Below are positions 1 through 64,000 of a DNA stretch of 64,000 nt, piece after piece. This DNA is from Puniceicoccales bacterium (GTDB taxonomy: Bacteria; Verrucomicrobiota; Verrucomicrobiia; Opitutales; JAIRKQ01). The position numbers were made by a program, and so were the translations under genes. Each line of letters begins with the position of its first letter. Positions within the stretch are counted from its first letter, which is position 1. The notes beneath the pieces were generated by a model. It saw nothing but the letters and a program-made list of their open reading frames with translations, was not told where the DNA came from and made no database searches. The stretch is taken from positions 149,229 to 213,228 of the forward strand of contig JAIRXR010000011.1 of the NCBI GenBank assembly GCA_031268175.1, written 5' to 3'.

Positions 1-1060
1 CCGATGCTTCGCCGGCTTGCAAATTGAACAGCGTCGAGATGAACATGAACGTTGACTTGGAGTGCAAATCGCTGTCATCTATGTAGAACCAGTGTCCGCG
101 GTGGCATGTGGAAACAAACGCGTTATCCGGCTTCGACTTTGAACAGTGCACACGCAGCAGCGTACCGCTGGCATTTTCTGACCAGTTGAAGGTCGATCCG
201 TCGTCGCCAACGGTCGTCTGCACGACACCGCGCTCTATGTCTTCCTGTGGCACTTCAACGGCGTGCGACAGGTAAAACAGAACGCCCATCAGCGATCTGG
301 TGCGAACGACGAGACCATCCGTGGATGACTTCAAAAAATTTCCCTCGAAGCGAAATTCATTTTTATTCAAATTCAGGCCGAGAATTTTCTTAAATTCGAT
401 GACGTCCCTGGCATCGGCGGCATCCGCTCTGATGCGCATGAGGAGCTGATGATCGTTCTCTGGGTCTATGCCGACGGTGACGCAATTGGCATCCTCCAGC
501 TTCTTCAGTAACTCGGTCATAGCATAGAACTTTTCATAGTTCGGCTTCTGCCATGGCGTCGGACCCGAGGCACTTGGAGCATTTTCAACGTCGTTTATTT
601 TTTCAATGCACGCATTGAACACGCGCTGCAACTTCCACCCGGATGACGACATGCCAAGCGCTACACCCAGCGGGATCGGCGTCATCATGTGCTTTATGAA
701 TTCCTTGCCCTTCACAGGACGGTAGGAGATCGTCGGCGATTGTGCCACTCCGAGCATGGCCTTAGGCCCATACCAGGAAGAGCGCACATTACGCATGTCA
801 TTCGTCAAAAGCTCCGATCTGTCTAGGCCAACGTCGAATCCGAGGCGCCAATTTTCCGTAACATTGCTGATCTCCAAGAAGGTCGGATTCTCCCGGTACT
901 TCAATCGCACAATATTCGCAAGCAACTGACGATCGATCGTACTCATCAGCACATCGTTGTAGCTCGGATGCGACTTCTCTATTACCTTCGGCCCAACGGA
1001 TTGGCATCCGGAACACGCAACCGCCGCCACCAAACATGACATTTTAAGTAAATTTTGCAT
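1..1060 (-). CDS. hypothetical secreted/lipoprotein-like protein, partial (its C-terminus lies beyond the window start)
   Basis: Manual minus-strand translation from the ATG at 1058-1060 (MQNLLKMSCLVAAVACSGCQSVGP...) stays open for more than 350 codons to position 1. It is absent from the ORF track because there is no in-window stop. The N-terminus is hydrophobic with Cys residues, consistent with a signal peptide or lipobox. Confidence 0.5.
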   Translation of the reverse strand, partial: MQNLLKMSCLVAAVACSGCQSVGPKVIEKSHPSYNDVLMSTIDRQLLANIVRLKYRENPTFLEISNVTENWRLGFDVGLDRSELLTNDMRNVRSSWYGPKAMLGVAQSPTISYRPVKGKEFIKHMMTPIPLGVALGMSSSGWKLQRVFNACIEKINDVENAPSASGPTPWQKPNYEKFYAMTELLKKLEDANCVTVGIDPENDHQLLMRIRADAADARDVIEFKKILGLNLNKNEFRFEGNFLKSSTDGLVVRTRSLMGVLFYLSHAVEVPQEDIERGVVQTTVGDDGSTFNWSENASGTLLRVHCSKSKPDNAFVSTCHRGHWFYIDDSDLHSKSTFMFISTLFNLQAGEAS

Positions 1061-1202
1061 CTCCACGCGCAAGATGCACGCTCCAATTAAAAGTCAACAA
1101 AAATCAACTCCGGCGAAGATTTTTGATTTCCGCCACTTTGGGCTTTTCTAGCGCGGCCCATTCCCTAGACTAATCCAGTTCGTTGTGGCGTGCGAGGCTT
1201 CT

Positions 1203-1607
1203 ATGCATGAAATTAAAAAATTATCATCGGGCAATGTGGTGGCAATGACGCTCTCCGGAAAATTGACGCACGGCGACTACGGTGAAATAGTTCCCTTTCT
1301 CTCCAAACTTATCAAAAAATACAAAAAAATTCGCATCCTGATCGAGTTGGACAACTTTGAGGGGTGGGCCGGCGTGGCGACCCTCGACGACATAGCGTTC
1401 GTGTTCAGGTACTCCGTCCACATAGAGCGCATGGCGTTTCTCGTGCACGTGCAGCAGGACAAACTGGCAATTTTAGTCGATCGACCGTTCGGCCGGGCAC
1501 TCGGAAGCAACGTTAAGTATTTTCACGAAAAATACCGCAGCGACGCTTGGAAGTGGGTATGCAGCGGGGCAAAGGACGTCGATGCCGGTGATTTTCCAGC
1601 CGATTGA
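1203..1607 (+). CDS. STAS/SpoIIAA-like (DUF3478-type) protein
   Basis: Track ORF 1185..1607, with an internal ATG at 1203 (MHEIKKLSSGNVVAMTLSGKLTHGDY...EGW). The pattern is typical of SpoIIAA-like anti-sigma-antagonist fold proteins. The start is ambiguous (a GTG at 1185 is possible). Confidence 0.5.
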   Translation: MHEIKKLSSGNVVAMTLSGKLTHGDYGEIVPFLSKLIKKYKKIRILIELDNFEGWAGVATLDDIAFVFRYSVHIERMAFLVHVQQDKLAILVDRPFGRALGSNVKYFHEKYRSDAWKWVCSGAKDVDAGDFPAD

Positions 1608-1661
1608 CAAAGTTGCAAATTTTCTTGCAAACCGCCGCAAAACGACTACAATGCTTCCGCT

Positions 1662-2582
1662 ATGGAAAACAATCACAGTAGAATTAGCGAGGGACCGGGC
1701 GGCGGCGTGAATAAAAGCCAAAGCAAAGTTGGTTCGTTTTTCAGCTACATCATAGGGTGTATAACGAAGCCGTTCAAGTTCATATACGAACGACTCTCGG
1801 GGAAAAAACTGAAAGAACGCGGGGCGAAACAGACGAAGCTGGAACAACATGAGCAGCTAGACAACAAAGCAACTATCCAAGGGAAATTGAACGCAGGAAG
1901 TGAATCCGCGAGTAGTGTAGAGCAAGAAGTTGCCAGCCAACAAACCCCAATTGAACAAAATTCTAGCTCAACCGACTCGGTATCGACAGATATCTCACGA
2001 GAAAATGAAACGCCTGGTGCTATAACCGACACGCATCTCCCACTCCAAGGTGTACAGGAACAAATTGCATCGGCAGACGTACATGCGCCACTCAAAAATG
2101 TACAAACGCTGATTTCAGGCGAACCGGTATCGACAGATATCTTACGAGGAACTGAACCGCTCGATACGATGATCGAAATGATACAAAATCAAATCGATAA
2201 TACAAAAAATATGCGTTATACGTGTGGCGATGGCGTCAACGCCGCATCCAATATGCGCAATTCACTGTTGGCAAAGGCAGAAAAAAACCTTCGTACATTG
2301 CATGATACGCTAAAGGAACTGAATAAAGGAACCAGCATCGAAATTTCCAAGGAAAAAATTTTGGAAAACACTGCCAGTATTAAAAAACTTGAAAAAACCG
2401 TGGGAAAAATGAAAATCGCGAAAGGTACGCAAGAAACTCTTTTAGGTTTGATCCATGACGCAGAAAAAATACTGCTAGAATTACTGAACAAGACAAAAGA
2501 AAAGCAGGCAGAGAAAAAGCGACAAGAAATGTTCGACCGCATGCGAAGCCTGAAGACCCAGACAGGTAATAGTTGGAAGTAA
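1662..2582 (+). CDS. hypothetical polar/coiled-coil protein with no recognisable domain
   Basis: 306-aa ORF that is rich in S/T/N/Q/E/K with no TM segments. Its local GC is visibly lower than in neighbouring genes, and it contains a 23-bp direct repeat (about 1978-2000 and 2118-2141). Confidence 0.5.
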   Translation: MENNHSRISEGPGGGVNKSQSKVGSFFSYIIGCITKPFKFIYERLSGKKLKERGAKQTKLEQHEQLDNKATIQGKLNAGSESASSVEQEVASQQTPIEQNSSSTDSVSTDISRENETPGAITDTHLPLQGVQEQIASADVHAPLKNVQTLISGEPVSTDILRGTEPLDTMIEMIQNQIDNTKNMRYTCGDGVNAASNMRNSLLAKAEKNLRTLHDTLKELNKGTSIEISKEKILENTASIKKLEKTVGKMKIAKGTQETLLGLIHDAEKILLELLNKTKEKQAEKKRQEMFDRMRSLKTQTGNSWK

Positions 2583-2673
2583 AAAAATCGATTAATTAAT
2601 CATTCTCCACAGCATCCTTGCATTTGTGGTAATTTTGGCTAGACTCCGCGGGGAGTGTTGCTAGAAGGGTGCA

Positions 2674-3285
2674 ATGGGAAGTTATTTACCGCTACCGTAC
2701 ATATACGAAAAGGATGGCCGCAACGAACGGTCGTGGGACATTTACAGCAGGTTGCTGAAGGATAGAATCGTCTTCATAGGCACGCAGATCGATGATTTCG
2801 TTGCAAATGCCGTGGTCGCGCAGCTGCTGTTCCTGCAGATGGAGGACCCGAAAAAGGACATCCACGTCTACGTGAATTCCCCGGGCGGCAGTGTAACGTC
2901 CGGCATGGCAATCTACGATACCATGCAGTTCATGCGCTGCGACGTCGTCACCTACTGCATTGGGCAAGCGGCAAGCATGGGCACAATTTTACTCGCCGCC
3001 GGCACGAGGGGCAAGCGCTACGCTCTGCCGAATAGCAGAATCATGATACACCAGCCCACCGGAGGGGCCAGTGGACAGGCCTCGGACATATCCATTGCCG
3101 CAAAAGAGATTTTGCGCTGGCGCAAGGTGATAAACGAAATTCTCGCCAAGCATAGCTCGCGCAGCATCGAGCAAATCGAAAGGGATTCCGACCGCGACTT
3201 CTTTATGACGGCCGCCGAGGCAAAGGAGTACGGAATAGTGGATGCCGTGATAGAAAATAAGGCCGACATCCCGGAATCAAAGTAA
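2674..3285 (+). CDS. clpP: ATP-dependent Clp protease proteolytic subunit
   Basis: Conserved ClpP motifs are present: the GQAASMG active-site Ser, MIHQP His and the RDxxM region. Length is 203 aa. Confidence 0.9.
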
Positions 3286-3290
3286 TTTCT

Positions 3291-4028
3291 ATGCCTAACT
3301 ATACCAAAGAAACCATCGGCGTCATCGGCGGATGCGGAGTGGCTGCCGCCAACGAGCTGATGTGCCGCATCGAAAGAAAATTAACGGGATTGGGATGCAC
3401 CGATGACAGCCAGCAGCCGGAGATAATACTGTTTCAGGCAACACTCGCACCGAACAGAATCGCCTTCGCAGCCGGCAAAAGCACCGTCTCCTTCGTCCCA
3501 CGCTTCATCGAAGTCGGAAAAAAATTGAAGGCGTGCGGTGCGACGATCTGCTGCATTCCGTGCAACACCGCCCACTGCTCCATTGGCGAAATTGAGCGAG
3601 GTGTTGGGCTGCCATTCGTAAACATCATAGGCGAAACCATGGCGTTCATCGTAGCGGAGTATCCAGCAGCAAGGAAGATCGGCATACTGGGCAGCTCCGG
3701 GACGAAATTTTCAAAAATTTACCAAACGCACGCCGCAGAGATGAAACTTACCCACGAATTTCTGTTTCCAAGTGAGGAATTGCAGCGAACAGTCGATGGA
3801 GGAATAGCCGCGGTGAAAAGTGGACTACCCTACGCTTCACCTGCGAAGGCACGGGCATTTTTCACGGGAGCTGCCGACGATCTCACCGCGCAGGGTGCAG
3901 ACGTCATCGTGCTTGGGTGCACGGAAATTCCACTGGCCATGAGGGACAAAACCCACACGGGGAAGCCGATAATCGACACTCTATCCGTCCTCGCTGGAGC
4001 ATGCATAGCCAGGTGCAAGCGCGCCTAG
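3291..4028 (+). CDS. aspartate/glutamate racemase family protein (Asp racemase-like)
   Basis: GVIGGxG N-terminal motif, the PCNTAH and GCTE catalytic-Cys motifs and length all fit the Asp/Glu racemase family (PF01177). Confidence 0.65.
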   Translation: MPNYTKETIGVIGGCGVAAANELMCRIERKLTGLGCTDDSQQPEIILFQATLAPNRIAFAAGKSTVSFVPRFIEVGKKLKACGATICCIPCNTAHCSIGEIERGVGLPFVNIIGETMAFIVAEYPAARKIGILGSSGTKFSKIYQTHAAEMKLTHEFLFPSEELQRTVDGGIAAVKSGLPYASPAKARAFFTGAADDLTAQGADVIVLGCTEIPLAMRDKTHTGKPIIDTLSVLAGACIARCKRA

Positions 4029-4046
4029 TAGCCCACTGGCCGGCGG

Positions 4047-4367
4047 TCACAGTGCATTTATGGATGCGATGATGTCCGCCTTTGCCACCATCCCGACGGA
4101 GCGACTAACTTCGACGCCGTTGCGGAAATATATGATCGTCGGAATTGATTGTATGCCGAATTTTTCGGCAAGCTCCGGACATTCGTCGATGTTGACCTTT
4201 GCGACCACTGCGAAACCTCTAACTTCATCGGAAACTTGTTCGATAAGCTGGGCCATAGCCCGGCATGGCCCGCACCACGGCGCCCAAAAATCGACAACGG
4301 CAGCATCGCCACTATTCACGGTTTCAAAGAAATTTGTCGCATCAAGCTCTTTCATGGTTACTGTCAC
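4047..4367 (-). CDS. trxA: thioredoxin
   Basis: WCGPC active site, 106 aa, typical thioredoxin fold sequence. Confidence 0.85.
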   Translation of the reverse strand: MTVTMKELDATNFFETVNSGDAAVVDFWAPWCGPCRAMAQLIEQVSDEVRGFAVVAKVNIDECPELAEKFGIQSIPTIIYFRNGVEVSRSVGMVAKADIIASINAL

Positions 4368-4515
4368 AGAGCGATAGGATTATTCATGACTGGCGCAACT
4401 ATTTTGTGCGGCGCCTCCAAATGGCCTTCGATACCGTGCGCGTCGCTTGGCCAACTTTCCCAAGCTTCGCGAAAATTTTGGCGATAGTTTTCGGCGGAGA
4501 TTGTGCGCGAATTCG

Positions 4516-5229
4516 CTAGCTATCGAGTTCGGCAGAAAGAATTTCCAACTTTGTACGACGGTGATTAATTATATCGGAAATTTCTATTATTTTTGGAATC
4601 CAGACACCGTCAAAATTTTTGAACGAGCCGATGGAGATTCGCCTGCCTACCTGCCGCCTGTCCACCATTAAATCCACCCGCAAAATGATCATTAATTTTT
4701 CATCGATGAAAATCTTCATACTGGAAAATTTCACGCCTCCGATGCGAAGGTCTATCTGCCTGGAGAATTGCTGCATCGATCGACTGGCTACCTTCATCGG
4801 TCCGACATAGGAATATTGCTCATCGTCGGCAAAGATGAACAACAGGTCGCGGGGCGACAGGATCAAATTTTCGAAAAATGGTTCATCGACTTCGAAGGCA
4901 CTTGGCTCAATATTTTCCAGCTCTCCATCGCTCATGATGCAGCGTGCACCACCAAAATTTATGGAGAAAGTTTTTTGACCTTTGGTTGGGGCGAAAATCA
5001 GTTCGCCAAATTTTTTGCTACTTGCATTCAGCGGATCATACAACTTAACCTTGCACCTCCACTGCGAACTGATCTGGGCGGAATTCTTGCGCACATTTTC
5101 CAAAAATTCCTGCGCGCGCGCGTCGGACATGTAGCTCAGAACATGCAGGTCGCGTCCACACACCGGAGAGCAGATCAGCGCAAAGCACGCAGTGGCTATG
5201 GCAAAACGTGCTGACCTCGGCGCTTTCAT
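4516..5229 (-). CDS. secreted LolA-like / outer-membrane lipoprotein-sorting-like hypothetical protein
   Basis: N-terminal signal peptide (MKAPRSARFAIATACFALICSPVCG). The size and beta-rich composition resemble LolA/DUF4292-type proteins. The assignment is weak. Confidence 0.35.
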   Translation of the reverse strand: MKAPRSARFAIATACFALICSPVCGRDLHVLSYMSDARAQEFLENVRKNSAQISSQWRCKVKLYDPLNASSKKFGELIFAPTKGQKTFSINFGGARCIMSDGELENIEPSAFEVDEPFFENLILSPRDLLFIFADDEQYSYVGPMKVASRSMQQFSRQIDLRIGGVKFSSMKIFIDEKLMIILRVDLMVDRRQVGRRISIGSFKNFDGVWIPKIIEISDIINHRRTKLEILSAELDS

Positions 5230-5534
5230 TTATCAGGAGCTTTCGCGTCTGGAACAATGTTCTCAAGGTTTATGCCCTCGGCATAGCTCTGCCTGTGCGC
5301 ATTTGCACGGATGTGCAGCATGGACAGCACGAATGCTACGATAAAAAACGTGGCGATGCCGCTCACGGTCCACTTCGTCAACACCTTCGCCGTATCGCTG
5401 CCAAAGGCGAATTCAGCAGCCCCGCCTCCCAGGGAAAAACCCATTCCGGCATTGGCCGACGGCTTTTGCATAAGGATGACCAAGACGGTGAAAACACTCG
5501 TGCAAACCAGGAAAAAGGTCAAAAATATCACCAT
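5226..5534 (-). CDS. secG: preprotein translocase subunit SecG
   Basis: MVIFLTFFLVCTSVFTVLVILMQKPSANAGMGFSLGGGAAEFAFGSDTAKVLTKWT matches the SecG pattern (LLQxGKGxGxG...FGxxGxxxFLTR). The track ORF extends to 5600, and 5534 is the internal ATG consistent with SecG length. Confidence 0.6.
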   Translation of the reverse strand: MVIFLTFFLVCTSVFTVLVILMQKPSANAGMGFSLGGGAAEFAFGSDTAKVLTKWTVSGIATFFIVAFVLSMLHIRANAHRQSYAEGINLENIVPDAKAPDK

Positions 5535-5938
5535 GGCGAACGCATTTTCGAGCCAAAATGGCCATAAACGCCCGCTTGGCAAGAAAAAATTTCCCGGCAA
5601 TTGGAAATCCGCCCCGCGGATCCTTTCTGGAAAATCATCGGGCTAGGCTTTCTGCTTGTCCTTTGCGCTCATAACCTCGCCCTTGGCAAAGGTCTTATTC
5701 CCTTTTCCCTGTCCAATTTCCCTATCCAAGAACCTTACACGCTTGCTCTGCTCGCCTGCTCCACTTGGCCCATCCAACGACTTCTTCTCTTTAACTTCCA
5801 TAGCTTGGGCAATTCTACAAAAAAAATGGCACAAGCAAAGAACAAAAGTACCGGCGGCGTTTTTTCACGGGCGAAAGTAGGCAAATGGCGCACGCCGAGA
5901 CCTAAAAAGCACCGGAGCACAGAATTTGCGGGCTAAAA

Positions 5939-6526
5939 TCACCAAATTTGGTAGCGCACAAACTGCTTTACCTTGATGTTTTCGCCGATTTTTGCGATCA
6001 TTTGTGCTATGTGTGCCCCAACTGAGTGCTGCTGATCCTTCACGAATGGCTGGTCGAGCAAGCAAACCTCGCTATGCCATTTGACCAATTTTCCTGCGAC
6101 GATCTTCTCGACGACATCTTCTGGCTTGCCGACACACTGGGCAGCCGCTATGGCACGCTCACTACCCACAACCTCCGGTGGAATCTCGTCGGCGGAAACG
6201 TATGCCGGAGACATTGCGGCTATGTGCATGCAAATGTCTTTTGCAAGCCGTTGAAATTCTTCGTTTCTCGCTACGAAATCCGTTTCGCAATTGAGCTCCA
6301 AAAGGACTCCGATGCGGCCACCACCGTGGATGTAGGATTGTATCGTACCCTTCGAAACGTCGCGGCCGGCCTTCTTCGCAGCGCTGGCAACGCCCTTTTT
6401 CCTCAAAATCACAATGGCCTCTTCCATGTCGCCGCCAGCCTCAACCAAGGCCTTTTTGCACTCCATCATGCCGGCACCGGAGCGTTGCCGCAGGTCGTTG
6501 ACAATCTTTGCGCTAATCTCTACCAT
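5939..6526 (-). CDS. tsf: elongation factor Ts (short form)
   Basis: MVEISAKIVNDLRQRSGAGMMECKKAL N-terminal UBA-like motif plus the dimerisation domain. The track ORF runs to 6541. Confidence 0.85.
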   Translation of the reverse strand: MVEISAKIVNDLRQRSGAGMMECKKALVEAGGDMEEAIVILRKKGVASAAKKAGRDVSKGTIQSYIHGGGRIGVLLELNCETDFVARNEEFQRLAKDICMHIAAMSPAYVSADEIPPEVVGSERAIAAAQCVGKPEDVVEKIVAGKLVKWHSEVCLLDQPFVKDQQHSVGAHIAQMIAKIGENIKVKQFVRYQIW

Positions 6527-6537
6527 GACAACCTCCA

Positions 6538-7374
6538 TCAATTTGCGCCGTCCGCCGCGCTGGCAGCAGCCACGCCCACGTCAGCAATTACAGACATTTC
6601 ATCCACGATCTCGCGCGACATTGAGACATCTGGGACGACCGTTATCAAATCATCGGCTGACAGTAGTTTTTTGCGCGATGACTTGCGCTCACCCCTGATG
6701 GCTATGCCCTCCTGGACGCCTTCCAAAAACAACCCAACTATCATCCTTATGGCCTTGGCGGAGTCGTCGTTGCACATAATCGGATGATTCACCTGCGTCG
6801 GATCGGAATTGGTATCAACGATGCCCACAACCGGAATTCCAATCTTTTTCGCCTCGGCGACTGCTATGCCCTCGTGCATCACGTCGACAACGAACAGCGC
6901 ATCGGGCAATCCTTCGATCTGCATCAATCCTTCAAATCCGTTGCGCATGCGGTTCATTTCGCGGCGAACGGATGCGCCCTCCTTCTTGTGCATCTTGGCG
7001 ATCTCACCATCCTCATCCATTTTTAAAAATTTTCTGTACTTGTTCAGGCTGCGCTCGATCGTTTGAAAATTCGTCAGTGTGCCGCCCAACCAGCGGTTTA
7101 CGCAAAATGGCATTTCCACCGAAATCGCCCCCTCTTTCACAACGTCCTTCGCCTGTTTTTTCGTTCCAACGAACCAAACATTGCCACCGCCGGCAACTGC
7201 ATTTTTTGCCATTTCGCACGCCCCTTCGACCTGTTCGCACGTCTTCGCAAGGTCGATGATTGTTATGCCATTGCGATGATCAAAAATATAGGGCCGCGTT
7301 TTTGGGTTCCAACGCTTCTTCTGGTGTCCGATATGGACACCCGCCTCGAACAATTCCTGCGGCGAGGTTCTCAT
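6538..7374 (-). CDS. rpsB: 30S ribosomal protein S2
   Basis: LFEAGVHIGHQKKRWNPK and VDTNSDP motifs. Sits immediately upstream of tsf, the canonical rpsB-tsf operon arrangement. Confidence 0.9.
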   Translation of the reverse strand: MRTSPQELFEAGVHIGHQKKRWNPKTRPYIFDHRNGITIIDLAKTCEQVEGACEMAKNAVAGGGNVWFVGTKKQAKDVVKEGAISVEMPFCVNRWLGGTLTNFQTIERSLNKYRKFLKMDEDGEIAKMHKKEGASVRREMNRMRNGFEGLMQIEGLPDALFVVDVMHEGIAVAEAKKIGIPVVGIVDTNSDPTQVNHPIMCNDDSAKAIRMIVGLFLEGVQEGIAIRGERKSSRKKLLSADDLITVVPDVSMSREIVDEMSVIADVGVAAASAADGAN

Positions 7375-7517
7375 AGTGCCTTTCTCCGTTCAGCGGGGCC
7401 GCGAACCATTCGCCGCACGAGCATCCTTGGATTTTCTAGTAAAACTAATAATTAGTTTGGACGCTGCATATAAAATCGACATTGACAAGATTTTTTTGAA
7501 AATTTTTCACAGAGTAC

Positions 7518-8513
7518 ATGATAGTCGGCATAGAAAGCTCCTGCGATGAATCCGCCGTCGCTCTGTTCGATGGAGCGCTCGGCATCATCCACGAGGAAAT
7601 CGCCTCCCAAATTGATTTGCACGGTGCATACGGCGGCGTCGTACCGGAATTAGCTGCCAGGGAGCATGTGAAAAATTTCATACCCCTATTCGAAAATTTG
7701 AAAAATTTCGACGTCGGTGGTGTTAGGCTGGTTGCCGTCACCGGAAGCCCCGGATTGCCGGGATGCGTAAACATCGGGATCGCAGCGGCAAAGGCGCTGG
7801 CGCTCATTTTTGGCACACCGGTCGTCGGAATCAATCACCTGCATGGCCACCTGTTCTCGCCGTTCATAGGCATCCACGAGGACGATCCGGGACACTTTTT
7901 TGCAAATTTAACTTCCCACCTGCCGCACATCGGACTGCTCGCTTCCGGTGGCAATACGATTCTGTTCAAAATATCCGAAGGCATGGAAATTACGACCGTC
8001 GCAGAAACGCAGGACGACGCTGCGGGGGAAGCTTTCGACAAGGGTGCAAAATTGCTTGGATTGCCATACCCCGGTGGCGCGCTGGTGGAAAAATTCGCCG
8101 AGCTTGGAAATGGAGAAAAATACCCGTTTCCCAGGGCGTTCGCCGACCCAGATACCATGAAATTCAGCTTCTCCGGCCTGAAAACCAGCCTGCGCTACTT
8201 TTTGGAAAAATTTGACGGAGACGTGCGGGAACACATGGGCGATATTTGCGCGTCCTACCAGGCTGCAATCGTCGGCGCGCTCGCGACGAAGGTCGGACAC
8301 GCCATCGTCAAATTTCCGGATTGCAAAAGCCTAGGCATCAGCGGTGGCGTCTCTAACAACGGCTTTCTGCGCAATGCAATTCGTGCGCTAGCGGAAAAAT
8401 TCGGCAAAAAATTTCTATCACCGCTTCGCCGGCACAGCGGTGACAACGCTGCGATGATAGCCTTCGCCGCCCACATCGCAAATGCCTTCCCTGGCATGGC
8501 CCAGCCGCTTTGA
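7518..8513 (+). CDS. tsaD: tRNA N6-adenosine threonylcarbamoyltransferase
   Basis: GIESSCDES N-terminus (Kae1/TsaD signature) and His-rich metal site HGHL. Length is 331 aa. Confidence 0.9.
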   Translation: MIVGIESSCDESAVALFDGALGIIHEEIASQIDLHGAYGGVVPELAAREHVKNFIPLFENLKNFDVGGVRLVAVTGSPGLPGCVNIGIAAAKALALIFGTPVVGINHLHGHLFSPFIGIHEDDPGHFFANLTSHLPHIGLLASGGNTILFKISEGMEITTVAETQDDAAGEAFDKGAKLLGLPYPGGALVEKFAELGNGEKYPFPRAFADPDTMKFSFSGLKTSLRYFLEKFDGDVREHMGDICASYQAAIVGALATKVGHAIVKFPDCKSLGISGGVSNNGFLRNAIRALAEKFGKKFLSPLRRHSGDNAAMIAFAAHIANAFPGMAQPL

Positions 8514-8515
8514 TG

Positions 8516-9685
8516 TCACTTCATCTGTGAAAAGCTCGGCACGCCACCCTCGTAGTAACATCTAACTTCGCCGATGATTAGCGGAGAGGCGTATTTGAAA
8601 AATGGAACGTCAAGTGACATGGTCTCGGCGGAATACCACGCATCCGGAAATTCCTTCCTATTGTTCGAAACATTGGCAAGGTCCACGCAGCTCACTTCCG
8701 AGGTGTACTTGCTGCTATCGGTGCGCAGCAGCGTAACCATTTTGCCGCTCGCACCAACGGAAACGGCAAGCTCCAGTGCCTTCTGCGAGCACAATTCCGC
8801 CTCGGCTACGTCGGTCCCGGACAGAGTCATGCAGGACGTCACTTCCCAGTCGCACAGCGCTATTTTGTCTATCTGCACGTCAAAATTTGCCCTGGCAATG
8901 AATTCAACGTGCTCCGCAGCGCTCCGCTGGGAAGCCAAATTTTCCCCCTTCACATTTACCAGCCTATCCCCAACGACAATCACGCAATTTCCCACATCCT
9001 TTACCGTTTGGTGCGTATTTTTTACGAACATCCCTTCGTCGAATTTCGATAGAATCGTCAAATGTGGAGCCTCGGAACTGTCCCTGCGAAGCCGTGCCAG
9101 CGTCGGACCGCTGATCAGCCACTCGTTGGTGCATCCCCTGAGTTCGAGGATCGTTATCGCTCCATTCGGCTGGATCGACTGAAGGTCCGCCACAACACTC
9201 TTCGCCATCACCGCCAGATGCTTCGCCATGGAGCCGTACCCAAGGCAGTGGTCCGTAAGCTGCATCGCGTTTGTGGCGGACGTTGGTATAAGCATTACGC
9301 GCACCTCATAGCCGATCCTTTTTGCAGCCTCGTCCAAATTTTTACACTGACCAACGACGGAACTGTCGCCTATGGCAAACAGGTAGCGGATGTCGTATTT
9401 TCGTAAAATTTCCGAAACCTTGGCCATCTCGACGGCATCGTGCGGCAGGACTTTCAGCGCCGCTCCAGGGGTTCCGATCAAATTTGCTATGCTTTTCTGC
9501 GGTTGCCCAGCCAAATCAATTAGTTGCCCACTCAGCAGGTTCTGAAGACCTCCGACGCAACCATAAACCTCCCCGATGCAATCGTAATTCAAGGCTCTTC
9601 TGATCAGCGCCGCTAAAATTACATTCGTAACCGCCGCCGGCCTCCCCATTTGTAAGATTAAAACATTCCCGCTCAACTCTTTCAT
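8516..9685 (-). CDS. phosphofructokinase-family protein (divergent and probably non-catalytic)
   Basis: PFK-fold landmarks are recognisable but changed: the GGxAPGxN region reads MGRPAAVTNV, GGDGS reads IGDSS, and PKTIDND reads PTSATNAM. A TDHxxG(Y/F) segment is conserved as in PPi-PFKs. Confidence 0.5.
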   Translation of the reverse strand: MKELSGNVLILQMGRPAAVTNVILAALIRRALNYDCIGEVYGCVGGLQNLLSGQLIDLAGQPQKSIANLIGTPGAALKVLPHDAVEMAKVSEILRKYDIRYLFAIGDSSVVGQCKNLDEAAKRIGYEVRVMLIPTSATNAMQLTDHCLGYGSMAKHLAVMAKSVVADLQSIQPNGAITILELRGCTNEWLISGPTLARLRRDSSEAPHLTILSKFDEGMFVKNTHQTVKDVGNCVIVVGDRLVNVKGENLASQRSAAEHVEFIARANFDVQIDKIALCDWEVTSCMTLSGTDVAEAELCSQKALELAVSVGASGKMVTLLRTDSSKYTSEVSCVDLANVSNNRKEFPDAWYSAETMSLDVPFFKYASPLIIGEVRCYYEGGVPSFSQMK

Positions 9686-9907
9686 AGAACCTAACTTTAT
9701 CGGAAACCTGTTTTTAAAACCAAAATAAGCAACAATTTTTTAAATTTTTCAAATGCTAAAGACCGCTGGCGGCGCCTTAAATTCTTTACGGCACTTTCAC
9801 TGCGAAAGCCGTCCGCCGTGCGGCTTTGCGCGTGCAAATTTCGTGAGTGCAATTTGCACAAAGAAATCTACTTGACAATCACCATGGCATTTACATGTGT
9901 TCCCACT

Positions 9908-10393
9908 ATGAGGCGGTTCGTCAGATGTTTTGCGGTTCTCGCGGTTTCGACTGTGATTCTTTTCGGTGCTACAACGCAATCCGACGCCAGGGCGAGGTCT
10001 AGATCTGCAAGAAGACAGGAGCCAGTCGAGGAACCGGAGCGCATCTCCGCTGGAACTGTGCAGCGCTTCATCAGGAAGGGCATGTACTCCTACGAGGTTG
10101 TGGAAGCGCTCGGGTCGCCAAATATGGTGACGAAGAATGCCGAAGGAAACGAGACCTGGGTCTACGATAAGATTCGATCGGAGTATGTTGTTAAGCAGTC
10201 CGACGGAGGTATTTCCCTTGGAATCGGCGGCGTCGGGCTAATCGGAACGGGACTCCTCGGTGGTGGTGTGGGCGTCGGCGGGCATTCGTCGAAGGGATCC
10301 GGCTCATCGAGCGAGCGCACCCTGACCATAGTCATACACTTCGACTCCGAGGCCAAAGTTGTTGACTTTTCATACAGAACTACATCTTTCTGA
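9908..10393 (+). CDS. secreted SmpA/OmlA (BamE-like) domain protein with a glycine-zipper segment
   Basis: Signal-peptide-like MRRFVRCFAVLAVSTVILFG, then IRKGMYSYEVVEALGSPN...WVY resembling the BamE domain, then a Gly-rich GIGGVGLIGTGLLGGGVGVGG stretch. The track ORF begins at 9818. Confidence 0.4.
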   Translation: MRRFVRCFAVLAVSTVILFGATTQSDARARSRSARRQEPVEEPERISAGTVQRFIRKGMYSYEVVEALGSPNMVTKNAEGNETWVYDKIRSEYVVKQSDGGISLGIGGVGLIGTGLLGGGVGVGGHSSKGSGSSSERTLTIVIHFDSEAKVVDFSYRTTSF

Positions 10394-10404
10394 CCTGGAG
10401 GCGT

Positions 10405-10944
10405 ATGCTCAAAATTAGGCTTGAAAAGTTTTTTGCGTTGTCGATGCTGTCGGCGCTGTGTTGCCTCGGCGGATGCTATTCCGATGGAGATGACAGCGCG
10501 AACCGTCAACAGCGTACCAGCGTGGACATACAGGCGCTGCAAACGCGCCAGTTCGAATGCTCGTACAAAGTGGCGTTTGCCGCCGTTGTCGATGTATTCC
10601 AGGATTTGGGATTTGTCATACAATCCTCTGATTTTACAACCGGGTTAGTCATAGCGAAAAGCAACGTGCAAAGTCGCGAGTCGCTCGGATTTTCGACATT
10701 CAAACCGGAAACTAAGGCAACGTGGGACGTCGGGACGGCGCATGTCGAAGAAGTCGGACATAATATCGTGTCGGTGCGCGTTAGCTTCGTCAGGCACAAA
10801 AAAGCTTCCTACGAGTATGGGTCTTCGAGCGAAAGTAGCTTTGCCATAACTGACGGGAGGTTTTATACGAATTTCTTCGAAAAGGTGGACAAGTCGATCT
10901 TCATTAGGCACAACCTGAAAGCGACTGCTAACGACCCGTTTTGA
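10405..10944 (+). CDS. hypothetical lipoprotein
   Basis: MLKIRLEKFFALSMLSALCCLGGC has a lipobox (LGGC) at the end of a signal peptide. No recognisable domain. Confidence 0.45.
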   Translation: MLKIRLEKFFALSMLSALCCLGGCYSDGDDSANRQQRTSVDIQALQTRQFECSYKVAFAAVVDVFQDLGFVIQSSDFTTGLVIAKSNVQSRESLGFSTFKPETKATWDVGTAHVEEVGHNIVSVRVSFVRHKKASYEYGSSSESSFAITDGRFYTNFFEKVDKSIFIRHNLKATANDPF

Positions 10945-11168
10945 TCTAAAGGGATTGTTTCGCTGTAAATTACGTCTCTCTGTGACGAATGTCATGCACC
11001 ATGGTGTGCGTTTTAGCGTGCGCCGATCAGTCCCAGCGGAAAAATGCAGCGGCGGTTTCGCCAGGCGATACGCTCCGCGCGCCAGAACTTTTAGCTTTCA
11101 TTCGAGTTGTATCACCGCACGCATGCGGACGGCAGGGCATTGCCAGGGACGAATTTTTGCTTTTTCCC

Positions 11169-13106
11169 CTACTCAACGACGAGCATGTCGTTGTTCCGAA
11201 TGCTCTTGCTGTACCGCTGCAGAAATACCTTCATAAATTCCTCGAGCTGTTCCATGCATACCCTGCGAGATTCGCTATTGGCCAAGTTGTTTTTCAAAAG
11301 GAAATCCGATCTCTCGTAAAATCCAACGACTTTCATCCCGTCAAACCTTAGTACAAAATCCTTCACTATCAACTGGTAGATGCCATCGACGTAACTCACT
11401 GCAAACCGAGGGGCGTCCACATCGAACAAACTTGAGCCGAACGAAAAGTAGTCGTGCGAAATTCCTATGAGATCCAAAATTGATGGCATAAGGTCTATTT
11501 GCTGTGCGACTTCATCGGATTTTCCGACCAGCTTCCCGCTCGGATCGAAGAACATCAGAGGAATCGAATAGCCTCCCAGTGTGTTTTTGTAGTACCCTTG
11601 CTGCGGACAGGATATGTGGTCTGCGACCAACACGAATATGGTATTTTTATACCAGTCCATTTTTTCGGCGGTTTCGAAAAATCTCCGCAGCGAATAGTCA
11701 GTGTACGCGATCAGCTCCTGCATCGGTTCCTTCCCACTACCTTTCGGAAATTTGCCGTGCAATCTTTTGGGATATAGAAATGGATGGTGCGACGACAGCG
11801 TGAACAAGACCGAGAAAAATGGTTTTTTGGCCTCATTAACTTTCTTCGCCACGAATTGGAAAAATTCTTCGTCGTAAACGCCCCAGCCGCTAATGTCCAA
11901 AGGAGAGCCATCGTAGTCGCATTCGCAATAGTATTCCTCGATTTGGGCCTTGGTGCGCAGGCTATCAAAGTTGCACGAATTTCTTTTTCCTCCGTAAAAA
12001 AACATGGTCTTGTACCCATCTCTTTGCAGGAGCAAAGGCAAAGATACGATTGCATTCTCGCCGTAAGCGCTGGTTATGTAGGACGAATTGAACAGTCTCG
12101 GAACGCCCAACATGACGGAAGTTAACCCATCTATGGACGTTGCCCCATTGGCAAAGCCGTCAAAAACGTAACTCCTTTCGATCAGCGAATCTAAAAATGG
12201 AGTAAAATGCCCATCTGGGAGCTCCTTAAACTGCCTATCGAGGGCGCCCACGTGCTCCGCCGAAAAACTTTCCAAGATTATTATGAATACGTTTTTTCCC
12301 TTGAAATGCTCACTCAAGGCGCATGGTTTCGCACTTGCGTGTCTCGGAGAAAATTTCACCAATCGGATATCATCCGCTGCAAAGTATCCGCGACGTGGCA
12401 TGTTTGCCTTTTTTCTCGTGTGGAAAACGTCAAACGCCGTGTTTTTCACAAGGCACACAGTGCCGCTGGTCGGCGCATAGATGTTTACATCAACGGGCTT
12501 TAGCGGTTTGCCCTGCAACCCACCGCGAATGCCAATTACCAAAGCAACCATAGACACTAAAAAGTACGCAAAATCACGCCTTCCAATGTTTGCAAATTTT
12601 CCCGTTTGCCTAAATTTAAGCATGCACATGGCGAGCGCACAGATCAAAAATACGCCCACCAACGCAACGTACCAGTAGCGCGTAAGCATGTTAATGTACA
12701 CCGACGAATCTTCAATCAGCATGGCCGCTTGGGCAAATATTTCGCCGCCCATGCGCTTGAACGTGAACGAAAACAACTTGGCGTCAACGACGTTTACCAG
12801 GATGATTAAGAAATTGACAGCAAAAAACCACGTCTGCGCCAGTGCATTAAAAAATTTCCACGACCGTAATTTGGAAGGCAAAGACCAAAATACCCAGATC
12901 GGCGCGTTGAAAATCGCAATCGTTGACGCATCAAACCTCAGGCCGACGAGAAATGCCAGCGCGACGCTGGCAGAGGTTTCGCCTGACAAAAATTCACGAT
13001 TGCACAGGAAAAACAGCAAACGTGCGGCCGAAAAAATAGCCATTAGCGCGGCGAATTTGCACAGCAAAATCACCCAATAATTTTTCTCTTGTCTTTGTTC
13101 CAACAT
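11169..13106 (-). CDS. LTA synthase / phosphoglycerol transferase family membrane sulfatase (alkaline phosphatase superfamily)
   Basis: Five N-terminal TM helices followed by a sulfatase-type domain (VFIIILESFSAEHVG). Length is 645 aa. Confidence 0.75.
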   Translation of the reverse strand: MLEQRQEKNYWVILLCKFAALMAIFSAARLLFFLCNREFLSGETSASVALAFLVGLRFDASTIAIFNAPIWVFWSLPSKLRSWKFFNALAQTWFFAVNFLIILVNVVDAKLFSFTFKRMGGEIFAQAAMLIEDSSVYINMLTRYWYVALVGVFLICALAMCMLKFRQTGKFANIGRRDFAYFLVSMVALVIGIRGGLQGKPLKPVDVNIYAPTSGTVCLVKNTAFDVFHTRKKANMPRRGYFAADDIRLVKFSPRHASAKPCALSEHFKGKNVFIIILESFSAEHVGALDRQFKELPDGHFTPFLDSLIERSYVFDGFANGATSIDGLTSVMLGVPRLFNSSYITSAYGENAIVSLPLLLQRDGYKTMFFYGGKRNSCNFDSLRTKAQIEEYYCECDYDGSPLDISGWGVYDEEFFQFVAKKVNEAKKPFFSVLFTLSSHHPFLYPKRLHGKFPKGSGKEPMQELIAYTDYSLRRFFETAEKMDWYKNTIFVLVADHISCPQQGYYKNTLGGYSIPLMFFDPSGKLVGKSDEVAQQIDLMPSILDLIGISHDYFSFGSSLFDVDAPRFAVSYVDGIYQLIVKDFVLRFDGMKVVGFYERSDFLLKNNLANSESRRVCMEQLEEFMKVFLQRYSKSIRNNDMLVVE

Positions 13107-13141
13107 GTGTGATCTTCGCAGATGGGTTACGCGAAGAGCTA

Positions 13142-13549
13142 ATGAAAATTTTATACGCGCAAAGGAAAATCTGCAGGAAATTGCTCAAAATGTCCATAAT
13201 TCTGGCGCTGAGGTACGTAATCAACCCGCTGAGCTATTCGATCAGCGGCATACGTTTCATGCGCCACGAACGGCCATTTCGCGTGGAATTGGTTTGCGGC
13301 ATAGTGGTTCTTCCCGTGTGCTTTTGGTTCTTTGGGTGGAGTTGGAAGCTTTGGTTGCTCGTACTCAATTTTTTCGTGTTGCTAATCGCGGAATGCCTGA
13401 ACACTGCCATCGAGTCCGTAGTGAATCTCTCCGCTCAAAACAAAAAACTTCCGCTCGCAAAAAAGGCGAAGGACACGGCCAGCGCTGCGGTCTACATCGC
13501 ACTGTGGAACATAGCGATTTTCGGAATTTTCATGCTCACTCTGCGCTAA
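13142..13549 (+). CDS. dgkA: diacylglycerol kinase / undecaprenol kinase family
   Basis: The AECLNTAIESVVNL motif (DgkA catalytic E...N region) and three TM segments. The start is ambiguous (track ORF from 13109). Confidence 0.7.
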   Translation: MKILYAQRKICRKLLKMSIILALRYVINPLSYSISGIRFMRHERPFRVELVCGIVVLPVCFWFFGWSWKLWLLVLNFFVLLIAECLNTAIESVVNLSAQNKKLPLAKKAKDTASAAVYIALWNIAIFGIFMLTLR

Positions 13550-13556
13550 ATTCTCG

Positions 13557-14249
13557 CTATTTTTTTAGCAAAAACTCGTCGATTTTTGACGAAATTATTG
13601 CAATAACCGAGTCCAGTCCGTTGGCCACCGTATCTATTTTGCAAACGCCTTCGCCGCAAATGGTTCTCTTGCCGTCCATTTTGTCGCGTTTGCCGATTGA
13701 ATCGTCCTCATTGTCCTTCTCTCGGCGTAGGAAACGCTTGCCGGCATCAGCTTCTAGGAAAATCTTTAGGTCGGCACCTGGAAGTACGACGCTTGCTATG
13801 TCCCGCCCCTCCATCACTACGCCGTTGAATCCGCGAGTGCGGGCGATTTCCACCTGCAATCTCTGATACGGCAGCAGAAATTTCCTCACCTCATCTACAG
13901 ATGAATACGCCGAGACTGAGTCGTTGACTTCGCGAGCCCGCAGCTCTTTGTCGCCAAAGGTCTCGCCGCTAATCGTAACGCAGGCAACGTTTTTTGAAAT
14001 TTCGGAACCGACGGTGGTTTTGGCCAAAAAATTTCGGATGCCATCCATGTCGCCGCTTCCAATGCCTGCGCGCATTAGTCCTAGCGTGATGGCTCGGTAG
14101 TGAGCTCCCGTAGACACGGCGAGCAGGTTATATTTTTCCGCCAGGCGCAGTGACGTCGACGTCTTGCCGGACGCCGCCGTACCGTCGATCGCTATGACCA
14201 CAAAATTTTCTCCCACGCGGTCCGTGGTAAATTTCACCATTTCGCCCAT
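13557..14249 (-). CDS. cmk: cytidylate kinase
   Basis: IAIDGTAASGKTSTS P-loop and an STGAHYRA lid region. Internal ATG at 14249; the track ORF extends to 14435. Confidence 0.8.
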   Translation of the reverse strand: MGEMVKFTTDRVGENFVVIAIDGTAASGKTSTSLRLAEKYNLLAVSTGAHYRAITLGLMRAGIGSGDMDGIRNFLAKTTVGSEISKNVACVTISGETFGDKELRAREVNDSVSAYSSVDEVRKFLLPYQRLQVEIARTRGFNGVVMEGRDIASVVLPGADLKIFLEADAGKRFLRREKDNEDDSIGKRDKMDGKRTICGEGVCKIDTVANGLDSVIAIISSKIDEFLLKK

Positions 14250-14424
14250 TGCTGTGTCCTGAGAATTAAAAGTTTCGGAAAGATCAAATAAAGAGTTAGA
14301 AAATTTGCCAATATTTTTAATTGCACCTGCACGCGCTAACCTCGCATGCGCACACGACAAACGCCATCGACGTTGGCGAAAATTTTCTCGCAAAAAACTA
14401 TTTCCCGATAAGTATGGGCCGGTC

Positions 14425-16269
14425 ATGTGCAGCATAGTAGGGTATGTCGGGGACAGGGATGTGGCTCAAATTCTGCTCGATGGGTTGGAACGTATGGAAT
14501 ACAGAGGCTACGATTCCGCCGGCATCGCCGGCATCCAGGGCGACGATTTCACAATCGTCAAGCGCCTGGGAAGGGTCAAAAATTTGTCCGATGCCATCGA
14601 TCCATCTATTCACTTTGAAGGCATCGGCATCGGGCATACGCGGTGGTCGACGCACGGCAAGGTTTCAGTAAAAAACGCCCATCCACACGTGAGCTTCGGC
14701 GGTCTTTTCACCATCGTGCACAACGGTGTCATAGAAAACTACGAATCCATAAAAAATTTTCTCAGCGATAGCGGCTACAAATTTTACTCGGAGACGGACA
14801 CGGAAGTCTTGGTAAACCTCATAGAATACCACTTCAACAAAGAGAAAGACTCTGGCAACAAATTTTTGAGGAGCGTGCAAAAGGCATTGCTGCACGTGAG
14901 AGGAACCTACGGCATCGCCGTTCTCTGCAAGCGCAATCCGAAGGAGATGGTGGTGGCTAGAAAAAGCTCTCCGCTGCTGCTCGGCATAGGGGACAATGAA
15001 ATGTTCGTGGCAAGCGACGCCTGCGCCATAGTCGCATACACAAAAAATGTCGTCTACCTGAATGACGGGGAACTGGCCCACATCGCACATTCCGACTTCT
15101 CCATAATCACGATGAGAAACGAGAAAATTGACGCCGTGAAATGCCAACTCGACTGGGAAATCGAAGATGTGTCGCGGGGCGCATACGAGCACTTCATGCT
15201 GAAGGAAATTTGCGAACAGCCGATGGCCTTGCAAAACGCCATGCGCGGGAGATTTTCCGATGACCTCAGCACGGCAAAATTTGGCGGACTGCGCCTGTCG
15301 CCCATGGAACTGCGCCAAGTCGATAGAATTCTGTTTTGCGCCTGTGGCACGGCCTGGCACGCATGCCTAGTCGCCGAATATCTGATGAAAAAGTATGCGA
15401 GAATACCGACGGAAGTGGAATACGCCTCCGAATTTCGCTACGGCAACATCCCCCTCGAAAAAAACACCCTCGTCTTCGTCATCAGCCAATCCGGAGAAAC
15501 GCTCGATTCCTTTGCGGCCATGCAGGAAGCCAAGCGCAAAGGCTACCGAACCCTGGCGATAACCAACGCCGTTGGATCGACCATAGCAAGGGAATCCGAT
15601 GGTGGAATCTACCAGCATTCTGGGCCGGAAATCGGCGTCGCATCGACGAAAGCATTTACGGCACAGGTTTGCGTGGCGGCAATGCTAGCCCTGCTCTTCG
15701 GCCGGCTACGGGACATGGGATTCGACGAGGGGTTCGCATTTGTGCAGGCGCTGCACGAATTGCCGGCAAAAGTCGCCCAAATCGTTGAAAGCAGGGAGGA
15801 AATTCGGCTAATCGCTGAAAAATACGCCCACTGCGAGGACATGCTGTTTCTCGGGCGCCAATCCATGTTTCCCGTCGCCCTCGAAGGCGCGCTAAAACTA
15901 AAGGAAATTTCCTACATTCACGCCGAAGGGTACCCGGCCGCGGAGATGAAGCACGGGCCAATCGCGCTGGTCTCCGAAAAATGCCCGTGCGTGTTTTTGG
16001 CAACGCAGAATGACATTCTGCAGAAAACGATGTCCAACATCCAAGAGGTAAAGGCGCGGAACGCCAGAGTCGTCGCCGTAGTGTCCGAAGGCAGCGACCT
16101 TTCCAGTGGATTCGTCGATGACCTAATACAAATTCCACGCACGCACGATGCCCTGAAACCGATCCTCGCGACGGTGCCGTTGCAACTGTTCGCCTACTAC
16201 ATCGCCAGGGCACGTGGCTGCGACATAGACAAGCCGAGGAACCTTGCCAAATCGGTGACCGTGGAATAA
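14425..16269 (+). CDS. glmS: glutamine--fructose-6-phosphate aminotransferase
   Basis: MCSIVGY N-terminal nucleophile Cys, two SIS domains and a C-terminal ...KSVTVE. Track ORF is 14305..16269 and the true start is the MCSIVGY ATG at 14425. Confidence 0.9.
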   Translation: MCSIVGYVGDRDVAQILLDGLERMEYRGYDSAGIAGIQGDDFTIVKRLGRVKNLSDAIDPSIHFEGIGIGHTRWSTHGKVSVKNAHPHVSFGGLFTIVHNGVIENYESIKNFLSDSGYKFYSETDTEVLVNLIEYHFNKEKDSGNKFLRSVQKALLHVRGTYGIAVLCKRNPKEMVVARKSSPLLLGIGDNEMFVASDACAIVAYTKNVVYLNDGELAHIAHSDFSIITMRNEKIDAVKCQLDWEIEDVSRGAYEHFMLKEICEQPMALQNAMRGRFSDDLSTAKFGGLRLSPMELRQVDRILFCACGTAWHACLVAEYLMKKYARIPTEVEYASEFRYGNIPLEKNTLVFVISQSGETLDSFAAMQEAKRKGYRTLAITNAVGSTIARESDGGIYQHSGPEIGVASTKAFTAQVCVAAMLALLFGRLRDMGFDEGFAFVQALHELPAKVAQIVESREEIRLIAEKYAHCEDMLFLGRQSMFPVALEGALKLKEISYIHAEGYPAAEMKHGPIALVSEKCPCVFLATQNDILQKTMSNIQEVKARNARVVAVVSEGSDLSSGFVDDLIQIPRTHDALKPILATVPLQLFAYYIARARGCDIDKPRNLAKSVTVE

Positions 16270-16273
16270 GTAA

Positions 16274-18859
16274 ATGAAGGATTTTCACAGGCAAATTCTA
16301 CTGCTTGCACTAATTTTTGGTGGCGCGCAGTGTTTCGCCGGTCCCGATGAGGCGCAAAATTTCGCCATCGATGGTGATCTTGTTGCCGTCGAAAATTTGG
16401 CAAGCGGAAAATTTGCGTCCCTGTTAAACAGCGGCAATGGGGCGTATAAAGTTGGATTCTTTTCCCTGGCGAAAAAATTTTTCACCGATGCACTGGCCAT
16501 AAAACCGCTGTCCAATGAGCAAAGGTGCATGGCCTTTTCCGGGCTAATCGAATCATGCCTTGCAACCGGAGATTTTTCCGAGATGGCGAACAAATTTGAC
16601 GCAATTTCGAAGTTGGCAAATGCCGAGGTGCACCCGAAGGCACACGGCCGATTTTTGGTGGACGCAGCCATTGCCGCGTGCCTAAAGAACGATTTCTCGA
16701 TGGCGAACAGGATTTTGTTAAAATCGGACATAAAAAGCTTCGGCGATTTCGAGCTCGCCTGGTACTATGCCGCCAGGAGCGCCATTTTCGCCGCGGCCAT
16801 GAACTTTGAAGAAATGGGGCACAATTTGGAAGAGGCTGAAAAGCACTCCACCTCAACTGATCAAATCGCTCAAATTCAAGCATTTGCCGTCCAATTCATG
16901 CTGCAAACACCGGCGAAATCCAGTGAATTCAGCGGCGTACTGAGCGCGCTCAATGCCCTGTGTAAAAAATACGGATGGCAAAAAAATGGATACCCATTTG
17001 TGCGAGCCTACGCGCTTCTGCTAATCCGTTCCGGAAACGGCAAGGGGGCAAAGGCCGTGCTTGCAGAACACGCGGCGCACGTGGGCGATTCCGATGTGCA
17101 GAATTTGCAATCATTCCGCCTGTGTGAGGCAATTGCCGGTGGTATCCACTCTCCCGATGGCTACGCCATAGTAGGCAATCTACTGCTGTCAGAGGCCAGC
17201 GACGAACTGAAGCAGCAGGCTCTGAAATTATTGACTATGGCGGCGGAAAACAAAAATCAGCGGCTGGAAGCCATAGGCATGCTGTCAGACCAAAGATTTC
17301 AAAAATTGCCGCAGCGCATTAGCCGGCAGATAATGCTGACCAAGATGAGCCTCGCCGTCGACGCTGGCGACATGGCTACGGCGCAGAAGGCATGCGAAGA
17401 GTTCACATCCCAGTTTCCCGGGGATACTTTGGTGAAAAATGCATGGGAAGCCATCGCATACCTGGCGTGGCAGCGAGACCCGAAGGACTACCGCATGGCG
17501 GCGCATTACTTCGGCAAAGTGCGTGACCTTGCGCAGAGCGAGGAGGAAAAAATCCCGACCACCATACAAATGGGCAACGCTTTTTACCTCAGCGAGGCCT
17601 ATGATATCGCTGCCCAGGCCTATGAAGAGGTCCTCAAAACACATTTGAAACTGGACGGCGTGCAACTTGACAGATTGCTGTGCCTACTTATCCAAGCTGA
17701 CATCAAATCGGAAAATTTGGCCGCCGCGGAACGGCATCTGCAAGCTTTCAAAAAAAATCACAACCTACTCACGGAATACCGATGGCACGCCGAATTATCC
17801 TACATAAATGCGCTAATTCACGCAGGTGAAGCCGACAAAGCCACTGACTATCTGTCGCTGCTGTTGGATTCGTACTCGCCCAGCATTCAGCCATTCTATC
17901 TTGTAAAATTCTATTTGCTACAGGCGCATTCGATGTTTTCAAATGGAAAATACCAGCAAGCGCACATCATGGCCTCGCGCATTTGCGAACACTTCCCCCA
18001 CAGGAGCAATTCAGCCGAAATCGCCGAAATCGTCGCCAGGGCGCTGTTCATCAAGGGGACCTGCGAATTGAAGCTTAGGAATGAACGCGATGGCCTGCAA
18101 ACCTTCGCGCTGCTCAGAAAAACCTATGCAAAATTGGATCCGGCGATGCTGTCACACTTCGAAGAGGCGGAATATTTTTATCGCGGCGGTGATGTTTCGG
18201 GAGCATGCCAAACTCTACTTGAATGCGCGAAGGCCGAATGCAAATATTCGCCATTCGCCTACTACAAGTGCGCCGAGTATTACAAATCCCTCGGACTGCA
18301 GAGCTACGGCGATGCGATGGCGTGCCTGTCGGACTTGATCGCGAAATATGGCGACCACGAAATTGCCTATGCAGCGCGGTTGGACATCGCGGATTTACTG
18401 CGCATGAGCGGCAGATTCGGTGACGCGGAGCTGGTATACGAGGAGCTGCTGAAGGATTTTCCGTTCGACCAGAGATACCACTTCACGGAATTTTGCCTCG
18501 CAAAAACGATCTTCGCCCAGAAGGCACGCGGAGAAATTTTCGCCGAACGGGCCCAGGTAGCGCTCGAGCGGCTGTATGCAACGGCCACATTCGACAGATC
18601 GCTGCACATGGAAATTGCCGCGACCTACTGCTTTGTCCTGGATGAAAATTCCAAAGTCGAAGAAATGAAAAGGATCGCCTGGGAAACCTTGCTGGCGACG
18701 GTTTCCAGCGAAAGGGAACTGAGCCACAACGACATCTACTGGCTGTTGCAAATTGCAAATTTGCTCGCCCAATACGAAGCCTGGGCAACCGGCGACGAGA
18801 CCGTTGCTCTGCGCAAAATCGTGGAAAAGCTATGCGCAATCTCCGGAAAGGCGAATTAG
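16274..18859 (+). CDS. large secreted TPR-like repeat protein (hypothetical)
   Basis: 861 aa with an N-terminal signal peptide (ILLLALIFGGAQCFA) and a helical repeat-rich composition. No catalytic motif seen. Confidence 0.6.
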   Translation: MKDFHRQILLLALIFGGAQCFAGPDEAQNFAIDGDLVAVENLASGKFASLLNSGNGAYKVGFFSLAKKFFTDALAIKPLSNEQRCMAFSGLIESCLATGDFSEMANKFDAISKLANAEVHPKAHGRFLVDAAIAACLKNDFSMANRILLKSDIKSFGDFELAWYYAARSAIFAAAMNFEEMGHNLEEAEKHSTSTDQIAQIQAFAVQFMLQTPAKSSEFSGVLSALNALCKKYGWQKNGYPFVRAYALLLIRSGNGKGAKAVLAEHAAHVGDSDVQNLQSFRLCEAIAGGIHSPDGYAIVGNLLLSEASDELKQQALKLLTMAAENKNQRLEAIGMLSDQRFQKLPQRISRQIMLTKMSLAVDAGDMATAQKACEEFTSQFPGDTLVKNAWEAIAYLAWQRDPKDYRMAAHYFGKVRDLAQSEEEKIPTTIQMGNAFYLSEAYDIAAQAYEEVLKTHLKLDGVQLDRLLCLLIQADIKSENLAAAERHLQAFKKNHNLLTEYRWHAELSYINALIHAGEADKATDYLSLLLDSYSPSIQPFYLVKFYLLQAHSMFSNGKYQQAHIMASRICEHFPHRSNSAEIAEIVARALFIKGTCELKLRNERDGLQTFALLRKTYAKLDPAMLSHFEEAEYFYRGGDVSGACQTLLECAKAECKYSPFAYYKCAEYYKSLGLQSYGDAMACLSDLIAKYGDHEIAYAARLDIADLLRMSGRFGDAELVYEELLKDFPFDQRYHFTEFCLAKTIFAQKARGEIFAERAQVALERLYATATFDRSLHMEIAATYCFVLDENSKVEEMKRIAWETLLATVSSERELSHNDIYWLLQIANLLAQYEAWATGDETVALRKIVEKLCAISGKAN

Positions 18860-18875
18860 CGTGAAAATATTTTCC

Positions 18876-19787
18876 ATGGCCATTTGCATCCTTTCAATTT
18901 CCTGCGCGAACGCCAGTGGCGGCGACATTTTTACGGCCGGCGAGGCCGTCGCGCTGGGTATCACCCAGGGAGCGACGGAATTTCTGCCAATTTCGTCCAC
19001 GGGACATTTGATACTGGTGGATAAGTTTTTACTTAACCATCGGCTGGAAGAATTCGGCGATGGAGAAGATGTGGCGGCGTCCGCACTGAGGGCGCGGGGC
19101 AAAAGTTCCTATTTCTGCATAATTCAGTGCGGGTCAATTTTGGCAGTATTGCTTCTGTACAGGAACCGCTTCCTCCAAATGGCCCTCAGCGTGCTCGGTA
19201 AAGATTGCCGCGGGCGCAAGCTAGCAATCAATTTGATCGTTTCGTTTTTGCCAGCCGCACTGGTTGGCCTCGCCGCCGACGGATGGATCCAGAAAAAGCT
19301 GTACGGCGAAATTGCCATTTCAATGGCACTGCTGATCGGTAGCGCGATCATGCTCCTCGCAGAGATGGCACACAATAAAAAATCCGAAGCGAACTTTGTT
19401 TCCATCGAGGATCTGACCGCACGGAAGAGCTTCGCCATAGGCTGCTGGCAATGCCTGGCCCTCATCCCTGGGATGAGCAGATCCATGGCGACAATCGTCG
19501 GTGGCTACGGATGCGGACTGCGCAGATCCGACGCCGTGGAATACAGTTTCCTACTGGGCGCATTGACGCTGGCTGCAACGGTTATGTACAAGTGCGCCAG
19601 AGACTTCGACGCAATATTCCTCTGCCTGGGCGCTGGAACATTTTTCATGGGAATTGCAATAGCCTTCGCCGTATCGGCCGCCACAATCAAAATTTTCACC
19701 GCATTCGTCGCGCGCCACGGCACCTACGTTTTTGCCGCATATAGAATAGTTTTAGCGATCGCAATTCTGTGCAATGCGCTGGCATAA
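18876..19787 (+). CDS. uppP: undecaprenyl-diphosphatase
   Basis: LGITQGATEFLPISSTGHL matches the BacA/UppP signature. It is a multi-TM protein. The ATG at 18876 follows the upstream gene stop at 18859. Confidence 0.85.
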   Translation: MAICILSISCANASGGDIFTAGEAVALGITQGATEFLPISSTGHLILVDKFLLNHRLEEFGDGEDVAASALRARGKSSYFCIIQCGSILAVLLLYRNRFLQMALSVLGKDCRGRKLAINLIVSFLPAALVGLAADGWIQKKLYGEIAISMALLIGSAIMLLAEMAHNKKSEANFVSIEDLTARKSFAIGCWQCLALIPGMSRSMATIVGGYGCGLRRSDAVEYSFLLGALTLAATVMYKCARDFDAIFLCLGAGTFFMGIAIAFAVSAATIKIFTAFVARHGTYVFAAYRIVLAIAILCNALA

Positions 19788-19902
19788 ATTTATCCAAAGC
19801 TGCGAATCCAAGCGCATGGAATTCGCAGTGGAGCAGTATGTGTAAAATTTCTTGGGAAAATTCTTGATTTTTACCGCTCACATCCTATCTCCTGAAATGG
19901 TC

Positions 19903-20139
19903 ATGGCCAGAATTTGCATAGTGACCGGAAAGGTCCGATCGGTGGGTTGCCGCATAATAAGGAAGGGGCAATCCAAGAAAAGTGGCGGCATAGGAACGCA
20001 CGTCGTAAAGCGGACGAAGCGCCTATTTAAGCCAAATTTACAGCGCATACGCGTGATGCTTCCCAGCGGGCAGGTCAAGCGCGTTTGGGTTTCCGTGAAG
20101 GCAATCAAGGCGGGACTGGTCCAAAAAGTTGTGTCCTAG
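19903..20139 (+). CDS. rpmB: 50S ribosomal protein L28
   Basis: MARICIVTGKVRSVGCRI...RLFKPNLQ matches the L28 family. The track ORF starts at 19852. Confidence 0.8.
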   Translation: MARICIVTGKVRSVGCRIIRKGQSKKSGGIGTHVVKRTKRLFKPNLQRIRVMLPSGQVKRVWVSVKAIKAGLVQKVVS

Positions 20140-20195
20140 GATAGCCTAGCGGGTGGATAGCTGTTCGTTGCCTGTTCAACACTCGAGAGGAATGC

Positions 20196-21473
20196 ATGCT
20201 ATCACTTGAAGATCTGCGCAGTAACACCGATGCCATAAAGAACGGCGTCCAAAGGAAAAAGTTTCGGTGTGACATCGACGGCTTCCTAGCAGTCGACTCA
20301 AGGCGCAGAGGTTGTATCGCGGAGTTTGAGGAATTGCGTGCGAAGCAAAACGCTGCCAGCGGCGGCGTGGCATCCTTTCCAAAGGGTTCTCCGGAGTTTT
20401 TGCGCGCCACTTCCGAGTTAGGGGAGCTGTCCGCAAAGGTGAAGGATGCGGAAGCAAAAGTCAGGGCAATCGGAGACGAATGGCAGGCGCTCTACTTGAC
20501 AATTCCCAATGTCCCACACGAATCCGTACCTGACGGTAGAACGGAAAAGGACAACGTTACCGTTTCGGAATGGAATCCGAGCGGAGAAATTTCCAAATTC
20601 GCGGTGGCACACTATGACATCCCGTGGTTTTCCAATGCCATAGATTTTCAACGCGGCACAAAGGTATCCGGCGCCGGGTTTCCTTTCTACGTCGGAAACA
20701 TGGCACGCTTCGTGCGTGCACTACTGAATTTTTTTCTCGACGAGGCGAAAAGCAACGGCTACGTCGAATGCCTGTGCCCGATTCTCGTGAATCCGGCGAG
20801 CGCCACGGCCACTGGTCAGCTGCCGGACAAGGAAGGCATGATGTACCGCGCCGCGCTCGACGATTTGTACTGCATCCCAACCGCCGAAGTTCCGCTGACG
20901 AACTTCTTTCGCGGTGAAATTTTCGATGAAAAAGATTTGCCTATTTTCCGCTGCGGCTACACGCCGTGTTTCCGCCGCGAAGCAGGAAGTTGGGGAAGGG
21001 ATGTTCGCGGATTAAATCGCCTGCACCAGTTCGACAAGGTCGAGCTGGTGAAGTTTGTCCATCCGGACGAAAGCTTAGGAGAACTGGAAAAATTGAGGGC
21101 GGACGCGGAAAGGATTCTTCAAAAGCTCGAAATTCCATACCGCGTGCTATCCATTTGCGCTGGTGACATCGGATTCGCACACTCGAAGCAATACGACATA
21201 GAGGCCTGGGCCGGCGGGCAAAAACGCTGGCTCGAAGTTTCCAGCTGCAGCAATTTTACCGATTTTCAGGCACGCCGCGGTGGAATAAAATTTCGATCAA
21301 AGGCTGGTGGTAAAGTCCGCCACGTGCACACGCTGAATGGATCCGGGTTAGCCATTCCCCGCGTATTGGCGGCGATTTTGGAAAATAACCTACAAAGCGA
21401 TCTTTCAGTCGCCGTGCCCTCCGCCCTCCGCCCCTACGTCGGCAAAGAATTTTTAAAATTCGCGGCACTATGA
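20196..21473 (+). CDS. serS: serine--tRNA ligase
   Basis: N-terminal coiled-coil arm plus class II aaRS core motifs (FRREAGS, GSGLAIPR). Length is 425 aa. Confidence 0.9.
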   Translation: MLSLEDLRSNTDAIKNGVQRKKFRCDIDGFLAVDSRRRGCIAEFEELRAKQNAASGGVASFPKGSPEFLRATSELGELSAKVKDAEAKVRAIGDEWQALYLTIPNVPHESVPDGRTEKDNVTVSEWNPSGEISKFAVAHYDIPWFSNAIDFQRGTKVSGAGFPFYVGNMARFVRALLNFFLDEAKSNGYVECLCPILVNPASATATGQLPDKEGMMYRAALDDLYCIPTAEVPLTNFFRGEIFDEKDLPIFRCGYTPCFRREAGSWGRDVRGLNRLHQFDKVELVKFVHPDESLGELEKLRADAERILQKLEIPYRVLSICAGDIGFAHSKQYDIEAWAGGQKRWLEVSSCSNFTDFQARRGGIKFRSKAGGKVRHVHTLNGSGLAIPRVLAAILENNLQSDLSVAVPSALRPYVGKEFLKFAAL

Positions 21474-21676
21474 CCACCGCAGCACCAGGTAAAAATTCAC
21501 AGCCTCGCAATATTTTTTCGACTATTTTCCAGTGCATCTTCATAGGAATATTCATTGCAGTCTTCGTGGCCTTGTTTGTTGGCGGATACAAAGAAGATCG
21601 CCGAAAAAAGGGCGACGCGGATGCCATTGAAATGTTTTTTCAACAATCGGAGAACACTCTCCGGCCTATTTCGTGA
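21470..21676 (+). CDS. small hypothetical membrane protein
   Basis: 68-aa ORF whose ATG overlaps the serS TGA (ATGA), with one TM helix (IFQCIFIGIFIAVFVALFVGG). No homology recognised. Confidence 0.3.
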   Translation: MTTAAPGKNSQPRNIFSTIFQCIFIGIFIAVFVALFVGGYKEDRRKKGDADAIEMFFQQSENTLRPIS

Positions 21677-21970
21677 AAAACCATGATTTGCAGGAAAAAT
21701 TGGAATACGCGAAATTCGCCGCTGATTTGATCATCAGGGGTTCCGCACACAGTGGCTTGAACCGGCACAGAATAAAGTATGAAGTTCCGCTACGCATCGT
21801 CCCAACGCGTACTTTGAAAATTGACCGATAAGGACCTAAAATCTCCGACGGAAGATATTTAGAGCTCCGGCGGACAGAGGACATCGTTCTCGCCCACATC
21901 GCATCCGACGGGAACGCGAATTGTTCAGCGGACAACGGGCAAGGATTAATTCGCAGATGAAGATGAGAGC

Positions 21971-21997
21971 CCCAAAAACAAAAAGGCAGGCAGCCTT
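21971..21997 (-). terminator. rho-independent terminator downstream of feoB
   Basis: Minus-strand hairpin AAGGC-ugccu-GCCUU (21983-21997) followed by UUUUGUUUUUGG (21971-21982), about 26 nt after the feoB stop. Confidence 0.5.
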
Positions 21998-22022
21998 GTT
22001 ACACTTCTTTCGAAAGTCGCCA

Positions 22023-23759
22023 TCAGCCGATGTAGGGCCAGCACACCTCCAAAATTCTCGTCAGTGCAGCTCCAACCGCTATGGAGAGAATGAATGTCCC
22101 GCACCACAGCGAAAGCGCTACCTTCCATCCCATTTCCTTTAGGATGACAATTATGGCGTTGATGCAGGGAACGAATAGGCTCACAACGACAGTCGCAGTT
22201 ACGATTTGAACATTTGTTAAAACTTCCTTCGCCATGTTCAGAACCCCAACGGATGCGAAATCCCTCCTTATGATGCCCATCACGAAAACATCGGCGAATT
22301 CCTTCGGTAAGTGCAAAAGATTTTCCACAATCGGAGCGAGTGCCGATTGCAATCGTCCGAGCATCCCGATCCTATGCAAAACGGCGATGACAATGGAACT
22401 TACAGCAAATATGGGCAGTGACTCCAGCAGAAAATGCTTCGCCTTATGGAACGTCTTTCTGCAGCAATTTTTTAGCGAAGGGATGCGAAGCGGGGGCAAA
22501 CTTTCAACGAACTTCGAGGGACTGCCCTTGAAAAAATAGCCCAATATTTTTCCACTGGCCACCATCAAAGTCAGCATCGTCCCGAGGTAGATGAACCACA
22601 CAGCGACGTTTCCCACGGATGCCAACATGGCAACGATAATTCCCTGCTGCGCCGCGCATGGAACGCATATTCCTATCATCGCCGTCACGATGATTCTCTC
22701 CTTTCGCGAGCCCAAAATCCTCGTCGCCATGGTCCCCATGGCCCCGCATCCAAATCCGAGCAGCGTTGGAATTATCGCCGAGCCATTTAGTCCAAGAAAA
22801 TTGTAGCCCTTGTTGGCCAAAGTGGCCAATCGCGGGATATATCCGGAGTCCTCCAGCGCGGACATGAATACGTAAAATCCCACGATCAGAGGGAACAATA
22901 TGCCGAACACCATCTGCACGACCATAGTCAGCACGCCGAACTCACCAACGAGTATTTCTGAAATCATACCATCGCCGAAACCGGCCATTACAATCTTTGA
23001 AACAAACGGCACGTACCACCTGTCGATGGACGCAAGCAGGTGGTCGACGACAACACCGGAAATGAATACGCCCAATATCTTGAACAGCGCGAACAGGATC
23101 ATGATCGCGATGGGCCATCCCACAATCGGGTTTATCAGAAGCCTGTCTATTTTTTGATACGGAGGCGGCACGACTACATTCGACGACATGCATCTGGCGG
23201 TGATGTCCTCCACCCTAGCGGCGCTGCAGCAATTCGCAAGCAGTGGGCAATGGCAGTGCCTGTGCACGGCGGAAATAATCGCGCGCATGATTTCATACCT
23301 GCCGATATTTTTGACCGCCACTGCCTCCACAACGTCGAGATTGAGCGACCTGGTAAGCTCTTCGAGGTCGATGGAAATTCCGCGTTTTTTTGCCTCATCA
23401 ACCTGGTTAACGACGAAGACCATTTTCTTGCGCGTGTTCAATAGTTGCAGCGTAAGAGTCAAGTCCCTGTCCAACGTCAAGGCATTGACGACGTTCACTA
23501 TCACATCCGCCTCTTCTATGCATTCTTTTGTTATTTTAGCGGCCGGAGAATCTTCGGAGATGTCGTAGATTCCAGGGCTATCTATGAGTTCCCCGAAATG
23601 CAGCTTGGTGCTCGCGAAGGCAACGCTCGTCCCAGGATAATTGCTGATTTCCGCGTATTTCCTGGAAAACATGTTAAAAATTGAAGTTTTTCCAACATTT
23701 GGGTTGCCGACGAGCACTATTTTGTACCTTTTTTTCAGCGCACAGCTGCCGCATGCCAT
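22023..23759 (-). CDS. feoB: ferrous iron transport protein B
   Basis: N-terminal G-domain (VGNPNVGKTS, DSPG) followed by a polytopic membrane domain. No feoA is seen adjacent. The track ORF runs to 23777. Confidence 0.85.
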   Translation of the reverse strand: MACGSCALKKRYKIVLVGNPNVGKTSIFNMFSRKYAEISNYPGTSVAFASTKLHFGELIDSPGIYDISEDSPAAKITKECIEEADVIVNVVNALTLDRDLTLTLQLLNTRKKMVFVVNQVDEAKKRGISIDLEELTRSLNLDVVEAVAVKNIGRYEIMRAIISAVHRHCHCPLLANCCSAARVEDITARCMSSNVVVPPPYQKIDRLLINPIVGWPIAIMILFALFKILGVFISGVVVDHLLASIDRWYVPFVSKIVMAGFGDGMISEILVGEFGVLTMVVQMVFGILFPLIVGFYVFMSALEDSGYIPRLATLANKGYNFLGLNGSAIIPTLLGFGCGAMGTMATRILGSRKERIIVTAMIGICVPCAAQQGIIVAMLASVGNVAVWFIYLGTMLTLMVASGKILGYFFKGSPSKFVESLPPLRIPSLKNCCRKTFHKAKHFLLESLPIFAVSSIVIAVLHRIGMLGRLQSALAPIVENLLHLPKEFADVFVMGIIRRDFASVGVLNMAKEVLTNVQIVTATVVVSLFVPCINAIIVILKEMGWKVALSLWCGTFILSIAVGAALTRILEVCWPYIG

Positions 23760-23918
23760 GTGTGTCTTCGGGTCCAAAGTGATGATTAAAAGGAATGAGT
23801 GTGGAGGGCTAAGGCAATGATAAATTCGAAAATTTTCGCTCCGAAATTTTCGAGATTTTTAAAATTTTATTTTTCCATTGAAATTTCGCGCCGTTCCCTC
23901 ATAAATACCGCCGTTTCA

Positions 23919-25439
23919 ATGGCCACGAGTCAACAGGCATCGGCAAATGCGTCAAAAAAAAACGCCATCTCTCCGGCCCGCGCGGAGAATTTTCCCGAGT
24001 GGTATCAGCAAGTAATCAAAGCCGCTGACCTGGCAGACAATAGCCCGGTGCGCGGATGCATGGTCATTCGCCCCTGGGGGTACGCCATCTGGGAGCTGGT
24101 GCAAAAGCGCCTCGACGCAATGTTCAAGGCAATGGGGCACCAAAACGCCTATTTTCCACTGTTCATACCGCTTGGGTACTTCGAAAGGGAAGCAAGGCAC
24201 GTGGAAGGATTTGCCAAGGAATGCGCCATCGTTACCCATACGCGCTTGCAGCCAGACGGCAAAGGTGGCTTGAAGCCAGCCGCAGCGCTGGAAGAACCGC
24301 TGATCGTTCGCCCGACTTCCGAAACCATAATCGGAGAAATGTTTTCAAAGTGGGTGCACTCGTACCGCGATCTGCCGCTGAAAATTAACCAATGGGCGAA
24401 CGTCGTGCGCTGGGAAATGCGCCCGCGAATGTTTTTGCGCACCACAGAATTTCTATGGCAGGAGGGGCATACTGTGCATGCAATCGGCGAAGAAGCCCAA
24501 AAGGAGGCGCTGGACATGCTCGAATGCTATAGAACTTTCGCGGAGAATTACATGGCGATGCCAGTGATCTGCGGGCAAAAATCGGAATCGGAAAAGTTTC
24601 CCGGAGCTGTCTCAACGTTCACGATCGAAGCAATGATGCAGGATGGCAAAGCTTTGCAGGCTGGCACTTCCCACTTTTTGGGGCAAAATTTTGCCAAATC
24701 TTCTGGCATAAAATTTGTCAGCGAAAGTGGACGCGAGGAATTCGGATGGACGACGTCCTGGGGCGTTACAACGCGCCTGATCGGTGGTCTGATTATGACG
24801 CACTCCGATGACGACGGCCTAGTACTTCCGCCGCAGCTGGCGCCGCTGCAGATTGTGATCTTGCCCATTTACAGGGAAGACTCCAAAGCGGAGGTCCTGG
24901 ATTACTGCAAAAATCTATTCTCTGAGCTATCGGAAATCGCATTCGGCGGCGAAAAACTACGTGTGAAAATCGACGATCGCGACATCCGCGGCGGTGAAAA
25001 ATCATGGGAATTCATAAAAAAGGGCGTTCCCATGCGCATCGAAATCGGCCCACGCGACATTCAAAGCGGGACGCTCTGCGTGTGTAGGCGCGATAGATCT
25101 CCGAGCGAAAAGGAATTCGTCGGCAGGAAGGAGTTTGCAAATTCCATCGGCGAAGTGTTGGGCGCCATGCAAAGTACGCTGTTCCAGCGCGCAAAAAAAT
25201 ACCGCGATGAAAATTCGCAGCGCGTGAACTCCGCGGATGAATTATTTGAATTTTTCAATGGCTGTAATCCGGGCTTTGCCTACGCGCACTTGCACTGCGA
25301 CGGCGCCACCGAGGAACGCGTGAAGAAGGATTTTGGAGCGACCATTCGCTGCCTACCGTTCGAAGAAACGGAATCCGGCACTTGCATTTTCACCGGAAAG
25401 TCGAGTGAGCAAAGGGTCATCCTGGCAAGGAGCTACTAG
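23919..25439 (+). CDS. proS: proline--tRNA ligase, archaeal/eukaryote-like type
   Basis: Class II core with a C-terminal Cys-rich extension (HCDGATEE...C) and no bacterial INS editing domain. The ATG at 23919 lies within track ORF 23799..25439. Confidence 0.85.
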   Translation: MATSQQASANASKKNAISPARAENFPEWYQQVIKAADLADNSPVRGCMVIRPWGYAIWELVQKRLDAMFKAMGHQNAYFPLFIPLGYFEREARHVEGFAKECAIVTHTRLQPDGKGGLKPAAALEEPLIVRPTSETIIGEMFSKWVHSYRDLPLKINQWANVVRWEMRPRMFLRTTEFLWQEGHTVHAIGEEAQKEALDMLECYRTFAENYMAMPVICGQKSESEKFPGAVSTFTIEAMMQDGKALQAGTSHFLGQNFAKSSGIKFVSESGREEFGWTTSWGVTTRLIGGLIMTHSDDDGLVLPPQLAPLQIVILPIYREDSKAEVLDYCKNLFSELSEIAFGGEKLRVKIDDRDIRGGEKSWEFIKKGVPMRIEIGPRDIQSGTLCVCRRDRSPSEKEFVGRKEFANSIGEVLGAMQSTLFQRAKKYRDENSQRVNSADELFEFFNGCNPGFAYAHLHCDGATEERVKKDFGATIRCLPFEETESGTCIFTGKSSEQRVILARSY

Positions 25440-25530
25440 ATTTCGGCCACCGCTCTTCGCCACACACGTCTAAAATCGGCTTGCAATGTGTGAAATTTTC
25501 AATCCGATCTACCCCGTGGCGATGGCCATT

Positions 25531-25607
25531 CGGGGCGTAGCTTAGCCTGGCAGAGCGTTACGTTAGGGACGTAAAGGTCGCTGGTTCAAATCCAGTCGCC
25601 CCGACCA
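25531..25607 (+). tRNA. tRNA-Pro, anticodon apparently AGG
   Basis: 77-nt cloverleaf folded by hand. The acceptor is CGGGGCG/CGCCCCG with a C1:G72 pair and A73 (bacterial tRNA-Pro identity elements). The D loop has GG, the T loop is TTCAAAT, and the anticodon stem TTACG/CGTAA encloses the loop TTAGGGA. CCA is encoded. Confidence 0.7.
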
Positions 25608-25673
25608 TCGGGTTTTGGAGCGTTCTCGCCGGCGTCGGATCACTTTGGCGTTGAAAATTTTGCCCTTTGGTCC

Positions 25674-26987
25674 ATGAGTTTACCCATGTCCACATTTCAG
25701 ACACTGCCGGGATTTAGAGAGTTCTATCCAGGAGACTGTGCCGTCAGAAATTTCATCTTCGACCACTTTCGGCGAACGGCGAAATCGTTTGCCTTCGAGG
25801 AATACGATGCCCCCATCATCGAGCCCATGGAACTGTTCACCGCAAAATCCGGCGATGAAATCGTCTCCCAGCTGTTCAATTTCGAGGACAGGGGCGGGCG
25901 ACAAATTTCAATGCGGCCGGAGCTGACGCCGTCGCTTGTCAAAATGATCGGCAATAGGGCGAATGCTATGAAAAAGCCGATAAAATGGTTCAACATCGGA
26001 GAACAATTCCGCTACGAGCGGCCGCAGAAGGGAAGGCTCCGCTCATTTTACCAATTTAATGCCGATATCATAGGAGACGATTCGCCGGGCGCGGACGCTG
26101 AAATCGTCGCCCTTGCCATTCAAACGCTGCGAAATTTTGCGCTGACGCGGAGCGATTTTCGCGTACGCCTTAGCGATCGCAAGCTATGGGCGGCATTTTT
26201 CGAGTCTCACGGCTTAGATGGCACCGATACCCAGGCCGCGCTGGTCGCAATTGACAAAAGCGAACGCGAAGGCGAGGCAAAGACGCTGGAAGCCGTGGAA
26301 AAAATTTGCCCATCCAACGCCGGGAAAATTTTCGAAGGAATTCAAAGGCTCAAAAATGTGCATTCGCCGCGGGACCTGGAAAAATTCTGCGCAACTTGTG
26401 AAAATTTAGCCGACGCTGCCAGCGGATGCGCCGAGTTTTTTGCACTGCTGAAGCGCATGGATGAGTTTGGCCTGTCGGACTTTGTGACCATTGATTTCGG
26501 CGTAGTCCGCGGCCTGGCGTATTACACGGGGTTCGTCTTCGAAATATTCGAAAATTCCGGCCAATCGCGCGCGCTGGCCGGAGGTGGAAGATACGACAAT
26601 CTGTTTGGGAAGCTCGGCTATTCCGGCCTGCCTGCCGTTGGATTTGCAATCGGTGATGTCACCCTGGGCAACCTCCTAGGCGAAAAAAATCTCATCCCGC
26701 CACTGCCAAGGGAAGTACGCTGCTTCATAGTCTACACCGAGCAGACGGAAAAAATTGCCATGGCGAAAGTGATTGCTCTCCGCGAACGCAACGTTGACGT
26801 TGACTATTGCCTAAGCCCCACAAGCTTTGGCAAACAGCTGAAAGCCGCTTCCCAAGTCGGTGCGAAATTTGCCATAATTTTCGGAGACGAAGAGGTGAAG
26901 GCCAACGGCGTAAAGATCAAAAACATGCTAAGCGGCGAAGAGAAGCCCGTTGAAATCAGCAAACTCGCGGAAGTGATTTCCCAATGA
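25674..26987 (+). CDS. hisS: histidine--tRNA ligase
   Basis: Class II motifs (FRYERPQKGR, GGGRYD), a HisRS-specific arrangement and a C-terminal anticodon-binding domain. Confidence 0.9.
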   Translation: MSLPMSTFQTLPGFREFYPGDCAVRNFIFDHFRRTAKSFAFEEYDAPIIEPMELFTAKSGDEIVSQLFNFEDRGGRQISMRPELTPSLVKMIGNRANAMKKPIKWFNIGEQFRYERPQKGRLRSFYQFNADIIGDDSPGADAEIVALAIQTLRNFALTRSDFRVRLSDRKLWAAFFESHGLDGTDTQAALVAIDKSEREGEAKTLEAVEKICPSNAGKIFEGIQRLKNVHSPRDLEKFCATCENLADAASGCAEFFALLKRMDEFGLSDFVTIDFGVVRGLAYYTGFVFEIFENSGQSRALAGGGRYDNLFGKLGYSGLPAVGFAIGDVTLGNLLGEKNLIPPLPREVRCFIVYTEQTEKIAMAKVIALRERNVDVDYCLSPTSFGKQLKAASQVGAKFAIIFGDEEVKANGVKIKNMLSGEEKPVEISKLAEVISQ

Positions 26988-27322
26988 CAGACTCCGAAGG
27001 CAGCATCGCGTGCGCCACTGAATATTTTTGGGATATTCTAAAGGGTGTCTACGATCCGGAAATCGGCGTAAACATAGTAGACTTGGGGATGGTTTACGCC
27101 GTGGATTTGAAGAGTGCTGACGGCGAAAAATTCGACGTGACCATCGAAATGACGCTGACTTCACCATGGTGCCCACTTGCAGACACCATAGCGGACGAGG
27201 TAAAAGCCGCGATTGGGAACACGGGAAAATGTTCAAATGTGGCCGTAAGCTTTGTCTTCGACCCTCCCTGGCACATCGACATGATAACAACCGAAGGAAA
27301 AATGCAGTTGGGCATATTTTAA
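26984..27322 (+). CDS. DUF59/MIP18-family Fe-S cluster assembly protein (SufT-like)
   Basis: VYDPEIGVNIVDLGMVY and TLTSPWCP motifs typical of the DUF59 family. Length is 112 aa. Confidence 0.65.
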   Translation: MTDSEGSIACATEYFWDILKGVYDPEIGVNIVDLGMVYAVDLKSADGEKFDVTIEMTLTSPWCPLADTIADEVKAAIGNTGKCSNVAVSFVFDPPWHIDMITTEGKMQLGIF

Positions 27323-27405
27323 TCCTTGCATAGGCATAAGTTTTTTGCTATTTTTTACAGAAATTTATAGATTAGTTGGAGCAGTTTAATAATTTAAGGA
27401 CGTAA

Positions 27406-27891
27406 ATGAGCAGCAGTAAAACAAAAGTTGAAGATGCGTTGAGCAATCTGGCGTTGCGGTTGAAGCTGGAGTCGTTGAAACTCAACGATCGCGACGAAAC
27501 CTATTTGCTATTTGATCAAAAATTTCACGTGACGTGTGTGTTTGACGAAGAAAAGGACGAATTCATTCTCACATCCATCGTCGGAGATTTGGCAAAAAAC
27601 TCGATTGAGGCCTACAAAAAGCTACTCAATGACAATTTTTTCTGGGCTGGCACGGCGGGGTCGCGCCTGTTCCTCGATCCCGGGAGCGGCGACGAACCGG
27701 ACACAATCACAATAAAGGAAACCATTCCCGTCGCAATGTTCGACGAGGAGCGGCTCTACGAGCGCATGGAAGATTTTGTGAACGCGGTCGAATATTGGAG
27801 CACTGAATATCCAAAATTGAGCCAGGGCGGTGGTGTGGCGGTGGCAGCTCCGCAGGTGAGCATCTCTGACTTCGGCATGATGAGCGCATAG
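27406..27891 (+). CDS. type III secretion class I chaperone-like protein (CesT/SycE family)
   Basis: 161 aa, acidic. The core ETYLLFDQKFHVTCVFDEEKDEFILTSIVGDL followed by LNDNFFWAGTAGSRLFLDP parallels the CesT pattern ([26 protein letters not shown] ... LNANLWFAENGG). Recognised from memory of the family, not by a search. Confidence 0.55.
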   Translation: MSSSKTKVEDALSNLALRLKLESLKLNDRDETYLLFDQKFHVTCVFDEEKDEFILTSIVGDLAKNSIEAYKKLLNDNFFWAGTAGSRLFLDPGSGDEPDTITIKETIPVAMFDEERLYERMEDFVNAVEYWSTEYPKLSQGGGVAVAAPQVSISDFGMMSA

Positions 27892-27905
27892 GCGTCCAAA
27901 TTTTC

Positions 27906-28505
27906 ATGTGTGCGTTGGTTGATTCGTGGTTGGTCGGCTTGAAGAGGGCTCCTATCTTGCATTCCGCGCGGCTGTTGCTACGCCCGGTGTGCGTCGGCGA
28001 CGTTGTGCACATTCAGAGCAGCATAGACGACAAGCGCGTGTGCGACAATCTGTCCTATGTGCCACACCCATACACAGTGGAAATGGCGGAAACCTGGACG
28101 CGCAACGTAAACTTCGGGATGGCCAATGGGTCCTGCTGCTACTGGACGATATGCGACCAAAAAACCGAAGAATTCATTGGATCGATGGGTCTGAGCATAC
28201 ACAATGAACAGGACGGTTGCGAAATGCACTACTGGGTGAACGCCGACCAGTGGAACAAGGGCTATTGCACTGAGGCCGCCAAGCGCACAATCGTGCACGC
28301 CTTTGAAGATATCGGAATGCACAGGGTATTCATTACGCACCGCGAAAACGGCCTGGCGTCGAAGACGGTGATTAAAAAATGTGGATTTGTCCTAGAGGGT
28401 ATCCTGCGGGACTCGCTGAAGCGCTTCGGCAAATTTGAAAACGTTGCAACATATAGCATGCTGCACGACGAATATCTTGCCATGAAAAAAAATGGTCTAT
28501 ACTAG
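27906..28505 (+). CDS. GNAT family N-acetyltransferase (RimJ/RimL-like)
   Basis: Acetyltransf_3-like layout with LLLRP near the N-terminus and an acetyl-CoA binding region (RVFITHRENGLASKTVIKKCGF). Confidence 0.7.
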   Translation: MCALVDSWLVGLKRAPILHSARLLLRPVCVGDVVHIQSSIDDKRVCDNLSYVPHPYTVEMAETWTRNVNFGMANGSCCYWTICDQKTEEFIGSMGLSIHNEQDGCEMHYWVNADQWNKGYCTEAAKRTIVHAFEDIGMHRVFITHRENGLASKTVIKKCGFVLEGILRDSLKRFGKFENVATYSMLHDEYLAMKKNGLY

Positions 28506-28511
28506 CGGCCG

Positions 28512-29597
28512 ATGAGACTGCTGCACCGATACGTGCTGCGACAGTGGCTGGCTACGTTTCTGTGTACGCACGCCGTGTTGACATGCCTCCTGCTGCTGGA
28601 GGATGTGTACAAAAATCTCGAATACTTTCTGAAAGCCAAGGTAACACTGGCGGCACTGGCGACGTACCATGCGTTTCTGGCGGCGTCGTTTTTTCCACTG
28701 ATTACTCCAGTGGCAATCTTCGTGTCAGTTCTGTTGTCCCTCGGCCAGCTGTATGGAAGGAATGAAATTACGGCGATGAAATCCGTCGGCATACACATTC
28801 TAGAAGTGTGCAAACCGCTTGCCGTGAGCACCGCGGTGCTCGCGGCGATCAATTTAATTTTCGAAGCCGCTGTGATGCCAGCAGCCACCGACTACGTAGC
28901 GGCATTTAGAACACGCACCGACGCAAAAATCGGCTACGCAACGGTTGCCAAGAAAATTGGGTTCTACAATCACCGGGACAACCGAATATGGTGTATGAAA
29001 AGCTTGGACAAACTGTCCTACGAAGCAAAGGATGTCCTCATCAGCTGCTACAACGAAAGCGGCCAAGAGGAGTTGCGCATACATGCGCAGGCGGCAAAGT
29101 TTCTTCCCGTGGAAAACTTTTGGCACTTTCAAAATTGCAGCCTAACGGCGTTCGACACTGGAACAGGATCGCCAAAAAGCGTTGACCTATTTACGGAAAA
29201 GGATTTCGAAAATTTCCGCGAACACCCAAAAATGATCATATCATCGCTGAAAAAAACGAGGGACCTGTCCTTTCACGATGTGAAAACTCTGCTGGAATAC
29301 GCCGGAACGGATTCCGTGGCGAACGCCTTCCGCGTGAGATTCCACGGCACATTCGCCAATGCTGCAAACTGCATAATCGTTATGTTTTTGGCAATTCCAT
29401 TCGCCGTAACCGGTGCAAAAATCAAACCACTCATCCGTACGGCAAAGGCGTGCGTGTTTTTGCTGCTGTTCCTCGTGCTGGACACGCTATTCGCGCTGCT
29501 TGGCAACGGAGGCGTATTGTCCCCAGCGGTTGCCGCCTGGGCGGCGAACGCCGTGATCCTACTTCCCATCGCGGGATTACTCCGCACAGCCATGTAA
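28512..29597 (+). CDS. LPS export ABC transporter permease, LptF/LptG (YjgP/YjgQ) family
   Basis: MRLLHRYVLRQ N-terminus, a layout of six TM helices with a central periplasmic domain, 361 aa. Confidence 0.7.
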   Translation: MRLLHRYVLRQWLATFLCTHAVLTCLLLLEDVYKNLEYFLKAKVTLAALATYHAFLAASFFPLITPVAIFVSVLLSLGQLYGRNEITAMKSVGIHILEVCKPLAVSTAVLAAINLIFEAAVMPAATDYVAAFRTRTDAKIGYATVAKKIGFYNHRDNRIWCMKSLDKLSYEAKDVLISCYNESGQEELRIHAQAAKFLPVENFWHFQNCSLTAFDTGTGSPKSVDLFTEKDFENFREHPKMIISSLKKTRDLSFHDVKTLLEYAGTDSVANAFRVRFHGTFANAANCIIVMFLAIPFAVTGAKIKPLIRTAKACVFLLLFLVLDTLFALLGNGGVLSPAVAAWAANAVILLPIAGLLRTAM

Positions 29598-29610
29598 AAC
29601 CGCCGCAAAA

Positions 29611-30144
29611 ATGCACAGCATCAGCGTCATAGATTTCGAGGGAAACAAGGGGCTGGGAATTTTCGAATTTGGCGTGGTGACGCTGCTGGATTTTGAAATA
29701 ATTTCCACGCGTACGGAATTTTGCCAGGGCACTTTTCACGAGCATTTGGAATATTTTCTTTCACTGCGTAGAACCGGCCTGCTGGGCGCACACTCCGCCC
29801 AGACGGAGGATGGTTTGCTGCGCCATTACTGGGCATCTCCCGGGCTGGTTCCAACTTTTGCCGGCGGCCAAATGGTGCCGTCATGGGGGCCGTGGGCGGA
29901 CACGAAATTGATCCATAGAAAGCTATTTCCGCAGCTACAATCCTACGAATTGGAGGATTTGGTAGCCTCATTTGCGCTGTTCCCGGAATTGGAAAAATTG
30001 GCAAAAAAATACTGCTGCCCAGGCGGCACGAAATTTCACAGTGCCCTATTCGATGCCCTCGCAACTTCATTGCTGCTTCAAAACTTACAAAAGAATTTCG
30101 CCAATGTTTCCCTGGAAACGCTGCTGGCAATTTGCGAAAAATAA
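29611..30144 (+). CDS. DEDDh-family 3'-5' exonuclease (DnaQ-like)
   Basis: An Exo I-like VIDFEGN (DxE) motif and an Exo III-like HSALFDA (HxAxxD) motif. The 3' end of this gene is duplicated at 31375-31479. Confidence 0.55.
   Translation: MHSISVIDFEGNKGLGIFEFGVVTLLDFEIISTRTEFCQGTFHEHLEYFLSLRRTGLLGAHSAQTEDGLLRHYWASPGLVPTFAGGQMVPSWGPWADTKLIHRKLFPQLQSYELEDLVASFALFPELEKLAKKYCCPGGTKFHSALFDALATSLLLQNLQKNFANVSLETLLAICEK
30021..30126 (+). repeat. direct repeat copy A (3' end of the exonuclease gene)
   Basis: About 80% identical to 31375-31479 by manual alignment (cgaaatt(t/c)cacagtgc...aatgttt(c/t)c(c/t)ctggaaa(c/t)gctgct). Looser similarity with an indel continues to about 30165/31515. Confidence 0.7.
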
Positions 30145-30462
30145 TGGCAAAAACTAGTTTTCATTGCCAAGAACCGACCATCGCACTGCATGCGTCGCAT
30201 GGTCGCCAGTGTAACAACAAATTTATCTAACAATTGGAAACGCAAATAGCGCTGTGAGCACATGTCGTGGCGAACCGGTACGTGTTTCCAATTTTACATG
30301 CTAAACGGCGTTGCATATTGCAAAAATCTTAGCTTCGCAGTTGTTCCAAGCAAAAGAAATACCGTTGAGCTTTTATCGTATATAAAAAACAAAACTTATT
30401 TTTTATTGACAATTTAATTTTGACGATGTTTGTCGTTTTACACAGCCAAAGAAAGATTAGTT

Positions 30463-31179
30463 ATGTCAAATGATATTAGAACACTAAGTAACGATATGTC
30501 AAACGCCGTTAACAAAATGATTAACAGCATCCAAGGTAGATTGCACAAAATCGATAGTTTAGGAAAGGAATTTTCTGCTGAAAAAAAGGGAAATGGTCTT
30601 TCTCCGTCTGTATCTAAAACACGTGAAACACCCGCAACAGCGCGAACGTCCGTTTCCAATTCCAATGTACCTTTAAACAAGGGCATTCCACCGAGGCCAA
30701 ACAACAATCCCTCTACGGTTCAAGTCGTAAGACAAGAACCCACAAATTTACCAGCGGCGCGGCGATTGTTGATCGATGAGGAAATAGATAAAAGACTCAT
30801 TGAGTGTAAAAAAGCTTTCGATGAGAATAATGGAAACGGAAATACTGTAATCGAGACTGACACAAAGATCGCCAGTATTGCCTATAATGCGTACTTTGAT
30901 TTACTTACAGAATATACGAAAGATGGAGATGTAATTTATGTCGCAGATGTCGGTATTTTTTATGAAAAAGCTAGAATACTTGGACTTGTGTTCAGCTGCT
31001 ACGCAAACCACTCTATGAAAAACTGTATGAATGCCGTTCTTAGCACTGTAACAACTGGTAAAAAAATTTCACGCGAAATATCGAAATTCTTTAATGTCCC
31101 ACAGAAAGAAGCTGAAAAACAATTAGAAGAGATTTGGCTCGACGAACTGGATGCCTTACTAGACCGCTTAGAAGACTAA
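30463..31179 (+). CDS. hypothetical protein carried on the low-GC insertion, with an S/N/T-rich disordered N-terminal region
   Basis: ATG at 30463 (MSNDIRTLSNDMSNAV...). The track ORF begins at a TTG at 30430. The gene is strongly AT-rich relative to the flanks, has no signal peptide or TM, and shows no recognisable domain. Confidence 0.5.
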   Translation: MSNDIRTLSNDMSNAVNKMINSIQGRLHKIDSLGKEFSAEKKGNGLSPSVSKTRETPATARTSVSNSNVPLNKGIPPRPNNNPSTVQVVRQEPTNLPAARRLLIDEEIDKRLIECKKAFDENNGNGNTVIETDTKIASIAYNAYFDLLTEYTKDGDVIYVADVGIFYEKARILGLVFSCYANHSMKNCMNAVLSTVTTGKKISREISKFFNVPQKEAEKQLEEIWLDELDALLDRLED

Positions 31180-31192
31180 TGAGTTATCATGG

Positions 31193-31393
31193 CTAGTTTT
31201 TACCGTGCCAATGGTAAATGTTTTCCATGAGATTTATCACTAGCAAAAATATCACAATAACGGCAGCGGCGACGATGGCAAAGGACAAAGTTATAGCTGG
31301 TTCGACCATCGTCGTCAAAAATACTAGGCGATACCTAATTTTTTCATCGCAGATTTCGCCTATTTTCGCAATCCGCGGGGCGCGAAATTCCAC
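31193..31393 (-). CDS. small hydrophobic hypothetical protein on the insertion
   Basis: 66-aa ORF with one TM helix (LSFAIVAAAVIVIFLLVINL). Its start lies inside repeat copy B. It could be spurious. Confidence 0.25.
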   Translation of the reverse strand: MEFRAPRIAKIGEICDEKIRYRLVFLTTMVEPAITLSFAIVAAAVIVIFLLVINLMENIYHWHGKN

Positions 31394-31479
31394 AGTGCGC
31401 TGTTCGATTCCCTTGCAACTTCACTGCTGCCCCAAAATTTACGGAAATATTTCACTAATGTTTCTCTGGAAATGCTGCT
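31375..31479 (+). repeat. direct repeat copy B (diverged duplicate of the exonuclease 3' end)
   Basis: In the exonuclease frame it encodes ...KFHSALFDSLATSLLPQNLRKYFTNVSLEMLLFI*, an intact-looking C-terminal remnant ending at the TAG at 31486-31488. Confidence 0.7.
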
Positions 31480-31544
31480 ATTCATTTAGGGCAAACAGAA
31501 TTCAAAATTAGTCTTTTGTTGACAAAAACGATTTTCTTCGCAGC

Positions 31545-32456
31545 ATGCGCCGCATGATCGTAGAGGTAATTTGTGTTATAGTTACTACGTTCTTTGCAGT
31601 TGCGCTGTTCGGTTTTTTCATAGTGAAGCAGCAAACGTGCGCGATCGTCGAAAGATTGGGCAAATTTTTCCGCGTGGCGCAGCCTGGGCTATCTTGGAGG
31701 ATCCCGTTCATAGACTCCATAGCTAGCAGGTTATCGTTTCGCATCCACCAACTGTACGTCGAAGTTGAGACGAAAACGCAGGACAATGTGTTCGTAAACG
31801 TCGCCGTCGCCGTGCAATACCGCGTGCTGAGTGATAAAGTCTTTCAGGCATACTACACTTTGCAGGATCACCAGGCGCAAATCAAATCCTTCGTCTTTGA
31901 CCTGGTGCGCGCCCAGGTGCCGCTGCTGATTCTCGACGACGTTTTTTCGAAAAAGGACGACATTGCCAATGCTGTGAAATCCAATCTGCTTGGGACCATG
32001 GAAACCTTTGGCTACGAAATCGTGGAGGCGCTGATAACCGACATCAACCCCGATGCCAACGTCAAAGCCGCCATGAATGAAATCAACACGGCCCAGCGCC
32101 TGCGCGTAGCCGCCACCGAGCGCGGAGAAAGTGAAAAAATCATCCGCGTGAAGCAAGCGGAAGCCGAGGCGGAATCCAACATTTTGCACGGCCGTGGAAT
32201 TGCCGGCCAGCGCGCAGCCATCATCGAAGGTCTTGGCCACTCCGTCGAAGAATTTGTCAAACAAATCCCCGACGCCCAGGCGTCGACCGTCATGGAAATG
32301 GTGATGCTTATCCAGTACATCGACACGCTGAAGGAGATCGGCGGCAATGCGCGGGCGAGCGTCGTTTTCGTTCCGCATTCTCCGGGCAATTTGAAAGACG
32401 TCAGCGAGCAAATTCGCGAAACAGTATTCGCCGATAAATTTACTGGTGGAAAGTAA
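31545..32456 (+). CDS. SPFH/Band 7 (stomatin/prohibitin-like) domain protein
   Basis: An N-terminal TM helix, then an SPFH core (IVERLGKF...) and a coiled-coil Ala/Glu-rich tail. Confidence 0.8.
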   Translation: MRRMIVEVICVIVTTFFAVALFGFFIVKQQTCAIVERLGKFFRVAQPGLSWRIPFIDSIASRLSFRIHQLYVEVETKTQDNVFVNVAVAVQYRVLSDKVFQAYYTLQDHQAQIKSFVFDLVRAQVPLLILDDVFSKKDDIANAVKSNLLGTMETFGYEIVEALITDINPDANVKAAMNEINTAQRLRVAATERGESEKIIRVKQAEAEAESNILHGRGIAGQRAAIIEGLGHSVEEFVKQIPDAQASTVMEMVMLIQYIDTLKEIGGNARASVVFVPHSPGNLKDVSEQIRETVFADKFTGGK

Positions 32457-32484
32457 CGCACCGCAGCATAGCCCTGGCAGCGAG

Positions 32485-34062
32485 CTATGCAATTAGCGAA
32501 GCGCCAGTCATTTCTTCCGGCTGTGGAAGCTTCATCATCCGCAGTAGCGTTGGCGCGATGTCGCACAGTGCACCGGATCGCCGCAGCTGCGCATTTTTAA
32601 ACCTTTTGCCATAGACAACCACCTCAACGGGGTTGGTAGTGTGCTGCGTAAATGGCAACCCAGTTTCCAAATCGACCATTTTTTCCAAATTACCATGGTC
32701 TGCGGTGATGATGGCGCTACCTCCGACCGCGTCAACGGCGGACAGCAATCCTCCAATGCACGTGTCCACTGTCTCCGCGGCCTTCACCGCCGCAGCCATG
32801 TTTCCCGTGTGGCCTACCATGTCCGGATTTGCAAAATTCACGGCGATCAGGGTATACTCTCCACTCAAAATTGCGCACTTTACCTCATTTTCAACGGCAA
32901 ATGCGCTCATTTCCGGCTTCTGGTCGTAGGTTTCTACATCCACCGGACTCGCTATCAGCTTGCGATCTTCACCGGCAAATGGTTCCTCGCGATAGTCGTT
33001 GAAAAAAAACGTAACGTGGGCATACTTTTCCGTTTCGGCACACCTAAACTGCTTCAGGCCGAGATCACTGATGTGGGCACCGAGAATATTTTTCATCTTC
33101 TTCGGGCGCCTAAAAATTACATTTTCGCAGAGGCCTTCCTCGTATTCCGTCAGTGTCACATAGTGCAATTTCAGCAATTTTTCCCTCTTGAAATGCGGAA
33201 ACTCGGCGTGCGTAAACGCCCTGGTTATTTCCCTGGGACGGTCACCGCGAAAATTGAAAAACAGGACGCTGTCGCCATCGCCAATGCGGCCGGCAAAATT
33301 TCCACCACCGTCCACAATCTGTGCTGGAACAATGAACTCATCCCCAATTTGCGTTTCGGATGCTGGATTGTCGTAGTAGTGCGCAATCGCCTCCCTCGCC
33401 GACCGAAATTTTCGAAAATCATTTCCTCCGACCATGCAGTCGTACGCCTCTCTGATTCGATTCCATCGACTGTCCCGATCCATTGCCCAAAATCTGCCAA
33501 TCACCGTCGCAATTTTGCCAACTCCAATTTTTTCGCAGTGACTTTCTATTTCTTCGCAGTACTTCGCGCCGCTATTCCTGGGCGTGTCCCGCCCATCGGA
33601 AATAAAGTGAATGAAAACGCTTTCCAGTGCGGCTTTTTTGGCAAAGCGCAAAATTGAAACCAGATGCCTTATGGCTGAGTGCACGCCGCCGTCGGAGCAC
33701 AGCCCGACCAGGTGCAGCTTCGAGCCGTTGAATTTCGCACTTTGCACGGCACCCTGGAATGCGATATTTCGCTCGAATTCGCCGTTCACCATCGCTTTGT
33801 CTATGCGTACGATTTCCTGGTCAACCACACGCCCGGCACCGATGTTTTGGTGCCCCACCTCGCTATTTCCAATCACGCCATCGGGCAATCCAACGGCCAA
33901 CCCAGAGGCCTCAATCTCCGTGCGCGGCCAATTTTCCGATAGCGAGCTGGAAAATGGAGTCCTTGCCTGCAGGACGGCATTGCAAAAATCTTCCTCGCCC
34001 CTATGGTTGCATCCCCATCCATCGCGGATGATTAGAACAGTCGGAACTACGCCAGAAACCAC
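32485..34062 (-). CDS. gpmI: 2,3-bisphosphoglycerate-independent phosphoglycerate mutase
   Basis: VLIIRDGWG N-terminus, metal-binding motifs (SDGGVHS, ITADHGN), 525 aa. Confidence 0.9.
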   Translation of the reverse strand: MVSGVVPTVLIIRDGWGCNHRGEEDFCNAVLQARTPFSSSLSENWPRTEIEASGLAVGLPDGVIGNSEVGHQNIGAGRVVDQEIVRIDKAMVNGEFERNIAFQGAVQSAKFNGSKLHLVGLCSDGGVHSAIRHLVSILRFAKKAALESVFIHFISDGRDTPRNSGAKYCEEIESHCEKIGVGKIATVIGRFWAMDRDSRWNRIREAYDCMVGGNDFRKFRSAREAIAHYYDNPASETQIGDEFIVPAQIVDGGGNFAGRIGDGDSVLFFNFRGDRPREITRAFTHAEFPHFKREKLLKLHYVTLTEYEEGLCENVIFRRPKKMKNILGAHISDLGLKQFRCAETEKYAHVTFFFNDYREEPFAGEDRKLIASPVDVETYDQKPEMSAFAVENEVKCAILSGEYTLIAVNFANPDMVGHTGNMAAAVKAAETVDTCIGGLLSAVDAVGGSAIITADHGNLEKMVDLETGLPFTQHTTNPVEVVVYGKRFKNAQLRRSGALCDIAPTLLRMMKLPQPEEMTGASLIA

Positions 34063-34070
34063 GCCGTATA

Positions 34071-35426
34071 CTATGGTGATTTGCGCAACTCATTCAACTC
34101 CTTTCGCAACTCTTCCAGCAGAGTCATCCGCTCGGCGATCTGCTTTTCCGCACCCGAGTCATTCGGAACCCAGAATTTTTCCGGGTGTTCCATGTAGTAC
34201 TGCCCCGATACGTTGCTGTCAAAATTATGGCTGTAGAGATAATCCTTCTGATTGCCAGCGCGCTCATTTGCCTTGCCGTGGCTATCGCGCAGCCACAGAG
34301 GGACGTTCTGTGATCCATTTTTTACCACCGAAGCGCGGCACCGGGAAAGCGCCATGTAGGTTGAGTTGCTCTTGGGAGTCGCCGCCAAAAATACGGTAAC
34401 GTGGGCCAAATTTATCGCGCACTCCGGCATTCCAATTTTTTCGCAGGCCTCGAAGCAGGCAATTGCCAGAGGGAGAGCCATTGGATCGGCAAGCGCAACG
34501 TCTTCGGATGCGAAAATTACCATTCGCCGAGCGATAAACCGCGGATCTTCTCCGCCGTCCAACATTTTGTTGAGCCAGAAAATCGCAGCGTCCGGGTCGC
34601 ACCCGCGCATGCTCTTTATGTACGCTGAAATGGTGTCGTAGTGCTCGTCTTCATCCGCATCGTATCTGAGAGCTCGCTCGATGGAAAAGTTTTCCACGGC
34701 ATCGGCAGTGATCTCAGATCCCATGGGAAGGCTCGCCACAATCGTCTCGAGGGCATTCAGCGCCCAGCGCAGGTCCCCGTTGGCCATGGTTGCGATGCTC
34801 GCAATCACCTCCCTTTTGCAGTGGCATTTCGCGGAACCGAGCCCGCGTTCGCAGTCACCAAGCGCCAGCCCCAAAATGGCGGCGATCGCATCGACACTAA
34901 TTGGATTCAACCTGAAGAGGTGGCTCCTGCTCAGCAGCGGCGAAATAACGTAGAACCCGGGGTTGTGCGTCGTCGCGCCTATCAGGCGAATGCTAGCATT
35001 TTCCACATCCGGCAGCAGCAGGTCCTGCTGCGCCTTGTTAAATCGATGAATTTCGTCGATGAACAGCAGAACATTGCGCTCGATGTGCTTCCTGGCGAAT
35101 GCTAAAATTTCACGCAACTCGGCAACGTTCGACAGCACGGCGTTGATTTTTACAAATTTCGACTTCGTCTCACCGGCAATAACTTCCGCGAGTGTAGTTT
35201 TACCGCACCCGGGAACGCCGTAGAAGATTATGCTGGAAAATGTTCCAGATTTTACCAACTTTGGAAGCAGGCATTTGGGGCCGAGGATGTGCCCCTGCCC
35301 CACGATTTCGTCCAGCGTTTTTGGACGCATCTTTATCGCCAGAGGGACGTAGCGCGGCGTGGCGCTCGAATCACTGTCACTCGCCACCCAATCGAACGTA
35401 AATTCGTCCTGTTCGTGCGAGTCCAT
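34071..35426 (-). CDS. rarA: replication-associated recombination protein A (AAA+ ATPase)
   Basis: Walker A GVPGCGKTTLA, sensor and arginine finger, and a MgsA-type C-terminal domain. Length is 451 aa. Confidence 0.85.
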   Translation of the reverse strand: MDSHEQDEFTFDWVASDSDSSATPRYVPLAIKMRPKTLDEIVGQGHILGPKCLLPKLVKSGTFSSIIFYGVPGCGKTTLAEVIAGETKSKFVKINAVLSNVAELREILAFARKHIERNVLLFIDEIHRFNKAQQDLLLPDVENASIRLIGATTHNPGFYVISPLLSRSHLFRLNPISVDAIAAILGLALGDCERGLGSAKCHCKREVIASIATMANGDLRWALNALETIVASLPMGSEITADAVENFSIERALRYDADEDEHYDTISAYIKSMRGCDPDAAIFWLNKMLDGGEDPRFIARRMVIFASEDVALADPMALPLAIACFEACEKIGMPECAINLAHVTVFLAATPKSNSTYMALSRCRASVVKNGSQNVPLWLRDSHGKANERAGNQKDYLYSHNFDSNVSGQYYMEHPEKFWVPNDSGAEKQIAERMTLLEELRKELNELRKSP

Positions 35427-36242
35427 TTAGCATTCCGTTCTGCGCTGCCTAATCCTTCGGCGCTTTGGGGCGAACCCACGCTTCGTTTCGATCAAAAAGA
35501 AATTTAGAAAATTTTTCGTTTCCTCCGTCGATGCGAAGCCTTCACCCATCATGCGCTTCGCACGGTCAGCAAAATTACCAACTCTAGCATAGAACTCGCG
35601 AAAGCAATTTTTCAGGGCCACAATACTCTCGCTGGAAATTTTCGCGCGGCGGAGGCCGACGAGGTTGAGACCGATCACCGTCGAAACTTCGAATGCCATG
35701 GCATAGGGTGGTATATTGAGAGCTGTGGCGCTTGCTCCGCCGAGTATGACGCAATCTCCGATCGTGACCCACTGGTGCACGGCGGATCCGCCGCCGATGA
35801 AGCATTTTTTCCCAACCACCGCATGGCCACCCAACATGGAGCCACTAGCTAAAATTGACCCATCGCCAACGGTGCAATCGTGGGCAACGTGTGAACCGGA
35901 TTGCAGCATGCAGCCGCTTCCGATCTTCGTTGATGAGGACTCCTCCGAGGCCCTGTGTACCGTGACATGTTCGCGGATGCACGCATTGTCACCGATCGTA
36001 ACGCCGCTTCTAATTTTTTCATCGAAACTTTCATCCTGCGGAAGGCCCCCGATCGCCGCAAAACTATCGACTAGGCAGTTGCTCCCAATGGTCGTTCCAG
36101 TTTTTACCTCGGCGTGACTTCCAATTGTCGTGCCATCGCCGATTGTAACGCCATCGCCAATTACAGCATAGGGACCGATTGTAACGCCACTGCCGAAGGA
36201 AACACCCCCGCCCACTATCGCACTGCCATGGATGCGCGCCAT
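35427..36242 (-). CDS. lpxA: acyl-ACP--UDP-N-acetylglucosamine O-acyltransferase
   Basis: Hexapeptide left-handed beta-helix repeats throughout, plus an LpxA-type C-terminal helical domain. About 271 aa. Confidence 0.8.
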   Translation of the reverse strand: MARIHGSAIVGGGVSFGSGVTIGPYAVIGDGVTIGDGTTIGSHAEVKTGTTIGSNCLVDSFAAIGGLPQDESFDEKIRSGVTIGDNACIREHVTVHRASEESSSTKIGSGCMLQSGSHVAHDCTVGDGSILASGSMLGGHAVVGKKCFIGGGSAVHQWVTIGDCVILGGASATALNIPPYAMAFEVSTVIGLNLVGLRRAKISSESIVALKNCFREFYARVGNFADRAKRMMGEGFASTEETKNFLNFFLIETKRGFAPKRRRIRQRRTEC

Positions 36243-36281
36243 GGCGCGACATGCTCTTCAAAATGCCACCCAAGTCAAGGA

Positions 36282-38153
36282 TTACAGGCTAAGATATCGC
36301 GAAATCCTTTCCGCAATGCTCCTAAATACTACCAGCGAAATTGCAGAGCCCGGCGTCATCGCATCCTCCACTTCTGCGCCATCTATCACCACTGTGATGG
36401 CAATTTTCGGTGCGTTGACCGGGAAAAATCCACTGTGGGATGAAATGTATGCGCCATCGGAACCAATTTTTTTGCTTAGACCAGCCTTGCCAGCAAATTC
36501 GATTCCATTTTTTAGTTGGTCAGCGTCCGGATTGTGGAGAACACTTCGCATGCGCGCCGCTGTCTGCCGCGATATCACGCGCCGCCTTATTACTGGCCCA
36601 ACGGTCAAAATCTCGGCATCTTCATCGCTAACGCATTTGAACAGGTTTGGTTTTAGCAAAAGTCCGTCGTTGGCAATCGTCGCCATGGCACAGTGTACCT
36701 GCAGGGGGACGACGCCGATGGCACGCCCCGTTGCCACGTGTATCACCGCAAGCAAATCCCAGTCGGCCACTGGATGCACTATGCCCTTGGACTCACCGTC
36801 GAACCCATAGCCGGCTTTCTCGCCGAAGCCATAGGCGCACACGCAGTCGTAGAAATTTTGTTCCCCAATTTTGAGCGCCACTTGCGCCACCGCTCTGCTA
36901 TTGGATTTTCTAACTGCCTCGGTGAATGTCAGCTTGCCGTGGTATCCCTGATCCTTCGGCATGGGAATGACTTTGCCGCGGTTCGTGTTCGTTGCCTGCG
37001 TGCAATCGAATACCGTTTCCTCGTCCACCAGACCCCTTTCCAACCCAAATGACATGGCAACTATCCCAAAAATCGATGCTGGCTCGTAGATACTGCAAAC
37101 GGCCAAATTTTTCATCGACTCCTGAGGGAAGCGCCAGAATTCGTTTGGATCGTAGTCCGGGTAGTTTGCCAGCGCCAAAATTTCACCGGTTGTAACTTCG
37201 CTGACGATGATCGAAACTGACTTCGGGGAAAAATTTTCCACCAACGCATCAATTTCATCGCTGACGATCTTCTGGATATTTTTATCTATGGTCAGCACGA
37301 CACTGCAACCATCCCTACTTTGAAATTCTTTCTTCCTGTAGTGAACTAGCTCGCGGGCACTGCCGTCTCTTTCCGATTCGATGTATCCGTCCTGTCCCCC
37401 CAGGTAAAAGTTCATATACCTTTCGACGCCGCAGGAAGCCACGCCGGCCCTGTTCACAAAGCCAGTTACATGGGCCATCATGCGGCCGAATGGGTATAGG
37501 CGGCGGCGCGCTTGTACGCCGTACACACCGCGAATTTTCATGGCCTTTATCGCCGCATGCAGCGACTCGCTCTCCATTTCGCAAATTGGGACCCAGTGGA
37601 TTTTTTTAACCTTTCCTCTCACTATTTTTTTCCTCTTGGTAAATTTTTCCAGTACGTCCCTTGCATCAATGCCAAGAATTTCTCCGAGCGTGCAAATTTT
37701 TGCCAAATCCTTTTCCGCGTCCGCGGCGTACGGGTCAACGCCTAGGACGACTATCGCTTCGTTGGATGCCAGCACTTCGAAATTTCTGTCGAATATGGTA
37801 CCCCGCCTCGCTGCCGTCGTCGTGATTGACCGTCTGGTGCGTTCCATTGACTGGTAATATTTATCGCGGCTGATGTGGGACAGATCCACCAGTCTCCACA
37901 CTATTACACCAAATAGTGAAAAAACAATGGCGACCACAGCCCAGTGGCGCGCATACTTTTCTTTGGCATTCAAATTGAAAAACGTTGTGGCGAAAAAGCC
38001 ACCCCCCTCAAGGATAATGTTTTCCCAGAAATTCACCAAAATTGCCATGTTTTTGCGCACGATTTCCGGCAAATTGTAAAATTCACACAACTGTGCCATT
38101 GGCCGGCAAAGATATTTGCGGCGAATTTCGCGCGAATCGATGGCGGGCGACAC
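36282..38153 (-). CDS. penicillin-binding protein, FtsI/PBP2-like transpeptidase homolog with non-canonical active-site motifs
   Basis: An N-terminal TM anchor and a dimerisation domain. The transpeptidase domain aligns with FtsI (YEPASIFGIVAMSFGLERGLV aligns with FEPGSTVKPMVVMTALQRGVV). The SxxK lysine is replaced (SIFG), the SxN region reads KSNS, and KTG reads KAG. Confidence 0.75.
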   Translation of the reverse strand: MSPAIDSREIRRKYLCRPMAQLCEFYNLPEIVRKNMAILVNFWENIILEGGGFFATTFFNLNAKEKYARHWAVVAIVFSLFGVIVWRLVDLSHISRDKYYQSMERTRRSITTTAARRGTIFDRNFEVLASNEAIVVLGVDPYAADAEKDLAKICTLGEILGIDARDVLEKFTKRKKIVRGKVKKIHWVPICEMESESLHAAIKAMKIRGVYGVQARRRLYPFGRMMAHVTGFVNRAGVASCGVERYMNFYLGGQDGYIESERDGSARELVHYRKKEFQSRDGCSVVLTIDKNIQKIVSDEIDALVENFSPKSVSIIVSEVTTGEILALANYPDYDPNEFWRFPQESMKNLAVCSIYEPASIFGIVAMSFGLERGLVDEETVFDCTQATNTNRGKVIPMPKDQGYHGKLTFTEAVRKSNSRAVAQVALKIGEQNFYDCVCAYGFGEKAGYGFDGESKGIVHPVADWDLLAVIHVATGRAIGVVPLQVHCAMATIANDGLLLKPNLFKCVSDEDAEILTVGPVIRRRVISRQTAARMRSVLHNPDADQLKNGIEFAGKAGLSKKIGSDGAYISSHSGFFPVNAPKIAITVVIDGAEVEDAMTPGSAISLVVFRSIAERISRYLSL

Positions 38154-38223
38154 CCCGGAGAAATAATTTTCACACCAGTTTTATATTGCAAAATTACCAT
38201 CGGCGACATACCTCTATTGGCAA

Positions 38224-38835
38224 ATGAGTTGGGCTTATTGCACAGTCGTTCTTCTAGCGTCCTATGTTGTTGGATCCCTACCGTCCGGTGTCATTGTGGC
38301 GCGAATGCACGGGGTGAACATCCTTTCGTGCGGCAGTGGATCTTCCGGAGCCACGAACGTAAAGCGGTCGGTCGGAAGCCGCGCCGGATACGCTGTTTTT
38401 TTATTGGACTTTTTCAAGGGATTGGTTCCGAGCTTGCTTGGACTGAAAATGGCGTTCCACGGAAATATTCCCGGCATGCGAATGGCAATGCTCGCGCTGG
38501 TTGGCGTGCTGCTCGGACACAATTTTTCACTCTTTTGCAAATTCCACGGTGGTAAAGGGATCGCATCGACCATGGGCGGAATTTTCATAATCATGCCGAA
38601 GACTTTGGTAATAGGCGTGCTTGTCTGGTTGGTTCTTTTTCATGCTACGCGCATTGTGTCAGTGGCATCGCTGTGCTTCGCGGCCAGCATTCCACTCACC
38701 GCCTACCTGTTCGCCTATCCCCGCGAATGCATTATTTTCGCACTTGTTTTGAATCTAATCATTTTTTGGAGTCACGGAGAAAACATCGCGCGACTCGCCA
38801 GCGGAACGGAACATAGATTTTCTATAAAAAACTGA
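38224..38835 (+). CDS. plsY: glycerol-3-phosphate acyltransferase
   Basis: GSLPSGVIVAR...GSGSSGATNV matches the PlsY signature (GSGNxGATN). A multi-TM protein of 203 aa. Confidence 0.85.
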   Translation: MSWAYCTVVLLASYVVGSLPSGVIVARMHGVNILSCGSGSSGATNVKRSVGSRAGYAVFLLDFFKGLVPSLLGLKMAFHGNIPGMRMAMLALVGVLLGHNFSLFCKFHGGKGIASTMGGIFIIMPKTLVIGVLVWLVLFHATRIVSVASLCFAASIPLTAYLFAYPRECIIFALVLNLIIFWSHGENIARLASGTEHRFSIKN

Positions 38836-38905
38836 GGGCCATCCAAAAATACGCTAGGGCAACCGCGAACGCGACCGGCGCTAGCAAGCAGGTAAAAGGA
38901 AAGAA

Positions 38906-39448
38906 TCAAAGGCATGGGCTGCTCTCCAGCGCCTTCCTGATTTTTTCACAGCGAAATTCGTATTCTTCGCCGCTAATTTTTTCGCAGGAATACTGCCAAA
39001 CAGTTTCCGGCCAGCAGCCATCATCTTCGGTCCTGCAAATCACGTGAACGTGTAACTGCGGTGTCCTATTCCCTATGGCAGCAACGTTGAGCCGATCACA
39101 TGGGAAAAGCGCCTCCATCGCGTCGCTCACGGCGGTCATTTCACGCATCAACTGCAATTGGTCGACATCGGCAAGCTGATTAATTTGGACGACGTCCGGA
39201 CGCATTGGAATCAGGAACACCCAGGGCAACTTCGTGTTGTTCAAAAGCACGCAACTCAGCTTGAAATCGCAGATGCGTAACCTATTTTCAAACGTTTTAA
39301 GAAGGGCAAATTCCGCCATAGTCGGCGCAGTTATGGCGGGCAGAATTTGGTAGTCAAGCAGCATATTTCGCCACCATTCGCAAAATTTCAAAACCTTTGA
39401 AGATTCGCTGGCAATGGAAGCCAGCTGCTGCGACTTTTCCGGCAACAA
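38906..39448 (-). CDS. HIT family hydrolase
   Basis: HVHVICR histidine triad (HxHxHxx) near the C-terminal part. The N-terminal extent is uncertain; the start may be internal. Confidence 0.6.
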   Translation of the reverse strand: MLPEKSQQLASIASESSKVLKFCEWWRNMLLDYQILPAITAPTMAEFALLKTFENRLRICDFKLSCVLLNNTKLPWVFLIPMRPDVVQINQLADVDQLQLMREMTAVSDAMEALFPCDRLNVAAIGNRTPQLHVHVICRTEDDGCWPETVWQYSCEKISGEEYEFRCEKIRKALESSPCL

Positions 39449-39482
39449 ACCCAGGCCAATTCATGCAATCTCCGACGCAAAA

Positions 39483-39558
39483 TGGAGCCGAGGATGAGAT
39501 TCGAACTCACGACCCACGCATTACGAATGCGTTGCTCTACCAGCTGAGCTACCTCGGC
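39483..39558 (-). tRNA. tRNA-Thr (anticodon CGT)
   Basis: Reverse complement GCCGAGGTAGCTCAGCTGGTAGAGCAACGCATTCGTAATGCGTGGGTCGTGAGTTCGAATCTCATCCTCGGCTCCA folds into a canonical cloverleaf with anticodon loop TTCGTAA and encoded CCA. Confidence 0.8.
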
Positions 39559-39592
39559 GCGCCAGATGGAAACGACCTATTCCGCAGTGAAG

Positions 39593-39668
39593 TGGAGCCG
39601 ACTATCAGATTCGAACTGATGACCGTCCGCTTACAAGGCGGGTGCTCTACCAGCTGAGCTAAGTCGGC
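39593..39668 (-). tRNA. tRNA-Thr (anticodon TGT)
   Basis: Reverse complement GCCGACTTAGCTCAGCTGGTAGAGCACCCGCCTTGTAAGCGGACGGTCATCAGTTCGAATCTGATAGTCGGCTCCA, with anticodon loop CTTGTAA and encoded CCA. Confidence 0.8.
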
Positions 39669-39690
39669 GAAAATATTTTTGCAAGCAAGT

Positions 39691-39936
39691 TCACCGACAG
39701 CGTGTAAACTTTTGCTTGAATCGCTCAACTCTCCCAGCCGTATCAACCAAGTGTTTTCCGCCGGTGTATGCCGGGTGCGAATCGGACGTCACGTCGCAGT
39801 GGACGATGTTACACTCCACACCATCCACGATATCTTTCTTTTTCGAATGAAGCGAAGACACCGTAACAAACTTCCTACCGGTAGAAATGTCAATGAAACA
39901 AACCGGCTCTCTCTCGGGATGTATGCCTTTTTTCAT
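39691..39936 (-). CDS. rpmE: 50S ribosomal protein L31, non-zinc type B-like
   Basis: MKKGIHPE N-terminus at 81 aa, lacking the paired CxxC zinc motifs. An AGGAGG RBS lies 8 nt upstream. Confidence 0.85.
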   Translation of the reverse strand: MKKGIHPEREPVCFIDISTGRKFVTVSSLHSKKKDIVDGVECNIVHCDVTSDSHPAYTGGKHLVDTAGRVERFKQKFTRCR

Positions 39937-39948
39937 CTTTCGAGCCTC

Positions 39949-40074
39949 CTAACCCTGCCTCGCCTTGTATCTCGGGTTTGTTTTACAAATTACGTAAACG
40001 CGTCCCTTGCGACGCACAACCTGGCAATCCGGGTGCCGCAACTTTATCGACCTCAGCGACGTTGTTTTTTTCAT
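39949..40074 (-). CDS. rpmJ: 50S ribosomal protein L36
   Basis: 41-codon ORF absent from the ORF track: [41 protein letters not shown]. It ends with the L36 signature ...RRxGRVxVIC..NP+xKxRQG. Its stop lies 12 nt before the rpmE start. Confidence 0.7.
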
Positions 40075-40246
40075 GAAACCCTTACTACGTTCAGCAAAAC
40101 ACAACATTTTCCCGTGTCAAACAATATTTACACAAATCTGCCGTTGGCTAGCGTGGTATGCGCGGATGGATAGCGCGCCAGTCAACTCCTTTTTCGCAGA
40201 ATTATAATTGAAAAATTCTTCGCCGTAGAAATAATCCCTACGAACA

Positions 40247-41236
40247 ATGATCGATGATGCCGCAGCAATGAACGCCGCCATGCGCCAGTCGGCGGAATGG
40301 GTGCACGCCCTCAGGGACGAAATTGGCAGGGTGATCGTCGGGCAAAAATACATGGTCGATCGCATGATAATCGGGTTGCTCACCGGCGGACATATCTTGC
40401 TGGAAGGGGCTCCCGGACTCGGAAAAACACTGGCGGTCAAAGTGATGGCGCAGGCAATTTGCGCGACGTTCCAGCGCATCCAGTTCACACCTGACATGCT
40501 TCCAGCGGACATTATCGGAACGCAAATTTACAATCCCAAAACTGGAGATTTTTACAGAAAAAATGGTCCGATTTTCGCAAATGTGATCCTCGCCGACGAA
40601 ATCAACCGCGCTCCAGCCAAGGTGCAGAGCGCGCTACTGGAATGCATGCAGGAATTGCAGGTGACGATTGGCGGCGAAAGCAATAAACTGCCGCAGCCGT
40701 TCGTAGTATTCGCCACCGAAAATCCGGTTGAACACGAAGGGACATACCCATTGCCTGAGTCGCAGATTGACAGATTCTTGCTGAAGCTGAAAATCGAATA
40801 TCCAACTAGAATCGAAGAACTGAAAATTTTAGACGAGGCGGCGAAGGTGGATAGAAAAATCTCCGCCAGCGCCGTCGTTTCCATCGACCAAATTTTAGAC
40901 TCCCGCCTGTTGGTCGACGAAATTTTCATCGGCGAAAGCGTGCGGGAATACGCCGTCGACATAATTTCTGCGACCAGGAAGCCGAGTGACTACGGAATCG
41001 ACATGGACCACTTCGTCCGGTTCGGCGCCTCACCGCGCGCTACGATCGCGCTAGTCTTGGCGGCGAAATCCTGGGCATTTCTGCATGGGCGCAGCTACGT
41101 CACACCGCAGGACGTGAAAGCGATTGGCATGGACGTGCTGCGCCACCGCATAGCAATCACCTATCTGGCGGATGCCGAAGGTGTCACCGGCGAAGTCATT
41201 GCCGCCAGAATTTTGAACACCGTGCGCGTGCCGTAG
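40247..41236 (+). CDS. MoxR-family AAA+ ATPase
   Basis: Walker A GAPGLGKT, Walker B ILADEINRA and a MoxR-type C-terminal lid. Length is 329 aa. Confidence 0.85.
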   Translation: MIDDAAAMNAAMRQSAEWVHALRDEIGRVIVGQKYMVDRMIIGLLTGGHILLEGAPGLGKTLAVKVMAQAICATFQRIQFTPDMLPADIIGTQIYNPKTGDFYRKNGPIFANVILADEINRAPAKVQSALLECMQELQVTIGGESNKLPQPFVVFATENPVEHEGTYPLPESQIDRFLLKLKIEYPTRIEELKILDEAAKVDRKISASAVVSIDQILDSRLLVDEIFIGESVREYAVDIISATRKPSDYGIDMDHFVRFGASPRATIALVLAAKSWAFLHGRSYVTPQDVKAIGMDVLRHRIAITYLADAEGVTGEVIAARILNTVRVP

Positions 41237-41253
41237 TTCCGGCTATCGCCAAC

Positions 41254-41730
41254 CTACAGTTGCGTGACGCCTACTCCCCACTCGCCAAGCAATTCCACGG
41301 CCAGCGGATCGTTGTTGTAGTCGAAGTGATATTTTATGGCGGCGACGCCGGATGAGGCCAATAATTTCGCGCAGTGTATGCACGGAAAGTGCGACACGTA
41401 GGCGATTGTGCCGTAGACGCTGATGCCGCGGCGGGCTGCGTCCGTGATGGCGTTTTGCTCCGCGTGGACAGTTGCCTGCTCGTGCCCATCCCGCACCTTT
41501 GAATTGTGAGGGGCACCAGCGATGAAGCCATTATACCCGGCGGCGACTATGCGATTTTTGTGCTTTCCCTGTGAGACCAAAACGCAGCCGACGTGCAGGC
41601 GTCCGCAGTTTGACCTGGCAGCAATTAGCAATGCGGTAGCCATAAAATAATCGTCCCAGCCTGGGCGAATCGATTGGCAGGATTCCAAAATTGCAGCAAC
41701 TTGTCTTGTCAAGAACTGATCATCGGGCAT
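41254..41730 (-). CDS. dCMP/CMP deaminase family zinc-binding protein
   Basis: The zinc-coordinating motifs HAEQNAI and PCIHCAKLL of the cytidine/deoxycytidylate deaminase fold. Confidence 0.8.
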   Translation of the reverse strand: MPDDQFLTRQVAAILESCQSIRPGWDDYFMATALLIAARSNCGRLHVGCVLVSQGKHKNRIVAAGYNGFIAGAPHNSKVRDGHEQATVHAEQNAITDAARRGISVYGTIAYVSHFPCIHCAKLLASSGVAAIKYHFDYNNDPLAVELLGEWGVGVTQL

Positions 41731-41893
41731 GGCGCAGCAACCTAGGAATGGGGAAACAGTTTACAACTTCATTCCACGGAACCTCTCCCGTCGGATCCAC
41801 TGGAAGACAGATTTAACACGTGTTTTCACTGGATCTCACACGGGCGACTTGCCTTTTAAAAAAAATTTACGTGGAAGGAAAATGGCAGCAGCG

Positions 41894-42799
41894 CTAGGCG
41901 TCAAAATCTTCGATTCTATCAAAATTTCTTACGGAAACGGAATCGTCTATTTTCCTAAGCATGCCACTTAGCGTGCGCCCAGGTCCGCATTCGAAAAACT
42001 TTCCAACGCCGCTTTCCATCGCCGTGCGGCAACACTTTTCAAACAAAACCGGCGACACTATTTGCCTGCAGAGCATTGCCCTAATTTCGTCGGGCAATGA
42101 AACGGCCATTCCCGTAACATTTGTCAAAACTTCGATGCGGGGAACCTGGAAATCAACATTTCGCAGAAATTTTTCAAAACCCACACTGGCGCTTTCCATC
42201 AATTTGCTGTGGTAGGCTCCGGAGACATTTAGGCGCAGCGCACGCCTAAACGGCATCTTTTCCGCAATGGACATGGCTTTTTCAATGTTTTTCGTCTCAC
42301 CGGAAACAACGATTTGCCCTGGACAGTTCACGTTAGCCGGTTCAACGGAGGCGCTGCAGCACACTTCGCCAACGGCATCCGGAGTTCCGCCTATCAAGCA
42401 CAGCATGGCTCCATCCGTTTTCAGGCACGCCTTTTCCATGAGTCTGCCACGTTCGGCGACGACTTTAAGCCCGGTCTCGAAGTCGAAAACGCCAGCCGCC
42501 CACAGGGCCGTCAACTCCCCCAGGCTTAGGCCGTAGGCGACGGCATATTTTTCCTCTGGGAACTTTTCCAGCAGAGCGGAGACAGCCGCACAACCGTGCA
42601 CGAACAGTGCTGGCTGGCAGATGCTTGTTTCCGCCAGAACACCATCTGGACCGGAAAAGCAGGTTTGCAAAAACCCATCGCCCAGTATCCTTCCAGCCGC
42701 CAAGAAAATCTCCCTCGCTGCCCGGCTCCCTTCGCAGAGGGACCGCCCCATCCCCACATACTGGGCACCCTGTCCCGGAAACACTACGGCCGTCTTCAT
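41894..42799 (-). CDS. fabD: ACP S-malonyltransferase
   Basis: VFPGQGAQYVGMG N-terminus and a GLSLGE active-site Ser motif (GHSLG variant). Length is 301 aa. Confidence 0.9.
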   Translation of the reverse strand: MKTAVVFPGQGAQYVGMGRSLCEGSRAAREIFLAAGRILGDGFLQTCFSGPDGVLAETSICQPALFVHGCAAVSALLEKFPEEKYAVAYGLSLGELTALWAAGVFDFETGLKVVAERGRLMEKACLKTDGAMLCLIGGTPDAVGEVCCSASVEPANVNCPGQIVVSGETKNIEKAMSIAEKMPFRRALRLNVSGAYHSKLMESASVGFEKFLRNVDFQVPRIEVLTNVTGMAVSLPDEIRAMLCRQIVSPVLFEKCCRTAMESGVGKFFECGPGRTLSGMLRKIDDSVSVRNFDRIEDFDA

Positions 42800-42862
42800 G
42801 GCTTGCGGGATGAAAAAATGCGCCGACTTGCATACCGCGGCACTGTGCTTTTAGCGAGCGAC

Positions 42863-43033
42863 CTATCCCTTTATTTCCCGGTGCAGCGTGTGGCGCCTGA
42901 GAAATTTATTAAACTTCATCTTCTCAACGCGCTCCGTCTGAACCTTCTTATTGCGCGTTGACATGTAACGGGAAACCGGCTTTCCCTCTTTTTTGGCCTC
43001 CGTGCACTCTAAAATTATGTACTCTCTTGGCAT
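42863..43033 (-). CDS. rpmG: 50S ribosomal protein L33
   Basis: [18 protein letters not shown]...[10 protein letters not shown] matches L33. The track ORF extends to 43051. Confidence 0.8.
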
Positions 43034-43285
43034 GGCATCAGTTATTAACAACTAGGTAAATTTTACCAATTAAAAACTCAACAAAAATTTTGAAATAAAT
43101 TAGAAATATACCTGCCTGTCGTCGAAATTTGCGCATCCGCCGGGTTTTTAGATCCGGCCTAATTTTTTGAACGGCGGCAATGGCGAAATATTTGCACAAA
43201 TCACAAATTTGAAATTAAATTTTACAAAAAAAAGATTGCAATATTTTCATAAATTGGCAAGCTTGTCAACTGAACGGAGATTGGC

Positions 43286-44509
43286 ATGAACATTAAAGCT
43301 ATTCATATGGCATCCCTTTCGGGAAAAAATCCATCTCGAAAAATTGATGGCAGAGCGATTATAAGTAGCGCTGGCACACCGGGCCAGGTAAAAGCACCAA
43401 AGGCGGCTGAGGCCAGGAGCATCGTTCCTGCGAAGCCGCAGCAAATTTTCACCGCGCCTGAACAGTTGCTGCAAGAAACGAAACCATTGGCGTGCAGATT
43501 AGCGACTGCGCCGATCACACCTAAATCGACCGCTGCAAAGTCGGACAAATCAAATATTTTACCGCTCAATCCAATTGCAAAGCTCCCGGGAAAGGCACCA
43601 CTTTCGAACCCACCGCAAACGCCAGCCACGCCGAACGACAAACGAAAACCATCGGACGCCGAAATCACCAATAGACTACTTTCGATTAAAAATCCGAAAT
43701 TGTCAATTAGCGCACCGGAACATGGCAAGGATTTTTACTTCGAACAGCAGAGAAATGGCAGCATTTGCGGTCTGTGCGCCGCACGCAACTACGTCGGCGC
43801 ACCGTGTGTCTCGCTGAAAACTTTAAACAATATAAAGAGAAATCACTTCGCCGGGAAAGCCGTACTGGCCACGGCGTGCGACCACATCAACAACGCGCTT
43901 GCGATACTCATGCCGCAGATGAAAAAAATAGTGACCGAAGGCAAACTTTCAAAAGCTCCAAAAAATTCAATGGAATTGCTGGCGGAATTGTCCCGCCTGG
44001 CAACCGCAACTGTCCAGGATGGGGAAAAAGTTATCGACGCCATCAACGCCGTTCTTCCGGCGCTCAACGCGGCTGGACTCGGGCAATCAAAGGCCTACGC
44101 GTCCATGCAAAAGCAAATTTACAGGATACGCAGCGACTGCCTCGACGTATCAGTTGGCGGAAGCGACCCTGCCTTCGTATTGGAAGCACTGCGACAAGTT
44201 GATCCAAATGTCGTCTCCGAACCCTACTACAAGCTGCCCAACGGCGGCAATATTTTCGAGACCCTCGATGCCAAGCACGCGAACCGCGGCATTGTTAGCA
44301 TCCGCGGCCATTTCGTCACCGTGCGAAAGGATGGACGCGGCCAATGGTATATCCTAGATTCTCTGCGGTCAAGCCCAACGCCGATAGCGAAAGGCTCCAA
44401 CGCCTTGCGGGGGTACTCCGGTGTAATTTACTCAACCGAAGACTCAATCGATCCAGTTCTCGTAGACAAACTGATAGCTGCCATGAACGAAGCATCCTCA
44501 GCATTCTAG
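43286..44509 (+). CDS. hypothetical protein with a disordered P/S/K/A-rich N-terminal third and a C-terminal Cys...His...Asp domain resembling a papain-like protease
   Basis: 407 aa with no signal peptide. Residues 1 to about 140 are low-complexity. The region QQRNGSICGLCAARNY resembles a papain/OTU-like Cys box, and IRGHFVTVRKDGRGQWYILDSL supplies His/Asp candidates. A GGAG RBS lies 7 nt before the ATG, which is preceded by a 250-bp AT-rich region. Confidence 0.45.
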   Translation: MNIKAIHMASLSGKNPSRKIDGRAIISSAGTPGQVKAPKAAEARSIVPAKPQQIFTAPEQLLQETKPLACRLATAPITPKSTAAKSDKSNILPLNPIAKLPGKAPLSNPPQTPATPNDKRKPSDAEITNRLLSIKNPKLSISAPEHGKDFYFEQQRNGSICGLCAARNYVGAPCVSLKTLNNIKRNHFAGKAVLATACDHINNALAILMPQMKKIVTEGKLSKAPKNSMELLAELSRLATATVQDGEKVIDAINAVLPALNAAGLGQSKAYASMQKQIYRIRSDCLDVSVGGSDPAFVLEALRQVDPNVVSEPYYKLPNGGNIFETLDAKHANRGIVSIRGHFVTVRKDGRGQWYILDSLRSSPTPIAKGSNALRGYSGVIYSTEDSIDPVLVDKLIAAMNEASSAF

Positions 44510-44560
44510 AGACACAGCAATTTTTATTGATTGCGCGCCGGCATTTGCTAGTGCTACGCT

Positions 44561-46030
44561 ATGGAATATGAAGCTGTCATAGGTCTCGAGGTTCACGTCC
44601 AGATAAAAACGCGATCCAAGCTGCTTTCCAGCTGCCCCTACGAATTCGGGGCGGAACCAAACACGCTGACCGACGCCGTTACCATGGGATTACCTGGGAC
44701 GCTACCAGTAATTAACGGAGAAGCCGTGGAAAAGACCGTAAAGGCCGGCTTAATTTTTGGCTGCGACATCGCAGCTGTCGCAAAGTGGGATAGAAAAAAT
44801 TACTTTTACCCGGATTGTCCAAAAAATTATCAAATTTCGCAAAACAGTAATCCGATCTGCCGCGGTGGATGCGTGGAAATCGAGCTGCCTGGACCGTCAC
44901 GCAGCGCCATGGGCTGGCACAAAAAAATCGCACTTGATCGCATCCACCTAGAGGAGGACGTTGGCAAGCTGACGCACTTCGCAGATGATTCCGGCGTGGA
45001 TTTCAATCGCGCCGGAGTGCCTCTGATGGAAATCGTGTCAAAGCCTGACATGCGCTCCGCCGACGAAGCCTTCGCCTACCTGAATTCCCTGCGCATGCAC
45101 ATGATTTGCGCCGGCATTTCCAGCTGCGACATGGAAAAGGGGGAGATGCGATGCGATGCAAACGTCAGCATCCGCCCGGTCGGTGAGAAGGAACTCGGAA
45201 CGAAAGTGGAAATTAAAAATCTAAACTCCATTTCTGGAGTAAAAAATAGCCTGGAATTTGAAATCCGAAGGCAAATCGAGGCTGTGGAAGCCGGGGGAGA
45301 AATTTCCCAGGAGACGCGCCGCTGGGACGCGAATTTATGCACGACGACTGCCCTGCGATCGAAGGAAACAGCCTTCGACTACAGGTATTTTGCGGATCCG
45401 GACCTGATGCCGGTAAAAATTTCCTCCGAGGTTAGGGAAAGAATTGGGAATGAAATACCTGAATTGCCGTTCCGGAAGCAGGAACGCTTCGCAGCGCAGT
45501 ACGATTTGCCCTATACCATAACATCCGTTATTTGCCCGAGGGCGGACTTGAGCAATTTCTTCGAAGCGTCGGTCGCCATTCACAACAATCCGCGCGCCAT
45601 TGCGAACATGGTTGCCAATGACATGCTCAGGGAAATATCAAGTGCAAACTCCCGGCACACGCAGGGCGAGGATCAATCGCAAAAAAATTTTAAAATTTCT
45701 CCAAAAAATCTGGCGGAGCTGGTGAAGCTGGCGGATGATGGCGTAATTTCCAAGCAAATTGCACAGGTCGCATTCGTCGAAATGTTCCAAACGGGGAAAA
45801 CTGCCCTGGAAATAGTTGAAGAGAAGGGGCTCAGGCAAAATGCTGATTCGGACGTCCTCCTGGAAATTTGCAAGGGGGCCATCGCCGAAAACGCAAGGGC
45901 CGCCGACGAATTTCGCAGAGGCAAGGACGCAGCGATTAACGCGATCAAAGGGATCGTAATGCGAGCAACAAAGGGTAAAGCCAGCACGGCCATCGTAGAC
46001 AAAACGCTACGCGAATTACTAAATTCCTAG
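44561..46030 (+). CDS. gatB: Asp-tRNA(Asn)/Glu-tRNA(Gln) amidotransferase subunit B
   Basis: YEAVIGLEVHVQ N-terminus, a GatB/GatE catalytic domain and a C-terminal GatB/YqeY domain. Length is 489 aa. Confidence 0.9.
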   Translation: MEYEAVIGLEVHVQIKTRSKLLSSCPYEFGAEPNTLTDAVTMGLPGTLPVINGEAVEKTVKAGLIFGCDIAAVAKWDRKNYFYPDCPKNYQISQNSNPICRGGCVEIELPGPSRSAMGWHKKIALDRIHLEEDVGKLTHFADDSGVDFNRAGVPLMEIVSKPDMRSADEAFAYLNSLRMHMICAGISSCDMEKGEMRCDANVSIRPVGEKELGTKVEIKNLNSISGVKNSLEFEIRRQIEAVEAGGEISQETRRWDANLCTTTALRSKETAFDYRYFADPDLMPVKISSEVRERIGNEIPELPFRKQERFAAQYDLPYTITSVICPRADLSNFFEASVAIHNNPRAIANMVANDMLREISSANSRHTQGEDQSQKNFKISPKNLAELVKLADDGVISKQIAQVAFVEMFQTGKTALEIVEEKGLRQNADSDVLLEICKGAIAENARAADEFRRGKDAAINAIKGIVMRATKGKASTAIVDKTLRELLNS

Positions 46031-46102
46031 CGGCGGCGAGCCGCGAATCGGAGTTCATATTATTTGACAAAACCTATCCCCTTTTTTCACTTCCCACGGT
46101 AG

Positions 46103-47272
46103 GTGAAAAAGTTGAATGTTGACCACAAGTCACACGCGGGAAAGCGAGTGGATTTAGTCATCGTAGCGGGCGAACACTCCGGAGATCAGCATGCCGCAGT
46201 CATGCTGAAGGAACTAAAAAAAATTAGGCCGGACATTGGCGTTGTTGCATTTGGTGGGCGTGCCCTCAGGGAGGCGGGAGCCGATCTCATCGTAGACATG
46301 ACGAAATTTGCCGTGGTTGGCGTGTGCGAAGTTATTGCTAATGCGTTCTTTTTTTCAAATCTTCTAGAGCAGGTATTTCTGTGGATAGAATCGCACAGCC
46401 CGCGCGCCGTATGTCTCGTAGATTTCCCCGGATTCAACCTGAAGCTAGCCAAAATGCTGTGGGCAAAAAAACTTTCGCAGAAGGGCGGTGGCACGATAAA
46501 AGTCTTCTACTACATCTCGCCTCAAATTTGGGCATGGAAAGCGAATAGACGCCACCAAATGGCGAAATTCGTCGACGCGATGGCGACGATTTTGCCGTTC
46601 GAAAAGAAATGCTTCGCCGACACGCCACTGACTGTCCATTTCGTCGGACATCCGTTCGCTTCGCCGAACCACAACTTGAATATTTTCTACAATGCGGATG
46701 GCCCCATACTGCTGCTTCCCGGCAGCAGGAAATCCGCCGTTGCAAAAATTTTCCCCATGCTGTTGAAGAGCTTTCGCGAAATTTTGAAAGAGGACTTGGA
46801 GCGCATGGCGATCGTCGTTTACCCGGACGAACAAATTTTGGCAATTCTTAGGAAAATTCTAAACAAAAAATTTCCAAAATTGCTGGATAAAGTAACATTC
46901 ATAGCGGACGGTGAAAGCGTCGAAGCGAGTGCCGCCATAATGAGCTCCGGAACGATGTCCCTTCGCTGCTGCCTGGCTGGAATTCCGGGAGCGATCGTAT
47001 ACAAAACGCATCCGCTAACGTTCATAGCCGGGAAAATTCTCGTAAAGATAAAATTCCTGGGCATGGCGAACATTTTGCTAAATAGGTGCGTTTGGCATGA
47101 ATTTTTGCAGGCGCAATTGCGCCCGAAATCCGTGGCGAAATACATTTTACAGTGCATTGGCAGCGAAAAAATCAAGCGCTCCTTCGAGGCCGCTTCGGCG
47201 GAGCTGAGAAAAATACTATCCGCCGGAATTGACGTCTCGGCGGCCCAGTGGCTACTGTTGTCACTGCAATAA
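46103..47272 (+). CDS. lpxB: lipid-A-disaccharide synthase
   Basis: VAGEHSGDQHA and YISPQIWAWK motifs of the LpxB GT-B family. Length is 389 aa. Confidence 0.85.
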   Translation: MKKLNVDHKSHAGKRVDLVIVAGEHSGDQHAAVMLKELKKIRPDIGVVAFGGRALREAGADLIVDMTKFAVVGVCEVIANAFFFSNLLEQVFLWIESHSPRAVCLVDFPGFNLKLAKMLWAKKLSQKGGGTIKVFYYISPQIWAWKANRRHQMAKFVDAMATILPFEKKCFADTPLTVHFVGHPFASPNHNLNIFYNADGPILLLPGSRKSAVAKIFPMLLKSFREILKEDLERMAIVVYPDEQILAILRKILNKKFPKLLDKVTFIADGESVEASAAIMSSGTMSLRCCLAGIPGAIVYKTHPLTFIAGKILVKIKFLGMANILLNRCVWHEFLQAQLRPKSVAKYILQCIGSEKIKRSFEAASAELRKILSAGIDVSAAQWLLLSLQ

Positions 47273-48105
47273 TTTGCGCCATGCATGAAAAAAACATACT
47301 GCCGCAGCTGTACCGGAGAACGTTTCGCCCGAATGGCGTCGTGCTCGGAGACGCAAGGGAGTACGTTCCAGGAGACGACACGAGATTCATAAATTGGTAC
47401 GCCACGGCCAAAGCAGGCGTTCCTTTCGTCGACGGCATTCGCAGCGACAGTGGCGCAGACATAGTATTCGCCGTGGACGTCAGCGCATCGATGAAATTTG
47501 GTACGCGAAAGCGATCGAAAATGGCACTGGCCATCGACATCGTCGAAGCGCTATCCCAGCTCGCAAAGGCAAACAGCGACAGAGTTGGCCTAGTTTTGTT
47601 TTCGGACAGCGTGGAAAAGTATTTGCCACCCAGGCGCAGCGGACAGGCATTTAGAAATGCCGTAGAGGAAATCGCCAATTCCGATCGGCGGCTGCGAACG
47701 AATCTACCGGTCACACTGAAATTTTTGGACAAGATAGTAAAAAAGCGATCGGCGATAATTTTGATTTGCGACACCTTCTGCCTGGCCTCCCATAGAAAAT
47801 TGGGGCTCGGGTATTTGCATCTTCTGCAAACGAAGCACGCAGTTACACTGCTGGCCATCGGCGATGGCAATGACATGCCGTGCCCGCAAATCGGAAAAAT
47901 CACCATCGAAGACGCCGAGAGCGGAGACGCGTTCGAAATCGACACGGACGATGTCGATCTAATCGCAAAGGTGCGGGAAAAATACGCCACCTACGAGAAA
48001 ATGATTTTGGAAGACGCAAGGGCCATCGGCGTGGGAGTTTTTCAAGCCAACACCGGGGATTCAATTGCAAAATTTCTTCTTGCATTTTTTAAACGCCGCG
48101 CCTAA
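47248..48105 (+). CDS. DUF58 domain protein (usually a MoxR partner)
   Basis: The DAREYVPGDDTRFINW signature (DxRxYxxGDDxRxIDW) and a vWA-like fold. It overlaps the 3' end of lpxB by 25 nt in another frame. Confidence 0.7.
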   Translation: MATVVTAIICAMHEKNILPQLYRRTFRPNGVVLGDAREYVPGDDTRFINWYATAKAGVPFVDGIRSDSGADIVFAVDVSASMKFGTRKRSKMALAIDIVEALSQLAKANSDRVGLVLFSDSVEKYLPPRRSGQAFRNAVEEIANSDRRLRTNLPVTLKFLDKIVKKRSAIILICDTFCLASHRKLGLGYLHLLQTKHAVTLLAIGDGNDMPCPQIGKITIEDAESGDAFEIDTDDVDLIAKVREKYATYEKMILEDARAIGVGVFQANTGDSIAKFLLAFFKRRA

Positions 48106-48152
48106 AAATTTTCTATTGTCTTGCTTGGTCAAAATATGCACATTGTGTCACA

Positions 48153-49433
48153 ATGAAACTGGTTTTCGAGAAAAAAGGCGGAAAATTGGCATGGTTTGCG
48201 TGGATAGCCGCGGTTGTTTTTTACCTTTACGAATATTTGGTTCGCGTCGCACCGAGCGTAATGGAGAGTGAATTGGCCAAGCAATTTTCCGCGTCCGCTG
48301 CGACGATGGGAATGGGCGTCGCAACCTACTACTTCATCTACGCACCGCTGCAGCTTTTCGCCGGAATAATGTTCGATAAGTTTGGCGGCAGGACGATTCT
48401 CGTTCCAGCTTCCATCATCGTCGTGGTCGGATGCCTAGTTCCAATAATACCGTCGAATTCGCTTATCTGTGTGGCCGCCGGAAGGACTTTGGCAGGCATT
48501 GGGTCCAGCTTCGCGTTCATCGGCGTCATGTACCTGGCCTCCGTCTGGTTCTACGACCACAGGTTGGCGTTCCTGTCCGGACTCGCCACGTCATTCGGCA
48601 TCTTTGGCGCGCTCCTTGGGCAGAGGCCGCTTTCCTTTTTCGTCGATCACATCGGATGGAAAATGTCCTTCGTTCTCATGGCCATCGTCGGAGTGATCGT
48701 AACGATGCTGCTCTCGTCGCACATTCCTGACACTCCGCATTGGGAGCTGGAAAAAAGGGCCGCCATCTCCGACGCTCCATCCATTAAAAATTTTCTCTCC
48801 GGATTAATTTCCGTGTGCAAAAACAGGCAAACGTGGATAATTGGCGCAGTTGGCGCGTGTCTGTATGCCCCGCTCGTGATATTCGGTGATCTCTGGGGCG
48901 TGCGATACGTGGAAACATCCTTCGCGGCGTCCAAGGCCAAGGCGGCTGAAGCAGTCGCCATGCTTTACATCGGATGGCTCGTTGGTGGGCCGCTGGTTGG
49001 CCTGCTGTCGGACATTGTAAAATGCCGAAGAAAACTTCTCATAGGCGGGTGCTTCCTGAGCACAATTTTATTCGCTGCCGCGCTGCTGCTACCGATAAAG
49101 ACCATATTCACATTCGGAGTGTTTCTATTCTTGGCCGGAGTGTGCTCCAGTCCGGAGGTTATTTGCTTTGTGGCAAGCCTGGAATCGAATGCTGCCGAGG
49201 CAAAGGGTAGCGCCGTCGCCGTTGTAAACATGATCGTCATGCTTGTCGGCGGACTGTTTCAGCCGATAGTTGGGTGGCTTATGGAGCTGAATTTTTCGCA
49301 CACCGCGCATGGCGTATCCCACGAAGCATTTCGCAATGCCCTACTCACGATGCCAATATTGACGTTCGTCGGCATGATGCTCGCCCTATCCATAAAAAGG
49401 GAAGCCGGCGAAGGTAAGTTCATAGGCGTGTGA
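48153..49433 (+). CDS. MFS transporter
   Basis: Twelve predicted TM helices, an MFS-type GRxxAG loop (AAGRTLAGIG), 426 aa. Confidence 0.8.
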   Translation: MKLVFEKKGGKLAWFAWIAAVVFYLYEYLVRVAPSVMESELAKQFSASAATMGMGVATYYFIYAPLQLFAGIMFDKFGGRTILVPASIIVVVGCLVPIIPSNSLICVAAGRTLAGIGSSFAFIGVMYLASVWFYDHRLAFLSGLATSFGIFGALLGQRPLSFFVDHIGWKMSFVLMAIVGVIVTMLLSSHIPDTPHWELEKRAAISDAPSIKNFLSGLISVCKNRQTWIIGAVGACLYAPLVIFGDLWGVRYVETSFAASKAKAAEAVAMLYIGWLVGGPLVGLLSDIVKCRRKLLIGGCFLSTILFAAALLLPIKTIFTFGVFLFLAGVCSSPEVICFVASLESNAAEAKGSAVAVVNMIVMLVGGLFQPIVGWLMELNFSHTAHGVSHEAFRNALLTMPILTFVGMMLALSIKREAGEGKFIGV

Positions 49434-49472
49434 TCTTGTCTTGCGAAACGCGCTTCAAATAGCATTAATTCC

Positions 49473-50882
49473 GTGGCATTGGATGCGCGCTTAACAATTC
49501 AAAAATTCAAAGGGCTTGCGGAGCGCCGCGTGTTCGATGTTGTTCTGTGGATCTGCAATGAGCTCATCGGCGCCGGAGCTAGGCCATACCTCGTCGGCGG
49601 ATGTGTGCGTGACGCGATTCTTGGAGCGGCGTTGACCGATTTCGACGTGGAGGTTTTTTCCATGCCATTCGGCGAAGTTGAAAAAATTTTGTCGAAAAAA
49701 TTTACCATCGAAAAGACCGGCAAGGCATTCTGCGTGCTTAAGTTACGCGAATTCCCCATCGACGTCTCCGTGCCGCGCTTGGAGGTAAAGTCCGGAAGCG
49801 GGCACAGGGATTTTTCCGTCGACCAACTCGGCGAATGCAACGTAAAAATCGCCGCCGAACGGCGCGATTTTACAATAAACGCCACGTACTTCGACGTCAA
49901 AGGCGAAAAAATCATCGATGCATTTGATGGCATCGGGGACATGGCATCGCGCACGCTGCGACACGTTGGCGAAAAATTCTCCGAAGATCCGCTGCGCGTG
50001 CTGCGCGGCATGCAACTTGCCGGAAGGTTTAATCTGGTGGCGGACAGGGAAACCATCGCACTATGCCGAGGGCTTTCCATTCGTTCCATCTCAAGTGAAC
50101 GCATCTTCTTCGAATGGAAAAAACTAATACTCCAGGCGGAAACGCCATCGCTCGGTTTAAAGTTTTTGGAGGACTCCGGCTGGCTGAAATTTTTCCCAGA
50201 GATTGGAGCACTCGCGCAGTGCATGCAGGATAGTGATGCTCACCCCGAAGGGTCCGTCTTCGTGCATACCTGCATGGCGCTTGACGCGTTCGCTAAGGCG
50301 AGGATTGGGGATGAACTGGAGGATCTTATTCTCGGATTCGCCACGCTGTGCCACGACTTCGGCAAGCCCTATGTGACGACGCACGACAGCCGCGGCATTC
50401 ACCACTATGACCACGACAAAGCCGGCGTGGAACCGGCGACGCAATTCCTACAATCGATCAACGCTCCAAAGTACCTTATTGAAGCCGTTTCTCCGCTGAT
50501 TTTGTGGCACATGGTGCCCAGATTCCTCTACGGGAAAAGTCGCTCCGATGGTGATGTGCTGCGTCTGGCGAACCGCGTTGGTCGCATAGACCGCCTGCTG
50601 CGCCTGTGCTTCGCCGACTTCGCGGGCCGTGCGAATTGGCGGGAAAGGTATGATCCAGGCATGGAGGAGTGGCTTGGGAGTACGGCCCGTAGACTCGGCG
50701 TATTTTCAAGCAAACCGGCCCCACTAATCCAGGGTCGCCACCTGGTCGAATTTGGGGTGGCACCGTCGGAAAAATTTTCCAGAATACTGGACGAGTGTTT
50801 CGAGGCCCAGTTGAATTGCGAATTTGTTGATCTTTCGAGTGGGCTGGCATACTTGCAAAAAGCCATGCGGTGCTACGATTGA
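49473..50882 (+). CDS. cca: CCA tRNA nucleotidyltransferase (class II, with HD domain)
   Basis: LVGGCVRD and RRDFTINA nucleotidyltransferase motifs, and an HD motif (LCHDFGK) in the C-terminal half. Confidence 0.8.
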   Translation: MALDARLTIQKFKGLAERRVFDVVLWICNELIGAGARPYLVGGCVRDAILGAALTDFDVEVFSMPFGEVEKILSKKFTIEKTGKAFCVLKLREFPIDVSVPRLEVKSGSGHRDFSVDQLGECNVKIAAERRDFTINATYFDVKGEKIIDAFDGIGDMASRTLRHVGEKFSEDPLRVLRGMQLAGRFNLVADRETIALCRGLSIRSISSERIFFEWKKLILQAETPSLGLKFLEDSGWLKFFPEIGALAQCMQDSDAHPEGSVFVHTCMALDAFAKARIGDELEDLILGFATLCHDFGKPYVTTHDSRGIHHYDHDKAGVEPATQFLQSINAPKYLIEAVSPLILWHMVPRFLYGKSRSDGDVLRLANRVGRIDRLLRLCFADFAGRANWRERYDPGMEEWLGSTARRLGVFSSKPAPLIQGRHLVEFGVAPSEKFSRILDECFEAQLNCEFVDLSSGLAYLQKAMRCYD

Positions 50883-50884
50883 CG

Positions 50885-51739
50885 ATGAAAGCAAGGAAAA
50901 GATTTGCGGAAAATTGCATCCCGGTAAAATTCGGAAAGCGCAGCACAATCGCTACATTCGTCCCACTGCTTGCCGTTGGACTGCTGCTTCTCTCCATGCC
51001 GACCTCTTCAAAAAATTGCATCGCCGAAGCGTTTAAGCATGCCCAAGCCCCCGTCTACGCAGCGACAATACAGTGGGAAAGGCTGGTGAACACGCTCAGG
51101 ACCAGTGCCATTCCAAGGGCAAAACTGGTGGCGTTTTGCGAAGATCTTCTCAGGGAAAACGAACTGCTCAGATTGCAATTGGCAGCTGCCGATGAAAAAC
51201 GCAGTGCAAATGCCGCCGCGGAGGCGCGCAAAATCGGCAATTTTACCGTGATACCGGCGAAGGTAATCCGCCGTGACATCGCCACTTGGGCCAGTGAATT
51301 GCTGATCAACAGCGGATCGGCCGATGGAATTCGCGCTGGCATGGGCGTAATTTCGCAAAATCGCGTGGTAGGCCGCGTAAAATCAGTGAACTCCAAAACG
51401 GCCACCGTCGAATTGCTCACATCTCCACAGTTCAGAATGGTCGTCCACGCAGCCGTGGATTCGGAAATGTCGCCCATAATCTTCACAGGCGGCAGTGGGA
51501 ATATCTTTGGAAAATCGAATGGCACGGTGACCAACGTCCCGCCAAATTTTTCGCGAAACGGCGAAAAAATAGCGCTCGTCACATCGGAACTTTCAGGAAT
51601 TTTTCCAAAAAACATCGCCGTTGGTGTGATAGACTACCCGGGACATAGCGAAGGAAATTGTTCCATTGGCGTGATCTTGAACGGCGAAGCGCTATCGAAG
51701 ATACGCGAAGTTGCGGTTCTAGCAAACGACGGAGACTAA
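50885..51739 (+). CDS. mreC: rod shape-determining protein MreC
   Basis: An N-terminal TM, a coiled coil (ENELLRLQLAAAD), then beta-rich repeats (VIPAKVI..., GEKIALVTSELSGIFPKNIAVGVI). The ATG at 50885 follows the cca stop (track ORF from 50870). Confidence 0.7.
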   Translation: MKARKRFAENCIPVKFGKRSTIATFVPLLAVGLLLLSMPTSSKNCIAEAFKHAQAPVYAATIQWERLVNTLRTSAIPRAKLVAFCEDLLRENELLRLQLAAADEKRSANAAAEARKIGNFTVIPAKVIRRDIATWASELLINSGSADGIRAGMGVISQNRVVGRVKSVNSKTATVELLTSPQFRMVVHAAVDSEMSPIIFTGGSGNIFGKSNGTVTNVPPNFSRNGEKIALVTSELSGIFPKNIAVGVIDYPGHSEGNCSIGVILNGEALSKIREVAVLANDGD

Positions 51740-51741
51740 CC

Positions 51742-52260
51742 ATGTCAGCTTTTTTCTTCGCCACTCTGCACTACTCCACGCTAATTTTCTGCCAATTTTT
51801 CAACAACGCGACCCAATACCCGAGCGCATTGATCGTTCCGGTTGGGCTACTCATCCACGACCACGGAGATTATTTGGGACCAATCGGCGGGACAATTCTG
51901 TGCCTAGCGATTGGGTTGCTGCTCGATGCAACATTCTGGTTTTTGCCATTTGGATTCAGCGTAATTTTTTGCCTCTTCTTTCACTGTGCGCGAAAGCTAC
52001 TGGCAAACGCCGCAGCCGACAAAGCGATCCGCCATCGCATTGCCTGCGAGCAGCTCGCAAATATTTTGTACGTATTTTTTCTATTTGCCCTCGGAAGTGG
52101 ACCTTTTCCCGTGAGCAAATTTTTGGCAACGGCGGCACTGTCACAGGCAGCTGTGTTTTTTAGTTCGGGCCCAATGGCGCGGGCGCACGTAAAAATTGCG
52201 TCATTCTGCGACGGCTACGCAAAGTATGGCCGTCGGACAATCAAAAATTCGTTCCGTTGA
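51742..52260 (+). CDS. mreD: rod shape-determining protein MreD
   Basis: A 172-aa polytopic membrane protein starting 3 nt after the mreC stop, which is the canonical mreC-mreD order. The assignment rests on position and size. Confidence 0.5.
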   Translation: MSAFFFATLHYSTLIFCQFFNNATQYPSALIVPVGLLIHDHGDYLGPIGGTILCLAIGLLLDATFWFLPFGFSVIFCLFFHCARKLLANAAADKAIRHRIACEQLANILYVFFLFALGSGPFPVSKFLATAALSQAAVFFSSGPMARAHVKIASFCDGYAKYGRRTIKNSFR

Positions 52261-53053
52261 AGCTGATTCTTCCGAAGCTCTTCCTGGAATTTGCAAAGAG
52301 GAAATCCTTCGCTTTCGCCCGGTCCTTCGACGCCACGGCGTCGAATTTTTGAGCATCTCTCCCCTGGAAAGCGCGTAGTGTGACATCCAGAAATATCAAT
52401 TCTCCTGGTACTGTTAGTGATTTTCCAGATTTTTGATATGCCAACGCGCCGCCGAAGAAAATCATCCGTTCGTTCGAGGCGGTCATGAAAATTTTTCCAT
52501 TACGCTTCTTCACGGCGGCGCGAATTTTGAAATCGGAGAGTACAGTGTCGAATTTGCGAACCTGTTTGCAGGATTGGTCAGCGCCGTCGAAAAACTTTTT
52601 AAATGACGATCCATTGGCCAGCGCACCCTGCAGCGACAGCGTGGTGGTCGCATCGAGCAAAATCCTCGAAACTTCAACTTTTCCAGCTCCCAATTGGAGA
52701 ACGTCGTAGCACAGAGCCCTCGTCACGCTGGGCTCGCCGTTGTCGGCGACCGTCGCGAAGCAGAATATGGCGATGCCTTTGCCGTCGTCTCTTGCGCAAA
52801 TTTCAAAAATTGGCTGATTCTTGTCCAGCATGACAACCGACTCGAAATCGGTCCTCATGCCCTTTAACAGCGCGTGCAATGCGCAGTCGACGCCCCTAGC
52901 CTCTTCCATCGATTTCGCATTTTCAGCGGAAACATTGACGAGCTTTCCCCCTAGAAACACCACAACTACCACGATGCTCAGCGCTAGAATCACCTCGAAT
53001 AGCGAAAAAGCTCTACCTTTTCCAACTCCCAAACTACAAAATCCCTTTGACAT
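52241..53053 (-). CDS. prepilin-type N-terminal cleavage/methylation domain protein (pseudopilin-like)
   Basis: The N-terminal GKGRAFSLFEVILALSIVVVVVFL matches the class III signal (F-S-L-x-E with Glu+5) plus a hydrophobic helix. The remainder is a beta-rich periplasmic domain. Confidence 0.55.
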   Translation of the reverse strand: MSKGFCSLGVGKGRAFSLFEVILALSIVVVVVFLGGKLVNVSAENAKSMEEARGVDCALHALLKGMRTDFESVVMLDKNQPIFEICARDDGKGIAIFCFATVADNGEPSVTRALCYDVLQLGAGKVEVSRILLDATTTLSLQGALANGSSFKKFFDGADQSCKQVRKFDTVLSDFKIRAAVKKRNGKIFMTASNERMIFFGGALAYQKSGKSLTVPGELIFLDVTLRAFQGRDAQKFDAVASKDRAKAKDFLFANSRKSFGRISFNGTNF

Positions 53054-53188
53054 ATCTTAACCCTCTACCACTCGAGCTATAATAGCAAAACTTAAATTAG
53101 TCAAACAAATATTTTCATAAAAATTTACAACAAAATGTTTTTTATTGTAACATTGCGAAAATTATGCTGTTTCAATTGAAGCGGGCGC

Positions 53189-55003
53189 ATGGTAGACATT
53201 GAAAATTTAACCCACAGAATTGGAAGCAGAATATTGTTTGAAAATGCTACGCTCCATCTTCCGCAATGCGGCAAGATTGGGCTCGTCGGCCCAAACGGAT
53301 GCGGGAAAACGACACTATTTCGCATTATCCTCGGGCAGGAGGAGATCGATGGCGGAGAAATCTACATAAAAAATACCGCCAAACTCGTGTGCGTGAAACA
53401 GGAAATCGAAGACGTCGAAATTTCCCCGCTCGACCTGGTCATGGAAGCCGACGTGGAACTTATCGGGCTGCGGAAAATTATGAATAGCGAATCGCATGCA
53501 ACGGCGGAAGAGCTGGCCAATGCATGGGACAGATATGGCGCTATTGGAGGATATTCTGCGGAAGCGCGCGCCGCCGGCATACTGGCGGGGCTCGGATTTA
53601 AACAAAGTGACATGCGGAAGAAAATTGGAGAGCTTTCCGGCGGCTGGCAGGTGAGGGCCTCCCTTGCCGCAACGCTATTTGCACCATCGGACTGCCTGCT
53701 GCTCGACGAACCCACCAATCACCTGGACTTCGAAACGGCAATGTGGCTGGAAAATTACTTGGAAAAAACGGACAAGATGATCCTGATGATTTCCCATGAA
53801 AGGCAATTTCTCAACAAAATTTGCAACCACATAGTTGCCATACACGGCAGGCAGCTGCAGCTGTTCAAGGGAAACTACGATACCTACGTCGACACGCGGG
53901 ACAAGCGGGAGATTGCACTCACGAGAAACATCGAAAATTTGCAAAAGAAGCGGGACCACATGCAGAGTTTCATCGATCGCTTCGGTGCGAAGGCGACAAA
54001 AGCCAGGCAGGCACAGAGCATGGCAAAAATGATAAAAAAAATGGAAATTCCCGAAATGCCGGAATCCGCCTATTCGGTAAAGCTGTCGTTTCCACAGCCA
54101 AAGCCGCAAGTCGACCGCAAGCTGATAACTCTTGAGGATGTTTCCGCCGGCTACGGCCGCAAAGTCGTGTTGAGCGCTGTTGATCTCTGCGTAAGCTACG
54201 GCGACAGAATCGCGCTGCTTGGGGCCAACGGCAATGGCAAGTCCACGCTAGCAAAGGTACTGGCTGGAAGACTGCTCCCAATATCCGGGGATGTGATTCG
54301 CGGACGCAGCGTCAAAATTTCATACTTTTCCCAGCAGCAAGCGGACGAATTGGACGTGGCAAAAACTCCCGTGGCAACCCTGCGCGGCACCGTCCGAGAA
54401 TTTTCCGAGACGCAGGCTCGGGCCCATTTGGCGAGATTCGGCATAACGCAAGCGCGCGCCGAGACCCCAATAGGAAATTTATCAGGCGGGGAAAAATCGC
54501 GCGTGCTACTGTCGATAAATTCGCTGTCTAGCCCCCATGCCATGATCCTCGATGAGCCGACGAATCACCTGGACATCGAGGCCCGCGGAGCTCTAGTGGA
54601 CGCCATCGGCCAATACGAAGGGGCGGTAATTTTGATCACACACGATTTCTACGCGCTGGCCAAAATTTGCAGCAAATTTTTCATAGTTGCCGAAGAAAAA
54701 TGTACGCCATTCAATGGCTCCATTGATTACTACCGAAAATCTTTGCTTACTGAAGACGGTGAGCGAATCGCCGAGTCGGCAAATGGCAGAAAAAATATCG
54801 AAAGCGGCGCACAAAGTGACACCCAAAGGCGGCGCAGGGAACTTGCGGCGCTGGAAAGGAAAATCTCCGCAGCGGAATCGAAAAAGCGAAAATTGGAAAG
54901 TCTTCTCTGCCGGTCCAATGAAGCGGAAGCGCACGACTCGTACGCCGCCTGTTGCAAAGAACTGTCCGAGCTGGAGGACAAATGGCTGAAGCTAAGCGCA
55001 TGA
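53189..55003 (+). CDS. ABC-F family ATPase (Uup/EttA/YheS-like)
   Basis: Two tandem ABC domains, each with Walker A (GPNGCGKTT, GANGNGKST) and LSGG signature motifs, a linker and a C-terminal coiled coil. No TM domain. Confidence 0.85.
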   Translation: MVDIENLTHRIGSRILFENATLHLPQCGKIGLVGPNGCGKTTLFRIILGQEEIDGGEIYIKNTAKLVCVKQEIEDVEISPLDLVMEADVELIGLRKIMNSESHATAEELANAWDRYGAIGGYSAEARAAGILAGLGFKQSDMRKKIGELSGGWQVRASLAATLFAPSDCLLLDEPTNHLDFETAMWLENYLEKTDKMILMISHERQFLNKICNHIVAIHGRQLQLFKGNYDTYVDTRDKREIALTRNIENLQKKRDHMQSFIDRFGAKATKARQAQSMAKMIKKMEIPEMPESAYSVKLSFPQPKPQVDRKLITLEDVSAGYGRKVVLSAVDLCVSYGDRIALLGANGNGKSTLAKVLAGRLLPISGDVIRGRSVKISYFSQQQADELDVAKTPVATLRGTVREFSETQARAHLARFGITQARAETPIGNLSGGEKSRVLLSINSLSSPHAMILDEPTNHLDIEARGALVDAIGQYEGAVILITHDFYALAKICSKFFIVAEEKCTPFNGSIDYYRKSLLTEDGERIAESANGRKNIESGAQSDTQRRRRELAALERKISAAESKKRKLESLLCRSNEAEAHDSYAACCKELSELEDKWLKLSA

Positions 55004-55061
55004 CCGCTAGCCACCTTTCAGCTAAAAATTTTCCCGGCGAAATCGGGTAGCACCTAGCAGA

Positions 55062-56609
55062 TTAGTCAATCGTTTTTTTTCGCGCCGAGAAAGCGCGACG
55101 GATGAGTCTGCGGCACAGGAATAAATACGCCGGTGGTGCCAGAGCCCCCGCCAGGGCAACGGAGACCACGTCGCCAACTTTTTTACCGCATGGCAAGTAT
55201 GATTTCACGAAAAATCTTGCGCCAGCAGCAAGGAGTGCCACGGCGGCGCAGCCGTATAATATGGGAGCGCAGCCCTTGAATTTTTCCGCAAAGGACGCCC
55301 CATTCACCTTCCTTCTGAACAGTACAGCCAGGCAAATCGCCTGCAAGACTGCGGCGCAACCCATCGCCATGGCCAACCCAACGACGCCAAATGGGCCGAC
55401 GAATGTGAGCGCAAGCGTGGCGTTAGTAGCCAGTGCCGCGAAGCCGACAAAGGCCGGCGTTTTCATATCCTTCAACGCGTGAAATCCGCGAATCAGGAGC
55501 GTCGAAGCACCGGCAAATACCATGCTGCAGCAGTAGGCCGCGACGATTGGGACAACGCTTGCGACGTTTCCCGAAGAAAAATTACCGCGTTCAAAGAATA
55601 CTGAGAGGATTTCCCGCCTCAGCATAAATAGCCCGATGGCGGACGGCAGCAAAATCCACAGCAGGGCCACGAGGCATGAATCGAACGCTGCGCCCATCGT
55701 CTCCTTCGATTTTGCGCTGGCGATTTTTGCCATGTCTGGGAAGAAAACCGTTCCAATGGCCAGCGCGAAAATGCCTGTCGGCAATTCCACAAGGCGAACT
55801 GCGACGTAGAGCAACGTCACAGCCGGGGCAAAAAATCGGTAGGCGATGAATCGAGACACCAGCACGTTGAGCTGCTCAATGGACGCACCGAATGTCCCTG
55901 GGAGAAATAATCTCCAAACGTCGGCCAGTCCTTCCTTCAGATTTTCCGTTTCACCAAGCGAAGGGCGCCAGCCGAGTGCGAACATGGCGGCAAGGGGCAT
56001 CGCCAGTTGGACAAATCCACCGACCAGCACACCGACTACCAGGCAGTGCACCAATGGCAATCCCTCAAGTCGAAAGCAAAGGCCCCCAATCAGCAGGGAT
56101 AAAATCATCGAAATGTTCATCCAAACCTGATTGATGGATGATACGAAAAATTTACCGAGAACATTCAGCGCCGCCGAAACAATGGCAGCCAAGCACACGA
56201 AAATCATGTATGGCAACAGCGCGGCTGCAAACGATAGCGCCATTGACCACTTGGCATCTGCAACCGCACCATCGGCAACGGCGACGGCGACGTAGGTTAG
56301 TGCCAAAATGCAGCACAGCATAATGGCCAATCGCCAAATCACGTGGCTGAATAGTTTGAACATCGAATTTTTTCCGTACCTAACGTACTGCGCCGATAGG
56401 ACTGGAATCACGGCCGATGCTAGAGTCCCTTCGCCCAGCAGCCTGCGTAAAAGGTTTGGAAAACTAAACGCCAGCAGGAATGCCGCACCGATCTCGGATA
56501 TGCCGAAAAAGGAAACGAATGTCGCGTCGCGCAAATACCCAAACACACGGGAGACAACTGTCATGCTCGACACAATCGACACGTTTTTCAGTGTGCTACT
56601 TTTTTCCAT
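55062..56609 (-). CDS. murJ: lipid II flippase
   Basis: The N-terminal SRVFGYLRDATFVSFFGIS...DAF...FPNLLRRLLGEG matches the MurJ/MviN consensus. Fourteen TM helices, 515 aa. Confidence 0.85.
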   Translation of the reverse strand: MEKSSTLKNVSIVSSMTVVSRVFGYLRDATFVSFFGISEIGAAFLLAFSFPNLLRRLLGEGTLASAVIPVLSAQYVRYGKNSMFKLFSHVIWRLAIMLCCILALTYVAVAVADGAVADAKWSMALSFAAALLPYMIFVCLAAIVSAALNVLGKFFVSSINQVWMNISMILSLLIGGLCFRLEGLPLVHCLVVGVLVGGFVQLAMPLAAMFALGWRPSLGETENLKEGLADVWRLFLPGTFGASIEQLNVLVSRFIAYRFFAPAVTLLYVAVRLVELPTGIFALAIGTVFFPDMAKIASAKSKETMGAAFDSCLVALLWILLPSAIGLFMLRREILSVFFERGNFSSGNVASVVPIVAAYCCSMVFAGASTLLIRGFHALKDMKTPAFVGFAALATNATLALTFVGPFGVVGLAMAMGCAAVLQAICLAVLFRRKVNGASFAEKFKGCAPILYGCAAVALLAAGARFFVKSYLPCGKKVGDVVSVALAGALAPPAYLFLCRRLIRRAFSARKKTID

Positions 56610-57168
56610 ATATCAACGCGTTCGGCTGCCTGGAGTTACCAGCCCTTCCGAGCCGCTTCAGCGCAACGATTCCATCCACATCGCCCGGATCGTAGGATCC
56701 AGGAACCTCGAAAATAAGCCTCGAATCAGCGGAATCCTTTAAAAATTTTGAAAATACCGCGAGCAACCCACTTCCGCCGCCTTCCACCACGTTATATGGC
56801 GGATCGATGAAAATGATGTCGAATTCGGCGGTGCAACTCTGCGCAAAGACTAGGACATCCTGGCACAGGATCTTCGCCGTAAAGCTTCGCGCGGAGGATT
56901 TTCTGACCTTCCCGAGGTTATTTCCAATGGCATCGGCGGCCAGACGGCTTTTCTCAACGAAGACGCACGCCTCCGCCCCCCGACTGAGGGCCTCAAGGCC
57001 GTAATTCCCAACGCCGGCAAAAAGGTCCAGGGCGAACGCCCGCTGCGTTCTCTGCCACATTGATGAAAAAATCGCCTCCCGCAAAAAATCGGTGGATGGC
57101 CGCAAATACTCCACACCTCTTGGCACGTCCAGCAATATGCCGCGGGCGCTTCCGCCTGTAATTCGCAT
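56596..57168 (-). CDS. rsmD: 16S rRNA (guanine966-N2)-methyltransferase
   Basis: RITGGSARG...RPSTDFLREA...LDLFAGVGNYGLEALSRGA...DPPY matches the RsmD motifs. Confidence 0.8.
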   Translation of the reverse strand: MRITGGSARGILLDVPRGVEYLRPSTDFLREAIFSSMWQRTQRAFALDLFAGVGNYGLEALSRGAEACVFVEKSRLAADAIGNNLGKVRKSSARSFTAKILCQDVLVFAQSCTAEFDIIFIDPPYNVVEGGGSGLLAVFSKFLKDSADSRLIFEVPGSYDPGDVDGIVALKRLGRAGNSRQPNALIYGKK

Positions 57169-57199
57169 TTCAATTGATTGGTGATGATTTTACTAAAAA

Positions 57200-57994
57200 T
57201 TACGACATTTTTTCGGAAAATCTCGAAATTTTTTTCGCCAACCCGGAACTGGTAGCGACGTAAATGATCGCTCCATTCAGCCGGACATCTTCGGTCGCCA
57301 CAGCAAATTTCTGCGGCATCCCAAGCCTGATGCTGTGAAGAACGGGCAAAATTTCGCGCCCGATTACCGACTCGTGGGATCCGCACATCCCGAGATCGGA
57401 AATGTAGGCTGTCCCCTTTGGCAGGACTCGCTCGTCGGCGGTTTGAACATGGGTGTGGGTTCCGACGACTGCGGAAACCTTGCCGTCGAAGTGCCAACCG
57501 AATGCAATCTTTTCCGATGTGGCCTCGGCGTGTATTTCTGCCAGGAAAACGTCGACGTTTCCACCGCTGCTTTTCAAAATTCGCTCCGCGGCTTCGAAGG
57601 GACAGGCAGCGTTTATTTTCATGAACAGCCTACCAAGAACCACGCAAACGCCGATTTTAACACCCTTTCTTTCAAAAACTACGAAGGTGCGCCCCGGGCA
57701 TTCATTCGGCAAATTCGCCGGGCGGCACACGTATTCCAGCGCATCGATGTCCCGTTCGAAACCGTGCCTATCCCAGATGTGGTCGCCGAGTGTTATCACG
57801 TCCACGCCGGCACCGTGGAGCAGTTCGGCGTGTTCGCGAGTTATTCCAGCTCCGGAAGTGGCATTTTCTCCGTTGGCAACGACGACGTCAATGTCATGGG
57901 TCCTCCGCATGCTCGCCAGGCTGCTGGCTATGAACTCCCGCGCCGGTCGGCCGACGACGTCTCCCAAGTATAAAACTTTCAGCGAAGATTGCAC
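57200..57994 (-). CDS. YmdB-like metallophosphoesterase (TIGR00282 family)
   Basis: VLYLGDVVGRPAR...ANGENATSGAGIT...GDHIWD matches YmdB-family metal-binding motifs. Confidence 0.75.
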   Translation of the reverse strand: MQSSLKVLYLGDVVGRPAREFIASSLASMRRTHDIDVVVANGENATSGAGITREHAELLHGAGVDVITLGDHIWDRHGFERDIDALEYVCRPANLPNECPGRTFVVFERKGVKIGVCVVLGRLFMKINAACPFEAAERILKSSGGNVDVFLAEIHAEATSEKIAFGWHFDGKVSAVVGTHTHVQTADERVLPKGTAYISDLGMCGSHESVIGREILPVLHSIRLGMPQKFAVATEDVRLNGAIIYVATSSGLAKKISRFSEKMS

Positions 57995-58055
57995 TTGTCT
58001 TTGCCTGCTGGAAGAAAGAACTATCGCAAAATATTACTAAGTACACCAAAAAAGA

Positions 58056-59126
58056 ATGGAAAAATTTTTACCCATTTTCATAGTGCGGTGGATGTCTTTT
58101 TTGAAGAAATTTTTACGCGGCGTGGCAGTCGCTATCATTTTCTCATTCCCGGAAATCCCAAACGCAAACGCCGGCGGCGAAGAACCGGCTGCTCGCGAAA
58201 TACAGGCACCGATTGGGCAGGGCTCCAGGGATTTTTCAATGCCTGTCTATGCCAATGACATAGCGGCTATTGTTAACAACGAAATAATAACGATGACCAG
58301 ATTGATGAGGGAAATCGCACCGCTCATTCCGCGCATTCGTGCGGAATCGAGGTCTCAGGAAGAATTTCAAAGAAAAATGCGCCAGTACCAGGAGATGGTG
58401 CTCAATGCCTTCATCGAGAGGGTTCTCATCGTCTCGGACTTCAAATCAAAGGGAGGCAAAATTCCGGATACCTACGAAAAAAAGGAGTACGAAGCGTTCA
58501 TCCGCAGCAGGTTCAACGACGATAGGGTGGCGTTCGCGAAGCATCTGCGGGAGAGCGGAGAGTCCGTCAGGGAGTTCAAAAGAGACATCAGTGAGCATGC
58601 CATAGTTAGCTTCGTCCTAATGGGGGAGCTAAGAGCAAAAAATGAAATAAGCCCGGCGAAAATTAGGGAATACTATGACGAACATATCCATGATTTCATC
58701 GTCGATCGGCAAATCTACGTCCGCAAAATCACGCTGCTGAAAAGCAACTACGGAGAAGACGAGCTGCAAGCAAAATTGGCGGAACTTGCCAGTGCGATCA
58801 GATCCGGCGATGACATTCAGTTTCTGGTAAAGAAATTCAACGACTTGCCGATGACGCAGATCGGGTGGATTTCCGCCGACCAAATGATCCCGGAGTTCGC
58901 CAATGCTCTGCGCGGCCTGCAAGTCGGAGAATTTACCGCGCCAATCACCCTGGACAGCAAGGTGTACGTGCTGTACGCAGCGGATGAAAAACCGGCGAAA
59001 AAATTCACCCTCGACGAAGTGCGCGATGACATTGAAAAAATTTTGGCGGCGAAGTACCAGGCCGAGGCGAAGGATAAGTACATGAAAAAATTGAAGGAAA
59101 AGGCGTACATAAAAGTCTTTCTGTAG
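58056..59126 (+). CDS. SurA/PrsA-like periplasmic peptidyl-prolyl isomerase (PpiC-type)
   Basis: A signal peptide, a SurA N-terminal chaperone-like helical region and a parvulin-like segment (GWISADQMIPEFANAL...GEFTAPI). Confidence 0.6.
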   Translation: MEKFLPIFIVRWMSFLKKFLRGVAVAIIFSFPEIPNANAGGEEPAAREIQAPIGQGSRDFSMPVYANDIAAIVNNEIITMTRLMREIAPLIPRIRAESRSQEEFQRKMRQYQEMVLNAFIERVLIVSDFKSKGGKIPDTYEKKEYEAFIRSRFNDDRVAFAKHLRESGESVREFKRDISEHAIVSFVLMGELRAKNEISPAKIREYYDEHIHDFIVDRQIYVRKITLLKSNYGEDELQAKLAELASAIRSGDDIQFLVKKFNDLPMTQIGWISADQMIPEFANALRGLQVGEFTAPITLDSKVYVLYAADEKPAKKFTLDEVRDDIEKILAAKYQAEAKDKYMKKLKEKAYIKVFL

Positions 59127-59214
59127 CGGCTGCCCATTTCGGTACTTTTGTCGGATTTATTTCTTGATTAAGCATGGTCGCGTTTTAGTCTCCCGCTGAA
59201 AAGGGCTTAGGAAG

Positions 59215-59553
59215 ATGATGAATGTGTTTTTTGTGGCTGAAGTTACGGCGGCGCAGCGGCAATCCGCCGGATCTGGATGGCAGATGCTGGCGATCTATGC
59301 GCTGCTGTTCGCCGGCATGTGGTTTTTGCTGGTTGCTCCGCAGAGGAAGAAGCAAAAAAGTCAGCTGAAAATGATCGAAGAGCTGAAATCCGGCGACAGG
59401 GTTGTCACAACATCCGGAATCGTCGGGACGATTGCCAATGTGAAGGGACAGATGTTCATCCTGAAAATCGCCGACGATACGAAAATTGAGATTTTCAGAT
59501 CATACATTCAGGCAAAATTGGACAAGGCGGACAAAGGTGAGAAGGGGGAGTGA
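59215..59553 (+). CDS. yajC: preprotein translocase subunit YajC
   Basis: One TM, then PQRKKQK...LKSGDRVVTTSGIVGTIANV matching the YajC consensus. Directly upstream of secDF. Confidence 0.8.
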   Translation: MMNVFFVAEVTAAQRQSAGSGWQMLAIYALLFAGMWFLLVAPQRKKQKSQLKMIEELKSGDRVVTTSGIVGTIANVKGQMFILKIADDTKIEIFRSYIQAKLDKADKGEKGE

Positions 59554-59559
59554 CGTCCA

Positions 59560-62040
59560 ATGCGCATGAGGGCGTCCTTCCGTAGAATTTTGCTATCGCT
59601 GGTAGTCGTTGTCGCCGCGATTTTTTCCGTCCTACCGGTGCGCGACAGGCCATTTGGGAAATACATGGTCAGCTGCGTCACGCGCGAAAAACAAACCTTC
59701 GACGAGCTCCTGCAGCGTGCCAGCGAACGGCTATCTTCCGGCCAAAGCAAAAGCCTATATCTGGCCATTCGGACAATTGCGGGCGAAGAAAACGTGGATC
59801 TGGCACGGTTCTTTGGCAGGAAGAATGTGGCGGACATAAAAGATCTCCGCGAAAAAAATAAGATCCTGCTTGATTCAATTTTGGCCGATTCGAAGAGCAA
59901 GATCAAGCAAGGGCTGGACCTCAAAGGCGGCGTTTCCTTCACTTTGAGAGTGGACGACCCCAAATTTGACAATTTTTCGGCCATTGAAAAAACCAAGCAG
60001 TTGGATAAGGCCGTTGACATCATTCGCCAGCGCATTGATGGGCTCGGCGTAGCCGAACCACTGGTGCGCATCTTCGGCAACAACTGCATAGAGGTCCAAC
60101 TGCCTGGAATTTCCATTGGAGATAACCCGGAAATTGTTGACGCTATAAAAAAGCCGGCGAAGCTAGAATTTCGACTGCTGCATGGGACGTTGGTGCCGAA
60201 ATCGAAATCCGAGCAGCCACCAATCGGTTACGAAGTTTTCGAACTCGGGCGCGTCTCAGACAATCGGACCTCGGAACGTAGCTACGCATTCGTGAAGAAG
60301 ATACCGGAAATGACCGGCAACAAGGTGAAGCACGCCGGCGTCGCAATCGGACAGTATGGCGAATATGAAGTTTCGCTGACAATGACGGACGAGGGAGCAA
60401 AAATTTTCGAAAAAATCACGGCCGCTAACATAAATCGCCAGCTTGGAATCGTATTGGACGGCAAACTATATTCCGCCCCGGTAATTCGTTCGCCAATACC
60501 GAGTGGCCGTGCGAGCATTTCCGGAAGATTTACCCAGCGGGATGCGCTCGAGCTGGCGAATGTTTTGAACAACCCACTCGAAGTCGCATTGAAATTTGTA
60601 GAGCTGAACGAAATTGGGCCGTCCATGGCCGAGGACGCAATGGCAAGTTCGCTGCGCGCATCGCTAATTGGCGCATCCGTAGTTGCGCTTTTCATGCTAG
60701 CCTACTACCGCGTAGCCGGCGCCGTGTCGCTGGTGGCGATCCTAGCAAATATGGCAATTACACTGGGCGTGATGGCATCCATCGGTGCTACGCTGACGCT
60801 GCCAGGCATTGCGGCACTGGTTCTGACGATCGGCATGGCCGTAGATGCAAACATTTTGATATTTGAAAGAATGCGGGAGGAGTTGCTCTGCGGCAAGCCC
60901 GTTTCCGTCGCACTGGCGGCTGGCCATGGGAAAGCGTTCTCCTCCATCGTCGACGCAAATCTGACGACGCTACTTGCGGCACTGATTCTCATACACTTCG
61001 GCACCGGCCCGATAAAAGGGTTCGGGGTGATTTTAGCCATTGGCATCTTCGCAACCATATTCTGCGCACTGGTGCTTAGCAGGGGCTTGCTAGAGGTCTT
61101 AGTCGAAGGCGACATTTACAAAAAACTTATCCCAAATTTCAGAGTTCGACCGCTCGCCTTTGATTTTTTAAAGCACTGGAAATCGATATTTGCGGCATAC
61201 GCCGTAGCCATTCTCGCGTGCACCGCCGCTGTGGCATCGCGCAACACCAAAATTTATGGCATAGATTTCACCGGCGGAGATGAAGTTACATTAAAATTTG
61301 ACAAAAAAATACCGATTGGCGAAATTAATAGGGCGGCGGCGGAAAGTGGCATCGGGGAAATTGCTTCCGTCTATCAGAAATCCGCAGCTGACAATTCAGA
61401 AATCCTACGCGTGCAAACGGCTGAGGGCAGAGGAGCGGAAACCTTTGCGTGCTTGAAAAACAATTTCGAAGAGGCCAACCTGTCCCTGGTGAAAAAAACC
61501 GAAATCGGCTCGTCCGTGGGGCAGGGAATAAAATTGAATGCACTAATTTCCATTGCGCTGGCTATGCTTGGCATAATGGCATACGTCGCATTCCGCTTTG
61601 AAATGGGCTATGGCGTTGGAGCCGTTGTTTCGACGGTTTTGGATGTAATCTTGACCGTGCTAATATACCTATCGCTCGGACATCAAATTTCAGCGCCAAT
61701 GGTAGCCTCCATCCTCATGGTTGTCGGCTATTCCATCAACGACACGATCATAGTGTTCGATAGAATACGGGAAGAACTGAAATCGAACGAAGCGATGTCT
61801 CTGTGTGACGTGATAAATCTGTCCATCGTAAAAACGATCTCCCGCACCGTGCTAACCAGCGCATCGACATTTCTATCGGCGCTGGCACTCTACCTGTTCG
61901 GATCCGGCGTGATCGTTGATTTCGCGCTAGTCTTTATGATAGGCATCGCCGTTGGGACGTTTTCTTCCATATTCGTCGCAAGCCCCATATTCCACATTTG
62001 GCACGGTGGCGATAGGAGAACCATCCCGGTGGCAATCTAG
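59560..62040 (+). CDS. secDF: protein translocase subunit SecDF (fused SecD-SecF)
   Basis: 826 aa. The SecD periplasmic and TM domains are followed by a second SecF-like periplasmic domain (FTGGDEVTLKF) and TM bundle. Confidence 0.9.
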   Translation: MRMRASFRRILLSLVVVVAAIFSVLPVRDRPFGKYMVSCVTREKQTFDELLQRASERLSSGQSKSLYLAIRTIAGEENVDLARFFGRKNVADIKDLREKNKILLDSILADSKSKIKQGLDLKGGVSFTLRVDDPKFDNFSAIEKTKQLDKAVDIIRQRIDGLGVAEPLVRIFGNNCIEVQLPGISIGDNPEIVDAIKKPAKLEFRLLHGTLVPKSKSEQPPIGYEVFELGRVSDNRTSERSYAFVKKIPEMTGNKVKHAGVAIGQYGEYEVSLTMTDEGAKIFEKITAANINRQLGIVLDGKLYSAPVIRSPIPSGRASISGRFTQRDALELANVLNNPLEVALKFVELNEIGPSMAEDAMASSLRASLIGASVVALFMLAYYRVAGAVSLVAILANMAITLGVMASIGATLTLPGIAALVLTIGMAVDANILIFERMREELLCGKPVSVALAAGHGKAFSSIVDANLTTLLAALILIHFGTGPIKGFGVILAIGIFATIFCALVLSRGLLEVLVEGDIYKKLIPNFRVRPLAFDFLKHWKSIFAAYAVAILACTAAVASRNTKIYGIDFTGGDEVTLKFDKKIPIGEINRAAAESGIGEIASVYQKSAADNSEILRVQTAEGRGAETFACLKNNFEEANLSLVKKTEIGSSVGQGIKLNALISIALAMLGIMAYVAFRFEMGYGVGAVVSTVLDVILTVLIYLSLGHQISAPMVASILMVVGYSINDTIIVFDRIREELKSNEAMSLCDVINLSIVKTISRTVLTSASTFLSALALYLFGSGVIVDFALVFMIGIAVGTFSSIFVASPIFHIWHGGDRRTIPVAI

Positions 62041-62058
62041 CACAACTTTCGGCGCACG

Positions 62059-63798
62059 ATGGCAGAGAAAATTTGGGCACAGTTTCCCTATGAAAAATCG
62101 GTCGCCGAATTTCTCTACAAATCGCTGAACGTCGGATTCCCGGTCTGCGTAATACTTGCCCAGAGGGGAATTGCGGCGAAATCCGACGCCGAAAGATTTC
62201 TGTGGCCAAAGCTGACCTACCTCGATGATCCTTTCAAAATAAGGAACGTCGATCGCGCGGTCGACATGCTCTGCAGGATAATAGAAAATAACCTGCGCAT
62301 AGCCGTCGTCGGCGACTACGACGTTGACGGAATGACAAGCGTAACGCTACTGGCCTCGCTGCTAAAAAACTTTGCCGTAAAACCGGATCTTTTTGTCCCG
62401 AGACGCGCGTACGAAGGCTATGGCCTGTCCTTGGAAATCGTGAAGCGCGTATTATCAGCAAGAAAATACGACGTGGTAGTAGTCTTGGACTGCGGGACAA
62501 ATGCCGCCAGCGAAATAGAGTTTTTGCAAAAAAATGGCATCGAGGTCCTGGTCGTCGACCACCACCAGGCGAAGGCATTGCCAATAGCGCCATGCTGCGT
62601 GGTCAATCCACACGCCAGCGATTGTGAAAACGATGGCAAATACAAGATACTATGTACGGTCGGACTGGTTTTCAAGCTGTGCCACGGGCTGCTGAGGACA
62701 CTGCGGAAAAAAAATGATCAGCGGGCATTGCGATACTCGCTGAAAAACGATCTCGACTTGGTAACTCTCGGTACAATTGCGGACATGGTGCATCTCGTCG
62801 GTGAAAACAGGATACTGTGCAAATTCGGATTGAAAATTTTCAGCGGAAAATTTCGCAGACCTGGCATTGAGGCGCTGTGCAGGTCCGCTGATATCCACGC
62901 CGGAGCAATCGTACGGCAATCTGACATTTCCTACAAGCTGTGCCCGCGGTTGAATGCGTGTGGGCGGCTAACGGATGCCATGCTACCAATAAACATGATG
63001 CTGAGCGACAACTTCGACGAGGCCATGACCTACGCCTACGAGCTCGACGAAACGAACAGGGAGCGGCAATTGATCGAAAAGGACATGACGGAGCAGGCTG
63101 AAAAATTGGTTCGTGCGCGCTATGCAAACGACAGTGGGCTCGTCCTCTACGATAGGAATTGGCACGCCGGCGTGGTTGGCATAATTAGCGGTAAATTTGC
63201 CAGAGACTACGCAAGGCCGTGCGTAGTTTTTGGACACGAACGCAACATCGCAAAGGGGTCCGGCAGGAGCTCGGACGGAACCAACTTAATCGACGTTCTC
63301 AGCGATTGTCCCGATTTGCTCGAGACATGGGGTGGACATCCCTACGCCGTCGGCATATCCATACTGCCGAAGAACATAGATGCATTCAGAAAAAAATTCA
63401 ACGAAGTCCTTGGCAGGCACTTGGCCTCTTCGCCGTCACAGGAAAAATTGGAATTTTCTTCGGAATTGAAATTGGAAGAAATAGACAACGGATTCATGGA
63501 GGAGTTGGAGATGCTGCAGCCGTTTGGGCAGAAAAATCCAGAACCAGTCTTTCTCGTAAAAACCATAAAAATCAACTGCCTGCCGGAAACATTTGGTGCG
63601 CGGAAAAATCACGTAAAATTTTGGCTGACGGATAGACATTCCAAAAAAATGCTGGTGATTGGGTGGAATTGCGCGCACAATATTCCGCCCATCCGCACAT
63701 CGCTTGACCTGCTTGTGACCGTCAACCATGAAACGTGGAATGAAACGCACTCCACATGCCTATACGTGATCGATTGGAGGGTGGCCAGAAAGAACTAG
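62059..63798 (+). CDS. recJ: single-stranded-DNA-specific exonuclease RecJ
   Basis: DHH motifs (VVGDYDVDGMTS, VVVDHHQA), DHHA1 and a C-terminal OB region. Length is 579 aa. Confidence 0.85.
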   Translation: MAEKIWAQFPYEKSVAEFLYKSLNVGFPVCVILAQRGIAAKSDAERFLWPKLTYLDDPFKIRNVDRAVDMLCRIIENNLRIAVVGDYDVDGMTSVTLLASLLKNFAVKPDLFVPRRAYEGYGLSLEIVKRVLSARKYDVVVVLDCGTNAASEIEFLQKNGIEVLVVDHHQAKALPIAPCCVVNPHASDCENDGKYKILCTVGLVFKLCHGLLRTLRKKNDQRALRYSLKNDLDLVTLGTIADMVHLVGENRILCKFGLKIFSGKFRRPGIEALCRSADIHAGAIVRQSDISYKLCPRLNACGRLTDAMLPINMMLSDNFDEAMTYAYELDETNRERQLIEKDMTEQAEKLVRARYANDSGLVLYDRNWHAGVVGIISGKFARDYARPCVVFGHERNIAKGSGRSSDGTNLIDVLSDCPDLLETWGGHPYAVGISILPKNIDAFRKKFNEVLGRHLASSPSQEKLEFSSELKLEEIDNGFMEELEMLQPFGQKNPEPVFLVKTIKINCLPETFGARKNHVKFWLTDRHSKKMLVIGWNCAHNIPPIRTSLDLLVTVNHETWNETHSTCLYVIDWRVARKN

Positions 63799-63874
63799 CG
63801 CAGGCACCAGCTTGCCGGGGAGGTTTTTGGAAAATTGTTGGAAAATTTGCTTGCGAACGAGGAACCTCTATGCC

Positions 63875-64000
63875 ATGAGGGTAGGTGTGTTTGGGCTTAC
63901 TGAAAATCAGGCATTCATGGTGTTGAATGCATTACCGAATATCGGCCCTTGTACTGTAAAAAAATTACTGGTGCATTTCCAAGGGGACGCAAGGCGCATC
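63875..64000 (+). CDS. possible DprA (DNA-processing protein A) N-terminus, partial at the window end
   Basis: MRVGVFGLTENQAFMVLNALPNIGPCTVKKLLVHFQGDARRI resembles the DprA N-terminal LxxLPGIGPxxxxxLLxxFGS motif. Only 42 codons are visible. Confidence 0.3.
   Translation, partial: MRVGVFGLTENQAFMVLNALPNIGPCTVKKLLVHFQGDARRI

Follow-up and report, generated by a model that had tools for sequence, protein, structure and literature searches.

Bacteria almost never encode a tRNA with an ANN anticodon, that is, with adenosine at position 34, outside tRNA-Arg(ACG), and why they do not is the question on which the proline tRNA described here bears. An earlier note on this DNA, a 64-kb stretch of a Puniceicoccales metagenome-assembled genome (MAG; the whole stretch of 64,000 nucleotides is hereafter ‘the window’), had read a tRNA-Pro with an AGG anticodon and set it against the expectation that, in bacteria, tRNA-Arg(ACG) alone normally has A34. 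The expectation stands as a rule but has documented exceptions, Pro(AGG) itself among them. A survey of 4,047 GtRNAdb bacteria lists 695 non-ACG ANN tRNA genes, mostly Leu-AAG and Thr-AGU; the exceptions to Arg-only A34 in Firmicutes are Leu-AAG, Thr-AGU and Ser-AGA, and the genera in which an ANN tRNA is fixed are all AT-rich (Raval et al. 2026, bioRxiv 10.64898/2026.05.15.725136). The same study found four-codon-box ANN tRNAs to be neutral or even beneficial in E. coli, a result that sharpens the puzzle of their absence. Rare bacterial tRNA-Pro(AGG) genes had already been noted by Neef et al. 2011 (PMC3296467), and the window gene is a Verrucomicrobial addition to this rare, already recorded kind of bacterial tRNA. 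Is it a genuine tRNA gene, and in what state would its A34 be read?

Direct reading, ARAGORN and Rfam agree on the identity of the gene. It occupies 25531..25607 on the plus strand, an exact ARAGORN call of tRNA-Pro with anticodon agg, and is 77 nt long with CCA encoded at 25605-25607. Positions 25531-25604 match RF00005 over the full model length at 62.3 bits (E=4e-11), over double the gathering score (29), and the alignment flags zero non-canonical pairs. The tRNA reads CGGGGCG-UA-GCUU-AGCCUGGCA-GAGC-G-UUACG-UUAGGGA-CGUAA-AGGUC-GCUGG-UUCAAAU-CCAGU-CGCCCCG-A-CCA. Its anticodon loop at 25563..25569 (plus strand), placed by the sequence and by the cmscan alignment, is UUAGGGA, comprising U32, U33, A34 (25565), G35, G36, G37 and A38. 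The loop is closed by a perfect 5-bp anticodon stem (UUACG/CGUAA) that covaries in homologues, which leaves no alternative register that would yield GGG. Such a register, or a pseudogene-like score, was what the earlier note had named as grounds for abandoning its reading, and neither appeared with ARAGORN or Rfam. The acceptor stem (CGGGGCG/CGCCCCG) carries the C1:G72 pair and discriminator A73 that had been noticed before, and G18 G19, T54 T55 C56 and the G15:C48 pair are all present. The gene therefore has every feature of a bacterial tRNA-Pro that we compared, namely the cloverleaf, G35 with G36, G37, C1:G72 and A73, and none of the low score, broken stems or lack of conservation that mark a tRNA pseudogene. 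We are highly confident that it is a genuine, functional tRNA-Pro(AGG) gene. ARAGORN finds three tRNAs in the 64-kb window, Pro(AGG), Thr(CGU) and Thr(UGU), and a permissive Rfam search of 25200-25900 (E<=1) returned no RNA family besides this tRNA.

The gene lies among housekeeping genes, in the order serS, feoB (minus strand), proS, tRNA, hisS, an Fe-S assembly protein, a CesT-family chaperone (cesT) and a GNAT acetyltransferase, with a G+C content of about 51% throughout the window. Upstream, proS (23817..25439, plus strand; database product 540 aa) is 100% identical to P0001, ‘MAG: proline--tRNA ligase [Puniceicoccales bacterium]’ (MDR1433438.1), encoded on a 271-kb contig, and its homology to relatives begins near 23919. 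Its Pfam domains, PF00587 (tRNA-synt_2b), PF03129 (HGTP_anticodon) and PF09180 (ProRS-C_1), leave the catalytic core, the anticodon-binding domain and the C-terminal domain intact, and their combination without an INS editing domain defines an archaeal/eukaryote-like ProRS architecture. Downstream, hisS (25674..26987, plus strand) encodes a histidyl-tRNA synthetase with PF13393 (tRNA-synt_His, 1.1e-44) and PF03129. These domains bear out the placement of the tRNA between a eukaryote-type proS and hisS. A tblastn search of the window with E. coli TadA and TrmD found no tadA or trmD within the 64 kb.

The spacer between the two synthetase genes has two parts that differ in their presence among relatives. 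By gene tables and alignment, the tRNA and its flanks form a segment of about 200 bp (25440..25640, plus strand) that is absent from the relatives L001 and L002, in which the proS-hisS spacer is only 43 bp. The remaining hisS-proximal block (25641..25673, plus strand; TCACTTTGGCGTTGAAAATTTTGCCCTTTGGTCCAT...) is homologous to this short ancestral spacer and is kept in L001 and L002 as well as in the sister-species loci L170 and L527. We considered the inverted repeat 25484-25502 / 25651-25669 as a sign of a mobile element and rejected it, as it is a palindromic TTGAAAATTT-type motif that also occurs in the short spacer of relatives.

Comparison with relatives, whose proS loci were fetched at decreasing ProRS identity, places the tRNA in a narrow group at this locus. 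In a sister species with 81% ProRS identity (P0009), two assemblies, L170 (ENA ERZ28642372) and L527 (Logan SRR8296328), have a tRNA-Pro(AGG) in the same spacer, identical to that of the window at 76 of 77 and 77 of 77 positions, respectively. More distant relatives have no tRNA after proS, whether L001, L002, L003, L171 and L172 (ProRS 73-77% identical) or L528 (76% identical). Either the ancestor shared by the window lineage and L170/L527 acquired the ~200-bp segment, or other lineages have lost it. When the window is aligned with L527, conservation is concentrated on the gene: the tRNA is unchanged at all 77 positions, whereas only 15 of the 37 nt after the proS stop and 14 of the 37 nt after the tRNA are identical. 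Identity rises again to 47/58 in a block upstream of the tRNA and to 30/37 in the hisS-proximal block. Selection on a gene and on a control region of its own, lying upstream, would be predicted to leave such a pattern.

The same comparison bears on whether A34 might be a sequencing or assembly artefact, or the mark of a decaying pseudogene copy of tRNA-Pro(GGG). The source is a MAG and ANN tRNAs are rare, and the single change in L170 introduces a G5:A68 mismatch into the acceptor stem, all of which would suit such an origin. The mismatch is, however, a variant or error, since L527, from the same species, does not have it. A34 is present in three independent assemblies (the JGI/NCBI MAG, ENA ERZ28642372 and Logan SRR8296328), which excludes an assembly error, and the same loop recurs in two further Verrucomicrobial genomes described below. 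Decay is further contradicted by perfect identity to L527 amid diverged flanks, by compensatory changes in the stems, by the high RF00005 score, by the encoded CCA and by the conserved upstream block. We regard an artefact or a decaying copy as extremely improbable.

The conserved block 5′ of the tRNA (25476..25530, plus strand) is a putative promoter of its own. It contains a -35-like TTGCAA at 25481-25486, the element TTTTCAATCC at 25496-25505 and a possible -10 element GATCTA at 25506-25511. Each of the four Verrucomicrobial loci has a CTTGC(A/C) box about 45-55 nt upstream of tRNA-Pro(AGG), and TTTTC(A/C)ATCC is common to the window, L170/L527 and a more distant Puniceicoccales locus, L093, despite the different genomic context of the latter, where the upstream region reads TTGCAT-17 nt-GATATT. 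A scan of the window spacer for consensus sigma-70 promoters and terminators found neither. Judged from these shared elements, the tRNA is probably transcribed from its own promoter within the proS-hisS spacer, and we infer that gene and putative promoter have moved together within these Verrucomicrobial genomes.

Homologues at other loci came from a scan of 185,579 GTDB species genomes with the generic pattern CGGNNNNTRGC ... TAGGG ... GGTTCRAATCC, in which all counts are lower bounds. Two Verrucomicrobial genomes, L093 (MAG Puniceicoccales Cc175_bin98) and L019 (an uncultured Verrucomicrobia MAG), encode tRNAs that are 89% identical to that of the window. The former adjoins ruvB; the latter lies near tRNA-Met, tRNA-Leu(GAG) and a transketolase fragment. 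All four AGG tRNAs from Verrucomicrobia share the loop UUAGGGA, A34 included, without any change, while the anticodon stem differs between the window and L093/L019 by compensatory changes (U27-A43 versus C27-G43 and G31-C39 versus C31-G39). In an alignment of seven sequences, some of them related CGG and UGG tRNAs, pairing extends to 99.3% of cells and six pairs change on both sides; none of 500 shuffles reaches these values, and slid controls pair at 34-49%. Covariation in this alignment supports the four helices of the tRNA-Pro cloverleaf. With its unchanged sequence in L527 amid diverged flanks, the gene appears to be under purifying selection and selectively maintained.

Might the tRNA nevertheless be foreign cargo, either delivered by a phage or another mobile element or taken up from a eukaryote along with the ProRS gene of eukaryote type? 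The ~200-bp segment is missing from close relatives at this locus, and homologues occupy differing loci in other Verrucomicrobia. Moreover, AGG is the eukaryotic Pro anticodon, and the generic pattern finds Pro(AGG) on five IMG/VR contigs. Against a mobile origin, there is no integrase or phage gene nearby and the neighbours are housekeeping genes; the backbone of this tRNA family has 0 matches in 2.9 million viral contigs (IMG/VR), GenBank phages show only generic tRNA-Pro matches of about 77%, and the nearest AGG homologues, among the matches listed, come from the same order or phylum. A eukaryotic origin is contradicted by the tRNA itself. Eukaryotic tRNA-Pro has G1:C72 and C73, and the window tRNA has C1:G72 and A73. 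Its U32-A38 is likewise bacterial: eukaryotic A34 tRNAs have a non-complementary 32/38, and a Watson-Crick-capable 32/38 goes with bacterial four-box tRNAs (PMC7293025). Relatives with the same ProRS type also lack a tRNA after proS. We consider foreign cargo very unlikely. Since the tRNA is of bacterial type, since its homologues are found at loci unrelated to this one, and since no tRNA follows proS in relatives that share the ProRS type, its proximity to the eukaryote-type ProRS gene is incidental.

In all, the GTDB scan found at least 120 loci, and 116 of the 120 among the matches listed are ARAGORN-confirmed tRNA-Pro(AGG) loci, with 119 genes that span more than 10 lineages. By record titles, at least 44 of the genes belong to Cytophagales in the broad sense (Cyclobacteriaceae, Fulvivirga, Reichenbachiella, Roseivirgaceae, Flammeovirgaceae and Amoebophilaceae), at least 32 to Lachnospiraceae, at least 5 to Succinivibrionaceae and at least 2 to Verrucomicrobia. 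The remainder are scattered over Flavobacteriales, Prevotella, Chlorobiota, Acidobacteriota, Kazan and Kaiserbacteria (CPR), Burkholderiales, Enterobacterales, Erysipelotrichaceae and others. All 119 AGG tRNAs among the matches listed start with C1, which the pattern itself required. As neighbours at the 116 listed loci we found seven CGG genes, three UGG genes and zero GGG genes. Our literature search found no paper on Pro(AGG) in Verrucomicrobia, in Cytophagales beyond Amoebophilus or in Lachnospiraceae.

A control scan describes how rare this anticodon is. With the same pattern in IMG/VR, GGG, UGG and CGG are each found on at least 120 contigs against the five with AGG, making AGG at least about 24-fold rarer there than each canonical Pro anticodon. 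To look for sister anticodons of the same lineage, we also searched metagenomes with the backbone pattern, allowing any base at position 34, and obtained 41 CGG, 5 UGG, no AGG and no GGG. One contig of the dominant CGG group (L158) carries a MutS that matches Casimicrobiaceae/Betaproteobacteria, and we therefore took the backbone pattern as not lineage-specific.

How would such a tRNA be charged and read? The main identity elements for ProRS are G35, G36 and the acceptor end (C1:G72, A73), and position 34 is free, as C, U and G all occur there in normal Pro isoacceptors. With these elements intact and position 34 already variable among isoacceptors, ProRS should charge tRNA-Pro(AGG) with proline. 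TrmD methylates G37 (to m1G37) when G36 precedes it, and the G36-G37 motif in the loop suggests that it would do so here. The tRNA would then decode CCU and CCC, the codons that normally fall to tRNA-Pro(GGG). An unmodified A34 would read CCU by Watson-Crick pairing and CCC, with CCA and CCG weakly, by ‘two-out-of-three’ reading or superwobble, either of which would be permitted by the strength of the two G:C pairs in the proline box. On such a mechanism, a 34A substitution in a Pro isoacceptor would be near neutral and could be fixed without any change in TadA, and this independence from enzyme co-evolution would explain the scattered occurrence over many lineages.

The closest models for this mechanism are laboratory mutants. 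The proL G34A tRNAs of Salmonella and E. coli have, like the window tRNA, a bacterial Pro backbone with A34, G35, G36 and G37, and they are stable and unmodified, read CCU and CCC and stand in for tRNA-Pro(GGG) (PMC11066159; bioRxiv 10.64898/2026.05.15.725136); we adopted them as the mechanistic model. In E. coli, chromosomal proL G34A yields unmodified Pro-tRNA(AGG) at wild-type level (bioRxiv 10.64898/2026.05.15.725136), and for Salmonella, PMC11066159 cites Chen et al. 2002 for the proL A34 mutant being unmodified. A further precedent is an M. jannaschii tRNA with an AGG anticodon, which is not deaminated in E. coli, reads CCU and CCC at 56:44 and detectably reads all four Pro codons (PMC11066159). 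The window gene differs from the proL mutants in being naturally fixed and kept across species. The earlier note had held that a Pro tRNA with A34 would imply either expanded I34 usage in this lineage or an unusual decoding arrangement; this was a fair dichotomy, but the functional, unmodified proL G34A tRNAs mean that I34 is not required.

The eukaryote-like route is that a TadA of widened specificity in this lineage deaminates A34 to I34, giving a tRNA-Pro(IGG) that would read CCU, CCC and CCA. The loop can be compared directly with known TadA substrates, for which the consensus is YUACGAA in E. coli and a relaxed YUAMGRA in S. pyogenes (PMC11472039). UUAGGGA presents A34 in a 7-nt, stem-closed loop as TadA substrates do, yet departs from the loop consensus, at positions 35 and 37 for E. 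coli and at position 35 alone for S. pyogenes (G, not A/C). The fit to YUAMGRA at six of seven positions means that a lineage-specific TadA could accept it. C35 is solvent-exposed and makes just one hydrogen bond to TadA (PMC11472039). Widening at position 35 also has precedent in the tRNA-Leu(AAG) of S. pyogenes and O. oeni, which is fully edited (PMC11472039, PMC8072771, PMC13249217), and ANN tRNAs generally co-occur with TadA (bioRxiv 10.64898/2026.05.15.725136). At two loci a tadA homologue lies beside Pro tRNA genes, about 215 bp from tRNA-Pro(AGG)/(CGG) in the Chlorobiota MAG L071 and 53 bp after tRNA-Pro(CGG) in the Kazan genome L046; however, 2 of 116 listed loci against roughly 0.3-0.5 expected by chance, on a rough estimate, is a weak association. 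The direct tests point the other way. Inosine was absent from every AGG tRNA so examined in bacteria: proL of Salmonella and, in E. coli, both the tRNA from M. jannaschii (PMC11066159) and proL G34A (bioRxiv 10.64898/2026.05.15.725136). In O. oeni, the A34 tRNAs that bear G35 (Thr and Ser) are unmodified while those for Arg and Leu are edited (PMC8072771). I34 across so many scattered phyla would in addition demand many independent TadA adaptations. We hold deamination to be possible but doubtful, and on the analogy with the tested AGG tRNAs we lean towards an unmodified A34. The gene itself is that of an ordinary-looking tRNA, its key property being the chemical state of position 34. An optimised I34 tRNA would be just as compatible with full conservation across a long divergence.

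The best explanation of the locus as a whole, to which we give a slight preference, is a maintained bacterial-type tRNA-Pro with an unmodified A34 that decodes CCU and CCC. By analogy, it most likely does so in place of tRNA-Pro(GGG); this suggestion draws on the lack of a GGG neighbour at the 116 listed loci, on a GGG-to-AGG change in Blattabacterium and on the Leu-AAG case, in which Leu-AAG takes the place of Leu-GAG in Lactobacillales (bioRxiv 10.64898/2026.05.15.725136). Together with these parallels, the intact gene leads us to infer that the window tRNA would be expressed, charged with proline and read, unmodified, over the range set out above.

Natural relatives of the gene fall into several groups. 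Candidatus Amoebophilus asiaticus 5a2 and Blattabacterium BPam (BPLAN_621) also have AGG on a bacterial-type Pro tRNA (PMC3296467), and our GTDB scan recovers Amoebophilaceae and many other Cytophagales. In Blattabacterium the GGG-to-AGG change occurred at an orthologous gene that was interpreted as still decoding proline, although the gene is annotated as a possible pseudogene (PMC3296467); the window gene is canonical and strictly conserved. Unlike these Bacteroidota cases (PMC3296467), it belongs to Verrucomicrobia, order Puniceicoccales, and is not AT-rich (~51% GC). The tRNA-Leu(AAG) of Streptococcus, Lactobacillales and Oenococcus resembles it as an A34 tRNA that serves a four-codon box other than that of Arg, has become fixed in a bacterial clade and apparently replaces the G34 isoacceptor, but its loop has A35 and its I34 is demonstrated (PMC11472039, PMC13249217, PMC8072771), whereas the window tRNA has G35. 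AT-richness and an abundance of codons ending in U mark the genomes with tRNA-Leu(AAG); in the window, by contrast, no Pro codon is rarer than CCU.

Eukaryotic cytosolic tRNA-Pro(AGG) shares the encoded anticodon and G37 with the window tRNA and is edited to IGG by ADAT2/3, a heterodimer that is not known from bacteria. Unmodified A34 is familiar from the tRNA-Thr(AGU) of Mycoplasma. The tRNA-Thr(AGU) and tRNA-Ser(AGA) of O. oeni also combine, as the window tRNA does, an encoded A34 and G35 in a four-codon box, and they are unmodified although TadA is present (PMC8072771). These O. oeni and Mycoplasma tRNAs differ from it in amino acid and at position 36, and the two G:C pairs of the proline box would favour reading beyond U.

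Among the clade-wide carriers in the GTDB scan are cultured members, including Fulvivirga sediminis, Fulvivirga sp. M361, Reichenbachiella versicolor DC003, Succinatimonas hippei YIT 12066 and Lientehia hominis NSJ-141, which offer natural systems in which long-term tolerance of unmodified A34 can be set against repeated widening of TadA. If TadA in Puniceicoccales, and perhaps in Cytophagales and Lachnospiraceae, did accept G35, a prospect we rate as possible but doubtful, wobble inosine would have spread to the proline box independently and in the manner of eukaryotes, with a tRNA-Pro(IGG) of which no bacterial example is known. For annotation, a Pro(AGG) call in a bacterial MAG is not necessarily an error. 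A conserved tRNA-Pro(AGG) at ordinary GC, where CCU is rarest, is also a misfit to the explanation of ANN tRNAs by AT-richness and U-ending codons.

Codon usage in the window gives this misfit its numbers and lends the preferred explanation no clear support. Across 50 long window ORFs (n=625 Pro codons), the shares are CCU 0.08, CCC 0.17, CCA 0.30 and CCG 0.45; tRNA-Pro(AGG) serves minority codons, CCU being the rarest. The Pro codons of the window show no U-ending enrichment like that in the AT-rich Firmicutes carrying Leu-AAG. Set against a pool of relatives whose corresponding locus has no such tRNA, U/(U+C) is lower in the window for the seven other four-codon boxes (OR 0.27-0.69), consistent with a GC3 of 0.60 in the window versus 0.45 in the relatives. 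For the Pro box it is 0.32 in the window versus 0.33 in the relatives (OR 0.98), which may themselves carry AGG elsewhere in their genomes. From these ratios, CCU could be relatively favoured in the window. The sister species that has the tRNA tends the opposite way, with U/(U+C) for Pro at 0.15, on only 26 codons, and an even lower CCU share.

Among the matches to the bacterial tRNA-Pro(AGG) pattern listed from GTDB species genomes (L004-L123), Cytophagales in the broad sense account for 44 of 119 tRNA-Pro(AGG) genes, including those of the cultured Fulvivirga sediminis, Fulvivirga sp. M361 and Reichenbachiella versicolor, with a further 32 in Lachnospiraceae and 5 in Succinivibrionaceae. The gene appears to be a fixed, clade-wide feature of Cytophagales so defined and of Lachnospiraceae, and our literature search found no description of tRNA-Pro(AGG) at clade level in these two groups or in Succinivibrionaceae. 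About half of the Cytophagales genes among the matches listed carry the anticodon loop UUAGGGU (U38), which is identical to that of human tRNA-Pro(AGG).

Homologues of tadA lie near Pro tRNA genes at 2 of the 116 loci among the matches listed, against roughly 0.3-0.5 expected by chance, a rough estimate. In a Chlorobiota MAG (L071, 4474-5297), the homologue is approximately 215 bp from a tandem tRNA-Pro(AGG)/tRNA-Pro(CGG) pair and is 43% identical to Escherichia coli TadA; in a Kazan (CPR) genome (L046, 5851-6397), one with 39% identity follows tRNA-Pro(CGG) at a distance of 53 bp, and tRNA-Pro(AGG) is also present, approximately 3.9 kb away. Codon usage was compared between 50 window ORFs and the proS loci of six relatives (L001, L002, L003, L171, L172 and L528), with the window genome having the higher GC3. 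Proline is the only four-codon box in which U/(U+C) is not lower in the window than in the relatives (odds ratio (OR) 0.98), whereas it is lower in the other seven (OR 0.27-0.69).

The window's tRNA-Pro(AGG) is closer to tRNA-Pro(CGG) from JGI metagenome contigs (L124-L169; up to 92% identity, approximately 71/77) than to AGG homologues from its own phylum (89%), and shares with the former an unusual D-arm, GCUUAGCCUGGYAGAGC. This tRNA-Pro(CGG) apparently derives from soil Casimicrobiaceae/Betaproteobacteria, as judged by MutS on one contig (L158). In two Verrucomicrobial genomes, tRNA-Leu(GAG) adjoins a Pro tRNA gene: tRNA-Pro(UGG) in L172 (1753-1924, minus strand) and, on opposite strands, tRNA-Pro(AGG) in L019 (7084-7493). 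Such pairs may be what is left of an ancestral cluster of tRNA genes that included the AGG gene before it moved.

In the window, tRNA-Pro(AGG) lies within a cluster of three class II aminoacyl-tRNA synthetase genes, serS, proS and hisS (20196-26987), a linkage that is also kept in the relatives L001 and L002 and that L171, L172 and L528 retain in part. A minus-strand feoB (22023-23777) separates serS from proS in the window; the corresponding interval lacks feoB in L001 and holds an unrelated 377-aa ORF in L002. Two copies of a palindromic TTGAAAATTT-type motif, with 19-nt arms of 79% complementarity, lie upstream of the tRNA (25484-25502) and upstream of hisS (25651-25669). The hisS-proximal copy is also found in the relatives' 43-bp spacer, and the motif could be a promoter or operator element common to both sites. 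Beyond hisS, a plus-strand gene (27406-27891) encodes a protein of the CesT family of type III secretion chaperones (PF05932, 3.9e-13). L001 and L002, relatives within Puniceicoccales, conserve it at the equivalent place, a hint that members of this group may live in association with hosts. Elsewhere in the window, two minus-strand tRNA-Thr genes that both score highly in Rfam, with anticodons CGU (39483-39558; 70.1 bits) and UGU (39593-39668; 68.1 bits) stand in tandem, separated by 34 bp.

Follow-up and report, generated by a model that had tools for sequence, protein, structure and literature searches.

The window, i.e., the whole 64-kb stretch of Puniceicoccales DNA analysed here, is dominated by housekeeping functions. 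Its recognisable ORFs encode ClpP, EF-Ts, S2, TsaD, GlmS, SerRS, FeoB and ProRS as well as iPGM, LpxA-type and LpxB enzymes, PBP2, GatB, MreC, MurJ, SecDF, RecJ and others. Among these genes, a first-pass annotation had singled out a stand-alone gene resembling class I chaperones of type III secretion systems (T3SS). The ORF was present as described, with an ATG start and both quoted peptide blocks in its translation. It is located in the order proS, tRNA-Pro, hisS, DUF59/SufT-like, chaperone, GNAT, lptF/G-type permease and a weak exonuclease-like ORF (Table 1), in which the previously named neighbours were all recovered, the GNAT gene as a member of Acetyltransf_3. The window had been described as free of T3SS apparatus genes, and this is borne out: Pfam detected none among the ~55 of the larger ORFs that were scanned, and tblastn searches of the window with real T3SS proteins from two loci (L031 and L034) yielded no match at E<=0.01. 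Promoter and terminator scans over 25.3–31.6 kb gave counts equal to those of shuffled controls and thus no operon evidence.

Table 1. Features of the chaperone locus, numbered from the first nucleotide of the window
Feature	Position	Strand	Basis
hisS (25674-26987) and DUF59/SufT-like gene (26984-27322), conserved co-oriented block, upstream	25674..27322	+	Pfam, NCBIfam
CesT-family class I T3SS chaperone-like gene (161 aa; NCBI MDR1433441.1)	27406..27891	+	
Folded chaperone core, residues 1-142	27406..27831	+	AF2 secondary structure, pLDDT per block
Motif DNFFWAGTAG, residues 76-85	27631..27660	+	Alignments of orthologs and wider subfamily
Acidic helix-3 segment MFDEERLYERMEDFVNAVEYW, residues 111-131, near-invariant	27736..27798	+	Alignments
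Disordered Gly/Ser/Ala-rich linker and hydrophobic C-terminal tip	27832..27888	+	pLDDT, ortholog alignment
Spacer of 14 nt, chaperone stop codon to GNAT start codon	27892..27905	.	
RimL/YdaF/SpeG-type GNAT acetyltransferase, 199 aa, conserved partner gene	27906..28505	+	Pfam, PDB search, synteny
GNAT N-terminal extension MCALVDSWLxGLKxAP...	27906..27968	+	Alignment of 25 loci, Pfam boundaries
lptF/G-type permease (28512-29597) and 177-aa exonuclease-like ORF (29611-30144), downstream block	28512..30144	+	Pfam, NCBIfam

The encoded protein is acidic, as had been stated (pI 4.42, 18.1 kDa, 29 Asp and Glu vs 16 Lys and Arg residues), and both its size and its acidity match the norm for CesT class I chaperones (about 15–18 kDa, acidic pI). 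The match to Pfam CesT (PF05932) reached 50 bits, above the gathering cutoff of 22 (E=3.9e-13), and spanned positions 2–118 of the 119 in the model, whereas YbjN (PF10722), which the first-pass annotation had proposed as the profile to be told apart from CesT, gave no match at E<=1. No NCBIfam model matched the protein. Its nearest solved structure by sequence was ExsC (E=0.04). The AF2 model displays the alpha-beta-beta-beta-alpha-beta-beta-alpha fold of about 130 residues, with helices at residues 3–18, 67–76 and 114–137 and strands at 31–36, 40–47, 52–62, 87–91 and 99–108. In the structural comparison that had also been suggested, Foldseek recovered the fold of CesT (the founder of PF05932 from EPEC; PDB 5wez, 5z38) with E between 1e-5 and 3e-6, and none of YbjN, AmyR or DR_1245 was structurally closer than the secretion chaperones. 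Both sequence and fold are nearer to secretion chaperones than to the non-secretory members of the same fold. The protein is of the CesT chaperone type and not of the YbjN type. NCBI holds an identical record from a 271,232-bp contig, MDR1433441.1 (‘MAG: type III secretion system chaperone [Puniceicoccales bacterium]’); the gene is a fairly ordinary CesT family member that was already auto-annotated as such by NCBI's pipeline.

Searching for conserved elements within the protein, we found that in the motif DNFFWxGTAG all positions but 81 are invariant among 25 orthologs, and that its W, T and G persist across the wider subfamily, protist homologs included. From the helix-3 segment, the wider subfamily retains E-x-F-V-N-x-x-E-x-W. 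Residues 143–161 were modelled with pLDDT <50. Within this part, the linker varies in length and the terminal tip is conserved as G-M-[MFIV]-x-A (GMMSA in the window copy), M158 being nearly invariant and A161 invariant across the ortholog alignment.

The chaperone has 38 close homologs at E<=1e-27, and all of those bearing a source name belong to Puniceicoccales or Opitutales MAGs; a precomputed PF05932 domain was found in 34 of 34 full-length homologs. When a profile was searched against 1.84 billion representatives, the orthologs formed a single tight cluster at 294 bits, followed by the next matches at 113 bits or less. Synteny is conserved in 21 species-level genomes, in which the order hisS, DUF59, chaperone, GNAT, lptF/G and exonuclease-like ORF is held to the contig ends: the DUF59 gene lies upstream of the chaperone gene in 21/21 loci and hisS in all 20 reaching that far, and on the other side lptF/G follows GNAT in 21/21 loci, and the exonuclease-like ORF is present in 20/20 reaching that far. 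The identities to the window copies are 64–80% for the chaperone core, 59–75% for GNAT, 49–66% for HisRS, 44–73% for DUF59, 39–67% for the exonuclease-like ORF and 28–52% for LptF/G; the chaperone core tops the block in nearly every one of the 21 loci. In the closest genome (L004), the chaperone is conserved at the same level as two tRNA synthetases (75% identity vs 76% for ProRS and 77% for SerRS). Judging from these comparisons, the gene is real and under selection. The isolate codes of the MAGs look like those of termite-gut samples, which suggests such an origin of the lineage as a reading of isolate names and literature context.

The gene directly downstream deserves equal attention. Its product matches Pfam Acetyltransf_3 with E=2.9e-28 (domain residues 22–162), and its closest PDB sequence is 1nsl, with SpeG enzymes next; by sequence, it classifies as an ordinary RimL/YdaF/SpeG-type enzyme. 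An N-terminal extension of ~20 residues, strongly conserved across 25 loci, precedes the catalytic domain, which starts near residue 22. The distance from the chaperone stop codon to the first in-frame ATG of GNAT is 1–32 nt in 24 of the 25 loci; in the one exception (L002) this ATG is found 168 nt downstream, probably because another start codon serves GNAT there. The adjacency extends beyond the syntenic block, as GNAT directly follows the chaperone gene in the 21 syntenic loci and also in L025, L026 and L027, where the other neighbours differ. The chaperones there, P0045 and P0046, are Puniceicoccales proteins that score about 85 bits at about 29% identity, and none of their other neighbours is shared with the window. 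The pair is flanked by S20 and DUF374 in L025 and by a hexapeptide transferase in L026 and L027, with an Acetyltransf_3 GNAT directly after the chaperone. The GNATs of L025 and L026 are about 40% identical to that of the window, a divergence that parallels the one between their chaperones. In more distant relatives, GNAT is missing.

Based on the adjacency in 25 loci and the parallel divergence in L025 and L026, chaperone and GNAT constitute a conserved two-gene module, which is almost certainly co-transcribed. GNAT is the sole conserved partner of the chaperone and its most likely direct partner. Given the chaperone type, the constant GNAT gene 3′ of it and a lineage with scattered apparatus genes, we regard the focal gene as an ordinary family member with an unusual partner. 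The gene always adjoins GNAT, which is of no recognised effector type and has a short N-terminal region, with only ~21 residues before the catalytic domain vs the usual 50–100-residue chaperone-binding region; this N-terminus is Leu-rich rather than Ser/Thr/Asn-rich. An apparent chaperone-GNAT fusion (P0037) was dismissed as a degraded or erroneous contig, having a scrambled N-terminus, substitutions of otherwise invariant residues and a read-through stop. A literature search retrieved no published description of a CesT-GNAT pairing.

The first-pass annotation had further expected a T3SS elsewhere in the genome, with accessory genes scattered as in other PVC bacteria. This expectation holds for the lineage, with a gene cluster in one genome (L034) and dispersed pairs of needle-like and CdsG-like genes in others; for the window's own MAG it comes down to a single CdsG/HrpB1-like gene, LBI61_01525. 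Several relatives of the focal protein are themselves encoded in a secretion context. P0102 directly follows sctC within a cluster comprising sctD, sctF, sctV, HrpJ/TyeA, sycN, yscX and an SseC-type translocon, and P0197 follows a secretin gene near a SycD-like TPR chaperone and then two large unknown proteins. P0198 (Chthoniobacterales) and P0211 (Geminicoccaceae) are each located directly 5′ of a gene for a 915- or 1054-aa protein without Pfam domain, in housekeeping surroundings.

When about 400 kb of Puniceicoccales DNA was searched with the T3SS proteins of L031, weak needle (SctF) matches appeared at one consistent position in L005, L007, L010 and L013. Immediately after the needle-like ORF, these sister loci encode a 143-aa TPR protein. 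With fabV and cmk on either side, the two genes precede the orthologous chaperone gene by about 6 kb. The needle-like ORF matched the whole Pfam model T3SS_needle_F below threshold (E=2e-4), and the top three NCBIfam matches of the TPR protein were all T3SS TPR chaperones, namely CdsG (E=5.4e-9), SctY and LcrH/SycD, each below the equivalog cutoff. Against the PDB, a profile of the four needle-like ORFs matched no needle protein, and the TPR profile retrieved generic TPR proteins only. The needle and CdsG assignments rest on these sub-threshold matches, on the adjacency of the two genes and on homology to genes of the L034 cluster. The TPR family comprises 33 clusters, and all of them with an organism name are from Puniceicoccales. 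In L034 (Puniceicoccales, GCA_031283585.1), the TPR gene is located inside a true T3SS cluster with the order yscX, SycN-like chaperone, sctW/TyeA, sctD, yscE-like, sctF-like, CdsG-like, a second needle-family ORF and sctJ, K, L, N, O and P, which is flanked by tsf, rpsB, a tRNA synthetase gene, lptF/G, alr and lpxD. The scattered needle-like ORFs match the copy in this cluster with E=6e-14 and the TPR proteins with E about 1e-34.

The TPR family also includes P0253, annotated as ‘hypothetical protein LBI61_01525’ on a 72-kb contig. LBI61 is also the locus-tag prefix of the window's MAG, as seen from the hypothetical proteins of the window in NCBI, and this shared prefix assigns LBI61_01525 to that MAG. 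Compared with the copy inside the L034 cluster, it shows 48% identity (E=8e-41), and its best NCBIfam match is CdsG (E=2e-8). The window's own MAG encodes a CdsG/HrpB1-like protein; the link consists of one accessory gene on a separate contig of a metagenomic bin. Together, the L034 cluster and this single accessory gene place a non-flagellar T3SS in the lineage and indicate one in the window's genome. A secretin of L005 and L035 was set aside as T3SS evidence and read as part of a T2SS, because it has an adjacent GspE-type ATPase and a GspD N0 domain. Non-flagellar T3SSs are already known from Verrucomicrobia (PMC3459982), and in Chlamydiales the T3SS loci are typically scattered (Abby and Rocha 2012, PMC3459982); for Puniceicoccales, our literature search found nothing on T3SS.

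The best family-profile match outside the ortholog cluster, P0039 (113 bits), is from a parabasalid protist. Its 90% cluster includes KAK8870925.1 from Tritrichomonas musculus, on a 3.8-Mb contig, and the contigs with P0039 have a GC content of 26–29% and encode TBP, eukaryotic-type kinases, ankyrin and C2 proteins and an adjacent CesT-kinase fusion. The best bacterial matches of P0039 are the window's ortholog group (40–41% identity, E about 1e-32), with other bacteria at 30% or less, and the relationship also holds in the reverse search. Separately, the two CesT-kinase fusions P0062 and P0074 are closest to the Puniceicoccales protein P0045, with P0062 and P0045 being mutual best matches at 48% identity. 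The protist kinases fused to the CesT domain are of the Ser/Thr/Tyr type. P0062 and the Puniceicoccales locus L026 were recovered from one JGI metagenome (3300042618). These sequence relationships are most simply read as at least two gene transfers between the bacteria and protists of parabasalid type, probably in the direction from bacterium to protist. As parabasalid eukaryotes have no T3SS and harbour the closest homologs outside the lineage, the subfamily can function without such a system. Termite-gut Verrucomicrobia of the ‘Nucleococcus cluster’ are symbionts that live in the nucleus or cytoplasm of gut flagellates (PMC8204192), which does not imply a placement of LBI61 in that cluster. 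No report of CesT-like genes in Trichomonas or of such gene sharing was found in the literature search.

Comparison with characterized systems illustrates where the locus is conventional and where it departs. ExsC of Pseudomonas aeruginosa (PDB 3kxy) belongs to a contiguous T3SS locus, where its gene is part of the exs regulatory operon, and acts in the ExsE/ExsC/ExsD/ExsA partner-switching cascade; the focal gene, in contrast, is located among housekeeping genes and paired with GNAT, and no equivalents of ExsD, ExsE or ExsA were seen here. CesT and the focal protein both possess a C-terminal extension past the core fold. However, they are only 16–18% identical, the focal gene is outside any LEE-like island, and its tail consists of a Gly/Ser linker and a hydrophobic tip (G-M-x-x-A), whereas the CesT tail contains Tyr. 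CesT serves multiple cargos and has a second, non-secretory partner in CsrA (PDB 5z38). An organisational parallel is found in Chlamydia, where Slc1/CT043 and Mcsc are examples of stand-alone class I chaperones in a genome with dispersed T3SS. As there, the host belongs to the PVC group, T3SS genes are scattered among housekeeping genes, the needle co-chaperone has its best match in CdsG, and the chaperone is conserved and located away from apparatus genes. The subfamily profile recovered a CesT-family protein of Simkania at 78 bits, and the C-terminus of the focal chaperone may be similar to that of Slc1; we know of no GNAT pairing in Chlamydia. The chaperone-client pairs VecA-VepA and ShcA-HopA1 (PDB 9ux0, 4g6t) differ in that their clients have long N-terminal chaperone-binding regions, compared with the ~21 residues ahead of the GNAT catalytic domain.

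The first-pass annotation had looked for the cognate effector among three ORFs of the window (43286-44509, 30463-31179 and 1662-2582), for which we found no link to the chaperone. They are 2.6 kb (30463-31179), 15 kb (43286-44509) and 25 kb (1662-2582) away from it, with unrelated housekeeping genes in between. ORF 30463-31179 (LBI61_03880; GC 39%) is missing from all syntenic loci spanning its position, where the exonuclease-like ORF adjoins an SPFH gene instead; it is a strain-specific low-GC insertion and, being missing where the chaperone is retained, cannot explain the conservation of the latter. In ORF 43286-44509 (LBI61_03960), a low-complexity Pro/Ala/Ser-rich N-terminal region of 140 residues is followed by a Josephin-like domain. 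The two best PDB matches of this domain are PcJOS (9fn4, E=0.019) and PaJOS (9g7g, E=0.042), and the top Pfam match is Josephin, below threshold (E=0.007). In the alignment with PaJOS, Cys161, His342, Phe343 and Asp358 occupy the positions of its catalytic Cys, His, aromatic gatekeeper and Asp, respectively. PcJOS and PaJOS are structurally characterised bacterial Josephin-like deubiquitinases/clippases (bioRxiv 10.1101/2024.07.24.604956). With a single-sequence AF2 model too poor for use (pLDDT 44.5), the evidence is weak that LBI61_03960 resembles an effector directed at eukaryotes, possibly a Josephin-like deubiquitinase; such an effector fits a genome targeting a eukaryotic host. That the chaperone would serve one of these three ORFs, none of which contains a Pfam domain, appears unlikely to us: they lack adjacency, and 30463-31179 lacks the conservation of the chaperone. 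In favour of such a relationship, the N-termini of all three are Ser/Thr/Asn/Pro-rich and Leu-poor, 43286-44509 additionally has the long low-complexity region and the Josephin-like signature, and a multi-cargo (class IB) chaperone need not be encoded beside its clients.

The most serious alternative to a secretion chaperone is suggested by the GNAT gene itself. The T3SS-chaperone fold might be a dedicated GNAT partner independent of secretion, which would present substrates as an adaptor, inhibit or activate the enzyme, or be acetylated itself, with the CesT fold as a general peptide-binding module attached to a protein-modifying enzyme. We consider this possible, if rather doubtful. In its favour, the adjacency is invariant across three genomic contexts, with the short gap in all but one locus, both proteins are conserved at housekeeping level, and the compact RimL/SpeG-type GNAT with its Leu-rich N-terminus leaves no room for a canonical chaperone-binding region. 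The nearest outside relatives are eukaryotic and without T3SS, and the kinases to which protists fuse the domain are protein-modifying enzymes as well. Moreover, following Met removal the N-terminus of the chaperone would be Ser or Ala according to the ortholog alignment, and such N-termini are the residue type acetylated by Rim-family enzymes. However, the lineage has a T3SS, sister genomes have needle and co-chaperone genes at a distance of only 6 kb from the orthologous gene pair, the more distant relatives occur in T3SS clusters or 5′ of effector-like genes and without GNAT, and sequence and fold point to secretion chaperones. The two readings are not mutually exclusive.

A small acidic protein encoded immediately 5′ of a GNAT, with hardly any spacer between the two genes, also recalls the GNAT-type toxin-antitoxin modules, in which it would be the antitoxin. 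This is very improbable, as the upstream protein has the CesT fold, no RHH/DUF1778 DNA-binding domain and no other Pfam or NCBIfam match, and the GNAT is an Acetyltransf_3 member of the RimL/SpeG type. In addition, modules of the TacAT, AtaRT or KacAT type would hardly correspond to a single-copy core locus with fixed housekeeping synteny in 21 species, which is neither mobile nor patchy. Fainter still is the chance of a stress or sensory regulator of the YbjN type, a branch of this fold that is widespread and not involved in secretion, considering the failed Pfam match and the fold comparison described above.

We therefore favour, with a probability of roughly 0.6, a functional CesT-family class I T3SS chaperone in a lineage whose T3SS is partly dispersed. 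Family and fold of the protein are established by the profile match and the structure comparison. By analogy to its solved relatives, the chaperone would form a homodimer, bind one or several secretion substrates by an extended N-terminal segment and deliver them to the export apparatus. GNAT may be a cargo bound via its conserved 20-residue N-terminal extension, and thus a client with a minimal targeting region; alternatively, it may modify the chaperone or the chaperone's clients, for which mycobacterial ESX-1, with its N-acetyltransferase that modifies secreted substrates, offers an analogy. The housekeeping-level conservation and the stand-alone position of the gene fit better with a general, possibly multi-cargo, chaperone than with the private chaperone of one fast-evolving effector. 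Several observations weigh against the secretion chaperone: the N-terminal region of GNAT is too short for a canonical chaperone-binding domain and Leu-rich, the closest outside homologs belong to parabasalids lacking a T3SS, and none of the core genes sctV, sctN, sctC, sctJ and sctR-U was seen for the window's MAG, whose connection to a T3SS consists of one accessory gene, with the needle and CdsG assignments below curated thresholds. GNAT as an effector is further disfavoured by its conservation, which is like that of a housekeeping enzyme and atypical for effectors.

A bolder interpretation, which we put forward tentatively and consider somewhat unlikely, is that the pair forms a dedicated two-protein module in which the T3SS-chaperone fold would serve a protein acetyltransferase as its regulatory or substrate-binding subunit, marking or gating secretion substrates or working apart from secretion. 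This binding module would have been passed between Puniceicoccales and gut protists at least twice, and there been fused to protein kinases. If true, bacteria and eukaryotes alike would have put a ‘secretion chaperone’ domain to new use as an adaptor of protein-modifying enzymes.

For the focal gene itself these results are mostly confirmatory; what may be new lies in the pairing with GNAT, in the C-terminal tip and in the homologs from protists. In the Puniceicoccales lineage, genes for the needle and a CdsG-type co-chaperone are dispersed among housekeeping genes, which broadens the range of PVC bacteria with a T3SS organised as in Chlamydiae, and a T3SS gives these uncultured bacteria a concrete machinery for host interaction. 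The strict chaperone-acetyltransferase pair provides a lead on the modification of secretion substrates or of the chaperone, or on a GNAT effector with a minimal targeting region, and the parabasalid relatives are a clean candidate for gene exchange between symbiont and host lineages.

A type III secretion gene cluster was present in a Puniceicoccales MAG (L034, GCA_031283585.1), composed of yscX, a sycN-like gene, sctW, sctD, yscE-like, sctF-like and cdsG-like genes, and sctJ, K, L, N, O and P. In other genomes of the order, a needle-like and a CdsG-like gene alone lie between fabV and its downstream neighbour, which is cmk in locus L005. Both the L034 cluster and the needle-like and CdsG-like genes are mostly annotated as hypothetical by NCBI.

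The C terminus of the CesT-family chaperone consists of a variable Gly/Ser linker followed by a conserved hydrophobic tip, G-M-x-x-A; together they are reminiscent of the docking peptides that adaptor proteins carry on a tether. Hydrophobic C-terminal tips were also present in several more distant Verrucomicrobia relatives.

In the divergent Puniceicoccales loci L025 and L026, effector-like genes come after the module formed by the chaperone and GNAT genes, i.e., a second GNAT and an ankyrin-repeat protein of 600 aa in L025, and proteins of 1917 aa and >1589 aa in L026, in neither of which a Pfam domain was found. Within the window, LBI61_03960 is, judged by its sequence, a candidate deubiquitinase or ubiquitin clippase of the bacterial Josephin-like kind. 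Its top PDB matches were PcJOS and PaJOS, its top Pfam match was Josephin (sub-threshold), and Cys161, His342-Phe343 and Asp358 line up with the catalytic residues; a low-complexity N-terminal region of 140 residues precedes the Josephin-like domain. LBI61_03880, with a GC content of 39% vs 51% for the window, is an insertion that separates the exonuclease-like ORF from the SPFH gene; in all syntenic loci spanning these two genes, they adjoin each other. The encoded protein has a Ser/Asn-rich N terminus and a middle region rich in Pro, Ser, Thr and Asn, and no family match was found for it.

Upstream of the chaperone gene, the prolyl-tRNA synthetase carries a domain (ProRS-C_1) that marks the archaeal/eukaryote-like enzyme, not the common bacterial type. 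The adjacent tRNA-Pro has the loop TTAGGGA and an encoded CCA end; A34 tRNAs are uncommon in bacteria, tRNA-Arg(ACG) excepted. No tRNA was called across L002 and L004, the two loci with proS and hisS.

Features in the window and in the compared loci
Feature	Location	Strand	Remark
ProRS	window 23799-25439	+	ProRS-C_1 C-terminal domain
tRNA-Pro, anticodon AGG	window 25531-25607	+	directly 3' of proS
Chaperone Gly/Ser linker and tip	window 27832-27888	+	
LBI61_03880	window 30430-31179	+	low-GC ORF
LBI61_03960	window 43286-44509	+	annotated hypothetical
T3SS cluster	L034 5524-16564		housekeeping genes all round
Needle-like and CdsG-like pair	L005 3689-4456		also L007, L010, L013, L035
Genes 3' of chaperone-GNAT module	L025 11151-13944; L026 10260-19518		
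Fusion gene	L022 8025-9602	-	
Eukaryotic CesT relative	L022 10001-10495		also L023, L024
Entry grouped with eukaryotic CesT relatives and fusions	L037 3502-4941		
Eukaryotic/CesT-kinase relatives	proteins P0039, P0186		

Outside its own lineage, the nearest relatives of the chaperone are eukaryotic, among the closest being KAK8870925.1 of Tritrichomonas musculus, whose cluster-mates are carried by AT-rich contigs with genes for TBP, kinase, ankyrin and C2 proteins. The relatives also include CesT-kinase fusion proteins, one of which, P0062, was recovered in a metagenome that also yielded a Puniceicoccales locus. P0062 and the divergent Puniceicoccales relative P0045 are reciprocal best matches with 48% identity. 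These relationships suggest that genes were transferred at least twice between these bacteria and protists of the gut.

Follow-up and report, generated by a model that had tools for sequence, protein, structure and literature searches.

The prophage e14 of Escherichia coli is an element of about 15 kb that encodes its own integrase and is excised upon SOS induction. Cis-mobilizable elements (CIMEs) are decayed ICE or IME remnants, such as the one located at the 3' end of the fda gene of Streptococcus thermophilus. They are recognised by the existence of related ICEs or IMEs that target the same att site with cognate integrases, and have near-identical att sites. The integration of e14 takes place in icd: icd reads into the prophage, and a displaced fragment, icdC, with mainly synonymous differences, is found at the far end (PMC13626634). 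By definition, CIMEs have lost the genes of integration and transfer and have kept attL and attR; they are thought to originate via the deletion of recombination and transfer modules (PMC5704250). The locus described here lies in a 64-kb window (the whole stretch of DNA that was analysed) of a Puniceicoccales bacterium. It carries an insertion flanked by two diverged copies, A and B, of a junction between two genes. Its features are listed in Table 1.

Table 1. Features of the insertion locus, sorted by position. Coordinates are those of the window.
Feature	Position	Strand	Remarks
DEDDh (DnaQ-like) 3'-5' exonuclease gene, LBI61_03875	29611..30144	+	Intact; 177 aa; last 40 codons within copy A
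Repeat copy A	30025..30205	+	Local alignment; four-way alignment with two empty sites
Inserted DNA proper	30206..31378		1173 bp, 38.4% GC
Imperfect inverted repeat, 21 nt	30415-30435 / 31303-31323		81% complementary; brackets the orphan gene, internal to the insert; probably a chance match
Orphan gene, LBI61_03880	30463..31179	+	Called gene; 238 aa; annotated hypothetical protein
Small hydrophobic ORF	31193..31393	-	66 aa if started at a GTG, 38 aa if started at the ATG of position 31309; probably not a gene
Repeat copy B	31379..31560	+	Local alignment; upstream in-frame stop, no start codon
SPFH/Band-7 (HflC-like) gene	31545..32456	+	Intact; right-hand neighbour of the insertion; Pfam PF01145, E 2e-33

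The duplicated gene junction

The left-hand neighbour of the insertion belongs to the DEDDh exonucleases. Its protein, which is 100% identical to P0001, has the Exo I-III acidic residues and the H-x4-D motif of this family and is matched by the PADLOC DEDDh model (E 4.3e-9); residues D8, E10, D67, H143 and D148 are invariant across the 16 homologues of the family alignment. Among its 162 homologues, some carry PF00929. The protein itself has no Pfam match at E 0.1, PF00929 being reached only by more distant homologues, and a PDB search with the profile of its clade found zero sequences. In relatives, the gene directly 3' of the exonuclease gene shares 80-86% identity with the right-hand neighbour. 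The spacer was read in five related loci, of which four (L001, L002, L004, L005) have kept a TTGACA box some 30 nt upstream of the SPFH ATG; in L003, the called SPFH start leaves a spacer of only 5 nt. The GC skew of the window tracks gene orientation, so that no replication terminus can be inferred from it.

According to the original prediction, about 100 bp of the end of the exonuclease gene recur at about 80% identity beyond the insert. This repeat is real (79% identity over 105 coding nucleotides, without gaps; 82% over the first 93) but larger than described. It extends over about 181 bp, each copy comprising the final 120 bp of the exonuclease gene, the short spacer between the genes and SPFH codons 1 to 5; beyond the exonuclease stop, it runs through the spacer and takes in the initial 16 nt of SPFH (ATGCGYCGCATGRTCG). 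The site is therefore a gene junction, at which both neighbours are rescued. Formal alignment of A and B gives a score of 131, far above that of 300 shuffles (18.4 +/- 2.3, maximum 31). A 25-nt degenerate core has exactly two occurrences in the window (0 expected by chance), and among direct repeats of 50 nt or more spaced within 8 kb, the A/B pair is the only one in the window that is neither tRNA nor intragenic. The ends of the repeat are sharp, and its sequence is homologous to the exonuclease-end/SPFH-start junction of relatives.

The two copies have retained complementary parts. Copy A provides the functional 3' end of the exonuclease gene (stop at 30142-30144), with all family-invariant residues, including the catalytic H143 and D148; its spacer is decayed (TTGCCA at 30164-30169 where TTGACA is expected) and its SPFH start is a relic (ATGCGTCGCATGGTCG, 30190-30205). 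Copy B encodes the in-frame C-terminal remnant that had been predicted, ...KFHSALFDSLATSLLPQNLRKYFTNVSLEMLLFI followed by a stop. This exonuclease tail shows A149S, a Pro at a conserved hydrophobic (L/I) position and an early stop (TAG at 31487-31489); it is a relic, since an in-frame stop is found 15 codons upstream and there is no start codon. The spacer of copy B is a working one, with TTGACA at 31519-31524, and is followed by the real SPFH start codons at 31545 and 31554. Thus, A keeps the exonuclease end and B keeps the TTGACA box and the SPFH start.

The site is empty in 12 distinct related Puniceicoccales genomes, in which the exonuclease gene is directly followed, after about 40-55 bp, by the SPFH gene; gene order is otherwise identical to that of the occupied locus. 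The comparison with related genomes that accompanied the prediction as a check thus shows the segment to be lineage-specific. In L016, the exonuclease/SPFH junction is disrupted: the exonuclease gene is followed by a dispersed repeat and by other sequence of 260 bp or more. A link between the A/B repeat and the dispersed repeat of about 110 nt of L006 and L016 was rejected, no similarity being found.

Several types of integration do not account for this structure. A tRNA or tmRNA target is rejected, the nearest tRNAs being at 25.5 kb and 39.5 kb. Xer/dif-type (IMEX) integration is unsupported: inspection of the block by eye found no dif-like 11-6-11 palindrome. An IS, a MITE or a transposon is likewise rejected: there is no transposase, the inverted repeat internal to the insert is at chance level, and a duplication of 181 bp is too long, far exceeding known target-site duplications. 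Within 4 kb, 7 pairs of comparable quality exist, this inverted repeat among them; about 0.1-0.9 such pairs would be expected by chance according to our own estimate.

The insert and its orphan gene

The AT-rich composition noted at first sight holds: the inserted DNA has the lowest GC content of all 1173-bp windows (mean 0.51, sd 0.026; 51.0% for the whole window), and the bin 30001-31000 has the lowest GC content among the 64 bins of 1 kb. The predicted ORF of 238 aa exists, is annotated and is one real gene. Its GC3 is 0.347, against 0.60 +/- 0.055 in 50 other ORFs, i.e. about 4.6 sd lower. Residues ~41-97 of its product are disordered and rich in Ser, Thr, Asn and Pro; residues ~98-237 form an all-helical domain. 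The opposed small hydrophobic ORF is present as an ORF, but its status of gene is unsupported: it is called neither by NCBI nor by JGI (accessions MDR1433443-46 are consecutive across the locus), and its exact sequence is absent from a collection of 15 billion proteins. A toxin or holin function is unsupported, as it is unannotated and has only sub-threshold matches, which come from the hydrophobic stretch.

Among 1.84 billion representatives, the only homologue of the orphan protein is P0122 (E 8.8e-5, 38% identity over 94 aa). It is encoded at a different locus of another genome, within a block of unannotated lineage-specific genes, which shows that the orphan family is accessory and positionally variable. 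Searches of Pfam, PHROGs, PADLOC and NCBIfam with the orphan protein gave zero matches. Its AF2 model has a pLDDT of 55 and no fold match in PDB (best E at least 0.95, generic helical bundles). The family gained no new member when 5.8 billion proteins were searched with a profile and metagenome and viral contigs were scanned by back-translation. An origin as phage, plasmid or defence-system cargo is unsupported, tblastn against phages and plasmids as well as PHROGs, PADLOC and NCBIfam being empty.

As predicted, no integrase or transposase is encoded by the insert; no recombinase of any kind was found in it or among the ORFs of 150 aa or more across the 64-kb window. Transfer genes are absent from the insert. 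No second copy of the repeat or of the insert is found in the window, and relatives of the repeat or of the cargo were found in none of the genome, metagenome, viral, phage and plasmid collections. A search for alleles of the repeat by codon-degenerate pattern gave 0 in the metagenome and genome collections, which evidently exclude the source genome.

Two further explanations were considered. In the first, a tandem duplication of about 1.35 kb would have extended from the 3' end of the exonuclease gene through the SPFH gene; the first SPFH copy would then have eroded to an AT-rich stretch, and the 238-aa ORF would have arisen from or within its debris. The period of 1354 bp is indeed near the summed length of exonuclease tail, spacer and SPFH gene (~1.1 kb), and a weak diagonal continues past the repeat (25 of 55 positions identical at offset 1353, 30236-30290). 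However, the score of gapped local alignment past the repeat does not exceed that of shuffles (P 0.48), and blastn and tblastx of the insert against the SPFH gene, the rest of the window and all loci gave nothing; the insert has no similarity to the window or to related loci except that of the orphan C-terminal domain to L006. Since the orphan has a homologue with a conserved C-terminal domain at another locus of another genome, it was not born here. An interior decayed past recognition is also incompatible with flanking repeats of still about 80% identity. Such a duplication followed by decay is largely refuted and highly improbable.

In the second explanation, the assembler would have stitched two strain variants of the junction around an unrelated fragment. 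The source is a metagenome-assembled genome of MEGAHIT style (contig names k119_...), and related Puniceicoccales populations co-occur in termite-gut samples, L001 and L002 coming from one sample. Such an artefact is barely credible nevertheless. The longest exact run shared by A and B is 9 nt, so that a de Bruijn graph could not confuse or join the copies; the interior is a coherent intact gene that has its own homologue; the same 271-kb contig is found in NCBI and JGI; and a strain carrying "orphan gene + copy B + SPFH" would pose the same puzzle.

Origin of the insertion

Over 34 codons, A and B differ by 12 synonymous and 7 non-synonymous changes (pN/pS 0.20), and 11 of the 19 differences are at third positions. 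The coding part (105 nt) has 0 indels; the 76 nt past the stop codon have several. The low non-synonymous count and the lack of coding indels suggest that A and B diverged largely while both were translated, i.e. in separate genomes. When in-place duplication was simulated with B neutral from the start, the mean number of non-synonymous differences (Nd) was 10.4-12.5 and P(Nd<=7) was ~0-0.05. The significance of these tests of constraint, roughly 0.01-0.05, depends on the assumed mutation model (kappa, omega) and has a small basis (34 codons, ~180 nt). From these sequence comparisons, divergence as working genes in separate genomes is modestly favoured over duplication in place.

Duplication in place would imply a single event of illegitimate recombination or repair that duplicated the junction of about 181 bp and trapped 1.17 kb of foreign DNA, or else a tandem duplication whose junction captured foreign DNA. 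The two copies, initially identical, would have decayed in a complementary manner because each was needed by one neighbour only. A and B are indeed mutual nearest relatives (82% identity, against at most 77% to any orthologue). According to a three-taxon estimate, B appears to have evolved about twice as fast as A, and the changes assignable to B are mostly non-synonymous and at conserved residues, as in a relic. The lack of a recombinase and of an identical core, and the single known occurrence, also fit this explanation. Against it, the non-synonymous differences are too few for a copy evolving neutrally ever since the duplication, and indels are absent from the 105-nt coding relic of B yet abundant in the spacer relic, which is just as redundant (rough Poisson probability 0.004-0.06). 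We know of no well-described bacterial mechanism by which a foreign insert would come to be flanked by a duplicated target of about 180 bp. Duplication in place followed by complementary decay is disfavoured; its two variants together are possible, if rather doubtful.

Given about an even chance, the preferred explanation is that an integrating element inserted long ago and left a remnant devoid of an integrase, comparable to a CIME or to a stripped-down version of e14 in icd. The insertion would have arisen when a small circular element recombined with the chromosomal junction. The circle would have carried its own junction copy, already diverged (an attP-like block of about 181 bp), and about 1.2 kb of AT-rich cargo encoding a single protein, the orphan. 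A single crossover, in the block or at its edge, would have placed this cargo between two direct copies of the junction; it was most likely catalysed by a site-specific recombinase that has since been lost or was supplied in trans. Copy A would complete the exonuclease gene and copy B would supply the promoter-like TTGACA box and the SPFH start codon, so that neither neighbour would be damaged. The redundant halves, i.e. the exonuclease tail in B and the spacer and SPFH start in A, would then have decayed, and the orphan gene would have been kept open and expressed from its own upstream region. The insertion, the duplication, the foreign composition, the complementary pattern of retention and decay and the lack of a recombinase are observed; the circular intermediate, the site-specific recombinase and the foreign origin of one of the copies are what we infer. 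The remnant is probably immobile now.

The prediction of an integrative element that supplies a replacement 3' end is partly supported. The excess of synonymous differences and the lack of coding indels fit it. There is no conserved identical core: the longest identical run of A and B (GCAACTTCA) is short, yet possible for an old event or for an overlap region of 6-8 bp. Other points speak against an integrating element. The unit of 1.35 kb is far smaller than known integrative elements. The window lacks a recombinase, the shared core does not exceed 9 nt and only one copy is known.

Mobilisation of a cassette in trans had also been raised by the prediction. As neither a further copy nor a recombinase nor an excision product was found, mobility is pure inference. 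It is improbable that termite-gut Puniceicoccales have an undescribed class of minimal cassettes that lack an integrase and use a recombinase provided in trans, with the 1.35-kb unit as a living member. Such cassettes would shuttle single orphan genes, possibly involved in host interaction, between genomes by mimicking a housekeeping junction, and their insertion would repair both flanking genes. The hint for such a class comes from the genome population with the sole homologue of the cargo gene: its exonuclease/SPFH junction is disrupted too, in L016.

Significance and comparison with described systems

The locus is a clean and fully delimited case in which a compact genome has admitted a foreign gene at a tight junction, a spacer of about 50 bp containing the promoter of the next gene, with both neighbours unharmed. 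Harm was avoided because a second junction copy either came with the foreign gene or was created. The locus is a tidy and fairly ordinary example; a new mechanism would be involved only if mobility in trans were true. To our knowledge, mobile elements are almost undescribed in termite-gut Verrucomicrobiota, and no system of this kind has been described in Verrucomicrobiota, order Puniceicoccales. The footprint of a replacement gene end, found in prophages of E. coli and remnants of Firmicute ICEs, would extend to these bacteria.

The insert resembles the islets of orphan or effector genes of host-associated bacteria: a low-GC lineage-specific gene is located in an otherwise perfectly syntenic housekeeping region, and its product has a disordered N-terminal half, no detectable family and a homologue among unannotated genes. 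A conserved CesT-family chaperone gene, located 2.6 kb upstream, adds to the resemblance. As LBI61_03880 appears to be horizontally acquired and maintained, it is a reasonable candidate for a niche-specific protein, possibly involved in host interaction. Its role as a secreted effector is speculation; no secretion apparatus genes are found within the 64-kb window.

The insert shares with CIMEs the presence of flanking repeats and the absence of recombinase and transfer genes. Unlike CIMEs, it has no known partner element, integrase or second occupied site. Unlike e14, the unit is 1.35 kb long, without a recombinase and without evidence of excision; the duplicated block also takes in the spacer and the beginning of the downstream gene; and the copies are about 20% diverged, without a long identical core. 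The insertions of e14 and phage 21 in icd of E. coli and the present one have three features in common. The insertion occurs within the 3' part of a housekeeping gene. In e14 and, according to the preferred explanation, here, the gene is kept working by a diverged substitute end carried by the element, and the displaced native end is found as a pseudogene fragment on the far side. The differences between the two ends are mostly synonymous, which is reflected here by the pN/pS of 0.20, with no indels in the coding part.

The duplicated junction and its insert

The exonuclease gene (DEDDh, DnaQ-like) and the SPFH (Band-7) gene are separated by an AT-rich insert bracketed by two diverged copies, A and B, of the sequence joining them. 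The original prediction was a direct repeat of the last ~100 bp of the exonuclease gene. This coding part is real (105 nt, 79% identical, no gaps; 82% in the first 93 nt): the local alignment of the copies scores 131 (18.4 ± 2.3, maximum 31, in shuffles), and a degenerate core 25-mer occurs exactly twice in 64 kb (0 expected). The predicted extent was too short. The similarity goes on beyond the exonuclease stop, across the spacer, and stops just past the SPFH start (ATGCGTCGCATGGTCG in copy A, ATGCGCCGCATGATCG in copy B), so the duplicated unit is the entire exonuclease-end/spacer/SPFH-start junction. Its limits are sharp on both sides; a similarity past the repeat, at 30236-30290 (25/55 identical, picked after the fact), finds no support in gapped alignment (P 0.48). 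Among direct repeats of at least 50 nt within 8 kb, the A/B pair is alone in the window, except for a tRNA-Thr pair and one intragenic repeat. That the duplication is an assembly artefact is unlikely, since the copies have no common k-mer that a de Bruijn assembler could confuse.

The AT-richness predicted for the insert is borne out. Its GC content (38.4% over 1173 bp; window, 51.0%) is the lowest that any 1173-bp stretch reaches (sd 0.026), the 1-kb bin 30001-31000 has the lowest GC of 64 bins, and the 238-aa orphan ORF has a GC3 of 0.347 (0.60 ± 0.055 in 50 long ORFs). As also predicted, no integrase or transposase is found: neither the insert nor any window ORF of at least 150 aa encodes a recombinase. 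The orphan gene lies between the arms of an imperfect inverted repeat (17/21 complementary, with TTTTGACGA as shared core), whose left arm covers part of a TTGACG/TTGACA-like stretch preceding the gene. Six other pairs, due to chance, match about equally well within the same 4 kb.

The window is part of a metagenome-assembled Puniceicoccales (Verrucomicrobiota) genome; its exonuclease protein is 100% identical to LBI61_03875 ("MAG: hypothetical protein", Puniceicoccales bacterium), encoded on a contig of 271 kb. The isolate names of the relatives' assemblies resemble termite-host codes followed by bin numbers (Gsp477_bin29, Nc350_bin191 and others), suggesting a termite gut origin. The gene order is FeS-assembly protein, CesT-family chaperone, GNAT acetyltransferase, LptF/G permease, exonuclease, insert and SPFH, followed by convergent iPGM and a RarA/MgsA-family AAA ATPase gene. 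The CesT-family (type III secretion chaperone-like) gene has the same position in every relative with called genes examined (L001-L005, L057); no secretion-apparatus gene is seen among window ORFs of at least 150 aa. The GNAT protein has 199 aa in the window, L003 and L005 and is called at 140-142 aa in L001, L002 and L004, probably a difference in start-codon calling and not a true truncation. No island lies beside the tRNA-Thr pair or the tRNA-Pro of the window. The ORF with the second-lowest GC (0.433; GC3, 0.44) encodes 306 aa without Pfam family, carries an internal direct repeat and may be another acquired or fast-evolving gene.

Coordinates of the features. Positions refer to the window unless a related locus (L006, L016) is named.
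Feature	Positions	Strand	Basis or remark
ORF of second-lowest GC	1662-2582	+	
Internal direct repeat of this ORF	1949-2029 / 2096-2176		81 nt, period 147 nt, 70% identical
ORFs without significant Pfam family	9884-10393, 10405-10944, 43286-44509, 51742-52260	+	
ORF without significant Pfam family	52241-53053	-	
tRNA-Pro	25531-25607	+	AGG
CesT-family gene	27406-27891	+	Pfam E 3.9e-13
GNAT gene	27906-28505	+	
Exonuclease gene	29611-30144	+	
Copy A	30025-30205		local alignment
TTGCCA in copy A	30164-30169		
Insert proper	30206-31378		
Inverted repeat, 21 nt	30415-30435 / 31303-31323		
Orphan gene (LBI61_03880)	30463-31179	+	
Copy B	31379-31560		local alignment
TTGACA in copy B	31519-31524		
SPFH gene	31545-32456	+	
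tRNA-Thr pair	39483-39668	-	adjacent, CGT and TGT anticodons, 74% identical over 89 nt
Bin of somewhat low GC	43001-44000		1 kb, GC 0.45
Dispersed ~110-nt repeat	L006:106-176, 1313-1427, 1534-1781, 2795-2850, 5471-5636; L016:4664-4776		L006:1313-1427 inverted
Stretch after L016 exonuclease stop	L016:4535-4794		

Empty sites and complementary decay

Five relatives, retrieved by looking up identical proteins, share the gene order of the window; their SPFH start lies from 4 nt before (overlap, L001) to 72 nt past the exonuclease stop. Further relatives came from a scan of species-representative genomes. Altogether, 12 distinct genomes (exonuclease identity, 59-73%) have an SPFH gene that begins ~40-55 bp past the exonuclease gene, with no insertion at this junction in any of them (0/12). 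The empty site, exonuclease directly followed by SPFH, that the original prediction proposed to look for is therefore found in all 12. The SPFH neighbour is absent altogether in more distant Opitutales.

On sequence grounds, the DEDDh assignment is sound, since D8, E10, D67, H143 and D148 are invariant in the family alignment (16/16 homologues), the PADLOC DEDDh model recognises the protein (E 4.3e-9) and more distant homologues match PF00929. The exonuclease itself has no Pfam match, and a search of its clade profile against PDB sequences found none. The repeat starts at codon 139 and thus includes the catalytic H-x4-D motif. Copy A keeps all family-invariant residues. Copy B has A149S at an invariant position, a proline where 16/16 homologues have I, L or V, and a premature TAG; its frame has a stop 15 codons upstream and no start codon. 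The exonuclease end in copy B is, judged by these changes, a relic.

The spacer shows the reverse. Of five related loci with spacers read, four (L001, L002, L004, L005) have a TTGACA box 29-30 nt ahead of the SPFH ATG; in the fifth, L003, the called SPFH start leaves a 5-nt spacer only. Copy B has this box; copy A has TTGCCA instead. Decay is thus complementary, each copy having kept the half on which its intact neighbour depends. The TTGACA-to-ATG spacing, constant in copy B (31519-31547) and these four loci, would place the SPFH transcription start at or adjoining the start codon; the transcript may thus lack a leader or carry only a very short one. The SPFH start codon is called differently by NCBI and JGI (300 aa versus 303 aa).

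The orphan cargo gene

The 238-aa ORF is a real gene: an open frame of this length in 38% GC DNA would arise by chance with a probability of ~5e-8 (own estimate from base composition). Among 1.84 billion representatives, its protein has a single true homologue, P0122 (348 aa, E 8.8e-5), and the two have C-terminal motifs in common (VADVG, LGLV[FY]SCY, ISK[FY]F.V.Q..AE). The N-terminal regions of both are long, of low complexity and probably disordered. In the AF2 model of the orphan protein, predicted pLDDT is below 50 at residues 26-96 and 60-83 in the helical C-terminal domain. No fold match was found in the PDB, no family in Pfam, PHROGs, PADLOC or NCBIfam, and no phage or plasmid match. 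The opposed small hydrophobic ORF of the original prediction is not counted as a gene: neither pipeline (NCBI, JGI) annotates it and its matches are all sub-threshold.

The P0122 gene lies elsewhere, beside three further unannotated genes, next to cmk-glmS, in a region syntenic with 13.5-17 kb of the window save those four genes. The orphan family is therefore accessory and variable in position. A dispersed intergenic repeat family (~110 nt, 74-83% identical, both orientations) surrounds the P0122 gene and also borders cmk in L006; it is not present in the window. In L016 (identical to L057; exonuclease 64% identical to the window's), at least 260 bp without SPFH start or TTGACA box follow the exonuclease stop before the contig ends. 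L016 thereby differs from the 12 other relatives, and its junction may have been disrupted, or have taken up an insertion, independently of the event in the window. The stretch holds a copy of the dispersed repeat, ~130 bp downstream of the exonuclease gene, just before the contig end. L006 and L016/L057 come from one JGI sample (3300042616). That such units form an active class of minimal, trans-mobilised cassettes, as hinted at by this disrupted junction in the genome population holding the only cargo homologue, is quite improbable.

Origin and likeness to known systems

Integrative elements that supply a replacement gene end leave a Campbell-type footprint. A circular element with its own diverged junction copy would have left it here by recombining with the chromosomal junction; this origin is held with moderate confidence. 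An in-place event that duplicated the junction round captured DNA is less likely, though a real possibility. It predicts that copy B was untranslated ever since the copies were identical; a circular element predicts that A and B diverged mostly as working gene ends in different genomes. The copies have 19 differences in 34 codons, 11 at third positions (12 synonymous, 7 non-synonymous; pN/pS 0.20), whereas in-place simulations average 10.4-12.5 non-synonymous differences (P(Nd<=7) 0 to 0.05, according to kappa and omega). There are no indels in the 105-nt coding part and several in the 76 nt beyond; ~3-5 would be expected in the coding part after an in-place event, because the coding relic of B and the spacer relic of A would be equally unconstrained (rough Poisson estimate for finding none, 0.004-0.06). 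Both tests, on very little sequence (34 codons, 105 + 76 nt), point to the circular element. In favour of the in-place event, A and B are mutual nearest relatives (82%; at most 77% to orthologues), copy B is on a longer branch, their longest common identical run is 9 nt and the insert and window ORFs of at least 150 aa lack a recombinase. Decay of a large SPFH tandem duplication is effectively excluded as the origin: no trace of SPFH similarity is left in the insert, and the independent homologue of the cargo gene also counters it.

The closest precedent comes from E. coli icd, with e14 (and phage 21). There icd runs on into the prophage, at whose other end sits a displaced fragment, icdC, with mostly synonymous differences (PMC13626634). 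In lacking an integrase, the insert fits cis-mobilizable elements as they are defined: remnants of an ICE or IME that keep attL and attR (PMC5704250). Unlike these systems, the unit is tiny (1.35 kb including one repeat), its copies are strongly diverged, neither a cognate integrase nor a partner element nor another occupied site was found, and the duplicated block spans a gene junction, so that both neighbours are rescued. The integrative-element reading of the original prediction is thus kept in part: the synonymous excess and the absence of indels modestly favour a replacement-end footprint, but the insert encodes no recombinase and gives no evidence of mobility, and is therefore not classed as an integrative element. 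It is probably a remnant carrying the footprint of one. To our knowledge, this footprint has not been described before in Verrucomicrobiota; the window would add to a known type of structure an example from that phylum.

Follow-up and report, generated by a model that had tools for sequence, protein, structure and literature searches.

An orphan gene on a low-GC insertion between two core genes of a termite-gut Puniceicoccales lineage, with a tentative reading as an exported effector-type protein

The window (the whole 64-kb stretch of DNA that was analysed) contains a 1173-nt low-GC segment that is inserted between two tightly packed core genes in one termite-gut Puniceicoccales lineage. The window is otherwise dense in housekeeping genes, including those for ClpP, RpsB, TsaD, GlmS, SerRS, FeoB, ProRS, HisRS, LptF/G, and GpmI, as well as RarA, LpxA, PBP2, GatB, LpxB, MreC, MurJ, SecDF, and RecJ. 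Upstream of the inserted segment lies an exonuclease-like gene (29611-30144, 177 aa) of the DnaQ-like exonuclease family, which matches PHROG 192; JGI labels its homologues ‘DNA polymerase III epsilon subunit-like’, and some of them match PF00929. Downstream lies a Band7/SPFH gene that starts at 31545. The features of the locus are as follows.

27406-27891, + strand: CesT-family (class I T3SS chaperone-like) gene, 161 aa, pI 4.4 (4.42), matching PF05932; outside the insertion
30025-30205, + strand: left duplication copy, with the functional exonuclease 3' end (its translation fits the family consensus), the spacer, and a dead first 16 nt of the Band7 CDS
30206-31378, no strand: unique inserted segment, 1173 nt, GC 0.38, without a mobility gene; the site is empty in six relatives
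30463-31179, + strand: orphan ORF, 238 aa, ATG start and TAA stop; a compositional outlier with a homologue (P0002) at the protein level
31193-31393, − strand: doubtful 66-aa ORF with a single TM helix, convergent with the orphan ORF; GTG start in the second duplication copy
31379-31560, + strand: right duplication copy, with a decaying exonuclease 3' end, a spacer with a TTGACA element, and the true Band7 start (31545); 80% identity to the left copy

The orphan ORF is a genuine protein-coding gene; its coordinates, its length of 238 aa, and both peptides quoted in the preliminary description were verified. At the composition of the ORF the probability of a 238-codon open frame is about 5e-8 per start (4.7e-8), and the remaining five frames across it hold 6-25 stops, so the ORF is not a chance frame. 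A TTG at 30430 is an alternative start that would add 11 residues to give a 249-aa protein. The same protein is annotated at NCBI/JGI as ‘MAG: hypothetical protein LBI61_03880 [Puniceicoccales bacterium]’, encoded on a 271-kb contig. The foreign composition previously ascribed to the ORF was borne out: GC is 0.388 and GC3 0.347, against 0.516 ± 0.024 and 0.605 ± 0.044 for the other ORFs of the window (n = 50), which corresponds to z = −5.3 and −5.8 and makes it the strongest compositional outlier in the window.

The exonuclease-like and Band7 genes are 1400 nt apart in the window. In 6/6 readable junctions of related loci (L003, L004, L006, L007, L008, and L009) the site is empty and Band7 directly follows the exonuclease-like gene, with a spacing that ranges from a 4-nt overlap to 51 nt; these loci come from related termite-gut Puniceicoccales MAGs whose exonuclease is 61-73% identical to that of the window. 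These empty sites uphold the earlier proposal that the ORF is the cargo of a true insertion. The unique insert is delimited to 30206-31378 because 30025-30205 and 31379-31560 are copies of each other; the duplicated unit comprises the last ~40 exonuclease codons, the spacer, and the first 16 nt of the Band7 CDS, and due to this 181-nt junction duplication both flanking genes stayed intact. In a gapped alignment the copies are 80% identical over 176 columns; the first 101 nt align without gaps, and indels run from about 20 nt before the exonuclease stop codon on through the spacer. The exonuclease end in the right copy is considered to be decaying, since nearly invariant positions of the consensus are altered in it: FDALA has become FDSLA, Pro replaces a conserved hydrophobic residue, and a stop codon occurs prematurely. 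An assembly artefact was rejected, as a k-mer assembler would not be misled by repeats of only 80% identity whose exact matches reach about 10 nt at most.

The two ORFs scanned in 30206-31378, those of 238 and 66 aa, matched no integrase, recombinase, or transposase; the other ORFs of at least 40 aa in this segment are a few short overlapping ones. No Rfam family in or around the insertion reached its gathering score, the insertion site holds no tRNA, and tblastn gave no match that would indicate a phage or plasmid origin. A 21-nt inverted repeat (30415/31303) that flanks the orphan ORF was attributed to chance; by estimate a 3.5-kb stretch should contain about 2-3 such pairs, and seven inverted repeats of similar quality were listed. 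The insert shares with att-type islets at gene 3' ends its foreign composition, the empty site in relatives, and direct repeats that span a gene 3' end and leave the target gene intact; however, it has no integrase, transposase, or tRNA target, and its repeat is 181 nt long, spans two gene ends, and lacks a core that is perfectly conserved. Another difference from such islets is that an ORF is cut by the right edge of the insert, which suggests a captured fragment. The segment may have entered by a single crossover of a circular DNA that carried the junction, or by illegitimate recombination that homology facilitated once DNA had been taken up; alternatively, it may be what is left of a larger island that decayed.

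Two minor features are seen in the left copy. Its dead Band7 start (ATGCGTCGCATGGTCG...) opens a 19-codon frame (MRRMVASVTTNLSNNWKRK*) at 30190-30249 on the + strand, and its spacer displays TTGCCA where the right copy has TTGACA; the left-copy spacer could drive read-through transcription into the orphan gene.

The orphan protein can be divided into three regions.

30463-30585, + strand: residues 1-41, Ser/Asn/Ile-rich, pI 8.2; by composition a candidate Sec-independent secretion signal region
30586-30750, + strand: residues 42-96, basic Pro/Ser/Thr/Asn-rich disordered linker, 62% S+T+N+P+G+Q, pI 11.6
30751-31176, + strand: residues 97-238, conserved C-terminal domain, all-helical (six helices predicted), 36-39% identity to P0002

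The 19-residue Kyte-Doolittle mean of the protein peaks at 1.12; there is no hydrophobic segment and the protein is therefore considered to lack a signal peptide or TM helix, in agreement with the preliminary description. The same description held the first ~100 residues to be disordered. This stands for residues 42-96, which have no predicted secondary structure and a pLDDT of 34-42, but not for residues 4-41, where an amphipathic helix is predicted at low confidence (pLDDT about 45). The C-terminal domain is acidic (pI 4.75) and features the motif VADVG...FYE..LGLV(F/Y)SCY...ISK(F/Y)F.V.Q..AE..L..W. An AF2 model built from two sequences, the orphan protein and P0002, displays six helices with a pLDDT of 71 and a pTM of 0.70; a folded domain behind a low-complexity N-terminal part had been proposed and is supported. 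The fraction of S+T+N+I+P+Q in residues 2-31 is 0.50, the highest among 51 ORFs of the window, with Leu at 0.07; this is a crude proxy rather than a validated predictor of secretion. By the same crude proxy the start of P0002 has a similar bias (0.57).

A word-indexed search of 5.8e9 proteins returned the orphan protein itself only, and a phmmer scan of 1.84e9 representatives returned one relative, P0002; the orphan status given to the protein at the outset thus holds, with a single distant relative. P0002 is a 348-aa protein (library-wide E 8.8e-5, pairwise E 1e-14) that is 36-39% identical to the orphan protein across the C-terminal ~140 residues. It is annotated as hypothetical protein LBR91_01470 of the Puniceicoccales MAG Nc350_bin191, where ‘Nc350’ denotes a Neotermes castaneus gut sample from an mBio 2024 study of termite MAGs (PMC11257099). 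The layout of P0002 is that of the orphan protein: a Ser/Thr/Asn/Ile-rich start, a low-complexity region of roughly 200 residues, and the conserved domain; linker 42-96 is not conserved in P0002, and no real alignment exists there. A profile of the C-terminal domain made from the two sequences found nothing further in the protein database, the GTDB species genomes, or the JGI metagenome contigs, and the family is therefore considered tiny and lineage-restricted. From these comparisons the orphan protein and P0002 form a two-member family that occupies different loci and has a fast-evolving N-terminal half. The P0002 gene lies near cmk-glmS, beside orphan genes of 187, 717, and 73 aa, in what looks like a small accessory island; these neighbours (2085-5233 of locus L001) have no Pfam family. 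The exonuclease locus of Nc350_bin191 (L005) reaches the contig end before the junction. That locus also has three Sel1-repeat ORFs upstream of ProRS (68-2117), which are absent from this position in the window; the Sel1 repeat is eukaryote-like and often seen in host-associated bacteria.

Neither the orphan protein nor P0002 has a match above threshold in Pfam, NCBIfam, PHROGs, or PADLOC. The best Pfam match of the orphan protein, DUF7329 (PF24015; E 0.08, 12.8 bits against a 27-bit cut-off), weakly aligns residues 133-235 to profile positions 41-143; it was treated as noise, since it falls below the cut-off and P0002 has no such match. Comparison of the C-terminal domain model gave no specific fold match, and the domain, in which the preliminary description recognised no motif, likewise gave no confident match to profiles. 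The suggestion that the protein could be a contact-dependent toxin found no support, as no toxin or trafficking domain (Rhs/YD, PAAR, LXG, WXG100, CdiA-type, and others) was detected with Pfam, NCBIfam, or PADLOC. The orphan gene is new and unclassified; the class to which it belongs, lineage-specific accessory or effector-candidate genes, is a familiar one.

The differences between the duplication copies are distributed 6/6/14 over codon positions 1/2/3, a pattern that fits one selected and one drifting copy; neutral sites would have accumulated roughly 0.15-0.2 substitutions each since the event. The insertion appears to be old, because the copies have diverged by about 20% and the redundant copy is decaying. 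When unconstrained copies of the ORF were simulated, 0.15 substitutions per site left 0.7% of them open and 0.20 left 0.1%; indels, which the non-coding part of the repeats does show, were not included in the simulation. Because only this small share of neutral copies stayed open, the orphan gene is probably under purifying selection. If the copies were already divergent at integration, as donor and recipient alleles, the age would be overestimated and the argument for selection weakened; maintenance of the gene is independently supported by its protein-level conservation with P0002. These results bear on the idea of a non-functional relic, in which the ORF would be junk DNA acquired so recently that its frame has not yet been broken. 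Such a relic would fit the single occurrence of the ORF, the failure of a consensus scan of the + strand to find a promoter-like site for it, and the lack of a strong Shine-Dalgarno sequence upstream; it is nonetheless decidedly improbable, as the conservation with P0002 extends over about 140 residues, the 714-nt frame has no indel while the flanking duplication has diverged by 20% with indels, and the domain model reaches its pTM of 0.70 from only two sequences.

The 66-aa ORF lies 13 nt from the orphan ORF, tail to tail, and spans the insertion junction, since its GTG start sits in the right duplication copy. It has one clear TM helix and sub-threshold matches driven by it, namely T2SSF (E 0.022), GspF (E 0.064), KwaA (E 0.0013), and a holin (E 0.06); the matches to PF00482 (15 bits against 25) and TIGR02120 (12.5 against 424) fall at the extreme C-terminus of both profiles and may reflect the TM helix alone. 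A PDB search with this ORF gave no match. From its sequence the ORF would be spurious, or else a truncated membrane-protein gene of which the tail is left; the latter would suggest that the insert is a captured fragment. It had earlier been put forward as a possible partner or immunity-like protein, and the proximity of the two ORFs together with the TM helix and weak membrane-protein matches would suit a toxin-immunity or toxin-antitoxin pair. This pairing is considered highly improbable: gene pairs of this type are not typically convergent, the 66-aa ORF owes its present form to the insertion junction and has its start in the duplicated flank, no counterpart was found next to P0002, and no toxin, immunity, or defence domain was found.

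The CesT-family gene is a genuine member of its family, as had been suspected of the chaperone-like gene near the orphan ORF; it matches PF05932 with 50 bits against a cut-off of 22 (E 3.9e-13) over profile positions 2-118 of 119, and its best PDB sequence match is the T3SS chaperone-like ExsC (E 0.04). It belongs to a block of HisRS, FeS_assembly_P, CesT, GNAT, LptF/G, and the exonuclease-like gene (25674-30144 in the window) that is kept in eight related loci, down to 47% exonuclease identity, with CesT at the same position in L003-L006, L008, L009, and L011. The GNAT gene (Acetyltransf_3, 199 aa) starts 15 nt after CesT. Identity of CesT is 74-78% across the closer relatives, compared to 61-66% for HisRS, and 64% in L011, the most distant locus. 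The block as a whole is conserved across termite-gut Puniceicoccales MAGs, and GNAT, like CesT, is more conserved than HisRS. CesT was not found in this neighbourhood of free-living Coraliomargarita. The linkage between chaperone and orphan gene that had been drawn from their 2.5-kb distance does not hold; the distance is considered coincidental, because the CesT block is conserved where the insertion is absent (the six loci with a readable junction). The insertion itself has no chaperone-like ORF. The CesT-family gene is the sole hint, at the level of sequence, of possible type III secretion in the lineage.

The orphan protein is tentatively put forward as a candidate exported effector-type protein, with a T3SS as the likeliest route; this is possible, although short of probable. 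The reading is plausible because of the architecture of the protein, the composition of its N-terminus, its lineage-restricted fast evolution, and the conserved CesT-family protein. In such a mechanism the N-terminus would be recognized by a Sec-independent system, most plausibly of type III and served by the highly conserved CesT-family chaperone of the lineage; chaperone binding or competence for unfolding would reside in the disordered linker, while the helical domain may be a protein- or membrane-binding module in the recipient cell, where the exported protein would act as a host- or partner-interaction protein. Non-flagellar T3SSs are known from Verrucomicrobia (PMC3459982), and related Opitutales MAGs from termite guts are considered putative endosymbionts of protists (PMC11257099). 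The related reduced-genome Opitutales family UBA9783, which may not be the family of this MAG, is described as having type IV pili and no flagella, in a paper that never uses the word ‘secretion’ (PMC12306168), a point against the effector reading.

No gene of a T3SS apparatus or other specialized secretion system was found among the about 50 ORFs scanned in the 64-kb window, or in roughly 120 kb of related loci. An ATP-synt_ab gene in L011, considered as a candidate for SctN, is Rho. The absence of secretion genes from the window and loci, the lack of any sequence or fold similarity to described effector families, and the unlinked CesT gene count against an effector. The same points favor a non-secreted, lineage-specific cytoplasmic protein, which would act through its helical domain, for example as an adaptor or regulator, or as the product of a maintenance or anti-defence gene left behind by a mobile element that has decayed; the resemblance of the insertion to a captured fragment or a decayed island without mobility genes also suits this explanation, which is about as likely as the effector reading. 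Against it, the Pro/Ser/Thr/Asn-rich linker is hypervariable in length, about 55 aa here and about 200 aa in P0002, and long linkers of this kind are unusual in bacterial cytosolic proteins; furthermore, nothing in the orphan protein matches a phage, a plasmid, or a defence system.

Chlamydial and other PVC type III effectors offer the closest comparison for the effector reading, being orphan, lineage-specific proteins that are served by CesT/Slc1-type chaperones encoded away from their substrates. The orphan protein has in common with them its orphan status and lineage restriction, an uncleaved Ser/Asn/Ile-rich N-terminus with no Sec signal, and a disordered region ahead of a helical C-terminal domain; its genome likewise encodes a conserved acidic CesT-family protein (pI 4.4). 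It differs in that injectisome genes were not observed in the window and related loci, in that its secretion is putative, and in that it resembles no described effector in sequence or fold; the organism is also an Opitutae-type verrucomicrobium, and no report of a T3SS in Opitutales/Puniceicoccales was found in the literature. If the protein is exported, it would give access to the host interactions of verrucomicrobial symbionts with reduced genomes that live with termite-gut protists, and it would indirectly point to a type III or other Sec-independent system that works in the lineage. A further-reaching proposal would make the orphan protein and P0002 the founding pair of a new effector family in Opitutae/Puniceicoccales of termite guts, which are probably associated with protists. 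A type III system, of which none is described from this lineage, would deliver both proteins, and the unusually conserved core CesT-family chaperone would serve them; the effector gene would move between genomes and loci without a recombinase, through duplicative insertion that copies about 180 nt of target. Taken together, this is unlikely. The locus itself represents a well-delimited, lineage-specific gene gain through a small, integrase-less, duplicative insertion between essential genes, and selection apparently maintains the gene.

Several other features of the window were recorded. A 306-aa ORF at 1662-2582 (+ strand), just upstream of clpP, ranks second among the compositional outliers of the window (GC 0.433, GC3 0.44); Pfam gives no match for it, its start is Ser/Asn/Gly-rich (MENNHSRISEGPGGGVNKSQSK), and it is unrelated in sequence to the orphan protein. 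It may be another foreign orphan or effector-like gene. A 407-aa ORF at 43286-44509 (+ strand), between fabD and gatB, belongs to no Pfam family and begins with a Ser/Thr-rich N-terminus (S+T+N+I+P+Q 0.47); GC is lower (0.45) in the stretch that precedes it, given as 43001-44000. The spacer between ProRS and HisRS contains a tRNA-Pro (anticodon AGG) at 25531-25607 (+ strand). Lastly, a 270-aa ORF at 52241-53053 (− strand) displays a weak N-terminal methylation motif of the pseudopilin type and no other family, which would fit the presence of type IV pilus or T2SS-like genes in this lineage.
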